Assembly: GCA_958009085.1 (NCBI GenBank)
Contig: OY253682.1
Coordinates: 372,001-436,000 of the forward strand
Length of the DNA stretch: 64,000 nt
Origin: Protoeuglena noctilucae
Taxonomy: Eukaryota
Direction of reading: 5' to 3'
Below, one piece after another: positions 1 through 64,000 of the stretch. The translations under genes were made by a program, and so were the position numbers. The notes beneath the pieces are model-generated. The model saw nothing but the letters and a program-made list of their open reading frames with translations, did not search any database and was not told the origin of the DNA. Within the stretch, counting starts at the first letter, position 1. Each line of letters opens with the position of its first letter.

Positions 1-94
1 GCAGGTTCGAACTTTTCCGTGGGGCGCAGCGAGATGGGATATCAGAGGATAGGATGCTGATTTCTCGCCGGTGTCGCCGCGTGCAGGGTTTAAA

Positions 95-3000
95 ATGACC
101 AAGGAACCCGCTGTCACCATTGCATGGCGGAATGTCACGGTGAGCGCGCGGGGAAATCGACTTTGTTCATCCATGAGCACATCCCTGAGGCCCGCTGCCC
201 GCTTGCTTATTCGCTTATCTCCCACGACCAGCGCTTTGTAAACGTACGTGGAAGCGCTTCGTGCGCGTGTTTTCCCGATCGTGTGCCAGGATCGCCCGCA
301 TCCACACCGTTGTCCCCGATCCTGCAACATGACCCAGTGGATCGCGATCTGGGCCTGCGCCGCCGCAGGTGGACGCCGTGGACAGCAAGGGCAATGCGAA
401 GCAGATCCTGAAGGGCGTGGACGGCTACTGCGAGCCGGGCCACATGCTGGCGATCATGGGTCCGTCGGGGAGCGGCAAGTCGACAATGCTCGACACGTTG
501 TCAGGGCGCATGACCGGCAACGTCCGCATCGACGGCGAGATGGCCGTCAACGGCCGCGCCGCGTCGCTCGTCTACGGCAAGGCGGCCTTCGTCTCCCAGG
601 TGACAGGACGCCCTGTTGCAGTCCATGACCCACCAACACCGCTGCCAGCCGCAGCCAGAGGCTCACCTTCCTGCGCGGCACGCCAAACACCACGCACAGT
701 GTGCGATGAGGTGCACGATGCCTCAGCTGCGCTTTAAACCTCAGCTGCGTTCCAACCCTTACCATGCACATCAACATGCTTGTGCCCGCAGGACGATGTG
801 CTGATTGGCACCCTGACGGTCCGCGAGACGCTCACGTTCGCCGCGAACATCCGCGTCCCCGGCCTGACCGTCGCCGAGCGCCGGCGCCTGGTGGACGGCA
901 TCCTGGAGGACCTGGGGCTGACCACGGCCGCCGACACGTACGTCGGCAACTGGCACCTGCGGGGCCTGTCGGGTGGGCAGAAGCGCCGCCTGTCCATCGG
1001 CGTCGAGCTCATCACGTCGCCCCGCCTCATCTTCCTGGACTAGCCCACCTCGGGCCTCGACTCGGCCGCGTCCTACTACGTGATGCTCGCCGTCCGCCGC
1101 ATGGTCGAGGAGGGGCGCACCGTGGTGTCGGTCATCCATCAGCCGCCCTCGGAGGTGTACGACCTGTTCGACAAGCTCCTTCTGCTGTCGGAGGGCCGCA
1201 TGGTCTACTTCGGCGACGCCAACAAGGCCTCGATCACCTTCAAGGAGGCGGGGCTGGTCAAGCCCCCGAACCAGGGTGAGCAATGAGCGCGGCGGGAGTG
1301 CGTCTGATGGGTACCCGAGCAGCGGACCTCGCCGGGGGTCGTCATGATTGCATTTGTCCCGCCGTCGCCATGCTGTGTGAGGGTGCATTGTGCTGTGGCC
1401 CATGACTGCACTGCATGTGGCTGGTCCTCGCAGGCGAGGCGGACTTCTACCTCCACTGCATCAACAAGGACTTCTCAAACGCAAGCGAGGGCGTCGGGGG
1501 CGCCGTCAAGGTCGACGTCGAGGAGACCACAGAGTGAGTGACACTGACTCGTGACAGGGCGATGTGTGGTAGTGAAACAGTGGTCGTTGGTGGGGTAGTG
1601 AGTGGCGGGGCAGCGCAGTGAGTGGTGGGGGAGTAAGTGGTGGGGCAATGACTGGTAGTGCAGTGAGTGGCGGGGCACTCACGAAGGCACCCGGCATCGT
1701 GATCGCAACCCCATAATCACCGTCCGCCCCGCCCGTGTCCCAGGAAGCTGATCTCGACCTTCCGCAAGAGCAAGCGGTTCGGGGAGGTCCAGGACAAGGT
1801 AGACCGTCTGATGAAGATGGACGGGGAGCCTGCCCAGCCGCAGCCCACGCGGGGGTGGCTGACGCAGACGTACTACGTCACGCTGCGCTTCCTCTACGAC
1901 TACTCCCGCAACATGGGGGCCTTCGGGCTCCGCATGGGCATGTACACGAGTGAGGGCTGGGCCGCTATCGGCTGCTGTGCTTTGGCAGGGTACTGCGAGG
2001 CCCATGGGCTGCCGTGTGCCGCACATTTATCAACGCACACTTCGCTGTTGTGCTGCGGCAGGCTACCGTGAGCAAACCCTCCTCCTCGCCCACACCCTCT
2101 TTGCTGCCCCTCGCTTCACCCGCAGTGCTCAGCATCTGCATGGGCACCATCTACCTCAAGATGAACCACAGCTGGGACGAGGTGGGCGCCCGCAGCGCCC
2201 TCCTCTTCTTTGTCGTCGCCTTCCTCACCTTCATGTCCATCTCGGGATTCCCCTCCTTCATCGAGAGCGTCAAGGTGTTCCTGCGGGAGCGCCTGAACGG
2301 CTGGTACGGCGTGAGCGTCTTTGCGGTCGCCAACACCCTCGCATCGGCCCCCTTCGTCTTCGGGATCGCCCTCATCTCCTCCATCTGCCTCTACTTCCTC
2401 GCCGGGCTCAGGTGAGAGACAAACCCATGCTCCTTACCTGCCGCCAGTTGTGTGCCTCATATCATGAGAACTATAGGCAGACCGACACGCCTGCCTGTCA
2501 CCCGCACATGGCGCGTGCACGCATGGGCAGCCGCACCCATAGCCACCGACAGATGACGCCATGCCCTCTTACCATCCCATACTCAGGGGTGGCGCCACCT
2601 ACTTCTTCCGGTTCCTTCTGAACCTGTTCCTCAGCCTGCTCACCGTCGAGAGCCTCATGATGGCCGTCTCCGCTGCAGTGCCCCACTTCCTGGCAGGGTG
2701 AGGGCGACGGCTGCGTGCTGGACGTGGTGGTGTGCGATGCCCGGTCATGGCATGCCCCACCCCTTACCACCCACCACCCCATGCCACCCCACCAACTCAT
2801 GCTGCTTCACCACCCCAAACCATGCCACCCCTGCTTTGCCCTGCAGCATTGCCGCGGGCGCCGGTCTCCTCGGGCTCTACATGCTCGTCTGCGGCTTCTT
2901 TAAGGCGAGTGAATGTTGCCATGTTGATAAGAACTTGATTCGCATTGCCTATGCACGCCTGATGTGCTTGCCTAACTCTGCCTTGCACACCCCTGACATG

Positions 3001-3551
3001 CGCACCCCTAACAGCGCGCACCCCGTCACCCCTACTGTCCCAGGTGGTGGGCGCGCTCCCCGCCCCCGTGTGGCGCTACCCCCTGCACTACATGGCGTAT
3101 CACTCGTACAGCTACCGCGCATTCATGAACGAGGAGTTCCGGGGCACCAGCGGCTGGGGCTGCCCGTGCCAGAAGACCGATTCGTGCTCCGTGCCGTGCT
3201 CGCTAACTGGCAGCGACGTGCAGCGCATCTTTGACGTGGAGGACAAGCCCTACGGGCTGGACATGGGCATCCTGCTCATCATGATTGCTGGGTACAGGTG
3301 AGGCACGAGACATAGTGAAAAGAGTGGACACTCTGCTTGCTGGGTGCCGGTGGGGCGACCACGAGTACCGGTAATATGGTCTTCCTACTCCTGTTCTGTC
3401 AGTGATGCATGTGGGCAACCCTTTCACCAACGCTGCTCTCTGTTTCCCTCCTTGCAGGACGATCTTCGTGCTCCTGTGCAAGCTCCAGGAGCTCCGCCGC
3501 ATCAGTAAGCAGTCGCTGCAGGGGCCCCAGGGTGACAAGTACACCGCCTGA
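95..3551 (+). CDS. ABCG (White-family) half transporter, about 10 exons, with one in-frame TAG at 1041-1043 (possible pseudogene or base-call error)
   Basis: Exons 95-139 (MTKEPAVTIAWRNVT), 369-599 (Walker A GPSGSGKST), 792-1275 (LSGGQKRR signature, IFLD*PTSGLD, IHQP H-loop), followed by ABC2 membrane-domain exons (e.g. 2126-2411, 3044-3297) and a final exon 3458-3551 ending TGA. Splice phases are consistent. An extra upstream exon is possible (CAG at 84-86). Confidence 0.9.
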
Positions 3552-4292
3552 TGCCACACAACATGGCACGACAGAGGGGCGCCCTGGGTTCCCCCAACGT
3601 TGCGATCCTTCCCGTCACGACGGGGGGTGCGTTGGCATGCCACGACAATGCACCCCCCATCGCCACTTCGAAAGGCGTGGCTCCAACAGCTGGCGACTGC
3701 TTGTATCGAGAGTTTTCTGTGAGAGTTATGGCCATTATGCACACCAACTGTCTCCATCTTAAGCTGCGCTGCTAGACCCTTAGTGTGTGCAAGACTGCCT
3801 AGCCCCTAGGACATTGCCTGAGCCCGCCCCACCACCCCGTGCATCTCACGACCCACGCACCTCTTCATGTCAGCCATTTTTGCCTCTTCCCCATACACCC
3901 TTCCGCACCAACCCATCGCCATGACTTGTTGAATCGCCAGCCAAACGTCTGCGCGTCACGGCACGGCGCCACCGCAAGCTGCGACTGGCAGAGCACCTCC
4001 AGCTGCCCTTGACGACCAAGCAACCTATCAGCAGCTGACAGGGCCTGCTAGCAGCTAGCGCAAACCGCCCCCGCTCTCGACCGCCCGGCCCCTCTCCTTT
4101 GCCTCTAAGAAGGCCTGGACCTCCAAGTCTGGCACGGTCAGAACCCTCCCCACGCGCGCCCCCCTCGACCCCACCACTCCCTCCCGGCTGGGGAAGAAGG
4201 CCGGGTCCGGCGGCAGCTCCACCGCCCCCTGCGGGCGACGCCGAGAGCAGTGTAGTAAGCGAGTCGCCCATGCAAATTTAAATTAATATTGA

Positions 4293-5678
4293 TCAATGAC
4301 AATTTGAATATGCATTGGAATTGCGCGCAAGGGACCGCACCTCGGGCTCGAACACCCCCCTGCGCCGGTCCCACACTTGCACCGTGTCTCCCGGCTTGAC
4401 CTGGTCGAGGTCCCCCAAGTGCGGGTTGAGGTCCTCCATCACTTGCATATTCTCGACCGTGTACGCCCCCATGTACTGCGACAGAGACGGGCATAGAAAG
4501 CGCTGCGTCACGAGCTGGGGCCGGGAAGAGTGGCGGGGACGACAGCGGCACAAATGGTGCAGGCGGTGGCGTGTCACAGTACCAACACAAACTGGGTCGT
4601 CACCTGCCCCCCATCTGCACCATACACGCATTCCCGATCATCTGCCAGCCCTACCTGCACCACCACATCCCCGATCGTCTGCCCCGGCCGGAGCGTGACG
4701 GTCGTCACGGGCGAGAAGGTCGTGCGACGGGCACGGTCCCTGCTCCTGTCCCGCTCCCGCTCCCGCTCCCGCAGGCCTCTGCGACTGCTCTGCGACGGCT
4801 GGCTCGAGTCCGGGCCGCTCGTGCCAGCCGGGGCGTCCGCCCGAACCTCCGTAGGCGCCACGGGCGAAGGCGAAGGCTGGGCCGGCGGCGCCGGGGCCTG
4901 ACGCGGCCGAGGATCTGCGAGAAAGCGCAGGACCGAGAGTTGACTGCCCGAGCCACTGCCGCTGCTGCTCGCGACCTGCGCATCACCAGGCGAGCACGTG
5001 CGATGGCTCGGCTGCCTACGCATCGCGATGTCATGACACGAGGAGCAGTTGCACGGAATCCGCAACGAGCCAGCAGTAACGCACCTGCTTGTCGGGACGG
5101 CGGGGCCTGGCCGCTCGGCGCCGCGCTGGCGCGGGGTGCCGAGTCGCTCCCAGCAGGGGACGGCTCGATCTCCGGGCGGCCCCTCCCGCTCAGGATGCCG
5201 GACACGAGGGGGATGCTCGGGCGATCCTTCTCTGGCATATTGAGATAGCGCCACACCAGGAAACCCCCGACGGCCACGCCCGCGGCCACCGGGACCGCCA
5301 CGCGCCAGAAGAGGTCGCGGAGGGGGCGGAGGGGGCCCTTGCGCTGCGGGCAGAGTGGTCCAAACAGGTGTCTTGAAGTGCCTTAACCATCAGCGGCGAG
5401 CGCACGGCCAGGGACGCCCCGCCGGGGCAGCCACGAGTGGGCGAGTGTGCCCACGCACGCACCTTTCGCCGATGGCCGTGGCCGTCCCCGTTCATCTCGC
5501 GGGAAAGGTCGCCATGAGACCTCATTGAATGAGACAGGTACGAGTTGTAGCCATTGGCGTACGCGGAAGTCGCTGCGGGGGCGCGGAGGGGGACCGCCGA
5601 TCGAAAACGGGGTGGGCGGGGACGCAGGCCTCGCAGGGCTCCAAAAAGCCCGCCGCGGAAAGGCGCAGCACAGGTCAT
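4293..5678 (-). CDS. Single-TM protein with C-terminal LysM-like domain and putative transit peptide
   Basis: Exons 5678-5463, 5343-5085, 4914-4655 and 4475-4293 splice in frame. TM segment VAVPVAAGVAVGGFLVW. C-terminus TVTLRPGQTIGDVVVQ|YMGAYTVENMQVMEDLNPHLGDLDQVKPGDTVQV resembles the LysM consensus (TVxxGDTLxxIA...LN.L...D.l.PGq.l.i). Start codon is uncertain. Confidence 0.7.
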
Positions 5679-6541
5679 ATCGCGAGTGACGGGAGAACTG
5701 CACAAAACCCCTAAACCGGTGGGACCTGGGCGTCTGGGGCAGCGTTGGGGGTGCTCGTGTTCAGACCATGGGACGGCGGCCTACGCGCCGCGAGAGTGCG
5801 CTTCCCCATGCGCCAAACGATCCTTTCACTGATCTAAACGGTTTGGCGCGTGCGCAGACACGATAACCACCCGCAGCGCCAAACACTTCGGGCTATTCAT
5901 TCCGCGATCAAGGGAGGGACTCACGAGGGCGATGCGGCGCGGGATGGGCCACATTATGATCGGAAAGAACCAGAGAGCCACAAAAGCAATCTGCTGGCCC
6001 GCCCAATTCGCCAGCCCACCTGAGCTCTCCAGCAGCCTGGGGCGATTGATGCGGATCTTGTCCTGCTGTTCCTCACAGAGCTTGCAGGAGTGGTGGGAGT
6101 GAGACGCGTGTGACATCAGGGGCCAATGGGAGGGTTCCAGGGCGGTGTTACCGCGGGGCGCCCCGGTCGTCTATGTTTGAAGCCTCCCCACGCGCACCGA
6201 CTCTGTCGTCCCTGTGCCGCGCTCACTGGCCCTCCCGTGATTGGCGATATGGCACAGCGTGGGCGAGCGGGCCTCGGGACCAGCGTCGCCAGGCCTTGTC
6301 TGGCGCCCACTGGCGAGTCTGGAGGCCGCCGGGCGAAAGACGCCGAGTCAAAGGCGTCTATTGGCACTCATCGACGCACAGCTCCTGTAGGCAAAGAATT
6401 GAGGCCTGTCGCGACGTATCAGCCGCGAAGAGCACATCATTTTTGTCCGCACTCGTGCGTGTCTGCATTTGCGACAGTTATTGCCGCCAACCAACCTGCG
6501 AGCTCATTAACATTTCCCGTGGTCGTGACCGGCGCGGTGTG

Positions 6542-9057
6542 ATGGCTGCCGCGGAGCTCGGCCCAGTTCCAGAGTCCAACCCACAGGTGGGCCCATGCAC
6601 GGCTTCGTCCCGCGCGAAGGGGCTGGCAGTGGGTCGTGGGAGGTCCCTTTCGATTTCAAAGTTGCTTTTGCATCATGGCGCATCCCGCGTGGTGCCCGGC
6701 TGCCCTGCGCGTTGCCACGCACCTTGAGCGTTGCTTGCAGGCCCTCCACGCGCGCCTCCAGATCGTCCGGCAGCGTCTCTCCAATCTCCAGCGGTGGAGA
6801 GAGACCCAGGCGCCCTTTGGGGGCCCTGCGCGGCCCCCATCTGGCGGGACCGATGCTCCGGGGACACGAGAGCTGCGCGAGGCGGAGGACGCAGTGAGTG
6901 CGGCCGTCCAGGTTCGTTCGTGGGCCCACACGCCGGCGTGAAAACTATTTGAGATGACAGCCATCCGCGACTGCATACCATACCCCCGCTTCCTCGCGCA
7001 GAGCCTCCGGAATGTGGCGGCGCACTCGGCGGCAGCGCTGACCGCGGCTATTGAAGGGACGGGGTCGGCGCTGTCCGCCCCGCCTGCGATATGGCAGCGT
7101 CCGGAGACGCCTCGTGATGCGTCACATGCAGCGGCGAGCGCGCGGCCCCCCAGCGGCCGGGTCCGTCGCGAGGCACCCACCCCCCGAGACGACCATGCGA
7201 CAGGGCGGTCAAACGGCGATGGGGAGATGCTCACGGGACGCGCCGCCGCTCGCACTCCGCGCGCTCGCGCAGGTCGGCGGGCCGTGGACGAGCACGCGCA
7301 CCTCGTCGCGCGGATGCGGGAGGAGGGCTCCCACGCTGCAGCGACCGGGCGGGTGGAGCGGGGACAGACAGTGCTGGACGGGGCATTCGAATTCGACGGT
7401 GAGGCAGGAAGCGCCATGTGCAACCAACTGTGTGTTTGCTGTGCTTGCTGCGCCGCGTTTTGCAACCCACGCCGTGTCCATCCGCAGTGCTGCGCGTGCG
7501 CAACGGACTTCCCTTCTGGGTGGGTGGCGGGAACGAGGATGTCGGGAATTCGGATGCCCTGGGCCTGGTCGACGACATGTTGGCAGGGCTGGAAGACGTC
7601 CGCTTGCAACAGGCGCTTCTGGCGGACGGGCAACATCGACGCCCAAGGTGCGGGCTTGTAATGATTGGTCATGACATGGCCGAGCTTCCAGGTGCTTGAA
7701 AATGCTTGACTGCAGCGGAGTACCCCGCGTAGGTGCAACGAGCGACTCAGGCATCACCCTGTCTGCTCCCTGCAGCTTGGGCGATACCCCAGGGGGGTCC
7801 TGCACGATCGACAGCGCCAGTCCCGGAGCGCTCGCAAGAGCGGCTGAGCGCGGCCGGAGGGCAGGGGTCGGGGCGATGCGCCTGGGCATTCGGCCCAGGG
7901 CTGGCTTGGAGCACTGGGGCGGGCAGACGCTGGAACAGGCGCTCAGCGTGCCCCGGGAGCAGTCGCGAGCGCAGATGGAGATCGAGCGGGAGCATCTGTC
8001 GAGCGGGGCGGGGAGCCGAGGCGGGACGGAGGCCGCAGGGCAAGGGCGGGGGGTGCGGCCCCGACCAGACCTCGCAGAGTGGGGCGGGGGGCTGGATGCG
8101 GTGCTGCGGCCGCGGGCGCAGGCGGGGACGGGGACGGGGTTCGAGCGGCCGACGGAGGCCTCGCGAGTCCGTGAGCGCGGCGCCCGGGCACGCGTGCACG
8201 GCGACGTGCGTGCGCGTGCTGCGGCGGCTCGGGGCCACGAGGAGGAGAGGTCGCAGTACATCGGGCAGCTCCTCGCGCTCGCTCGGGATGCGATGGGCGG
8301 GGCGGGCGTCGAGGATCGTGCACCCGCTGCCCTGCCTGGGCCGGACGACCCATTTTGGGAGCCCGTGCCTGTCGTCAAGCGCAAGTCGCCCCTCGCTCCG
8401 GCCGTCCTGGCCAAGCTCACGAGGGTGAGGTTAGACTAGACTGCCCGCGTCACTACTGGTGGGGCTGCGGCGGGGTGCGACGTGCCGCACTGACACCGTG
8501 GCCTCGCGTCTTTGTCGCAGTTCACCTACTCGCCCGAGACGTTCGCAAAGTTCACCCGGAAGGGCCCCATACGGACGTCGTCGGGCCCTGCAGCCGTGAG
8601 CTCCCGGTCGGACTCACGGAGGGCGAGGGGGGAGCGGGAACGGCCATGGCGAGACACCGCGCAGCCAGCGGGGGCCAAGCCAGCGGACACCAAGCGCCCG
8701 CCGGCAGAGCGAGGCCCCATCGGAGGCCCGAGCAACCGGCCCCGGACACCCGTGCTCCCGGGGAGCGTGTCTGGGGAGTTTGTGCGCGTGCCTGGCACCA
8801 CGGCAACGCCGGCAGCAAGGGGTGCTGCCGGCCGCGGGCGCGTCGCAGCGGGCGCTTCGTCAGCGGTCGACGCGTCCTGCGCGAGCGACGCTGCTGCGCC
8901 GGACTGCGCTGTGTGCCTTGAGGCCTTCTCGGCCGGGGTCGTGTGTCGGATGTTCCGGGGATGCCGCCACGCCTTCCACGAGGCCTGCGTGGCCGAGTGG
9001 TTCGCGACTGGCGACTTCCGGTGCCCCATGTGCCGATGGGACCCCACCAAGGGGTAG
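6542..9057 (+). CDS. RING-H2 finger E3 ubiquitin ligase-like protein
   Basis: Six phase-consistent exons. The last exon encodes CAVC...CRHAFHEACVAEWFATGDFRCPMCR (C3H2C3) and stops at TAG 9055-9057. Confidence 0.8.
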
Positions 9058-9081
9058 TTCATCTGAGCGTTGAACATAACG

Positions 9082-9723
9082 CTATCGGCCGTACATCACG
9101 ACCGCCACGTGCAAAACGGCGATGGCGAGCGCGTACTGCAGTACGGCGTCCCTGGCTTGGATGTTGAGGAAGAGGGCCTTGTTCGCCGGGTCCAGCTGCA
9201 TCCGCAGCACAACTGCGTGGGGGCAGAACGTGCGTGCATGGAGTCGACCGTGACACCTTGGGGGCCCAAGGCCGCAAGCATGCGTCCTATGCTACAGGGC
9301 ATGGCGTACGCGTGCACTCACTCGTCAGGACAGCTGTCCCTAGCGCAGAGAAAAATCCCCCGATGAAAGAATTGAAGGGCGAGGACCTGCCGGCAACGAG
9401 AGGGGGCGCAGTTGGCCATCGCTTGGACCTCCGGCGCATCTCCCCTCTTCTTCGTGCACTGGCAAGTATATTGAACAGCGCGGACTCACTTGACGAGGTA
9501 AAGGTACGCGACCTGCAGCAGGGCGACGATCCCCGCGAGGGCCACCACGGTATCGCACGTGCGTAGCCTCCAGTCCGTCTCCCGCCTGCGCTTACATCGA
9601 GCAAGATGGTCGTTATGGCACAAAACCGAACTGCACAAGCGCACCGTCATCCGCGCGCGCTCCGATCACTCCCGGCCGACGCGCGCACCGGTAGCCCTGG
9701 ATTATCGCATCCAGCATCCCCAT
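9082..9723 (-). CDS. DAD1: Oligosaccharyltransferase subunit DAD1/OST2
   Basis: Four exons give MGMLDAIIQGYR|RETDWRLRTCDTVVALAGIVALLQVAYLYLVK|SSPFNSFIGGFFSALGTAVLT|IVLRMQLDPANKALFLNIQARDAVLQYALAIAVLHVAVVMYGR*, matching the DAD1 motifs QxxY..G.FPFNSF, LRxQ and LHxxxxNFxG. Confidence 0.88.
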
Positions 9724-10283
9724 CAGGTCCCCGCCAGACCCACTGCCCACGATCTTATTACCACAAACTACAGAAGAGTGGATGTGGGGCTCTGAAAGTC
9801 CACGGGCCGTGTTCAGCACAAGGATCCAAGAGGGAAGCAGGCAAAGGGCGACTGCAGTGGCAATCTTCGTGGATTCCCGCAGTGTCATCAAGCCTTGGGG
9901 GGACGCGGGGGCACCTAAGTCATGTGCCAGCCGGTCTGCCCATGTGTACTGCCCTAAGGCCTTAAAATGCGCGCCTGATAGCTGCCCAGCGCACTGGAAT
10001 GTCTCACGAAGCGCACGTTTCTAGCTTGTAGGGCAGGTATCGCTGGTCACGTCCCCTCCCGGGACCTCGGGCCAGCTCTGCGTCCAGTTGCATCACAGAG
10101 CCGCGCCTCTCCTGCCCACGACACGGATTCTCCCCTCTCGACGCGTCATTCGCATCATTGAACGACGTCCAAGTCGGTCCCCTTCGCCGCGTGGAGGCCG
10201 TGAGGTCCCCACCGGGTCGCTTGATGACGTGACGTGACCGGCGCGCCGGGCGACCCCGCCACACGCGGTTCAGCGACTGAGGG

Positions 10284-13200
10284 ATGTTCGAGGGCATCCT
10301 CTCGGACCTTCTGGTGTCGTTCCTCGGCGACATCGTCGCCATATCCCGCGAGCAAGTCAAGGTCTCGCTCTTTTCTGCGGCCTCCGGCGTCGTGCTCCAC
10401 GACCTCCGGTGAGCTGCGCAACTCGCCTCAATCACAAACAACTGCTGCCTTGAGTCCATCGGAAGGGCACCTACGTGCGGCGGCCCACGGAGCGCAGCCG
10501 GTGGGCCTGGCAACAGTCACGGGTGCCCAAGGCCCCCCGCGCCGCGGAAGAGCCATAGCGAGGCATTTCGGTCGCCCGTGACATGTCATTGGAATATAGC
10601 GTCGTTTGAGCTGCGGCACCTGTCGGTTTTCGCAGGCTTCGGGCCGGGCTGGCGGACCGCCTGGACCTCCCCGTCAAGATCGTGGACGGCCGCGTGGGCG
10701 CCCTCGTCGTTCGGATTCCGTGGACGGAGCTGCGCACTGCAGCTATCCGCATCGAAGTACGCGACGTGGAGATCGTTGCGAGCCCCAGGGACGAGCGGGA
10801 GTGGGACGAGGGGCCCTGGGCGGAGCGGAGCCGGCAAGCCAAGGCTGCGGCGCTGGCGGCAAGGTCACGAGTGGAGGATGCGGCAGTCAGGTGCGTGCTT
10901 GCATCTGGAAACCTGCGGGCGGGGTCAATGCATGGGTTGTGAGGCAACGGGCCCCGACATCGCCTGCAGGGCCGTGCTGGAGCAAGCGCTGGGTGCCGAC
11001 CCGGGCCCTGCGACGCCCGGATCGGCGTCCGCGGTGGGCCGCGCGCCCGCCGAGTCGTCTCACGGCGCCGGCAGCGCCGCGGGGCGGTCGGCAGGGCCCG
11101 CGAGCACGGCCGGGGCTTCGGCCCAGGTGAGAGAGCAGCCTGGGGTGGCAAACGGGCGATGAGCTGTCGTAATCATCGTTTCTTGGCAGCTCGTGAGCTC
11201 CATGCCTCTCTCGTCCAAAGCCCCACTGCTATGCGCTCTCCCATGTCCCGCCCCCGCAGGCGCCTCGCCGCAGCCTCCCTGCGCGCGCCCTGGGCCGCGT
11301 GGGTCAGGCCGCCGTCTCATCGCTCACCTTCCTCGTCAGTGTCCTGGCACAGCGCGTGCAGGTCGTCGTGTCGAACGTGACACTGCGCTTCGTCAGCCGG
11401 GACGCAGCCACGGGATGCGACACGGAGGTCGTGCTGCGCTTGGCGGAGCTGACCACGGAGGGCGCGGGCGACCGGGCGCAACGCAACGCTGAAGCCCTCC
11501 TGCGCCGCTCCCTGCACCTGCGGGGCCTTTCGGTCGCGTGCGGTACGGCGTCGACACCGCCCCCCGCACCGCTCCTGGCGCCCCTGTCAGCCCGGGTGGA
11601 CGTGGCCGTGTCCGCATCGCGAGACCTCAGCGACCTGCACGTCGACGTCGATGTGGCCGTCCCCACCGTCCGAGCCAACATCGACTCGATGCAGGCGAGC
11701 CGAGCAGTGCGCGTCACACGGCATGTGCACGCCGCACGCGCTACCTCCGGCAGCACTGCACCCCACTGACAGCGCTGGGTTGCTTTCAGAACCCACTGCG
11801 GCGCACCGCACACCTGCTGCCTTCTGTCAATGCGCGTTGATGCCTGCAACAAGTGACTCAATTCTTGCCCTGCTTTGCACCAGCAGGTGGTGGAACTCTC
11901 CCGCATCGCCGGGGAGGCTGAGATCTGGGCCAAGCGGCAGAGGTACGGTCGCTTTCGTCCGGCAGACTGGCGCCCGTTGGGCCCCGGTGGCTCGTGGCGC
12001 AAGGCGTGGTGCTACGCAGTGCAGTGCGCCCTCCACGACGTTCGGGAGGCGCGGGGGTGGTGGTCCGCCGCCGACATGCGCGCCAAGTCACGCTTACGGA
12101 CGGAATACCTGGAACTCTACCAGGTTTGTACCTTCGCGCTGCCACCGTTGGGTGCTGATGTGGGTTGCGCTGCCACTCTACCGCAGCCACTCCATCGCAC
12201 CTCTTCACGCGTCCCCCCCGCAGGCCAAACTGGAGAGGCAGGAGCGGGGCGCGGCCGAGGAGCTCACGTCGCATGCGAGCGTGTCCCTGGCGAGGATCGA
12301 AGACGAGCTCCCTCTGGACACGATCGTCGTTCTTCGAGCCATCGCGAGGCGGAGGGTGCGCAAGGACAAGAGGTCCGCGGACGGCGCGGGGGTGGTCGGG
12401 GTGGCGTCGCGGTGGGTCCCGGGCATGTCCACGCTCCTCGCCGGCGCGCGGAGGCTCGGGTCCTACCTCCCATCCGCCGCGGGGTGGGGCGGGGCGGCGC
12501 ACGGTGCGTCGGGGCAGCCGGGCGACGGCGCTTTGGACGTGGACGCTCTCCAGACGGCGCTGCAGGCCGCGGTGGCATCGCGCGCCGTGCGGGTGGCACT
12601 TGGCGCGCCTCCGGGCGCTGCGGCAGCTCCCCTGGCGGTGCGCGCTTCGGTGCGAGCCTCGGTGTCGCGGGTGGGCGTGGACCTGGCAGCGGTGACGGAG
12701 CTCAGTTTGCGCAATGACTGCGACGGCAGCGGCGAGGCGTGGAGTGGGGCGGGGATCGCTCCCGGCACGCCCCACGTAACAGCGCCCCTCTGGCGCGGGC
12801 CCCCGCCCTCTCCTGGGCCCCGCGTCATCGCTGCCGTCAGCGACCGCGCAGCCGTCGCCGGGTTCGAGTCTCCGCAGAGCAGCCGATCCTCCGAGGCAGA
12901 GGCCCCGCTGTCCTCGGCCGCGGTCGCCAGAAACTCCGATGACGACCATGGCCGGCGTCCTGCGTTGCAATGGCTCCCCGTGGTGTCGCTCTCTTTGGTG
13001 GGCATCGGCGTCGCCGTGGCCGCGGACAGCGCCGATAACGTCGAGGTCGGCGCCTGGGTCGAGACCGTGGCTGTGCGCACCGCACCGGACGCCTGGGCAG
13101 CCATCGATGCCGCTGCTGACGGCCTCCCCTCCCCGGTTAAATTCGGCGACGGCTCTGCCTCCAACGCGCCTCTCAGGACCCTGCTTGCCACCAAGGACGC

Positions 13201-16200
13201 CCTGCCAGGTGCGCCCACCCGAGTGGCGGAGCTGCTGTCGACCTTCCGAGCCGCCCACGACACGCTGGCCAGCCGCAGCCGCAGCGTGGCGCTCCCGGCC
13301 CTCCCGCCGGCAGTCGCGGTGCGGGTCTCTCTGCGGCCGGGGGCGGTGGATGCCGTTGTGGGCGAGGTGTACCGATCAGCATCGGGGAACGAGGTGGGGC
13401 TGGGCAAGCGCACGCCTGGGGCGCTGTCAGGGGGTCTCGCCACGCCTGCCCGGGTGCAGAGCGCAGCGGAGGGACTGCCGCCCGCCGCGGCCCACGCCGC
13501 TGCGGCCTTCACGCCCCCCTGGCGCGCGCAGAGCGGTGGGATGGGGTCTGGGCGCGGCGTGGCCAAGCAGCCGAGCGTCGGGAACAGCGGGGGTGAGTGG
13601 GTGAACTGGTCATGCATAACGGATTGCGTGGCATAGATAGGCGGTGCAGGTGAGCTTGTTGTTTTCACAACAGCGCATTGCAGGTGAACTTGTTGTTTTC
13701 ACAACAGCGAATTGCTGGCGATGCCTTTCACCACGTTCTCTGCTCGGTTGCTTGAGAGGCGTCGTGAGCAAGTTTCCGCGTCTCTCGCCGCCGCAGTGTT
13801 CGAGACAGACACCTTCTCTGAGATGGGCCTCACTGCCGCAGACACCCTCGCCGCCGGCTGGGACCCGCTGTCAGGCCTGACGCAGGGCGCCATTGCGCCC
13901 CCTGACGTCAGCGTCCGCGTCGCAGTGGCTCCGATCGTCCTCGCCCCCGACGTCGACTCCCTCGCAACCCTCGTTCAACTGGGCGACCTCTGTGCCCCCC
14001 TGGAGCCATCGATCGGCGCACAGGCGCGGGTGTGGCTTAACGCCATCCCGTCCTCCACGGGCCACCTCGCCAGGCAGGCCAGGAGGGCGCTGAGCAGTAT
14101 CGGCGCGCCCGTGCCTGATGTCCGGGTGTGCTTGGAGGGGCTGGAGGTGCGGGTGCGGGCGGGGCCCAATGCGGGGACGGGGGCGCAGCCGTCGCTGCCC
14201 TCGCCGTCCCGCGCCGCGCCGACTCCGCGAATGACGGGCGCGGGAGACTGGGGCGGCCCTTCAATTGATGACCCCACTCCGCGGCTCCCTCGGTCCATGG
14301 AGCGCCGGCCCCCGGAGCTCACGGTGGCGGTCGGGGAGGTGACGGTTCAGATTCCGGCACCCGACGACGCGCCGGGAGAGGAGTCTGCGCTGTGCCGGTC
14401 CGGCCTGGCGGACTCGGGGGTCATGGGGGAGGAGCAGGGGCGTGGGAGGGCGGAGTCCGGCGCTGCACTGCGCGCACATGCGAGGGCGCTGGTGGAGCTC
14501 TTGGAGAGCAGCCCAGAGGACCCCCGGCTGAATGCGGCCGTCCGGGAGCGGGTGGTCTGGGCCGCGCCAGCTACGGCCGTGTCCGTCGCGAGCGTGGCGG
14601 TGCTGGCGTCTTGTGAAGGCGTCAGCCCTGCGCGCGTCCTCGACGCAGACGGCCTCTCTCTGCGCGCCCGCTCGCCCCTGATCGGCGCCGACCCGTACTT
14701 CCCGGCCCAGACGGACCTCCGTGTCCGCCCCGTTCGTATCAGTGCTTCCGTTGATGCCGTCTGCGCGCTCGTCGAGCTGACGGAGGCGCTGCTGGGACCC
14801 GCGGACGCCTGGACGGTCACGCGAGCGGGCGCAGCTGAGAGGAGCGCCACCTGCGTGTCGCCGATATGGGAGTCTCCCAGCACATCCCCGTCACATGCAG
14901 CGGGAGCGGTGCGGGGTGCACGGGCAGCTAGTTGCAGCCCGTGGCAAGCCCTACTGCGTGGCGAGAGTCTCGTTACGGAGCCCGCCCAGCTCCGCAGGGC
15001 CCGCGCGGCGCGTGCCGTGACTTGCGCTGCACTGAGGGCGGCGCAGCGTGGGGCAGCGTCGGCGCTGCGTCTGGATGCAGAGTCTTTGGCCGTCGTGGGG
15101 AGCTGCGCTGAGGCCGTGGGGGTCCGTCAGGCTGCGGTGCTCGACCAGCGACCCCAGGACGTCCTGTGGCAGTTGGCAGTGACGGGGGTGCAGCTGCAAT
15201 CGGTGTCCGATGCGATGGGCGCTTCCCTGGACCTCACTGTTGAGGGCGTGGAGCTCCGAGGTGAGACTCGCAAGCCACGCTGCCCCGACTCACATTGTTA
15301 GCGCGATTGGTGCGCAACCGTGGCTTGCGGCTCGGTGTTTGGCTGAACACAGCGTACAGGCTCTTGCTTTCTCGGCGCTTGACTGAACACGAAGTCTCGC
15401 CTCTCTCGCAGACCTCTGGAGGGACTGGCCCGGCCCTGGACCCGAGCCTGGGCAGCAATGGACCCCGCTCCTGCGCCTCCCACCCGTGCTGTCCAGCGCC
15501 GCCATCTCAGACATCCGCCTGGCGCTGTGCACCGTCAGCGACGTCGCAACGGCGATGCGCGAGCGGGGCTTGACCCCAGACATCGGCAGGGAGGTTCCCC
15601 GCCAGAGCAGCGTTGCTGTGAGCGTAGCGCACGTGGCGTTGCTGGGACCCGGTGCTACCCCCGACTGCCACGTGGTGTTGGGGAGCGAGGAGGGCAGTGA
15701 CGGTGACAGCCGCGCTTGGGCGCATGCAGCCAGCTCCCTCGGCCTCGACGCTGTGTGGGGCGCGCAGGGCGCGGCGCGGCGCGAGCGGCGACCTTTCCTG
15801 TCACTCGGGGCGAACGAGGAGCGGGCGTCAGTGTCGGTGCATGGCGTGCAAGTGGGGACAGGGTGGGTCCGCTTGGCACCCGGCCTGGTGTCGCATCTGG
15901 CAAGCGCAATGCGGCAGGCGGCAAAGGAGCTTCCCTTGGATCGCGTGGGAAGGATCGTGAGCGTGGTGGGGGAGTTGCAGCGAGCGCAGGCCGGGCATGG
16001 CGGTGGGGTGAACGGTGGCATGGGCGAGGGGCGCGACGAGATGGGGCCGACTCGCGTGGCGGGCGCTGGGCGCAGTGACGGTGTCGAGGGGAAGGGCGCA
16101 ACTACGCCTGTGGTGGTCCCCGACGTGGAGGTCTCTGTTTCTGACATCTGCGTCAGGCACCTGACTCAAGTTGGCGTGTCAGGGGCCGACCGGGGAGCCT

Positions 16201-19200
16201 CGCAGCCCTCCAGTGCCGCCGTTGCACCCTCCTCTGTGCAGCAGAGCCCAGCGGCGGTGGAGGCGTCTGTTGGCAAGTTGGACTTCGCTCTGCCGGCCTC
16301 GCTGGTACGGTCGGCCCTTGCCACAGTTGACGCTGTTCGCGGTGCCCCTTCTAATGGGCAGCCGGGGGCACAGTCAAAGGCGGGAGTTGATACGGAGACT
16401 GCGGGGGCCTCGAACGAGGGCAAGATTGCTTTGGTGGCATTGCTAGACAGTGCGGTGCCTGGGACGGGGCTCGACTTAGGTCGAGACGGTCAGCCGGGTG
16501 CGTTGGTGGTCATCGCGGGCGTCAAGGTGGCAGTCAAGTCCATTGACAACTACCATGCCGAGAGCGGCCTTCCGACACCACGCACGCATTCGGCAGCGTG
16601 GGTCGGACTGCCGCGCATGGCCGTCACGGGGCGATGGGAGTGTCGCGACGGGCATGCGAACGCACCCACGCCCGCGACGACATCGCCGGGACCACTCGAG
16701 TCCGTCTTACTCCACGTGTCCTTGGGCGACGTGGCCGTCAGCGCTGTGGCAGACGAGCTGGCAGGGTGGCTGCCCGCGCTGGTTGCTGACTCGGCTCAGC
16801 TGATGCGTGAGGCGGAGCGTGTGGGATGCGTCGTGAATAAGCAAGTGGAGCCGGCCATCGCAGACCTGGTGGCGGCCGTGGGGCTGCCTGAGAGGGCTGC
16901 GGACGGGGCGGATGGGGAAGCGAGAGGTGCGGGGGAGGGCGAGGGCAGCCAAGGCTCACAGCAGCAATCGCCCCTCAGTCAGGTCTCCGAGACACTGCGA
17001 GCGGTGCAGGCGGCGCTCCCGGGTGCAGCTGCGGCCATGGGCGTGAGCCTTGGGTCGCTGACAGTGGCAGTGACGCATTTGGGGCAGGCGGGCGGCAGTG
17101 GCAAAGGAGGCGCTTTGCACGACAGCCCCGCCGCTGTGTGCCTGGCGCTGACTGGCGTGGGTGCAGGTGTGGCTGTGGACACCCGCGCTCGGGTCATGGC
17201 GCGCGCCACGCTGGGTGGCATACGGGCCGGATGCGGGCCGCTGGGCTTTGATGGGCGAGGCAGGCGTGGGGGGGATGCGGTCAGCGCATTCCCACCCGCG
17301 TTCGCCATTCGCGGGGTGCGCATGAGCCCGCACTGCTTAGATGAGGGCTCTGCCAAACAGGCGTCGTCAGTTGAGGTCCGCGAGGCATCGGTGGAACGAG
17401 CGACTGGATGGCCAGTCGCTGTGTTAGACGACAGGTTGGATCACGGGTCGTCGGGTGGACAACTGCCCGACTCTCCGCATGGCGACGGGAGTGCTGTGGG
17501 CCAAGGGATGCCGCCCTGCTTGTCTCTGGGGTCCCTGGTGGAGCTGCGGGTGGCCCAGGCACACTGCGGCACATCAAAGTCGGCGTCATCGGAGCAGCGT
17601 TCGCACGGCGCTGCAGAGTCGGCACCCGACGCCGTGCGCGTCTCCGCCAACCTCGCGGCCGGGGTCGCGGCCCTTGCTCGGGAGGCGCGCGCAGATGGGG
17701 AGCGGCGACGGTGCAGTAATGGTGCAGAGAGCCTGGGGAGAGAGTCAGTCGTGGCTGTGGACGTGTCGCCCCTGTCACTCGCGGTGGATGCGGGGGCTGT
17801 GACTGGCGCTGCGCATGCGGCTGCACGCATCGTGGGCGCTGTGCTTGCCGCCGCGGCAGAGGCAGCAGCTGCGGGCGCCAGTGGCGGCCCGGGCGAGGGA
17901 TTGGCTGACGGGGGCACTGGAGTTGCCAGGTCCGAGGTGGCGGCAACGCAGCCCGTCTCGCGTGCCGTCAACGGCTCAGGTCTCAAGGCACCAACGTTGG
18001 ATGCATCGGGAGGCACTGCATCTGTCAGCGCATCGACGTCGCTGGCGCCAAACGCGGAACTGGACACTCGTCTAGGCGTCTCGGGGCCTGGCGTTGGGAT
18101 TCAGTGGCTGTCCCGTGTGCCGGTCCGCGTTGAGATGGCCGTCCCACGACTGTCGCTCTGCTTGGTGCGTGCCATGGGCAGGGAGCGGCCTCTGATCATC
18201 GCAGCAACCGATGGGTCCTGCCGCGACGGGCTCTGCGCGGCGTGGGCGGGGGCGGTAATTGGCTCCGTTGGGTTCCGAGGTGTCGCAACGCTGGGTGCTG
18301 CGGCAGCTCATGACCAGGGTGCAGACATGGGCGCGGAGCAGGGCGTGGGAAGGGCGCACATATGGCTATCTCTGCAAGGCGCGTGCTCCAGCTTGCACGT
18401 CCTCGCCACGGTGACGGGCGGCGCCTTCTCAGAGGCCAGCACCCAGGGTGGGGCGGCGCAGGAGGGGTGGGTGCAGGCGAGGGGTGGCGGGGAGAAGCAG
18501 GCTGGGCGCGAGGGGGAGATGGCGAGTGACGGGAACGCGGGCATCGACCCTGCGGACGCCGAGGCGGCGCTGGGTCCGTTTCTGGCGGACGGTGTCTGGC
18601 TCTTGGGAGCGCGGCAGGCGGTGGTCTTTGCGGACGGTAGCGGCGCAGATGTCGCGGCGGTGCTGAGCGCGGGCGCGGAGGGCGTGTCGCGCTGTGACGT
18701 TCGCATGTCGGCTCGTGTGCCGGACGTCCACGCGAGTTTGCGACTCTCGACCGCCACTGCCCTGGCCTCCATGGCGGGTGCCGTGTCGCAGGACGCGTCA
18801 TCGGCCGCGGCCGCACTCGCGCCTGTCTTGGGGTTGTTGGGAGGCCGAGCGGCGGGGGAGGGGCAAAGCGACGGCTGCGAGGGCGGGGCGTCCACGCAAC
18901 CACTGGGCGCCTCAACCACCGCGCATGTGCTCGACCAATCCATGCCCGCCCGGACACTCTGGGTCGTTGACTGCCAAACGGACGTGCACCCCGCCTCGCT
19001 CCACGTCACCCTCGTCTCAGACGCGGGCCCTGTGGACGTCCCGGTCCTTCGCGCTCGCATCGACTTGGCGGGAGCCTCGGCGCAGTGTCAGGGCGCGCTC
19101 AGCGACCACGATTCGCGCGGCATCGACGTGAGCGGCCGAGCGGAGGCCGGGGCGTCCCTGCGCATCGATCGCTTTGTGTCCGAGTCGGCGTGTTGGCACC

Positions 19201-22200
19201 AGGTGGCCGTGGTTGGCCACACCAGAGCGTCCATTGCCCTCTCACCAGACCACCCATCCGCGAGTCGCAATCTGTCCGTTGACATGCGAGTCTCCGAAGC
19301 CCTGCGGCTCTCGGCGTGCCCCGGTCTGGGCCACACGGCTCGCGCCGCAACTATCGCAACCACCGTCGTCTCCGGGGCCTTCCTGGGGCGCGCTGCCGCG
19401 TTCTGGGCCCCCGGTCGATCAGCGATAGGCCGCGTCTGCCACCCAGCGCTGCAGTCCATGCCGGGACGCCAGCCTGGATCCCACAAGAGCCCAGGGTCGG
19501 CGTGCCACACGACCATCGCCGTCGTCAATGCGACAGGCGTGCCCCTTCGCGTCAAGCCCCGCAGCTGCCACCGCACATGGGGGCGACTCGATGGCCCGGA
19601 GGCGGCGCTGCCGGGTGTCGGGTGCGTTTCTGCGGCCTTCCCCAGCCCGTGGATCGAGAAGGGGGCGAGGGAGGCGGTGACGGTGAGACTCGACCCAGTG
19701 GACCGCCAGGAGGGCAGGGTCCGCGCCACGGTGCAAGTGGCCTCGAACGCGGCCGACCTGGAGGTGGAGCTGTGCGTGGCGGATGGCCCAGCGGGTGCGG
19801 TGGGGTTGTCTCAAGGCAGGGCCGCGGGGGCTGCCGGGATCGGGTCGGGCGGCAGCGGCAGGCGCGTGTGTGTCGTGCCGTTGGTGCCTGGGAGCCGCGG
19901 CGAGGCGGAGGTGGCGACGGGGGAGGGGCGCAGGGTCGTGGTGTGGGAGGTGGTGCGGGGTGCGGTCGGAGGGGTGGAGGTGCGGCTGAGTGGCGGCCCC
20001 TCAGTGGTCAACAACACCTGCCACCGCCTGGCGATCGTTATCTCGGGCACGAGCGACAACACAGAGAGCCGCGGCAGCGCAGCGCTGCTCCACGGGGCAT
20101 CTGCCAGGGTCAACAAGGCGATACCTTGGATGCACTCCGACGTCGTCATCGTGCCGCCACGTGCGTCCAGAGCCCTCCCCCTGCGCGCGTCGAGCGACCT
20201 CAGCCGTGCTGCAGCGTGCCTGCTGCCCTGCCCCTGGCCGGCGGACGGAGCGACGCCCATGTTTGCGCCTCTTTGGGCGACGGATGGGGCGGCGACGGTG
20301 CGGCTCCCTGTGCCTCAGGCTTGCGGAGAAGAGTGGCTGGACGTCGACCTTGCGATAGGCGGCGTCGGGCAGGGCGGGGAGTCGTGCGGGGTGGCAGAGG
20401 AGGAATACGCTGCTCTATGCACATCGTGGCAGGCGTGGCGAAACCCCCGTGGCGCACCTGCTGCCGGTGACGACCGCGCCTCGTCAGCTGGTAACAAGGA
20501 CGCTCTCTACGCACTCCTAACAGCGCGCAAGGACCCCTCCGGCCGCGTGCGGGTCGAGGCAGCTGCGCCTGCCGTGCTGCACAGCCACTCGGCGCAGTCG
20601 CTGGCGGTGCACCTCGGGCGCCGCTGCGTCACACTGCCTCCCGGGGCGTCCTGCGGCATCTACGAGAACCCTACCCGCGGCATTAAGGTGGCCGTGCCAG
20701 CTCCAGGAGGGCCCTCTCAGCTGGGGCCAGGGCATTGCGTGGGGTGGGTGCACCTGTCTTCCTCCGGCTGCGTCGCGTGGCCGGAAGGCTGGGCCGCGGC
20801 GCCCGTGTCGTTCGCACCGCCGGAGGGCCTCTCTGCCGCCGCGCCGGCTCCTATGGTGGCTGCGTGGCGGGGCGTGTGGGGCGCACCCGGAACCGCCAAC
20901 CTCGGATCCGTCCGGGCTGAGGAACGACCCGTCGAGGTTCGAATCCTGGCAGAGATATCGGCCGTCAGCTGGCTGCCGGTGCCCCTCATGCTCTCTCTCC
21001 GGCGAGGCGACCCGGCCACTGCCAGCGCCGCCGCCGGTGCACCCCTCAGCGCGACCGTCACCAACCTCCCGGCAGCGCCCAGCTCTCTGGACGGCGCGCC
21101 CTCGCCGCCTGGGGCCAGCTCCAGTGATCGCGCTGTGCAGGGCGCCGGTGCTGGTGCGCTGGACATGGCAGAGGATGCCTGTGTCGGCAGATCCAAGTCG
21201 CGTCAAGAGCCCTCCGCCTCCTTCGCCCGCCTCGCGGTTCCTTGGTCCCCGGCAGACGCCCTCGGGATCAACGCCGTGTTGGTGTCTCTCCACTGCGCCC
21301 ACCTGGCCCTGGGCGGCCCCGGCTCCCACCACGGGGCGCCAGTGACGGTCCGCGTCCCCACCAAGCCTCGCAGCGGTGTCAGCTACCACCGGGTGCCGGT
21401 CCCGGTGCCCGGCGGGGTGTTCATGCCCGTGGTGCTCGAGCAGCACCGCCTCGACCACCCAGCGCCCGTGTCTGCCGGAGTGTGGGTGCTGCGTCCATTG
21501 GCGCATGTCGTGAACAGCTCCGGGGCAACTCTGTCAATCTCTGCGCACGGGGGCCCGCGCAACGAGGTCCCGGACGGCCATACCGGCGCCACGCGTGCGG
21601 CCGTGGCGCACGGCTCACGCTGGACGGCGGTGGTGGGCGGCGGGGACGCCCGCGCCCCTTTGGTCGACAGCCTGACTGTCTGTGTGCATCACCCGTCCGG
21701 CCTGTGCCCGCCGTCTCGCATCCCGCTCAACGGGCCCGGTACCTACCGATTCATGCTCCGCGGGGACGGTTCGGGTCTCCCTTTGGAGGCCCGCGTGCAC
21801 GTCGGCCATAGCGGAGAGGCCACGTGCGTCATCAGCCGTGCGGTCTTCGTCCCCGCCTGCGTGCTCAACCACACCGGCCGCGCCGTTTCAGTGTCCCAGG
21901 TGAGCGCTGGCAAGCTTGCAGGAGCAGGGAATGAACGCAGCGCATGACCATGCAGTTGGGCTGTGTACCTGTCGCGCTGATGCGGTCTTGTCGCGCCGCG
22001 CTCCGCATGCACTTCGCAGCTGCTGCCGCTCTCGTGGTCCCGCTTTCAATCTGGCTGTCTGACGTGCTTCTCTCCGGTTCCTTGGCGCAGATGGGGAGGA
22101 CCGGGGTCGACGTGGCCCTCCTGGGGCCGGGGCAGTTAGCGTCATTGTGCCAGACCAGCCAGCTGCAGATATCAACCGCGGGCGGCAGATCCCTGGGGAC

Positions 22201-24414
22201 CCTGCCTTGGCCGCGGGGCGAGAAGCCCCGGACCTTTGTGCTGACTGCGCTGGGCGGCGACGTGTTCGCGCAAGTAGGGCACGCAGGGCCGTACGTCGTC
22301 ATCCGCCTCGCCTCCCGCCCGCGTATGTCCATCTCCGCAAAGACCCTGCGAGACTTCACCGGCCACGCCGGCGAGATGGGGCGCTGGGCCGCTGCGCGGG
22401 GTCCCCAGCATCGACACGCGGGCACACATGCCGGGGCTGTCGGTCTGGGGTCGAACCCGCACCGGGACGCATCCGACGGCGGCTCGCTGCGCGTGGATGT
22501 CTCCGTGCACGTGCAGGACGTCGTGCTGTCCATCGAGGGCACTGCAGGTCCCGTGGCGCAAGTGCGTGTGACGGGCATGCATGCGGGGCTAGAGACGCTA
22601 ATCCGTGGGGCCCAGGAGGGGCCTCGGCCCTCGCCTGGCATCGCAGCGACTGTGCAGCACGACGCGCGCCAGACCAGCGCGCCGCTCAACCTGGACGGCG
22701 CTTGGGATGGTGCGTGGGGTGGGTCGCAGACGGGTCACACCGGCTCGCCCAGCGATGACGCCCAGCCGAGCTCCGGGCCGAGCTCTGGGCCGCGTTCGCT
22801 CGCCGTCTCCCTTCGCGTGGAGGACATTGAGGTGGTCAACTCGCTGCGGGGCGCTGCGTTCCCATTGGTGCTCTGTCGCCTGGGCCGCGTGTCATCGCGG
22901 GGCGTCATGTGGGGCATGGGCCTAGTGCAGACAGGCGCAGAAGGGGAGTCTCCGCAGGGGGCGCTCGAGCTCGAGGCGGAGGTCAGCGAGGGCCCCGCGC
23001 CCGGGGTGGTGGTCGTGGACAGGGTGAGAGGAGTGTCGAGTACGTGGGCGTGCGCAGTGCAAGAGCAGGGGTGACATGCAAGGCCTCTGGCTGTTGCCGC
23101 AGGTGTCCGTGGGTGTGAGGCCTCTGTCGCTGACTGTGCAAGCTCGTCTGGTGATTGAGCTTGTTGCAGCGGCGACGGAGATTGCGCAGGCGGCGGGGCT
23201 GGGTACGGCGGCCGGGTCGCGCCTCGCAGAGGTGAGGACAGCGGCGCTCACGCGGCAGGGACTGTGCCGCGCGGTCTGTCCAGTGGGTAAAGGCACGTCG
23301 AAACGTATGCAAGCGTCCTGGCGTTCTCATGTCATAGCACGGGGTAAGGGGCACCCACCCACCCTCGCAGGGACCGCCGAGCGGACTTCAGGCGGAGCCA
23401 GAGTTGCGCATGGAGCACTGGGAGGGTCGCGCGGGCCACGCCCTGGCGGAGGCGGGCGGGCGGGGGGCGGTGCGGTGGGTGTGGGTGCGGCATGCGGCGG
23501 TTGGCGAGGTGGACGTGGTGGCCAACGCGCTCATGTCTTGGGGCCACGCGGTCGCGTCGTCTGCCGCCGCGCACCGGGGACGCGTCCCGCGCTGGCTCCT
23601 GGATGCCGTGGCGTCCGCTGTCGACGTGCGCGACGCGTGGATCGGCCTGCCGCCGCTGCGGGTGTCGGGAGTCACGTGGGCCCTGGAGGACGTCCCCTTA
23701 AGGATCCTCGAGCTTCCCGGGGTCCACGCCGCCGTCGCCGGCAACGTCTTACGCGCCCTGAGCGCCCTGGGGTGGGGCCAGGCGCTGGGCAACCCCGCCC
23801 TGGCCTTTTCCCTCCTCGCGAGCCGCGTCAAGCTCCTGGTCATGTGAGGGGTAGTTTTCACAAACTCGTGCCGCGCCGGGGGCATGAACCTCGCGCACCA
23901 GCCGCGCAAGGCCTGTGTGCCACCCCGCCTCTCCTCGGTTCATCGCAGGTCGCTGGCGGCCGCAGCCACGCCGCTCCCGGCGCGTGGGCCGCGCCTCCCG
24001 TGGGACCCTCTCACGCACGCGGTAGGCATCGTGTCGGGCGCGGGGGCCGCGGCGTCACTGATGGCCTCCCGGTCCTTGGAGTACGGAGGGCGTGTACTGG
24101 CAGCCGCGGTACCCCCGGCAGAGGAGGGCACCGGGGAGGCCCCCGACGACACATGGGAGGCGTACCTGAAGGCCGGGGACAGCACGTTGGCGGGGGCCGC
24201 TCGGCGCGCGATCTGCGGACTCGTGAGCGAGCCGGCACGCGCCCTGCGGGACGGGGGCTGGTCCGCGGTCCCGTTCGGCGTGCTGCAGGGCCTGGCGGGC
24301 GCGGTGGTGCACCCCGGTGTGTTCGCGGCCCGCTACAGCAGCAATGTGATGCTCGCCGTAGCGAGTGCGCTGTCGGGGGGCGCCGTGGAGGCACCGGGGG
24401 AAGGCGCCGTGTGA
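10284..24414 (+). CDS. VPS13: VPS13-family bridge-like lipid transfer protein (multi-exon, about 14 kb)
   Basis: Chorein-N start MFEGILSDLLVSFLGDIV...LDLPVKIVDGRVGALVVRIPW; RxRY..FRP...W.YA motif near 11930-12120; repeated VVN.TG..L motifs (VAB/SHR-BD type) in the 6.4-kb exon within 15486-21947; C-terminal GVLQGLAGAV.hP segment. Internal exon boundaries are only partly resolved. Confidence 0.85.
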
Positions 24415-25006
24415 CCGTGCTGCACGTCGGCTGGCCGCGGGTTAGTGGCGCTAGCGCGCGGTTGTGGACGGTTTTGTCGCTGCAGGTGTCGCTTCAATAG
24501 CTGTTGGCGCGTGTTGAACCGCTTTTACGGCAGGACACGGGAGGATTTCCCGACGCTTGGGCGAACCCTCTGCCAGTGTTCATCGGACCGCGCTTTGACC
24601 GCGTCCATTCCGCGCATCGGCCACTCAGCGGCGCCTCCGCTGACGGCGAGACCCGCAGGTCGCGCAGTCCGCTGGGGCGGTGCACAGAGTTTGTTAGTGT
24701 GGCTCCCAACAAAATCTAAGCGACATGCGGTTGTGTGTCGGCAGTTTCGGTGTAATTAGAGCGATATTTGTCCTAGTAAACGCGTGACGGGTGGGCCTGG
24801 GGTGTATCGCGCCTGTGGGACGAACAAAATCCCACACGACTCCCCTTTTGCCCGCCTGTGACCGAAGCGCGCCATCGTATCATGGGGTTTTCTTTACAGC
24901 AGGGCCCTTGATCGTTATTCTCCTGCGCTGTGCTTGGCCTGGCGCATGGACGTTGGGGGGCCCTACGCGCATTCCCCGCTGTCACGATAGACTACGATAG
25001 TCTATC

Positions 25007-28000
25007 ATGACAATGAAGGAGCTTTTGAGCGTGGCTTCCTCGTCGCAGGGGTCCGGGGACATGCATGTCGATGCGGGGGCGGCCACAGAGGGCGTGGGCG
25101 ATGATGTCCTGCCCCAGGTGGGTAGGCTGGAAAGTCCTTGCGCCATCAACCGATGCTTGCTGTCTCGGGCCAACTCGCCGGCGACGGTGACCGCCACACT
25201 CCTCGCCCGCAGGGATGCGCCCTTGATAGCATCCGCAAGCTGATCCCGCACGTCGTCGAGAGGGCCTACGAGAAGTCGGCGTGTTCATGCAGCGCTTCGG
25301 TGGGCGACCCGTGTCAATGTCCCGATCCCGCCGCGCGATGGCCCCGTGTCTTGTCGGCAGGAGAGGACCCTGCCCGCTCCTTCACGGAGTATCTTGGCAA
25401 GGCCAACCGCACAGTCCAGGCAATCGATCATTGGCTGCTGCACGGGGCCCTCCTGACGGGCAATCGCGCCGTGGTCGCGACGCCACACGGGGCGTATATG
25501 ACCACGACGCAGCTCTACCCCCTGCGCGCCGAGGGGCAGACCATCTGCCCTGCATTTCCATGCGAGGACCTCCGGTACCCCGGGAAGTTTCTCGCGGGAC
25601 AGCAGCGGACGATGGTGCAATCAGACATCGCCCTCAGTGCGCTCGGCCATGCGATCAACAGGCGACTCCCCGGCCCCTTGCGCGCCCCAACTGGTCGCGT
25701 GTCGCAGGAAATGTGCGAATTTTACCGGCAAGATACCCCCTTTGGCGCACAGGAACACGATCTTGGGGCTCTTGGAACCGCCCCGGGGCCCAGAGGTCCT
25801 CACGCGCATGGCAGCGGCAGGTGAGCGGTGGCGCGAGCGCAGCTAGCATCTCTGAAGATGTGGCGTTGTATCTGGTGCACAATGCATGGCATGTTTGCGC
25901 CTGAGGCTCGTCTGGTAATCACCATCTGCTGGCATGCACGTAGGCCGTGACGGGATCGACTTCAGGCGCTACACGTGTTTCCACACGGTCACGTTCCCGT
26001 TCGGCGCCTTCATCTTCCGCAAGCCTTACGCGACAGGTGACAGTCTCGCGCGCTCGGGCGCCGGTGCTGGTCGCTGCTGGCCGGCTGCATGCGACGCACC
26101 GTTGCATTGCGTTTGCAGAGGAGAAAAAGTCCAGGGTCACGCGGGACGGGAGCGAGACATCCATTGAGGAATTTTATCTTCCACCAGATCACCTCTGGCT
26201 GTCGCGCCCGGATGGCACTCTGCGGGAATTTGTGGTGGTCCGGGCGGACGGGGCCAAGGCCACGCTCATGTGCATCGTAGTCCACGAGGTGAGGACGCAG
26301 GGCTATGACGTGGCAGTGCGCAGCCGTCGACTCGCACCTCGGCAGTTGGGACGAACCCCTTTGCGCACTGGCCGGCCCCCATGTCCACCCACCTCCAACC
26401 GGCCAACTGCAGGTGTCGGACGGTCGCTTGAGCCCCAGCGGCATCTGCTTCGAGGCCCGCTTCAAGAAACCTGGCTGCGGCAGGGACTATGCAGCGATTG
26501 TGGTCGCCGACGTCTGCGACCCCGCGGGCCTTGTGGCGCCCCGGGGCCCGAATGCGAAGCCCAGCAAGGACCCCCGCGAGGTTTTGCTTCACCAGATGCC
26601 CCGCCAGGTGCGTGAGGGAGCACAGTGCGCGTGTGCTTGCGCCTGCCATCGCAGGGCGATCCACACGTCACGACATGCAGGCAATTAGTGTGACGGTACG
26701 CTGACTCTGCGCACCTGGCTCACCATGCGCAGGACCGCGGAAGGCCTCCGCCGGCCCTGGACGACGATGACCTCCTCGCACCCGTCACATATGGAGGGAG
26801 GCGCGCGGGTACAAGCACGACGCCACAGGCCCCTGCCGTGGTGTTGCCGGGCCCCCAGCGAGCCAGCCCGCGCCCCCACGCCGGCTACGACTCCCTCCCG
26901 CACCTGTCCGCCCTTCTGTCCGGTCAGCGTTCAAACCTCACCAGCTCGCCTTGGCGCGGCCACCCTGGGATGGACCAAAGCGCCCACGCTGCGTACCGTC
27001 AGGCTCTGTTGGCCGGAGTGCCAGGCCCGACCTACAGCGCGGCGTACGTAGACTCCGGGGCAGCCACACGACACGCGGCGTGGGGTTCGGGGCTAGGGCT
27101 TGTGCACCCTTTCCTCTTGGGGCTCCCCGGGGCGGCTGGGGTGGCTGGAGCGTACGACGGGCCGGGAGACGGAGCGTGGGGCGGTCTGCTCTCTGCTTGG
27201 GCCGGTCACGCGGATCGCTCTTTGAGACCTCGCGCAGGCCCGCCGTCCGGGGTCCCCACGGACAAGGCGTCGTCTCCCGGGTCGCCAAAGAGGTGCGACA
27301 GCGCACGGGTGGCATATCCAGCTGTGCTTTGCTTGCACTGCTTAGTCACAACATCAAGCTGCCAGGCTGAAAGACTTGTGACCGGTAGCCTCTCGCTGGC
27401 TCATCTCGCTCCCCGCCGCGCCTCTCGCAGCAGCGCCGCCACCCCTGAGATGGACGAGGAGCGCCCACGGGGTGGCAAGTCGATGCGAGGCTCGTCGGCA
27501 TCCGGTGCACCCGCGGCAGCCATCCGCACTGGAGATCATTCCCGTGGGGAGGCTGGCCCGGTGGTGTGCGCCAGCGAGCCTGGGTCCCGCGCTCTGCCGA
27601 CATCTGGCAAGCAGCTGCCGACGCTCGGGGCAGGCACCGGGTCAGGGGCAGCTGGGCAGGGGAACGTCTCGGGTGAACGAGGGCAGAGGACGTTGCTGTC
27701 CGGTAGGCCTGGGGTGGTGGGATGGGGAGCGTGGAAGGAGCGCAAGGGTTCCGCGCCTGACTGGGCCGGCCCGCCCAGGCCGATGGAGGGCGCCTCGGGC
27801 CTTGATAGGTGAGGAGCACGGGTGCCGCGGTCTGCCCTGCGACCGAAGGTGCATGAATGATGACGAGTGACGATGACGAGCGAGTATCTCTCGGCCCCGA
27901 ATGCAGCACGCACATTGTGGCGGGTGCGCCTGGGGCCAGTGCCCGCCGGCATTCGCATGCAACCCGAGGTGCAGAGGGGGCATGGAGATCCCCTGGTGCT

Positions 28001-28942
28001 CCGGCCGAGACGGTGAGTCGAAGCAAACCGCTCATGACTCATCATGGCGGCATCAACAAAAGCCCCACTCGCAGCTTGCGAGCTCGCCGTGACCATGGCG
28101 TGCGTTTGCATCTGCCCGCAGAAGCGGCAGGGCAAGCGCCGGGCAGAGGACCACCCCGTCGCATCAGAACCTCTCTCAGAGCCCGGGTCGGCGCGCACGG
28201 TCATGACGGCGCCACCGAGCCGGCCCCTGAGCGCCCCCTGGCCCGGGGCCTTCCCACACGAGCCCCCCGCGAACCCAGCAGCGCGTGCCGACGGCGGGGG
28301 TCTCTCAGACGGTGGCCACGGGGGTTTACTTGGGCATGCCCATGTGCAGGGGCCCTCGAGAGCGTTCGGGCCCTACAGTCCCCTGAGCAGCGCCATGACC
28401 CCAGGGGTTTCCCCAAAACTCTCAGCAGTGCTCTCGCGGCATTCCATGACCGGTCGGCCGCTCTGGGCTGGTGCACCAGTGCCTTGGGAGGGCAGTAGCA
28501 CTGCCGGGACCGGCCCTGCCGTTGGCCCGGTGCCGATTGGCCCCGTCGGTGCACTCGGCGCTGGGCCTGCGTCCCTGGGGCTCAGCTGGCCATGGTATGC
28601 GCGCACCCCACAGACACACGAGGGTCCCTACGTCATGGCAGGGCACCCCTCGTTGCCGGTGCAGGCGCCCGCCCACGGCGCCATGGGACGAGCTGCCGTG
28701 GGAGCGCCGCCTCCATGGCCTGCCGACGGTGAGTGGGCTGAAGGCATGGCACACTTTAAGCCCTGGCAGATGAGGGTACGGCAGTCGGGGGTCTCACTGT
28801 CGTATAAGTTATCAAGACAGAGTTCGTGGCGGTGTCTGACCACTGCTTGTTGTGCACCGCAGGGGACCAGGAGGCGCTGACGGCGTGGGCGAGGCGCGTG
28901 ATGGCCAGCCACCCCAGCCTCCATCGCCCGGGGTGGGGCTGA
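25007..28942 (+). CDS. Hypothetical multi-exon protein: globular-looking N-half, Pro/Gly/Ala-rich C-half
   Basis: Series of GT-AG bounded exons; the junctions I traced are phase-consistent (e.g. ...MAAAG|RDGIDFRRYTCFHTVTFPFGAFIFRKPYAT|EEKKSR...IVVHE|VSDGRLSPSGICFEARFKK...). Last exon ends ...HRPGWG TGA 28940-28942. No family recognised. Confidence 0.55.
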
Positions 28943-29833
28943 TCCTCGCTCACCGGCGCACCGGTGGCCAGGCACCCAGCGCAGGGCTGATCGAGTGCCC
29001 GGGTGCCCTTCTCTGTTCTTCAGTTCCTCGAGAACCCACCTCTTCTCCTCTAGCAGGGTTCCGCTTCTCAGTGGCCGGGAGGCCCTCCTTTGCTGCGGCC
29101 CCAGTCCAGTACCTGACCGCACATGCGTTCACCTCCGTGTGCGGCCCTCCCTCTGTTCTCCTCCTTTTAGCTGCCCTTTCTTACGATCAGGGTTGGCACT
29201 CCGACGACGCTGGCGTGACTGGACCCTACCCTTACCCGGTCAGTCCCGCCAGTGCGTCTCTGTGCCTATGCCACCCTGCTGCTCAGCCAGGCTCAGTCCC
29301 GCCAGTGCGTTTCTGTGCCTCTATGCCGCCAACTGGACGCTCTTCTGTTCTCGGCCTAAGCCCTAGTAGTGTCCCGGATCTTTGTCTGTAGCTGGCGCGT
29401 GGATTGCGACTCGCTGGCCCGCACGAGACCTTTCCAGTGCATCGCCGCTCCTCTGGGCAGCCTGGGTACCCGTCCAGCTCATCTCCGCAGGTTGCCAACT
29501 CTCTCGGAGTTGGCAGCCGCTTCGGTTGCCAGCCACCGCCAAGAGAGGTGGTTGGCTAGTTCTGCTCGCGTCGTCTTAGGCTTTCTCGCTGCTGTTCCAG
29601 GCCGTCGGTTCCGTCTCTGTGCCACGAGATGCAGGGCGCACACGCGCATTGCCTGTGCAGCAGTGCACTCCCGCTGCGATTTATCAGACTTCCCATGCCT
29701 CAACCATGCGTCCATCATGCCCCGGGCACAGCTCGGTTGCCGAGGTTTTCGCATGGTTGTGCACCTTGCGCCGCTTGCTGTGAAGGAGCAAACTCAGCAG
29801 CATGTCGTCGCGCTGTTCAAATCCCCGCGAGTC

Positions 29834-31318
29834 TCAGGCCATGTAGCCATCCCTGGAGGGCAGCCAGTAATAACGCCCCCCGGCTTTCAGGGACCCACGG
29901 TAACCCAGCTGCCAGTAAGGTCGCTCCCCCGGCACGTCAATGCCAAAAGCAGGCTGTGCACCGTACCCCAGGCACGCCACCTGCAGCAGGACATAAGCTG
30001 TCAGGCCCCACACGGGCTGCGGCAGGTCCCCGTACTGGAAGCTGTGGATGCGGATGCGCAGGCCAGCCCGTCGCCCATCCCCCCGCCGCCGCTTGGCCGG
30101 CGGGGCGTCGCCAGCCACTCCCGCCTCGCTACCCGACACACTGGCATCGTGCGCGCTGCCAGATTCTGGAGCGTCGGGGTCCTCCTCGAGGTACCGCACA
30201 TCCCGCGACTGGTGCGCGGACGCAGGGGGCCTGGAAGCACAGAACAGGGCGTGTATGGGTCATGCTACCACGCTATCACACACGAGCAGGGTGCCAAAAT
30301 CGATATGCTGGCGGTTATCTTTGTGCAGCACACTCGCCTGACGAACATGGACAGGGGGCACGAGAAAACCTCTTCGACCTCGGCCGTGGACGGCCGCACC
30401 TCGAACGCCGCCGTGGGCTCTTCGTCCAGTGCAGAGAGGCCCGCATCTGAGCCTCGCTCTTGGAGTCTCGAGGGAGGTTTGGAGAGGTCTGGGCGGTCGT
30501 TGTCAGAGCCCTGCGCGGGGCCCGGCCTCAGCCCGACCACCGCGTCCGCGCAGCGTAAGAGGGCGACCACGGGCGTGACTGACAGGCAGTGCTTGCTAAG
30601 GACGGGCGGCAGGCACCCCAGGACTTCCACAGAGTCCGGAGGTAGGCCGACCTCCTCAAACGCCTCTCTCTGTGACGGTGAGAACCGAAAGGCGACGCTC
30701 ACCACCGGCTGTGGCCGTGAGGGGCTTCATGCACGGGACTGTCGGGAAACAGAACGCGCACTCTTGCTTGCCTTGGCTGCGCTGGCGTCATCTGCGTCTC
30801 CCGGGTCCCGCTTCCCGCCGGGGAGCGCGCACTCCCCCGGATGAGACTTCAGCGCGCTGGAGCGCCGCGTGAGCAACACCCGCGCGCCGCCATCCGTGCC
30901 GCGAAGGAGGAGGACCAGGACCGCAGCGCGGCGATCCGCCACAGAATCAGGGTCTCCGCCTGCGTAACGCACATCATTTCTCGGCGACAGCCGGCCTGGG
31001 CGAGGCAGCGAGCGAGCATTCCACTCAGTCACCTCGGTCTTTCAGCTCTCGCCGCAACCTCGCGGCCACGGCGCCGTAAGGCTCCCTCGCGTCCAGCTCC
31101 TTCGCTTCGGGGGAGGCCACGAACCCGCCCGCGTCACCTGAGCGCACAGCAGTGAGCGCGGCGACGCGTCGCGCTAGCGAGGCGAACGACTCGAGACTGC
31201 AGGGGTGTCGAGGGCCTAGGCAGGGTCGTTGCTCCCGCAACAGTCCAGCAGTCCGTGGCGAGCGAAGAGCTGGGGCGCAGACGCACCGAGGACAGCTTGA
31301 AGCGGCGCAGCGGAGCAT
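29834..31318 (-). CDS. Nudix hydrolase, CoA diphosphatase type (NUDT7/plant NUDX11/15-like)
   Basis: RAAVLV..L, LLTRRSSALKSHPGECALPGG (NuCoA motif) spliced to AAK|REAFEEVG (Nudix box), EVEEVFSCPL and VWGLTA. Two GC-AG introns. Confidence 0.9.
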
Positions 31319-31677
31319 AGGGACACGTGCAGCGTGTTCGAGACAAATCCGCGTCGCGCTGGAGCGTCCATTGGCCTGCGTAGAGTTATGTGCATCGATC
31401 AGACTGCCGTGGCAATCCTGATCGCAACAGAGATAGAACAGTCCTGGGAACGGCGACCCCTACTCGCAATCTTGCCGCAAAACCGCGTGCGTCTGGTCTT
31501 GCTTTTCCCAGTCGTGACGCGTCCTGACAAAATCTGTGGGCCATGGGCCGGGCCCTGGTGCGTCAGAGTTTGATGTGCGCTTGCGCGTTTCGGGTTGCCA
31601 GAGCTGCGGCCCATTGCATCGCTTCTCCAGGCCCACACCGCGAGCACTTGTGTGGGACTGGGCGCTCGCCTGCCATC

Positions 31678-32431
31678 ATGCCGCGCGTGGACTTGGCCTC
31701 CCTCCCGTACGATGTGATGCTTGAAATCATCCGTGCCCTGGGCAAGGACATCGACACGATAGGCGAGAAGCACAGCCACGCAAGCTAGCGTCGCGGGTTT
31801 CAGACTGCGCCACGAGACGCCCCACCTTCGTGTCCCTCGACCCCAGTGTCGCTCGTGGTCACTTGCAAGGCCTGGGGGGACCTCTCGAGGACGCCTGCGT
31901 TCTGGGCGACGGTGCTGTCGTCGTTCGGGTTCGACGCCCCGCGAGTCATTGCGATGGAGCCGCAGAGGGCGAGGGAGGAGGCGCACAAGTTCTTCTGCGA
32001 GCGCTGCTACGTGTGCTTTGAGAGGCGCGTACATGCGAGATGCTTTTCGGCCTCAGTGACTGCCCACGAGCGTTGCTAGCCCGCTACCCAGACCCAGCTA
32101 GACCTTTGAGGGCTGCTCTGCTCTGCTTCGCAGGACGCCCGAGCGCGTGGTGACCATCCGAGAACTCATGGTGCGCCTGTGCCGCGGATGCCGAGACGAG
32201 ATTGCGGAGATCAAGGACCTTCGCCTCGTCAGCACGAACGAAGCCATGTCGCGGCACCGGTTGCGGAAGGAGCACTTGGCCGACCTCCCCTACGCCGTCA
32301 CCTCCAACCCGATCAATCCGTCGTGGGATCCAATGAGGGTGTATCGCCGCAGGGACGTCGTGGCCCGGAAGTGGGAGGTGCAGGGCGAGTTGATCGGCGC
32401 AACTCGCAAGGGCCGCCGGAAGGGTCGTTGA
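31678..32431 (+). CDS. F-box protein with XPA-like C4 zinc finger and XPA_C-like domain
   Basis: Exons 31678-31762, 31847-32024 and 32134-32431. F-box: LASLPYDVMLEIIRALG...VSLVVTCKAW...FW. Zinc finger: CYVC-x18-CRGC. XPA_C-like: LVSTNEAMSRHRL...NPINPSWDPMRVY...VVARKWEVQG. Confidence 0.75.
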
Positions 32432-32448
32432 CACACAACTATGTTGTT

Positions 32449-33921
32449 TCACTCGTCTTTTAGCGTCGGCCCTTCTAATGCTGGCGGCAGTGCGCTGATC
32501 CGGGGCACGAGCAGCCAGCTCCACCACCCGCCAGGCCCAAACACGGCGCGCAGGTTGGCACGCGCCTCTGCGTGAGGCACCCCTGAGCCGCAGTAGCCCC
32601 CCCGGTTGCAGTTGAATGGACAGCACTCCTCCTCCGCGTCGCCCTGTGCGCGCGGTCACCCCCATAGGCATCGCCTGCGCTTGGGCCAGGGCGAGCTGGT
32701 GCGCGGCTGACGTCGCAATGCTCGCTCACCTGGAGGTTTGAGATGAGGGAGGTGCCGCGGATGGCGAGGCTGAGGGTGCTGAGGCCGAGGCTCAGGAGCA
32801 TGCCGGAGAGGACGATGCCGAACACGCCGCCCAAGATGGCCATCATGCCCCACGCGCTGAGCACGACCCCGATGTGCGTCGGGACGACGAACAGCATCCG
32901 CGCCACGGCGGCCGCGAACCCGGACGGCCCGGGGCCGTGGCCGAGGTGTACGAACGCGGAGCTGCGACCATACTGGGCTCGGAATGTGCGGGCCAGGCTG
33001 TGTTGGGACAGGCTGTCGACCGCCCCCCAGGGGTCTGTGGCCAGGGCCGCCAGGCAGACCGCTCCCGACCAGCCCGTGCCAACAGCGGCCCAGAACACGA
33101 AGAGTAGGAAGGGCCGCATGGTCTTGGACCCGACGCAGTTGGCGACAAACGGACAGTGGTGGTCCATACCCCTGACGCAGTGCCCGCACGAGCTGCAGTG
33201 GTGCGCGTCCGGGGGCTTGAAGAAGCGGCACTTGCTGCAGTACCGGTAGCCGGCGTAGTGGCCGCTGGGGACGGCTGCGGGGTCGCGCCAGCCGAGCAGG
33301 ACGGCCGGGGAGGGCTGCACGGTGGCGGGCCTCGTGAAGATGGACACGAGGTAGTGAAGCGTGATGTTGACGGAGAGGTACAGGCACCACGCGGAGTGCA
33401 GGCGCGCGAGCGTCGGGTGGCCTGTGAGGAAATGCTGCTCCACCAGCGTCGCGGCCGCGTGGGTCAGCCACGCGATGAGCGCGAAGACGATGGGCACGAG
33501 CACGTAGCCGACACCCGCCCACAAGAAGCCGCGCCACGTCCGGAAGCGCTGCGGGCGCCAGGATGCGAGAGTTCAAGTGCGGAGGCTTCCCTAGAGCGAG
33601 TCGAGGGAGCGCGACAGTGCGCAGCCCACCTGGGGGCGCGCATCCGGGGACCCCGGCTGCGGCGATGGAGTCTCCCCGTACGCTCCGCAGTGTCCGCAGG
33701 CGTATTGCCGGGGAGGCTCTCCGCTGCGCGGCAAAGAGGGAGGGCGCGGGGGCAGGGCGTTGCAATGCCCACGTCCTCCCCTCGAGACATACCATCGATG
33801 ATCTCCACGCGCCTCCATACCTGCTAGTTGCAGGGAACTCGATCTCGGTGCAGCACGCCCAGCATCGCACGCGGACGGGCAGGGCGTCGCGCGGCCCTGC
33901 CTCTGCACCCTCCCCTCCCAT
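32449..33921 (-). CDS. DHHC protein S-acyltransferase with N-terminal CxxC...CxxC motif (plant PAT11-like)
   Basis: CSKCRFFKPPDAHHCSSCGHCVRGMDHHCPFVANCVG; multiple TM segments; N-terminal CWAC...CGHC; C-terminal PFN...NLRAVFG...WLLVP; TGA at 32451-32449. Confidence 0.92.
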
Positions 33922-34631
33922 CCCTGGAGGCTACGATTCAGGCATGCGCCTAGCCAGCTCGGCCTTCGCAAGGTCCACGTGCACAGGCGGCCCCACGATT
34001 CCGCGATCTCCTAGGGGGAGTGTTCTGTCTGGGAAAAAGGAGATCCCAGCTCTGAGGCGTCGAAAAGGTCCCCCGCCTGCCTGACGTCCTCACGACACCG
34101 CTGGAGGAGCTGTCGGCGTCTGCCAATTACTTGGAATACGTCGTTCTCCGGGCGGGTTTCCCAGGCGCGGGCGTCGCCCATGCAGAGAGAAGCCCAACCC
34201 TGAGGCTGCACAGGCTGAGATGATTGACAAAGCGCCACTTTGTTGACCACAAGGTCGTGACAATCCCGCCGCTTTCCAATCGCGCGCGAGCTTGCCGCAG
34301 GAATGGCCGGTCAGGCGCGTTTCTGTGCCAGCCTCCGTCCGGCGGCGTTGCAGTGGCCCAACCCGCGATCCCGTGCAGCGAGACTACGCAGACGGCCATC
34401 TGTCGTGCAATTATAGCCCACTGGTGCCTCCTTGTCGGAGATTTCTGAGCTGGACCTCTCACGCGGGCAATAGCTCGCAATCGGGAGAGACATCCTGATA
34501 ATTAGATATAATATATCTGCGGGGCCGCTGAGCGATCCTCCTGACGTCGCCACCGACGGCAAGGCGGCAAAAACGTGCGCCTCTCCCCTGCGGGCCCGCT
34601 CTGGCCGTGCCCTGGCAAGGCGGTGGTCCAG

Positions 34632-37600
34632 ATGGCAGCGCTGGACGACGGGTCCGAGAGCGCCCTACTGCTCTCGGACGCGCTGGACCCCGGCGAGGTG
34701 GGGCGCGGCTGTGGGAGGGGACGCGCCCGCGGCCGAGCGCGAATGGCCCCTTGCTGCCGCCAGCCAGTATGTGTGGACTCTTTTGCAATGGATCCCGGCG
34801 CTGGCGCGGAAGCACGGTCGCGGTCGGAGGAGGTTTTGGGGCCACGATTTGGGGCACGCGAGGGCCTTGCTGATCGACGGCCCAGACCGCCGATGGCTGC
34901 GGTCTGACGCTGTCAGCGCCGTACGTGTACCTCTGTGATGTCGCCGCTGCGGTCCGGGCGCCCTCGGCGCCTGCCGCGGGGCTGCTCAGTTGCATCTGAG
35001 GGCGTAGATCAGTGCGGAAGGGGACCCCTCCGATGCGGCGCAGGGACAGCCCGGCGAGCGAGACGATGCTTCAGACGAAGCGGAGGACGAGATCGTTGAC
35101 GAAGAGGTGGATCCGGCCTACATCCCGACGGAGGAGGAGATCGCGCAGTATGCGGCCTGGCTAGGGTGAGGGTGGCTGCACAAGGGATCCTCCGCGCGCG
35201 GCCCGGCGCGTCGCGGGCCGAGGCGGAGGGATTTAGATACTAACTCGCTGCGTATGGGAAGGCCCGCATCGCGCTATACGCGTCGCCCGGGGCGCAGCGG
35301 TCGCGCAAAGTGACGGGGCCGGCCCCAGCGGCGATAGGCGGAGAGCGCCGCGCATCCCGGGGCCCGCCCGCGCCCCCCGCAGTCTCGACCTCTCTGCGGA
35401 CCCGGAGCTGCGGTGGTTGCCCATCATGGGCCTCACGGCCAACCTCTTGCCGGGGTGGAAGGCGGTGCGCAAAGCGGGGTCGCCCGACCAGGTCTATTAC
35501 TGGCGGGAGGAGGACAACACGTCCACCTGGGAGCACCCTACCGACGAGGTGCGCCGCACAGGCTCCCACATGGCCCAGTCACACGCAGTAACCAGGACGC
35601 GAGGCATGCGTGTTGTGCCGCCCCAATGGGTCCCCAGCAGCGTCCTCCCGCCGCCCGCGCCCGCAGTTCGTGAAGCGCCTCTTCGCGTCCGAGTCCGCGC
35701 GGCTGTCCTCTCTGCGGGCGGCCCGCAAGCCTTACACGGTGCCTGCAGAGCACGCCGATGTCTGTGCCAAGGACCCGTCGGGCTTGGCGCAGCGGTACCT
35801 GCCATCGGCGGGAGCCGCGGACAGGCAGGGGGCGGCGCCCCGGGCGTCGGGGGGGCCCGCGGCGGACGGGGGCAGCCGCGGCAAGCCGGTGCCCGAAACG
35901 CGGGGCCGCGGGGGTGCCCAGAGCGACGAGTCCGACGGTTGGGACTCCAATTCCGACGACGCGCCGGCCGCCAAGGCTCCCGCGAGGGTGGCGAGGGCGG
36001 GAGCAGGGAGCAGCAGCGCCCGGGCGGACGCGGCAGGGGGGCAAGCGCGGCCGGTGGCAGCGCCTGCTGCTGCAGCGGGGTCTGCGAGGGGCGGCCCGGT
36101 TTCCTCGACCGCCCCCGCGCCCGTCGCGGTGACGCTGGCCCGGTCGGCGAGCGGCCGGGGCGCCGCGGTGGCGGACGGCGTGGCGGAGGCGGCCACAGAG
36201 TCGGACAGAGCGGAGATAATGCGTCAACTGAAGGAGGAGATTCGGTGAGCGCATGGCGGCACGGCGTGAGCTGCAAAGGCGCGTGCCGTGGCAACCTGTC
36301 GTGGGCCTGGCGTGGGTGCGCGAGAGTCGGGTGACGTTCCAATGTGCGAACCCCTCTTTCCTGCAGGGCAGAGGAAATAGCGAAGCTGGAGGCCTATCGC
36401 CAGTTCCAGCTGCGCGAGTTGGAAGGCGAGCGGGCGCGCACGGAGGCGGAGCTGGCACGGCTGCGCGAGGAGCTGGCGCGGGAGATGGAGGGCGAGCACC
36501 AGGCGATTGTGGCCGAGCACGAGGAGGGACTGGAGAAGATGATCGAGGCGCTCGGGGAGGAGGCCATGGTGAAGGAGCAGGAGGCGCGGGAACGGCACGC
36601 GCAGCGGCTGCAAGAGCTGGGCCCGGAGGCGAGGGCGATGGCTGACAAGGCCGAGGAGGCGGAGAGGGTGGCGCAAGAGGCGCAGAAGCGGGCGGCAGAC
36701 GCGGAGGCGGCACGCGCTGCTGTTGAGGCGCGAGCGAGCGAGCTCCGGGAGCAGGGTGCGTCGGGGAGCGCGTGGGGCAGTGCTTGCGACGAGCGGAGGG
36801 GCTGCCGCGCACGCCCGGGCCCTTTGCCTGTCGTGGGCACTGCGGAACAACTGTTACCTGTGCTTCGACATGTTGACTCGCCTGCTAGTGAGAAACTTTC
36901 GTCCATGCCCATTGCCCGCCTGCTGAGCGTCCCGTGCGCCGTGGTTGCAGAGGCATCGCTGACACGCGAGTGTGCCGACTTGGAGGCGCGCATGCGCGAC
37001 CTGTCGCGGACGGCTGAGGAGCGACGCAAAGCGCTGGAAGACCAGAGCGACAGGGACTTGCAGGTAGGCGGCATGAGCGGCTCTTCAAGGCTTAGCGCTG
37101 CGGCGGTGTGGCCATGTGGTGGCCGCAACCCACCCACGCCTCTGGTACCTCGTGCAGCTTCCGGCGGGTCCAATGACACGATATCTTATCAATTCCTCGC
37201 AGCGTTTCGAGGACGAGCTGCGGGACAAGGAGCGCCGCGCCAGGGCACAGGCTCAGGAGGCGCACGACAGGGCACTGCGGGCGGTGCAAGCCGAGGCAGA
37301 GGAGAGGCTCCTGCGAGAAAAGCGGGCCGCGGAGGAGGAAGCCGACACGGTGAGGGGCTGTGAAAGGAGGCCATTGGATGGTCTGACGACGCTGGGTGTT
37401 CTTGCGAGGCAGTGTGCAGGGTGATGGGCCGGAAGTTGCATGGGCTGGTGCGGGGGCGATGTGAGGGGTACTGGTAGTGAGAGAGAGAGCGAACGTGCAT
37501 GAGAATACGACAGGAGTGTCGATGGTAGTACCTCTCGTCATGACTGCTGTGTGCGCGAGTGCGCGACCGCAACGCCCCGTGCCCTCTCCACCCCACAGCG

Positions 37601-40572
37601 CGTGCGTCGCGCGAAGGACGCGGCGCGGGAGGCGTGCGCGGCGCGGGTAAAGCGCGCAGAGGAGGAGGCGGAGGAGGACGCGCGGCGGGAGATTGAGCTC
37701 GCGCGGGAAGAGGCGCAGGGACGACTGGACAAGGCTCGGGTGAGGGCCGTGTTTCATACACAGCGTGGCAGTACTGCAGTGCTACGCACTTCAGTACTGG
37801 GAGGAGCGGCGGGGCTGCGAGTGCACGGCACGCTCGCTCTGTTGCTGAGCTGTCACTGAGCTGTGCGGGCTCGCTGTTTCTACGCAGCGGCGGGTGGTGG
37901 AGGAGGAGGCGGCTCGCGAGGAACAGCGCCTGCGGTCGGAGCTGATGGCTCAGGCGGAGGCGCGGGTGCGGGCGGAGGTGGAGTCCGCGGAGGCGACGGC
38001 GGGGGCGCGGGCGCGGGCGCGCGAGGAGCTGCTGGCGAAGATGGCCGAAGAGGCGCGGTGAGTGGGCCACGGCTACGAAGGGTGGCGCAGAGGCGTGGCG
38101 ACTGGCTCCTGGCAGGCATGAGTTGGAATGTAATCAATGTCGCATTCCTCTACCTGTCATGTTTGTGGCTGGTATCGCTCGCAGGGTGGAGCTGGACACG
38201 CCCCAATCGCGGTCGCGCGTGCGTGGGGAGGAGGAGGCACGGCTCCGGGAGCGCGTGCGCGGCGACCTGGACGCCGGCGGCGTGCGGGAGCGGCTGCGGC
38301 GGGAGATGGAGGAGAAGCTGCGTGAAGAGATGGAGGCGGAGGTGAGGAGGGCTGCGGGAGGGCAGCGACGGTGCGGTTTGCTATGTGTGGTGCTGGTGAC
38401 TGGCCATGTGCAGCGTCAGCCGGTGCCACGGGACCGCTTATGGCTGGCCCGGTGTGCTAGACGACCTTCCTGTTAACTTTATGATCAAGTTGCGGGGTCC
38501 GAGCTGCCTTGCAACGGCACCTCGCATCGCAGGTGCGGGAGCGCGAGCGTCAGACGGGCGAGGCCAGGCGCGCTGCGGAGGACCGCGTCCGCCGCGAGTC
38601 GGAGGCGGCGGTGCGGGACGAGGTGGTGGCGGCGGTGCGGAGGGACGTGGAAGGGGAAGTGCGGGAGGCGCACAAGCGGGCAGTCGAGGCTCGGGTTAGG
38701 TGAGCAAACAGCAGGGCTGGTGGTGCATACCTCGTCACTCCCGGAGCCCCTCTTCTCCTCGCTCCGCTCATTCGGTCCCTTTCCACCCCCTTCCAGGCGG
38801 GAGGTGGAGGAGGAGGTGTCGGCGCTCCGCCCGCTGATGGTGGCCGAGGCGACGGTGGCGACGCGGGGCCGCCTGGAGGCCCAGGCCGCGCGCGACATGG
38901 AGGCTGGGGTGCGCGCGGCGGTGCGGGAGCGTCTGGAGGCGCAGCTGGAGGCGGACGTGAGGGCGGAGGTCCGTGCGCGTCTGGCGAGGGCCGCGGAGGC
39001 CGAGGTCCGGGCGGACGCGGGGGCCATGGCGGGGATGCGGGAGAGGTGAGAGGGACATGGAGGTGATGGGGTTCGAGGGTGGCTGACGTGGGGATGCGGG
39101 AGAGGTGAGAGGGACGGAGAGTGATGGGGTTCGAGGGTGGCTGATGTGGGGATGCGGGAGAGGTGAGAGGGACATGGAGGTGATGGGGTTCGAGGGTGGC
39201 TGATGTGGGGATGCGGGAGAGGTGAGAGGGACGGAGAGTGATGGGGTTCGAGGGTGGCTGATGCGGGGATGCGGGAGAGGTGAGAGGGACAGAGAGTGAT
39301 GAGGTTGTTGCTTTGGCGATGCTCGTTTCCCACACCACGCATGCTGGGCGCTGCCTCGGTGTGACGCCCGTGCCTGGCCGCCCTCGCAGCGCCGAGCGAC
39401 GCGTGTTGGAGGACCTGATGCGCCGGGTGCGGGCGGCCGAGGAGCCCCGCCTGCGCGCTGAGGCCGTCCGCCACATGCGCGCCGAGATCCTCAGCTCCCT
39501 CGACGATCACGAGATCCACGCTCTCAGGCAAGATGCTTGGCGCGGCCCAGCACATCCCCTCGCATGCCCTCGTGCCGGGCTTTGCTGTGGATCAAATGCG
39601 ATGTGATGGTCGGGGCCACTCACGGTGCGCCACTCTCTTCATGAACGCAGGGAAGAGGCCCTGGCGGAGTACCGGGCGCAGTACGTCGCGGGCCTCATGC
39701 ACGGCTCCGTGACGCCCGGGGATGCGCTGCTGCACTCGGCCAGGCGCACGGCCCCGGCCCTGGCGTGGCACGACCTGGGTTCGACGGGGAGGGGCGAGTC
39801 CCCCGCCACCCTGCCCCCGCCCCTGTCCCGCTCGCCGCTGCGGCCGTCGCCCCCGGCGCTGCAGCCTGCCGCGGGCGCCCCGGCCAACCCCGCGGGCGCG
39901 ACCGACACGCGGCAGCTGGTGGCCGTGCTGCACGACGTGGTGGAGCGCAAGAAACGGGAGCTACGGGTGCGGGAGCGCGAGATCCGGATGGGCGTCGAGG
40001 AGCTCAAGCGGACGCTGGCGAAGAGTCCCGGGGTGGTCGGGGCAGTGGCAGACGGGGCAGGGGTGGGTGGCGTGGCGGACCGGGGTGGGGTGACGGGACA
40101 TGTGGGGACTCCCCCGGACCGAGAGGAGCTCGAGAGCACGTCGCGGGCCTACAACGAGGATGTGCGGATGCTCCGGGAGCTGCGGGCGTGCCTGAAGGCC
40201 CTGCAGGAGTCGGCCGGTGGGGCGGCAGGGGAGGCGGGCGCGGGGGCGACGGCTGGGGTTGGGGCTGGGGCAGAGTACGGGCGAGGGTCGCCTGACAGGG
40301 GAGAGCCGAGCTACGCGCGAGGCGGGGCCGAGTGGGCCGCACCTGCTTGGAGCGTGCGCGACGGGGGCGCGGCAGGGGCGGCGGGGCTGCGGGGCTCGGT
40401 CCCGGCGCAGCGCGACGCCAGGGTCGGGGGATCGAGTCAGGGGAAGGATTTGGCTTCGCTTTTCCGGGAGCTGTCACACAGGTTCCATCGGGAGCTTGAG
40501 GGGCACGCGGGGTGGGCGTCTGGGGCGGCCAATGACCTGGAGACACACCTGGCCTCTCGGCGGGGGCGGTGA
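34632..40572 (+). CDS. CEP164: CEP164-like basal-body/transition-fibre protein (WW domain plus long coiled coil)
   Basis: EEVDPAYIPTEEEIAQYAAWLG|LDLSADPELRWLPIMGLTANLLPGWK...VYYW...STWEHPTDE matches the CEP164 N-terminal helical+WW region, followed by many E/R/A-rich coiled-coil exons. Start position is uncertain. Confidence 0.78.
39031..39300 (+). repeat. Minisatellite of alternating 59/58-bp units (about 4.6 copies) spanning a CEP164 exon/intron junction
   Basis: Units begin at 39031, 39090, 39148, 39207 and 39265: ggggatgcgggagaggtgagagggac(atggag|ggaga)gtgatggggttcgagggtggctga. Confidence 0.95.
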
Positions 40573-41123
40573 TGAGTCATGAGGTGGTTGGTGATGGGGC
40601 GGAGCTGAGGGGTGAGGGTCGATGAGGTGGACAGAAGGTGTTGTTGCGTAAGCGATGGGGAGTTCGGTTGGGACTTGTTTTTGCGTTGATGTATGGCCGC
40701 AGTTTTGACACGTGCGCCGTTAGCCTAGTCGATGTGTTCTGTCCATTTGTGCACAAGGGATGGGCGCGATGCTATGCTCGTTGCCGCCCGTACTGTGGCG
40801 CATCCCTTTGCCTCAGACTCTCGCTCCCAAGAAGTGCATCCTCCGAGAAATGCATCTGATGCCGGTTTTGTGCGGGTGTCCGCCCGCACCGCCCATCCCC
40901 GTTCCTGCACTTGCGGTGCGACGACGCCGGGGTCCCTCCCTCGCCTCGTATCACTGCAGCAGATACTCTCGTGCCCCTACCTTGTACCTTGTGCCACCCT
41001 TGCTCTTACTGTGATGCAGTTTTGCACTGGCAGGCCTCTCTCGGGAGGCGCTGGCACTCTCTGATTTGAAATTCCGCTCAAGCAAAGCGCCTCGTTGGCC
41101 AATGACCTGCCCTCCGCGCATGC

Positions 41124-44100
41124 TCAGCTTCCCGCAATTAGAGCCTTGCCGGGCATGAGGGTAATCTCCCCGAACGACTCCCCTTGCTGTGCCGCCACCA
41201 GGCCCCGCGAGTTGAGAACGAGGACCTCATAGAACATGCGAGAGGCCTCCGCGCGCGTCTTGCCGTGCAGTAGCGGACCCAGAGGCACACCCTGGAAGGC
41301 AGCGACTGGCGACGCTGCGCCTGCGCCCCGCCGCTGCTTGGCAGGTGGGGCTGAGGCCTCCGCCTCCGCAAACTGCCGCTGGAGGAAGGAGAGCACACGC
41401 CGCGTCCGGCGCGTCACCCCCGCGGCTGCCTGGGCCGCACCCTGCGAGCCACGCGCAAGGAGTGAGTTAGTATCGATCTGCGCGCAGGTACCAAGTTGCC
41501 TTGTGGCACTTGACCCCTGCGACACCTGAAACCGCTTCTGTACTCGCATCAACTGCTAGTTGATGGAACATGTCACGTCACGGGCGCTGCCTGCACCACC
41601 ACATGTGTTAAGCCTGCTGGCCATCACCACCACCTGCACCACCACATGCGCCACTCACCGCGTCTCCCATGTCCTCGTCCGCCATGTCGAGTGCGCCCCT
41701 CAGGTCCCTCTCTGAGCCATCTCCCACGGACCCTGCGCTGACGCGACGCAGCGGCAGCGGCCCCAGCCCCACGGGGCCCTGTCGCCAGTGCGCTTGCGAG
41801 GGCGACGCTTCCGGCAAAGACCCCGAGGGGCCCACCGACCGAAGGCGAACGTCTGCAGGAAATCACCACGTCACAGGGTTACAAGGGGATTGTGCCACGT
41901 GGCGGCACGGCCAACCTGAGGCTTGGACGGGACGCAGCTGCTGCTGCGAGGGTAGCCAGCCTTGCTCACCCGTGCCGGGGCCTTCGCTCGGGCGGCTCTG
42001 GCCGACGCCCCCCTCGCTCCCGAGCCCCTCCGCCGTGGTCCTCCACTCTCCCTGGGACGCGAACCCGCCATCACCCAACGACCAGGGCAGGGACGCCCTC
42101 CCAAACCCATCCTCCTCCATCATCGCAATGTCCCTCTCCTTCTCTGAACGCTCGCCATCGCCCACGCCACGCCCCGTTCCTTCCCTCTCCTCCTCGGCAG
42201 GGCCTGCTGGCTCCCTCGCCTCCCTCCCCACCGACGGCTCCCGCCGGAGCGGCCCCGCGGCCCCGTCCTCACCCGCAGCCGCCGCCACCCCGCGAGGCAC
42301 GGCGGCGGTCCTCGGGCGCACGAGGCTCTTGGAGGTGAAGAGCGCTGCTGCGTCCTCGAAGGCGACGCCCCCGGCCACGGCGAACGACGGCGCGTCGATC
42401 GCGGCGTCCCAGGGCAGCGTGTCCACGTCCGCGGCGCAGAGGAGGAGCGGCGTGGCGAGGGGCACGCCCATGGTGCGAGATGCCCCGCGATCTGTGGTGA
42501 GGCGTGGGAAGGAGGCGGTTGCGACTCGCATGCAAGCCAGGTGACAGGCACCCGCCTGCCCCAGCGACCGCGGCAGCCAAGACCCCAGCTCGGCCCTTCT
42601 CACCCGTCAGAATCTCCGCCCGGTTCTTGAGGTGCTGCTGGTAGACGTTCGCGGGGATGCGGTCCACGCCGTCGACTGCCAGCCGCCGCCGCTTGCCGAA
42701 GATGGCAGCACGCGCCTCGGCAGACGGTGTCAGGGGCGGGGCCTGGTGCCGCGCGGCCTTCTTGGGCGTCAAATGCGTCCTGGGAGCAGAGCAAAGGCCA
42801 GGGTGAGCCGCCACACCCCCTCATGCCCTCCCAGTGACTTAAATAAGTCACGGTAGCGTCGTCGCACACCGACGCCCCCACTCACCCCTCCACGGGTCCC
42901 GCGGGCGCCTGAGCGTCCCGCATTCCCTCCATCGCATCGTCCTCTCGCCCGGGCGTCGGGCCGCCCCACGCGGCCTGGCCATCCCCCAAGGCAAAGAGCG
43001 CATCAAGATCCGCGGCGTCGGCCGGGGTGCCACCCGGCTGCGACAGCCCCGTTCCGGTCAGCCGCGTGGAGCGCCGGGGCGCCTCGGTCGCCACTCCTTC
43101 GTCCGCTGGGGTCTTGCCCGGCGTGGGGGCCAGGCCGGCTTGGAACAAGTCAGCGGCGATGGCGCCGCCGGGGGTGGCCGCGTCGGTGACCGCTCGCAGC
43201 CGCTCGACCTCAACGGGGCCGTACGACGGCGTCCCCGGCATGGCCACGTCCAAGCCGAGGTCGGACATGTCTGCGGACGAAGCAAGGCGACGCTCATGAC
43301 TGTTTCAACTTCGGCCATCGTCGGCACAGGCAACATGGATGCGGCGCGCGGTCCATGCTTGGTCAGCGCTCGCCTTCGCGAAAAACCAAGCCATGCGCGA
43401 GACAGCAGCGCCAATCACCTGGGCCGGAGACCTCAAACTCGTTCCCCGCGAAGCCCGAGCTCCCGAACCCGACCGAGGGCAGCGGGACCGGCGCCAGGGC
43501 CTCCGGGGCCAGCTGGGCGGCCCCAGCGAGGGCCTGAGTATAGAACTCATCGGCCTCGACGAGGTCGAAGGAAGTCGGGACGTGGTCTGCGGAGCGGAGC
43601 CGTGAAACGCTTGCAGGGGTCGCGTCGTCGTACACCGGCAACAAGCGAAGGCTCGCTCGGCCACCGCGGGACCACGCGCCGCGCCCGCGATGCGCGTTCA
43701 CTCACCCAGGCCGGGATAGAGGTCGAGCGGCTGCGTGAAGTCGAGCGTGATGTGGTGGTGGGGTGCCGTCGGGTGGGCGAGGTCGACGTGGCTCGGCGCC
43801 TCCTTCGCGTACGCCTGGCGGATGTGCGACAGCACGTCGTTCGCATCCGCAAACAGATACGACACCTTGCGGGCGTAGATGCGGACCACTGCGGGCGAGG
43901 TCGGCACCATGGACGACCGCTCATGCTGCGCGTGCCACGCCCGCGCAGGGCCTCTCCGCCAAAGCAGAGGAACGAGAAAGAAGCATTAGATTTGATAAGA
44001 GGCAGCGGTGCCGCTGGACGGGCCGGAGGCGCCGTCGCTCGCCGTCGAGCGCCCACGCACAGCGTCTCACCTCCCAGCAGCAATTGTCCCGACAGGCGGA

Positions 44101-44476
44101 GGGCCAGGGGCACCTCGCTCAGCAGGATGCTGTCCACCGAGTTTTCCAAGTCCACCTCGAACACCTGGCGCCGCTGCGGTGGGCGGGGGAGCGCGGCCGG
44201 TGAGGCCAGCTCAAACGCGGTTGTCGACAGTGCCGCGCGCGGCCGGAGGGACGCGCGCACAGACGCGCAGCGCAGCCGGCAAACAGTTCAAGCAAGATGC
44301 AGCAAGCCGGAAGCGCGAGGGCGCCAGCGCGGCGCCCTGGCCGCGGGAGGGCGTGCACATGGCGAGCGGAGCACCCCACGCCCCCCCCTCGCCTGCAGCT
44401 TCTTCTCATAGTGCGCCGCGAGCCAGATCAGACCCAGCGGGGTCTTGGAGTCGAGCAGCTGTGTTGAATAGAACAT
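41124..44476 (-). CDS. RAD21: Cohesin kleisin subunit, RAD21/REC8 family
   Basis: MFYSTQLLDSKTPLGLIWLAAH...LALRLSGQLLLG|VVRIYARKVSYL N-terminal domain; C-terminal winged helix TRAEASRMFYEVLVL...QGESFGEITL. RAD21 versus REC8 is not resolved with certainty. Confidence 0.9.
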
Positions 44477-44889
44477 CGGAACGCGCGGCCTCGCGGCCGG
44501 CCTCCCTGCAGCTCGAAAGTCGGAGCCGCGGTATCCAGCGTGCGTCCACGGCAGATCGGCGCTCCCCGGAAGTGTCTGGTATTTCGCTGCCGAGTCCAGG
44601 AGGTGATTCGGTCAGAGCCAAGCTCAGTTCTTCTTTTCTCACGGACCCGAGCACGGTGTCGTGTGGAGAGAGCAGGAGCAGCGCCTTCGCATTTGGGGAC
44701 GCATCTGGTCATGTCGCAGGAGATGAGGCGCGGAAACCGTGCTCAGTGCTGACACGATGCAGCGCCAGATGCAGACCACCAAGAACTCGGCAGCTCCACG
44801 CGTCTTGGCCAGTGTATCGCCCGACACTCTGCATCGGTCGCTGCTTTCAGCGTTGAGCCACTTGATTTCGCAGGCTGGTCACGCCGCTC

Positions 44890-46557
44890 ATGCAAGCCCA
44901 GGCGCAGCCGCTGCACGTCGCGGCGACGCGGGCCGATCAACGCCATGTCCCGTCTTCCGCGGCTTCATCGGGCCGCTGCATCGGCAGGCACGACGTCGTC
45001 GCTCGCTCCTGCGAGGTGCGCTCCCCCATCTCTTCCCTCCCGACGCCGACTGCGGCGTCCCTGGCGACATTGCAGCCATCGGAATGCTCCTGTGTTGAAC
45101 GAGTCCCGGTAGCGTGGATCTCTGCCAGCGAGACGCTCCCCGCGCTCGCAAAAGTTGCAATACCTGGAAAGGGCAAGGCTGGCCTCCCCGCAGGCCCGTC
45201 GCCGCATCGTGTTGAGGGCGCAGGAGGGAGAGAACGTGCTGGGATCATATGCGCAGCTCCACAGCGCCAGCGACCCCATGGGCTCCAAGATGGCCGAACG
45301 ATCGTGCGAGTGGTCCTCCGCCACGGTCGTGAGCAACCGGGCCGAGTCGATTGACGGGACCATTCGGTCCCTCGTGCTCTCTGTCGCGGACCCGATCGCG
45401 AAGGGGGCGCTCCGGAGGTCGAGCAGCGGCAGGCCAGCTTCGCACGACTGGCTCACCAGGCAACCGCGGCAGCTCGCCGCGCCTCTACCCTCCCGCGACC
45501 CACGCGCGCGCCCATCGCAGGCCGCGAGCCGTACGCCATATCCGTTGCCCGCGCAGGTACTCGGGCCCCGGGCAGTTTGTCGCCATTCGCACGAACGGCA
45601 ACGGGCAGGTCCGCGCCCAGCAGCGGACCCACACGATCACGAGCCCGCCGTACCAGGCGCGGTCTCAGAGCGCCGACCTCGACGCCGTTATCATCGAGGT
45701 GCTCCTCGACCGCAATGGGTCCGAGCAGGACAAGGTTCTGGCAGCCATGGGGCCCGGCGATCAAGTCGAGGTCTCTCATCCGATTGGGAGCGGCTTCCAA
45801 AGCCTGTTCGCCACCGACACGTGAGGAATGGGCCGACTAGGTCAGCTGACCGTGCAGACTGATTGATGCTCAATCCACGCCCGCCCACGGGTGATATGAG
45901 ATGAGGGTCCGCCCTTTGCCGCAGTGGTGGTCTGGCGGGGGCGCTGGAGGCCCGGCGGCCGCTGGTGATGGTGGCGGTCGGGTCGCGTGGAATCGCGGCC
46001 ATGCGGTCGTGCATCGAGTGGACGCCCGTGCAGGCGCACAGCACGAGCACGCCCGTCACGCTGGTGAGGATGCTCGGCAACGAGCTAGGGCAGACTAGCA
46101 GCTCGACATGGCCACCGCGACCGCAGCCACACCCCTTTCCCGGGCATGCAGTTTTATGTGGCGGACTCGCAGCCCAACGCGGCCTACATCAAGGATTGGG
46201 ACACCTGGAGGGACAGGCGAGTGCTGGGGTGGATGCACGCCACCCACGCCAACGAGGGGCTGTTGTGACGTGAAGGTAGCCCCACCCCGTGCTGTGCGCA
46301 GTGGGGCGGTCGTCAACGTGCTGTTCACGTCGAACTTCTCCAACGACGCGCGGCCGACGGAGCAAGTGGTGTCGCAGATGCTCAGCAATGCCGTGCTCGG
46401 CGGGGAGCTCGGGGTCCGGGGCAACATCCGCGCCCAGCCGAGGGACACCGCGGTCCTGTTCGCGGGGATCCAGGGCGAGATGGCCGTGCAGCTGCTGCGT
46501 AAGATGCAGGCGGCCGGTTTCGATAGGGACAGCTTCCTCTTCTGCGAGTTCTTCTGA
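44890..46557 (+). CDS. FAD/NAD(P)-binding oxidoreductase of the FNR-like fold (pKIWI502-like), probably plastid-targeted
   Basis: Transit-like N-terminus; WSSATVVSNRAES; YSGPGQFV; TITSPP; GDQVEVSHPIGSGF; LVMVAVGSRGIAAMRSCIE; AVLFAG; ends FCEFF TGA. Confidence 0.75.
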
Positions 46558-46675
46558 GCGGGCTGCTCTTTGCCCTAATTGCGTGCGGCAGCGCCGGGTC
46601 GCTGCCAGGAGCGACGCATGCATTTCTGTGGTCGTGATTGAAGACTCGCAGTTTGTCGGGGAGTGGTCTTTCAGG

Positions 46676-48647
<1,972 letters not shown>

Positions 48648-48733
48648 TTCAAGGTTGACGGCTACACCAGCTGATGACGCCCCATGCTATGTGACGTTGG
48701 CTTATGCTTCAAGAGGAGCCCATCCGGAGCACG

Positions 48734-49120
48734 TCAGAGGCCGGTGGCTGATGGCGCGCCGCTGCGGAGCAGCAGGGCAGGGGAGCATCGTTAGCGGAGC
48801 GTGCCCTGCGCTTGCTGGGGATCATCACTCCCAGTCCCAGGCAGCGGGGCTCACCTGAGGAGGTCCCGATTGCTCTGCTCCGCGGCTACCATGGCCTGCT
48901 CGCGGTCCCACTCGACCACGAGCGGGAACGCCAGGAACAGTGCCGTCGTGGTCAGCTGGAACACCTTCACCGAGGTGCTCTTGAAGATGCGCCAGCCCTG
49001 CGAGGCGGCGGGGCTGTCGTCAGCTGCGGCAGTCAGAGATCACCTGCGCATTCAACTGCATCGTGCGGGGCCCGCACTCACGATGCGCCGAGCCTCTCGG
49101 GCGAAGTTGCTGGTTGCCAT
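48734..49120 (-). CDS. TOM22: Mitochondrial import receptor TOM22 / plant TOM9-type (about 70 aa)
   Basis: Exons 49120-49082, 48997-48855 and 48761-48734 give MATSNFAREARRI|GWRIFKSTSVKVFQLTTTALFLAFPLVVEWDREQAMVAAEQSNRDLLS|GAPSATGL*, resembling plant TOM9 (STGKAAW..TT.L.L.VPLIIEMDRE). Confidence 0.8.
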
Positions 49121-49649
49121 CGAGCCTCCCCTCCCTGCGGCGCGGCGGGGCGAGACTAGACGATCGGGAAGAAACCATGGGGGTTACAAGCGCGCGGAAG
49201 CGTGCGCTTCGGGGGACGCTGCGCACGGATCGGCGCCGAACCAGGGGCCGGTAGCATGGGCATCGCGGCTGCACCCTCGTGCGTCAGGGCGGGCCCGTGA
49301 CGACATGCGGCGACACTCACCAGAACCCACTCCTAAGCAGCTGTCCAGGGAACCCTCGGCTGCTGGCCTCGGCTCTCAGCAGGTGCCGGCGCAGCTCCCG
49401 TCTCCAGCCTTGGTGTACGGCGAAGTCCACGCGGTGACAGGCGCTCTCCGTCGCTTCCAGGCAACCCTCATTTTCCTTCAGGCCCTGGGGAGGGCCCAGA
49501 GGGATCCCTTGTCGCCGCGCCGGATGCAACATTGGACTGGCAACGCGGGTAAGGTACCCGAGTGTCGAAAACCAAATTCGACGCGCCGTCCCCGCGCTCG
49601 CCAAACTCCCGTTCGATCCTCCACTGTGTCGTATCGAAGCGCATCCACC

Positions 49650-51325
49650 ATGTCGGGCAAGGGCGCGAAGGGTCTCTCCGGCGTGAGTGCTGCCCCACCC
49701 CGCTCAGCAGGCGCCGCAGCGCCCGACGCCCCCGCCTGCTCATGCTTTGTTGCGTTATCTTCACGAGGGGCCAGTCCGCTGACCCGCCGGGGGCGTGTCC
49801 TGGCGCCCCGGTCGCCTCGACTGGGCAGCTCGGGACGGGGCCCGCGGGCGCCTTACGCGGCCCGCCCGGGCTATGTGCTCGGTCTCCCCGCTTTGATTTA
49901 CGTTTGATATTTGCGTTTCTCGCTCCCGCTCGTCGTGGGAGCCCCCCGTCGGGCCCCGGGAGCGGTCCCACCTGTTGTTGAGGGATTCAAAATCCTTTCG
50001 GCCGTGGGGGGCCCTCCGGGGATTTCCGCGCTGCCTACGGGACGCAATACGAATTTTGTTCGCGCGAAGCCGGCCGCGGGCGTCGCGCGGCGCCCGCCCG
50101 CGCGTGGGCGGGGGCCCAGGGCCGCTCGCCCCCCCGGACGCCGCCGGGGCACCCGCCCACGGGCCCCCCGCGTGCTCCGGAGGCACTTTTCGTTTCCCTT
50201 TCGCGCACGAAGACCTCTCGGGGCCCCGCACTCGTCCGCCCACTCGTCCCTCTCCGCAGAAGGGTGCCAAGGGCACCATGGGTGGCGCCGGCAAGGCCAA
50301 GGGCGGTGACAAGAAGAAGCCCGTCTCCCGCTCGGCGAGGGCCGGCCTTCAGTTCCCCGTGGGCCGCATCCACCGTCTCATGAAGGTGAGGGACGGGTCT
50401 CGCGTCGCGGCGACGGAACGGGCCCGCGACCGGTCCGCTGCAACTTCCTTTATTTGCGAACGGTGGCATCGCGCCACCCAACCGGCGCATGGCGGGCCGG
50501 CGCGCGCGTTCTGGCCCGTTTCGTTGCCCCCTACCCTTCCGCGCCTCCCCCGGCGCGGAGGAGCGCAGACGCGGCGCGCGGACCTCTCCGAATGTATGTT
50601 CGTATCGCGATATGCTATAGAACCCTTGCATCTGCTCCCGAAAGCGCCGCCGCGAGCCGCGCAAGCCGCGGGCCTAACCTTGGGTGCCCCGCCCCGCCTC
50701 TCCCGCGCAGAGCATGGTCACCGCCAACGGCCGTGTCGGTGCCACCGCTGCCGTCTACACGGCGGCCATCCTGGAGTACCTCACCGCCGAGGTGCTCGAG
50801 CTGGCGGGGAACGCCTCCAAGGTGCGTGGCGTGCGGGAGAGCTCGGGTCGCGCGCTCGGGGGTCCTCCTCGCGCCCCTCCGGTCCCGATGAGACGCTGTT
50901 GTCAAGGGGCACTATCTGCAGACTCCGCGCGGGCCGTCGGCGCGCGCCGACGCCCCTCCACGCCCCTGCCCTAGGCCTGGGGCGTCCCGGCCGCGCCATG
51001 AGCCCGCGCGACCTCCGCCGCCCCTCCCGGTGCTGCCCGCAGGACCTCAAGGTGAAGCGTATCACGCCTCGCCACTTGCAGCTTGCCATCCGCGGTGATG
51101 AGGAGCTCGACACCCTCATCAAGGCCACCATCCGCGGCGGTGGTGTCATCCCGCACATCCACAAGGTGACCCGCCGCGCTCGCGTCCCCCGGACCCCGGC
51201 CCGGGCGCCCGCCCGCTGCGTCTTGACCCTGCGAAGGTGCTGCCGTGGCTCGCGAGCCCTCGCTCACCGCCCACGTCCCACTGGCCTCCCCGCAGTCGCT
51301 GATCAACAAGTCCAAGAAGGAGTAA
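49650..51325 (+). CDS. H2A.Z: Histone H2A.Z (5 exons)
   Basis: [16 protein letters not shown]...[17 protein letters not shown]|...[81 protein letters not shown]. Confidence 0.97.
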
Positions 51326-52133
51326 GGCGCCCCCGGGCCCCGATCCTCGCCCGCGGCCACGCCCGGGCACCGCACGGACCATTTGCTTGCCATGCTTGCG
51401 TAGCTATCCCCCATTGGGGCGCGGCGGGGGCTGCTCGACCCCGGCCGCCATGCCCGCGGCCCTTGCGAGCGATGTGAGCTGCTGACTCCACCGCGGGACC
51501 GACCTGGGAGCGGAAAAGCGCGCCAGGCGTCTGCAATTATGCTTGAACCGCGTTGCGCCCCTTTGCCGCGGGTTTGCCGCGCCCGAGCGTGGTGGCCTGC
51601 GTGGAATGCGCCAGCGCCAGCAGACCGACGAGCGGGTGGGACCCGGCGCGTTAAGCCGTAAAAGGCCCCACACAGTCACCCTATCTTTGCGCCGTTATCT
51701 GGCAGCGGTCACCCTGCGCCGGCTAACGACGGCGCGTTGGCTGGCTGGTGGGCCTACATGTGTGCCGCACGACCGCATGCCTGCCAGGGCAGGCAGCCGG
51801 GCCGTGAGTGGGGGCAAGGTGTTGGGGTCAGATGGGCCATGCTAATGCTGATCTCGTCACAGCTCCAGGCAAGCGAGACCTGCCCGCAGGTTGTGTAGCA
51901 GCTGTTTCATGCGATGCACAGCGCCAGTATCATTGCTTGCACCAGCAGCCTGAAGCAGCGTGATGCGCGTACGTCCCTCAGTGTATCCAGCGTCTCGCCC
52001 ACGCCAGCGACAACCGGGAGTAGCTGTGCCTCTCAACGAGTGCGCCAGGCTAACCTAGCCGTCCCTTGTTGAGTCCCCCGCGTTGCGCTGGGTCCCTCGC
52101 CATCTGTGTGACATAGGTCAGGGCTAACGGAGG

Positions 52134-53216
52134 ATGCCGGTGGGCGGGCTGGAGCCTCCGCCGGCCGAGGACGAGGTGGTGCGGGAGCAAGAGGAGAAGC
52201 AGGGGGCCATCTTCATCCTCGAAGGGGCGACGTTGGAGGCGAGGGCGCCGATGGGCACTAGCATGCATGGCGCTGTTCGGCGAGGCCGTGGAGGGCTTTG
52301 CGGCGGCGACCCGACTTCCGCAGAACGCGGCCGCCGCGCGTCACGACAGCCACGAGGGCGGACGCGGACCCTCCCGCCTCGCCCGCAGCTTGGGAAGGTC
52401 GGGAAGACGCTGCAGTTGCTGAACTGCGACGACCACAAGACTTTCCTGACGAAAAACAAGAAGGACCCCGCGGACTACCGCCCCGACATCTGCCACCAGG
52501 CCCTGCTCACGATTCTCGACTCGCCGCTGGTGAGGGATCCAGCGCGACTTGTCACGTGGCCCATGACGCGACCACTTTTGGGTCCTCGAGAGCTGGCCGC
52601 CCCTTTCCTGAGCTGCAGAACAAGGCGGGCAAGGTGCGTGCTGTGTACGTCCACACGAAGAAGAACGTGCTGTTCCAGGTGCACACGCAAGTGAGACTCC
52701 CGAGGACCTTCCGCCGTTTCTCCGGGCTCATGACGCAGCTCCTGCAGAAGCTCTCCATCCGTGCTACGAACGGCTCTGACCGGGTACGACTGCATGGCGT
52801 GCATGGGCGAGGCAGAGCATCTGTGGTCGACTTGGTGCTGTTCGCAGCATAGCTCTTCGCGATAACCTCGGTGCTGTTCGCAGCATAGCTCTTCGCGATA
52901 ACCTCACTCCCTCCCCCGCCTTGGTGCGCCGCAGCTTCTCAAAGTCATCAAGGGGCCTGTCACAAAGTACCTGCCAGGGGACGCACCGCGCATCGGTTTC
53001 TCCAGCAAAGCCCCGCTGGTCCCCATGCACAAGTGGGCGATGGACAACGTCCCGGACGACAAGCCCGCGGTGTTCGTCGTCGGCGCCTTTGCCCACGGCT
53101 CCATCGACGCTGCGTACACCGACACGACCATCTCCCTCTCCCAGTACCCGCTGAGCGCCGCCTGCGCCATCAGCCGCATCACGAACGCCCTCGAAATCAA
53201 GTGGGGCGTCTTGTGA
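52134..53216 (+). CDS. EMG1: EMG1/NEP1 18S rRNA pseudouridine N1-methyltransferase (SPOUT)
   Basis: [80 protein letters not shown]. Confidence 0.95.
52834..52905. repeat. Perfect 36-bp direct tandem duplication in EMG1 intron 3
   Basis: ggtgctgttcgcagcatagctcttcgcgataacctc at 52834-52869 and 52870-52905. Confidence 0.95.
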
Positions 53217-53376
53217 GTCGTTGCACTACTTGTACAGGACACCGGATTCCGTTGAAGCCCTGCATTCACGCGTTCCCCCTGACAGCAGCACTGAAACACA
53301 ACCACACATGATGAGAGACGCACGTTGGCTCAAATCCTTCCAATGACGCGACAGCCAGCGACGCCCACTCGACGCT

Positions 53377-54384
53377 TCACCCCTTCCGTGCTGTGCACAC
53401 CAGGTACACCTCCTTGCTCTCAGCACGTGTCCCCTGCGCACACACAGGCTCGTCCACCGTCGCCCCTTAAACCACCATGCTGGGCATGCGGGATGCCATG
53501 CGGGATGCCAATGCGACACCCACGCTCGCCTTGGGCCGGAAGAGCCGCACGTTGCTGAAGTGAGGGCGGGCCTGTGCGACCAAGTCTGTGAGTCCCACCC
53601 CTTGGATGACCTTCCCCACGAAGTTGCCTCCGGGCAACAAGAGACCCTGGTGCTGGGCACCTGGCACTGGGTCGCTCTGCCCGACAGCGATCTCTGCAGC
53701 AATCGCAGCACCCTCGTTGCGACGTCTCTGCCCTCCAGACCCGAACGCCCTTTCAAGCGCGTTTCCGCCCCTCGGCTCACCCAGCGCCTGTCGTGCGGTC
53801 GCCACCGACCGCAGCGCATCAAACAGCGCGATGCCCGACAGGTCGGGACACAAGTCGCTGAGGACGGCGTGGGCGGGGCCACCGAGGGCTGCCCGGGCCT
53901 GGGCCAGGACTGCCGGGTCGAACACATCCCCCTGCGCGCTTTCGTTAGCAGCGTCGAGCGTCACGCCAGCCTAGCTGGGAGCGACACGCCTCCCTCACCA
54001 TCCATGGCCCACCTGGATCGTGCGGACGTTCTCGGCACAGAACTTGGCGGGCACGGGCGTCTCCTTGAGGTCGACCCCGACCACAGCGCCAGCGCCAGGC
54101 CCCACGCTCTGGGATGCGACCTGGAGCCAGGAGCCCGGGTGGCAGCCGAGGTCGAGCACCCGGGCGCCCCGGGGGACGACGCGGAACCGGTCCTGGATCT
54201 CCAGCAACTTAAAGGCGCTTCGCGCCAAGTAGCCGACTCGCTTGGCATCCCTGAAGAAGGCGTCGTGCAGCACCCGGCCATGGACGCGGGCCGGCATCCG
54301 GGCCAAGCCGTATGGGTCAAAAGGGGCGGGGCGGCGAACGAGATGAGTGTTCCAACGTGCAGGGTCGCGGGGGCGAGTAGCCAT
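53377..54384 (-). CDS. RlmE/FtsJ-family rRNA 2'-O-methyltransferase (organellar type)
   Basis: GYLARSAFKLLEI, VLDLGCHPGSWLQV, VGVDL, GDV, VLSDLCPDLSG, GGNFVGKV, RPK|GTRAESKEVY; K-D-K-E catalytic tetrad present. Confidence 0.92.
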
Positions 54385-54672
54385 GTCAAATCCGTCATGC
54401 CCAGTGGCGGTTCAGACGAATAACGCACTTCTCGGCCTTCTTTTCCTTTCCTGGCGTGTCACATTTTCTGGCGGGTAGGTTCTTTGAGAACCCCCACCTC
54501 CCGCGGCCTTCAACGTTAACTCATCCCCGCTTTCACGGATGGAGAGCGGGACCCGTGCACGTAGTGCCTCCCTTCGTGGGAGAGTTTGCCGCGAGCCGCA
54601 ACGCAGCCGCGCGTCTCGGTAATTTGGGGTCCTGCAAAAGCCCGGCGGGCGTTTTGATGGTCGCGCGCTGCC

Positions 54673-57600
54673 ATGGGCTTCTGCTTCGGCAGGCCTCTCG
54701 TCCACTCCGACAATAGCAGAGCCAGCGGGCCCGGATTGAGCGAAAAAGGTGAATCTCTGGAACCGAACGCGCTTCTGCCGGCGACCCGGCCTCAGGTGGC
54801 CCGATCCCGCGCCCCCACCGTTTCTGTGCCACCCCTTCGCAGAGGCCGACTCGCTCAAGACTCGCTCCCTCCCCAGCGAGAAGGTGGAAGCTGCAGAATC
54901 CCCTCCACCGGTGAGCGCGGGCTGTTGGCGTCCCAGGGCGTACACGTGTGGGGTGGATGCCACTACCTCTGCGCAAGGGGCCTGGACCGAGGGCAGGCCG
55001 GGATGGTGTGGGATTGCCTCTCACGCCTTGTTTGTCGAAATCCGAGCAGGTCCGGCCGCGCGTGAAGCCGTCCCGGTGCTCCCATGAGCGCAGGCTGCAC
55101 TGCGAGCGCGGCAGACTGCCCCCGCGGGCCAGCAGGCGCTTCCGGATCACCCTTTCAACCTATCGCCTCTGCGGACAAGGGAGAGCGAATCCGCTCGAGG
55201 TCAGGACCTGCTCAGCGCTCTATTTGCGCTCCCCAGTGCCGCATTGGTGTCGCTGGGACCGTGTCGCTCCCGGCTCCACAAACACGCGTTTGCTGTCCTT
55301 GCTGCGCAGCGGCCTCGGACGGAGGGAAGAACAACGTTTCGCAGCTGACCTCCAGCGTGCCGTCGCGTCGCGATGTGCCTGCCGAGGCTGCCGATGACGA
55401 CCTGCACCCCTCCACCAGGGGGGGGGCCGATGCCAGGCCACCCGCCGATGCCCTTCGGTCGATGAGCCACAGCGCGCGCATCCTCTTCAAATCTGTGTCT
55501 GACCGAGTCCTTGGCGGTGGGCGGAGGCGCAAGGCGCGGGACGCGGTCCTGGGCAAAGTGCTTGCGGAGATCCGATCCCTGGCGGGGCTCATTGAGGAGA
55601 ATGAGAGAGGTGCGGGCCCCGCGAAACAGATGCAGTGCGCTTACGTCTGGTCTATCACCTCCCGTCACAGACTCTCATGACGTCTGTCCACATGTGTGCC
55701 GCTCGCGTGCCCGCAGTCCTGGAGGGTCTGCACGAGCGACGGGCGCGCCTCCGCCGCGAGATCGACACGATGGCGCAGATCCGCGCCAACTCGCTGCGAG
55801 CGGCCCAGATGCAGGCGCTCGTGCCGGGCCCGGACGGCAAGGCCCCAGCGCAGGAGGACAAGCCCGCGGACCCGCCCCCCGCGTCCCACCCCGTCTCGCA
55901 CTCGTCGAGCACACACCAGGGCGGCACGCGCCTCCGCCGCTCGTCGCTGGACGGCGTGGCCCCCGGGGCCGGCCCCGCCCAGTCGCCAGCCCCGGTGTTT
56001 GCCGAGAGTGAAGCGGGGGAGCATCGGGACGACCATCGCGACGACCCCCTGCTGCTGCATGGAGCGACGAGCTTCGCGACGAGCACGACGAGCGGCAAGC
56101 TGAGCACGCGGCCCTCGCGGCTGGCGGCCTCGTCGGGCCCGCTGTCCGCGGCGGTGGCGGCGTCGGTGGCGCGCCGGTCGGTGGACGAGGGGCAGGGGGA
56201 CGCGGCGGGGGAGGCCCTAGTGGGCCGACCGGTCGAGTACCGAATGGACGACGACGCGATCGAGTGGCTGGGGTCGGGGGAGATGCACGACGAGGATGGC
56301 AGGGGCGTGGCGCTCGTGGTAGACCCCGCGGAGGCCAGCCACGCCGTGCGGGCCGCAGCGGCCGTGGCTCAGGTCCTGGCGATGGACGAGTCGCAGTGGA
56401 CGTTCGAGTCGTGGATGAGGATGCTCAGGTCCACGTGAGTGACGCTGGGGGGCTGCTGGCGCAGCAGCTGCGTGTCTGAGGCAGCAAAGTCGGCATGTGG
56501 CGACGCGTGCGGGACGTTGGTGTGTTGCAGGAGGGGGCACGGGGACGGTGGGGCCGCGCGAGGGATCGGCACGATCCCTGAGGAAGCGTCCGGGGAGGTG
56601 GGGCGCGACAGCGGGGGCAGCGGGGTGATGGAGAAGGGCGGCGCGAAGGAGGGCGGCCACGAACTCTACACCCTGGGTGGACGAGAGCGGGGTAAGCAGG
56701 CCCGGCAGAGGTAGCCGTGGCATGCGGATGTCCGTGCGACCACCGCGTATGAGTCATAGGTCATACCTCAAGGGCAAGCGCGGTGTCCCTGCTGACGGGC
56801 GACATGACACTCATGTACGTGCTTTTCCCGCAGGGGGAGTCACGGGGGTCGCGGCGCGGAAGGTGCCTGGCCTGGACCTGAGCACGGCAGAGTGCCTGGG
56901 GTCCGAGGCGAGCTCGGGCAGCCAGCAGCGCGTGAGCGACACCGCTCCGGTGCTGTCGGACGCGGAGTGGGCGCAGCTGCACCGTTTCACCAGCGAGCGC
57001 GTGGGGGCGCTGGCGGCGGCCACGGGGGAGTACTTTGCGACCCTGGAGACGGTCGCGGAGCGCTTGGACAGCCAGCAGGGCCTGCACGTGGACGGAGGGG
57101 GCGCAACAGCCGAGCGGGGCGGTTTGGTGGCCTTCCTGGGTGTGGGAGCGGGCGCGTCGCTGCGGGGTGGCCCGGCCGTGTCCATCGCCTCGGACGCGAC
57201 GAGCGTCGGCATGACTCACGAGATTGCGGGGATGGTCGGGGACTTCTTTGGGGCCCTGTCGCAACACACGTCGTTCCAGTCCAACGCCACCCGGAGTCGC
57301 GGGTCGGTGCTGGCCTCGACGAACAGGTGAGAGCAACACTCGATGGGCTGATGCTCTGTGAAGCTCACCTTCGCGAGCCTGCCGGTACACTTACATGCCA
57401 CCTGCATGTAACTCCCCTCCCCTGTGCGGTGGGGTCAACCAAGCCCCCCCGCGCTCTCCGGACGCAGCCAAGCCCTGACAGGACCCCCGACGTCCTCGAG
57501 AGCCATGGAGTCGGACCGGTCTCTGCCTCTGATGTCCAGCGAGCGGTCCGGGTTCCACACCGACCTCAGCAACCCCAGCGCCAAGTCGAGCAACCGCTCC

Positions 57601-60128
57601 GGGGCGTCCAACGGCATGGAGGCGGCCGGNNNNNNNNNNNNNNNNNNNNNNNNNNNNNNNNNNNNNNNNNNNNNNNNNNNNNNNNNNNNNNNNNNNNNNN
57701 NNNNNNNNNNNNNNNNNNNNNNNNNNNNNNNNNNNNNNNNNNNNNNNNNNNNNNNNNNNNNNNNNNNNNNNNNNNNNNNNNNNNNNNNNNNNNNNNNNNN
57801 NNNNNNNNNNNNNNNNNNNNNNNNNNNNNGACGCTTGCGTGCTCAGCTACCCAGGGCGTGCTAGGACGCACCTCGCGGCCCTCGCATGCTGCTGTGCCCG
57901 TCGCATGTGTGCCGTGCCCTTCCGTGCTCGCAGGTCTCACCAAGGACAGTGGGAGGGACGCGGCGTCCGTGGGTGCGGCGTCCACCCACCGCGCCCTGGC
58001 ACACTTCCGGGACGTGAGGGCGTCGTCCCACATTGCCTCGCAAGCACACGACAGCCGGAGCCAGTCCGGCGCGCGCCCCGCCTCGCCGCGCGCCCTCGCG
58101 TTGGACACCCAGCGGTCGGCAGGCAACGCGGCGCTCGTCTTGGACGCGAGCTCAATGCCCGGGTCGTCGGGGCGGGTGGTGCCATCCCAGCACGCCCGCT
58201 CGCTGTCTTCGGGCCACACGGCCGACGGGCAGGCGCGGCTGTCGGCCGACGGAGGGCCTGCGTCGGAGAGGAAACAGCAAGATTCTCCCTCCGCGGAGGG
58301 CGATGGGGGTGGGACTGGGACGGCTGATACGGAGGGCGCGGGGTCGCCGGACAGCAGCGTGCCTGCCAGTCTGGCGGCGCCTGCGAGGCGCGCGGACGAC
58401 GCGTGGCCGGCCGTGGCGGTGGATAGCAGGTCGGGGGGGGTCGCGGCGGGGGCGACGACGACGGCAGAGGATGCGGCCGCTGGGGAGGCGCTGCGGTGAG
58501 GGCTGGCCCTGGCTGATCTGACCAGGCGACGGCCGGTCGGTAGCGGTGTAATTAACGTTTATGGCGCGCATCTATTGCTCGCAGTCGTTTGTTTGAGGAG
58601 GTGGAGCGCGGCGTGCAGGCCGGCCACGTGCCGTCCGTCACGTACAGCATCAGCATGGAGCGGGTGCACGCGCTGCTGGTGAGCAGGCGCCCGGGGTGTC
58701 CTCAGCTCAATGTCCCGACCCTCGGTTGCGCCCCCGGCTGTGAGCGACCGTCCCACTCGCCACTTGCGCCTGGCATGCCACGACCCCCTCTTCCCCTCTC
58801 TTGCGCCTCGCAGGCCGCACTGAATTCGACCGAAGACGACGACGAGATCATCGCCCGGGCCCAGACCCTCGCCGCGGAGATCGCCAACAGCGCCCGTGAC
58901 GCGTTGCCCAAGAGGCGACTCTTCTCCTAAAGGGCGATCGACGACCGCAGTCAACTCCCCGACCTCGACGGCCGTTCGGTCGCCAGCCACAGTGAGCAGC
59001 CGCCCCGCGCATGCGCCCGTGCCTCATGACGCTTGCGTGCTCAGCTACCCAGGGCGTGCTAGGACGCACCTCGCGGCCCTCGCATGCTGCTGTGCCCGTC
59101 GCATGTGTGCCGTGCCCTTCCGTGCTCGCAGGTCTCACCAAGGACAGTGGGAGGGACGCGGCGTCCGTGGGTGCGGCGTCCACCCACCGCGCCCTGGCAC
59201 ACTTCCGGGACGTGAGGGCGTCGTCCCACATTGCCTCGCAAGCACACGACAGCCGGAGCCAGTCCGGCGCGCGCCCCGCCTCGCCGCGCGCCCTCGCGTT
59301 GGACACCCAGCGGTCGGCAGGCAACGCGGCGCTCGTCTTGGACGCGAGCTCAATGCCCGGGTCGTCGGGGCGGGTGGTGCCATCCCAGCACGCCCGCTCG
59401 CTGTCTTCGGGCCACACGGCCGACGGGCAGGCGCGGCTGTCGGCCGACGGAGGGCCTGCGTCGGAGAGGAAACAGCAAGATTCTCCCTCCGCGGAGGGCG
59501 ATGGGGGTGGGACTGGGACGGCTGATACGGAGGGCGCGGGGTCGCCGGACAGCAGCGTGCCTGCCAGTCTGGCGGCGCCTGCGAGGCGCGCGGACGACGC
59601 GTGGCCGGCCGTGGCGGTGGATAGCAGGTCGGGGGGGGTCGCGGCGGGGGCGACGACGACGGCAGAGGATGCGGCCGCTGGGGAGGCGCTGCGGTGAGGG
59701 CTGGCCCTGGCTGATCTGACCAGGCGACGGCCGGTCGGTAGCGGTGTAATTAACGTTTATGGCGCGCATCTATTGCTCGCAGTCGTTTGTTTGAGGAGGT
59801 GGAGCGCGGCGTGCAGGCCGGCCACGTGCCGTCCGTCACGTACAGCATCAGCATGGAGCGGGTGCACGCGCTGCTGGTGAGCAGGCGCCCGGGGTGTCCT
59901 CAGCTCAATGTCCCGACCCTCGGTTGCGCCCCCGGCTGTGAGCGACCGTCCCACTCGCCACTTGCGCCTGGCATGCCACGACCCCCTCTTCCCCTCTCTT
60001 GCGCCTCGCAGGCCGCACTGAATTCGACCGAAGACGACGACGAGATCATCGCCCGGGCCCAGACCCTCGCCGCGGAGATCGCCAACAGCGCCCGTGACGC
60101 GTTGCCCAAGAGGCGACTCTTCTCCTAA
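54673..60128 (+). CDS. Hypothetical multi-exon, largely disordered protein with N-terminal MGFCFGR; interrupted by an N-gap and a duplicated segment
   Basis: Series of GT-AG exons (e.g. MGFCFGR...SEK|, ...LIEENER|, VLEGLHERRARLRREID..., ...AALNSTEDDDEIIARAQTLAAEIANSARDALPKRRLFS TAA). Linking the first exon to the rest is inferred. Confidence 0.5.
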
Positions 60129-60130
60129 AG
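57830..60130. repeat. Exact direct duplication of about 1.1 kb (57830-58932 = 59028-60130) abutting the N-gap 57630-57829
   Basis: Identical sequence at offset 1198, with identical ORF translations in the track; copy 1 starts exactly at the gap edge. Confidence 0.93.
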
Positions 60131-60826
60131 ATGGAGTTTCAAGAAAACCTTGCTGCCACCATGCGCCCATGCCCGGCCAGGGGCCCCTCCTCTCCTCTCC
60201 TTTCGGATGCAAAGTGGCTGGGCAGCGCATTTCCCGTTTCTCACCCACCCTTGGTCTCCCTTGCCCCTCATTGCGATGCTCGATTGGCTGCCCTGCTGGG
60301 TGCGCCCCACGTAGGCACCCGCTCGCATCGCGCTCGCCATCCGCGAGCGCCGCGCAGCCGTCTATTGACCAGCGGAATCGCCTGCCGTGACCTTTGGCCT
60401 TTGCACATGCTCGCCGCCGTCCTCCTAGGGCACCCACGCCCGTCGTTAGGCTTGTCCTTCCATCCTTACTCGCTCATTCCACCGCCCCTCCTAGTCGCCT
60501 GGTATGTCCCTGATGCGACCATAATACGACGTCCTGTCCTTTGGCCCCTTGATGCTTGGCCCCCTGTCGCACGATGCGAGGTGTCATGCCCGCGGTGGGA
60601 CCGGGATAGGGCGTCCTGCGTTCTCAAACAGGCGCAGTGCACTCCCTGGATAGATAGGTCCCTGACAGCGATTGAGGAGCCTTGATTGAAGGAGCAGTGG
60701 CTTCTAGACCGAGGCTTATTGGTTTCTACAAGCGCGCGACTCAGATGATCTACACAACTACGTCCATCGATCTTGCGCAACTGAACACAGCCGCCGGGTG
60801 CGTGCAACAACAGAGACTGAGATAGA

Positions 60827-60944
60827 CAGGCTGAGCCACCCCATGCTGAGATGCAGGCTGAGCCAACCCATGCTGAGATGCAGGCTGAGCCAACCCATGC
60901 TGAGATGCAGGCTGAGCCACCCCATGCTGAGATGCAGGCTGAGC
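60827..60944. repeat. 27-bp minisatellite, about 4.4 copies, between convergent genes
   Basis: caggctgagcca(c/a)cccatgctgagatg at 60827, 60854, 60881 and 60908, with a partial copy at 60935. Confidence 0.95.
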
Positions 60945-61080
60945 GACCCACTGTTGGACAGCCAGCCAGCTCTTCGTGCCTTTACGCCTTGTGACCCTCC
61001 ATGACTCTGCATGTGCTGCGAGGTGCGTGCGCCAATCCAAGCGTCTTCATGCTTGTAGCTCCCCATGTGCTGCGAAGTCT

Positions 61081-63758
61081 TCATGCCTTGTGGCTCTCCA
61101 TGGGCTGCGAGGTTCGTGAGCTCCGCGCGTTGGCCGAGGCCGAGGGTGACAGGGAGGAGGACGGCACGGAGGGCGAGGCTCCGTGCCGCACAGATTGGAA
61201 GCCCGCCGTCATGCGGAGGTTCGCCTGGTTGATCTGCGAGGGCGAACGACGCCAGTCTGGTCGAGGGATAGAACGCCGGTCTGGTCCAACGATACCGTGA
61301 GGGTGTAACACAGCACTACTGGCTCAGCCATGGCCCACCACTGCACGACACCATTAACCCCGCCACGCATCTCCTCATTCTTGCAGCGTGGTCAGCAGCC
61401 ATACGTGGCTCTGTCGCGACCACCAGGTCCCTCCAGGCTACCCTCACCGGTGGCGGCAGCTCCAATCCGGGGAAGTGCGACCGCTCCGGGGCAAGCATCG
61501 ACATCCAGAAGACCACGCACCCCGCCAGTCCCTCGTACAGACTCTGCGGGCATGGCCAGGCGCAGGCTGTGATGCAGATGTCCTGTCAAAGATCACAAGT
61601 CTAAACACTTTTGACAAACGCGCTGTGCCTCGTCTCATGGCAAAAGTCCCTCTCTCAGCCAATGGCACTTTGCTCCCTCACCAGTGGGTTGTCCGGCACG
61701 TTCAGCAGCCTCTCCCAGCTCTCGGCAGCGAACAGCGCAAAGAGCTTTGCCCGGTCGAGCATCCGCTGCGACTTGGTGGCGCGCCACGCGGACAGCAGCG
61801 CCAGTCCGTTGCCAGAGATGCCGTGGCACAGGCCGACGCCCTTGGTCAGGAGGCCGCGGGACCACACTGCGAGCCATCGGGTCGCATCGGTATATGATGA
61901 CCGAATGTCATCAGAGTCATCACACTCGCCCCAGTCAGCAGCTGCCCTGTCATCACAGTCATCGCACTCACCGCAGTCGGCGGCTGCTACGAGCGCCTTG
62001 TGGCCCTCCTCGAGCGTGGGCCTCGTCAGGTTGGTCAGGCTGGGGAGCATGTGGGAGAGGAGGAGGAGGAGGCCCGGGGCACCGTGGCATATCTGCACGA
62101 GCTTGTCGTTAATTGATCCGAGAGACGAGGGCAGGTTGCCAGTCTGCGTGGGCAAGACAGGGTCTGTCTCAATCGATGTGGGGTTGTGGGGTGGAAGGGG
62201 GCGGCACACAGGGCCGGGGCTCGGGTACACGCTGAACAATGCATTTCATCCACCACGCCACCTCGCTGATGGTCGAAAGGAGACGGCCCAGCCCAGCATG
62301 CGTGACTTGCCTTGCTGATGGTCGAGATGAGGCCGCCCAGGATGCGCCGGGCCGCCTGCCGGGGGTCTGCGGGGCTCTGATCCTCCAGGAACCCCAGACT
62401 GTCCCACCCCACCTCTGACCCTGCCTGCAAGAGGGCCAAGGCGATCCCCGCGTACCCGTGAATGGCGCCCAGGTACACCGACCCATGCCACTGCCAGTGG
62501 TGTCCAAACGTCGCCAATGCCTGGGGGGGCAAACGCAGATGTACCTCGCAACTCCCACCGAGCCACTCCCCCGCATCGGAGATCAGTGAGAAACCGCCGG
62601 GAGAAACGAAGATGTACCTTGAAACCTCGACCAAGCCACTCCCCTGCATTGGAGGTCATGGTCAACAAGAAACAGCCGGCCCTGACATTCCCATCAAAAG
62701 CTGCATCTCTCACCTCCACTGCGACGTTGCCGCCCTCCGCTGCGCCGCCCTCCGCCTCCAGTTCGTCCATCTGCTCGCCCGCCGACAGGATTTGATCCAT
62801 GACGTCTCGACACAGCCCCGACGCCACGGCCCCTGGCCCACGCAGCCGCTCCAGAAAGGCCAGGGACCACAGGTACCCAGCCCGGCCATATAGCAGCTGC
62901 GGGAAATGCGAGGAGGCGCAGGGAGCTCGCCAGAGGCCCGGAGTAGTGTGCCGGGCTTGGTCGGCAGGTCACGCTGCACAGAGCAACGATGGCATCGGCA
63001 CCCTGAGCATGTATGGGCACCCCTTGCTGTGCCTGGCCACCCGCTGCGCTTGCACACAACAACTCGTCCCCTCCCACCTCGCATTCCCCCGCGGGCATCG
63101 CCGCCACCTCCTGTGCCATCCCTTCCAGCTTGCGCCTTGCCGCCTCCGCCTCCTCCATTCGCCCGGCCTGCGCGGCAGCCACCACGCGCAGCGCCAGCGC
63201 CCCGGACGAGCCCTCCAGGAACGTGACTCGTGATTTGCTGAAACGCATCCGCTTCTCCAGAATGCTCAGCCAGGTGTCGGCCTTGGCGACGCAGTGCTGC
63301 GCCGTGAGGCCTGGGAGGAAGCGGTGCAGCAGCGCCTCCTTGGGAGAGCCCACGGGGATCTGACTCACGATGTCGCCGATGGCGAGGTACATCAGGCTGC
63401 GCGGGAAGAACGACGGGAGCGGTCTAGGTAATGGCGTTCCTGAGCCGCTGCTCGCGGGAAAGAGCCTCCAGGCGCGCACCTGAGGCCCCCGACACCAGTG
63501 TATATACTCGGTCCTTGCAACCCCTTGGTCAAATCGTGCGAGGCGTAGTTCTCGATCGTCTGGATGGCGCGCGACGCAGCGGACAGGCAGCGGGCCAGGA
63601 CCTCGTCGTCTGGAGGAACCTGCGGTGGATTTCGTCGGAAGCGTTGAGATGAAGAAGCTTCATGCTATGTGCCGGCGAGACAGGGTACGGCAGCGCTGGC
63701 AAATAACCACCTTGTCCTCCCGCATGGTATTCACGAAGTGCCTCGGCTTTGACGACAT
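61081..63758 (-). CDS. LanC-like protein (LANCL/GCR2 family)
   Basis: MSSKPRHFVN, SIYTGVGG, VTFLEGSSG, E|LLYGRAGYL, WQWHGSVYLGAIHGYAGI, GNLPSS, LVQICHGAPG, VWSRGLLTKGVGLCHGISGNG, SLYEGLAG, FPGLEL. The final exon is uncertain (stop at 61081 if spliced, 61316 if not). Confidence 0.93.
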
Positions 63759-64000
63759 CAATCCGCGGCCTGGCAAGAGGTGCCGGTGGCAGGTTTCTGC
63801 TTTCGCCCGCGCAAGTTGGCGAATATTTGCTGGGGAGGAAGAGTGTGAGAAGCAGAAAAACTGGCGAGGGCACTACCAGCCTGGAAACCGCTGCTACAGC
63901 TGATACGCAGCCACAACCTCCACACACGTTTGCCGAGTTCCGTGGGCGCAGCCATGCCCCGGATGGCGGGAAGCCCCGCCATCTGAGAAGGTTGCTTTGA

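Follow-up and report, generated by a model that had tools for sequence, protein, structure and literature searches.

The window, by which we mean the whole stretch of 64,000 nucleotides of Protoeuglena noctilucae DNA analysed here, contains a three-exon gene whose product carries an N-terminal F-box, a C4 zinc finger and a core like that of the repair protein XPA (Table 1). The coding sequence of 561 nt (GC3 0.86) encodes 186 amino acids followed by a single terminal stop codon, slightly short of the ~190 residues originally predicted. Two introns of the GC-AG type had been proposed from the DNA alone, and both joints, with intron ends that read GC..AG, were found in contigs from four publicly available marine RNA runs (no more than three samples of one study; the contigs carry neither strand nor level). 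One contig (X1, record 2) spans both joints and includes all three exons, which shows that the transcript connects the F-box exon to the last one. Contigs of run X4 contained neither joint of the gene, and one of them enters intron 2, representing either unspliced RNA or DNA. The gene is real and is spliced in this green alga. The three-exon model also came top of 1,028 stop-free GT/GC-AG models scored with an HMM of 22 homologues from which the window's own fragments were left out; the other 1,027 scored below it, and the RNA joints back the chosen one. The protein could be longer by 35 residues if it began at an in-frame ATG at 31573, but the context there is weaker, and GC3 is 22/35 as against 23/28 in exon 1. 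These sequence features favour the start codon of the 186-residue protein and make the upstream ATG the less likely start.

Table 1. Features of the locus, in window positions, and the XPA-type gene on another contig of the same genome
Feature	Position	Strand	Description
Exon 1	31678..31762	+	aa 1-28: start codon, first F-box helix (L-x-x-L-P-x-D-V-x-x-E-I pattern)
Intron 1	31763..31846	+	GC..AG, 84 nt, phase 1, interrupts F-box; joint in 2 of 4 RNA runs
Exon 2	31847..32024	+	aa 29-88: remaining F-box (C-K-x-W ... F-W), helical linker, first Cys pair (Cys82 at 32005, Cys85 at 32014)
Intron 2	32025..32133	+	GC..AG, 109 nt, phase 2, interrupts zinc finger; joint in 3 of 4 RNA runs
Exon 3	32134..32431	+	aa 88-186: second Cys pair, XPA_C-like core, basic tail, stop
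F-box motif	31690..31923	+	aa 5-54, broken by intron 1; found with homologue F-box HMM
C4 zinc finger	32005..32191	+	C-x2-C-x18-C-x2-C, Cys82/85/104/107 equivalent to XPA C105/108/126/129
XPA_C-like sheet-helix-hairpin core	32222..32359	+	Pfam PF05181, 1xpa alignment, residue map
Trp152 codon	32324-32326	+	equivalent of the XPA Trp175 wedge
Alternative upstream extension	31573..31677	+	35 in-frame codons; less likely start
Antisense GC..AG intron	31534-31669	-	136 nt, good splice consensus CAG/GCGAGC ... CACAG; spliced in one RNA contig (X3)
NUDIX hydrolase gene, divergent	30727-31371	-	Pfam E 2.8e-6
DHHC palmitoyltransferase gene, convergent	32475-33572	-	Pfam E 1.4e-23
XPA-type gene	L001:1177-2002 on contig C7	-	predicted introns; G motif, x17 finger, Trp wedge, long basic helix

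The gene lies between a NUDIX hydrolase gene, whose motif presumably places it near CoA-pyrophosphatase-type members, and a DHHC palmitoyltransferase gene. Splicing of the antisense intron implies an antisense transcript, which overlaps the F-box gene at its 5′ end and probably serves the divergent NUDIX gene as 5′ leader. Near 32644-32729 the DHHC gene contains a GT-AG intron of 86 nt, removed in three of the four RNA runs, and one RNA contig runs through both the F-box and the DHHC genes, consistent with overlapping 3′ ends. GC donors were present in three of the four RNA-supported introns between 31534 and 32729, suggesting a high share of GC-AG introns in this alga. Elsewhere in the same genome (26.3 Mb, 27 contigs) rbcS occurs on two contigs and is interrupted by an intron, which marks the host as an alga of the green lineage.

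The downstream part of the protein has the arrangement found in XPA/Rad14 (Pfam XPA_N PF01286 and XPA_C PF05181; TIGR00598), a C4 finger followed by a sheet-helix-hairpin core. The two cysteine pairs of the finger, preceded by an additional Cys79, are separated by 18 residues (17 in XPA), and the family profile aligns all four ligands with those of XPA. Exon 3 alone matched Pfam XPA_C with 20.7 bits (E 4e-4), under the cut-off of 25 bits that many relatives exceed, an XPA_C search of the genome gave 22 bits at this gene, and the best PDB matches of exon 3 were all human XPA (E 0.006-0.013). A profile built from 17 family sequences spans the finger and core of human XPA (E 5.7e-14), and also matches Rad14 (2.2e-12) and ZnT9 (5.5e-5). 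Structures were modelled for two relatives, one from Chlorokybus at full length (pLDDT 86.7) and one comprising the finger and core (pLDDT 88.6). The Chlorokybus model superposed on residues 136-212 of XPA (6lae) with Z 10.0 and rmsd 1.7 Å over 73 residues, the finger lying outside the superposition. When the finger-and-core model was compared with 48,161 chains, the top six rows were Rad14, XPA and ZnT9 (best Z 7.3, rmsd 5.0 over 89 residues); the next row scored Z 3.9, and the folds that followed were mostly MerR/excisionase-type DNA binders. Since the finger does not superpose along with the core, and the domain model fits only at an rmsd of about 5, the finger may pack differently from that of XPA. 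A structure search of the ESM Atlas returned XPA_C clusters (TM 0.59-0.63); its feature search gave leads only, including a giant-virus cluster at 0.78, and for homologue P0003 one Atlas cluster scored 0.93, with fungal F-box clusters reaching 0.85-0.86.

The exon 3 motifs quoted originally are present, and profile and fold support the finger and core, the fold being that of the relatives' models rather than of the window protein itself. On this evidence the core is beyond doubt XPA-like, and profile and modelled fold identify the last 105 residues of the protein as paralogous to the minimal DNA-binding domain of XPA/Rad14. The same core fold is shared by the XPA-like domain of ZnT9/SLC30A9 (2enk; Z 7.7, rmsd 4.3 over 73 residues), a cation-efflux transporter that has no F-box and in which the match covers the core but not the finger. 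Because this use of the fold lies outside repair, fold alone does not prove DNA binding.

The architecture is shared by a family of proteins. A phmmer search of 1.84 billion representatives gave 28 matches, one of them the window gene's own fragment. XPA_C was present in 25 and an F-box in 15; 14 had both, nine of these with both domains at or over the cut-off, and the matches without both domains were mostly short fragments. Nineteen of the matches, together with three proteins from alignment searches, formed a 22-row alignment in which every row spans finger and core and which includes near-duplicates (P0015/25/52/53 and P0009/51). Kept out of it were the own fragment, four partial fragments, three divergent non-F-box proteins, and P0013, a repeat artefact scoring 1.2 bits. 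All 22 rows retain the finger ligands (C-x2-C-x17-34-[C/H]-x2-C), and the layout in green algae is an F-box, a C4 finger and an N-P-x4-[WF]-x2-M-x-L-Y-R hairpin, with the chain ending near XPA position 210. Among the complete forms seen, the window protein is the most compact. In the tree it nests with P0002 (97/93) and P0011 (96/94) on a long branch of its own; the tree holds a single XPA row, itself on a long branch, and so neither roots the family nor reveals where it came from.

Named members among 30 representatives that were looked up are Chlorokybus atmophyticus EP00898_P002575, Micromonas commoda XP_002505540.1 (annotated ‘F-box domain-containing protein’), Auxenochlorella protothecoides KFM22354.1 and Parachlorella kessleri GAB4820118.1; the names of the relatives are automatic only. 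The first three records contain both F-box and XPA_C, and that of Parachlorella is a 122-residue fragment without the F-box. We take Chlorokybus to be a streptophyte alga and the other three to belong to the chlorophyte side. With members on either side of the chlorophyte-streptophyte split, the family probably dates back to the green-plant ancestor. No land-plant member was seen among the named hits. The two alignment searches each gave four proteins among the matches listed, of 8,000 candidates, and are silent on land plants and fungi. A word-indexed search with exon 3 against longer proteins gave none among 129 candidates, and a metagenome scan with P0002 confirmed no locus among 596 pattern matches. 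In the alga's own genome, searches with XPA_C and P0022 produced only two credible matches among the best candidates scored, the window gene and a gene on contig C7. Candidate L009 was a chance match (the 3′ part of its frame resembles a glyoxalase by eye) and L010 contained two stops. As only the best candidates were scored, the count is a lower bound, and by these searches the gene is apparently single-copy.

The XPA-like module has been reused in other settings. Giant-virus XPA-like proteins appeared among BFVD matches, namely a ‘RAD14’ of Clandestinovirus (E 3e-6) and proteins of Catovirus, Klosneuvirus and Fadolivirus (‘XPA domain’), and P0021, a protein of 216 amino acids, has two tandem XPA_C-like cores with no match to the finger or the F-box. 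A Pandoravirus quercus protein annotated ‘F-box domain containing protein’ (A0A2U7UAM6) matched the finger-and-core model in Foldseek (E 4.2e-4, 124 columns, TMq 0.43). Since that model holds no F-box, the Pandoravirus protein probably shares the whole layout, and by this structural match the layout is likely to occur in giant viruses too.

We compared the family with XPA at the residues that touch DNA. Lys167 and Lys168 of XPA, which we take to face DNA, are not conserved in the family, position 167 being acidic in 18 of 22 homologues and position 168 basic in none. The accessible text of PMC9739396 does not give them as DNA contacts; the direct contacts it lists include Trp175, K151, K179, R207, K141, T142 and R211, and the hairpin bearing Trp175 is described as sitting between the strands at the junction (PMC6599211). 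The position of Trp175 is Trp or Phe in 22 of 22 homologues. Basic residues occupy the positions of K151 (15/22), K179 (13/22, with His in six more), R207 (17/22) and K141 (11/22), and Thr or Ser that of T142 (13/22); R211 is matched by a basic residue in eight, eight other chains having already ended. Also kept are N169-P170 and M178, and with them most backbone contacts. Arg at XPA position 182 is specific to the family and invariant (22/22), and three to four residues more than in XPA follow the finger. In the window protein S121, T122, N123, R132, W152, R156, R159 and K184 correspond to XPA positions 140, 141, 142, 151, 175, 179, 182 and 207, so that K141 and T142 are replaced by Thr and Asn.

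The family differs from XPA most clearly at the C-terminus. Residues 219-239 of human XPA are reported to be required for full DNA affinity (PMC9739396, PMC10810185), and 17 of the 22 homologues end before them, at XPA positions 210-212; family members finish in an Arg-rich helix over the R207-R211 contacts. The window protein ends at the equivalent of 209, within its basic tail. A basic cluster near the N-terminus, a possible nuclear localization signal, is present in 14 of the 16 F-box-bearing members and absent from the window protein.

These comparisons suggest, with what we regard as an even chance, that the protein is an SCF (SKP1-CUL1-RBX1) substrate receptor, from a small family with a long history in green plants, which would bind junctions of single- and double-stranded DNA and ubiquitinate the proteins found there. 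A receptor of this kind had been proposed originally, and it gains from the retention of the wedge aromatic and of most direct basic contacts; its action at junctions is something we infer from sequence. The alternative that survives best keeps the SCF receptor but turns the XPA-like module to a protein degron, making the conserved hairpin the substrate site and leaving no role for DNA. Most F-box receptors read proteins, the charge of the hairpin is reversed at position 167, Arg182 is a family-specific invariant, the basic helix is truncated and the same fold has been reused in ZnT9; in the available part of Kose et al. (PMC10810185) the F-box clade clusters with a cation-efflux clade. However, recognition of a degron alone sits poorly with an aromatic wedge kept in every homologue, with mostly basic equivalents of K151, K179 and R207, and with the Arg-rich helix and the basic cluster described above, and we consider it rather unlikely.

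A ligase function depends on the N-terminal domain, which stands where XPA has a disordered N-terminus. The two halves of the F-box, encoded by exons 1 and 2, had no Pfam match singly. Joined, residues 1-60 scored 32.2 bits on an HMM of homologue F-boxes and 28.7 bits on an HMM of 15 homologues without the closest relative, whereas the best of 500 shuffles reached 6.6 bits. The 17-sequence profile matches the F-boxes of GID2 (E 5e-7) and FBXW7 (2e-6), and relatives of the protein pass the Pfam F-box cut-offs, with some members below them. The Chlorokybus model superposed on the F-box of Cdc4 with Z 8.3 and rmsd 3.1 over 72 residues; SKP1-bound F-boxes were fitted at Z of about 8, and those of Cdc4 and FBXO3 were matched in fold. 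By motif and fold, the fold again taken from relatives' models, the window protein is an F-box protein, as had been predicted from its N-terminus, and matches to the SKP1 domain are found on three contigs of the same genome. One could still suppose that the F-box is degenerate or works independently of SCF, in which case the protein might be a small factor that binds DNA or acts in chromatin, or might compete with XPA for its site. The lack of a Pfam match for either piece and the members under the cut-off would suit such a non-ligase, but the joined F-box lies far above its shuffles, is kept in 15 of the 28 matches, the rest being mostly short fragments, and has the fold of SKP1-bound F-boxes. 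We regard a non-ligase as improbable.

The original prediction also raised the possibility that the protein is a green-lineage substitute for XPA. This possibility fails for the alga's own genome, which has a separate XPA-type gene. Its XPA_C match (C7:949023-949139) scores 42.9 bits, over the cut-off, with a weak XPA_N match (E 0.06) directly upstream. The gene is predicted to encode 218 amino acids across two GT-AG introns, with a Gly-Gly-Phe motif near the start, a C-x2-C-x17-C-x2-C finger and a helix extending to XPA-equivalent 265 that has nine Lys or Arg residues in 212-239; it matches human XPA with E 2.6e-7. On the family HMM with its own fragments left out the window protein scores 138 bits, against 44.8 for this XPA model. 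ERCC1 is present in the same genome, and a predicted complex between the N-terminus of the C7 protein and the ERCC1 central domain scored 0.39, against 0.02 for the best control, with one of three runs at 0.08. The partner had a pLDDT of about 46, the runs agreed in at least 38% of contacts and a comparable complex has been solved. Among 78 solved pairs 51 reached the mark, as did 2 among 108 mismatched ones, but no more than 5 of the 78 did so with a value of 0.60 or less. This prediction lends weak support only to an interaction.

In contrast, the window protein lacks the ERCC1-binding G motif (Gly72-Phe75 in the available text of PMC9739396), and a G-G/S-F string ahead of the domain occurs in one of 22 relatives. 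Having ended at 209, it also lacks the extended helix of XPA (212-239) and the C-terminal tail with C261/C264. Against the TIGR00598 cut-off of 113 bits exon 3 scores 24.9 and full-length relatives 31-55; the C7 exons, scored one by one, reach 46.1 and 18.0. With neither the G motif nor the extended helix in its sequence, the window protein is not an XPA orthologue. Substitution, or a back-up role, in green-lineage nucleotide excision repair could nevertheless be imagined in other algae. By our own count from table S1 of PMC10810185, only one of the 32 chlorophyte proteomes has XPA; two algae with the F-box family, Micromonas commoda and Auxenochlorella protothecoides, are XPA-negative in that table, and in the accessible text the authors leave open an undetected XPA-like protein in plants. 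But a family with neither the means of binding ERCC1 nor the long helix, and with no land-plant member among the named hits, is a poor replacement. We judge the idea very unlikely overall, and barely open for Micromonas and Auxenochlorella. The same survey used the C261/C264 pair as a signature, according to its available text, and the C7 gene has no Cys after its finger, and so no such pair; genes of this type may therefore have been filtered out, and XPA may be less widely absent from green algae than reported. Least probable of all is a module for junctions of RNA or of RNA-DNA hybrids, as in R-loops or at a stalled RNA polymerase, instead of damaged DNA. An aromatic wedge on an Arg-rich surface would suit any nucleic-acid junction and the loop residues are unlike those of XPA, but the nearest relatives with solved structures are bound to DNA, and the next folds are mostly DNA binders.

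Returning to a receptor that reads DNA junctions, the F-box would dock on SKP1, and the finger and core would bind a single/double-strand nucleic-acid junction or kinked DNA in the manner of XPA, with basic residues on the duplex backbone and the aromatic tip of the hairpin stacked on unpaired bases. With the long basic helix truncated and a different charge pattern on the hairpin, affinity for DNA would be lower than that of XPA and specificity changed. The ligase might then ubiquitinate proteins parked at such structures, be it a repair bubble, a stalled fork or a transcription bubble. The basic cluster in the relatives, though not in the window copy, hints at a nuclear location. As the protein has no XPA-type way to recruit ERCC1-XPF, it would act beside the alga's own XPA and not in its place. 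We presume that precedents for receptors on DNA that ubiquitinate nearby proteins are found among the DNA-targeted cullin ligases, such as FBH1/FBXO18 (SCF), KDM2A/B (F-box and CXXC), CRL4-DDB2 and yeast Rad7-Rad16-Elc1-Cul3. These are not known to use an XPA-type domain and share homology in the F-box only, and by analogy the F-box/XPA-like protein may work as they do. More speculatively, and we think this doubtful as a whole, an ancient green-plant SCF aimed by DNA structure instead of a protein degron could use the XPA-derived wedge at repair-bubble or fork junctions, possibly the site of XPA itself, and ubiquitinate TFIIH, RPA, XPC or a stalled polymerase so that the complex is passed on or taken apart; in algae with a genuine loss of XPA it might take on the junction-marking part of the XPA role.

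The layout is not as novel as it had seemed, being conserved across distant green algae and known to automatic annotation. Kose et al. (2023) put aside as an outgroup an ‘F-box clade’ of XPA homologues with XPA_N/XPA_C hits, said to have ‘lacked conserved cysteine residues’; the accessible text gives neither a member list nor a function (PMC10810185). Compared by description only, the present family, possibly the same as that clade, keeps the finger ligands in all 22 homologues and lacks the C261/C264 region. A characterized F-box/XPA protein was not found in the literature searched, which excludes most subscription papers. The family is thus conserved, uncharacterized and already glimpsed in print. 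With one printed sentence on record and no XPA replacement here, the locus matters less than first hoped. How green plants carry out excision repair without XPA is nevertheless named as an open question in the available text of PMC10810185, and green algae appear to possess the XPA DNA-binding module in a second conserved form, in which it is attached to an F-box and retains the DNA wedge. The protein would be a candidate for a small, easily expressed ubiquitin ligase guided by DNA structure, open to study through point mutants of W152 and R159, and in Micromonas and Auxenochlorella, hosts of the family with public genomes.
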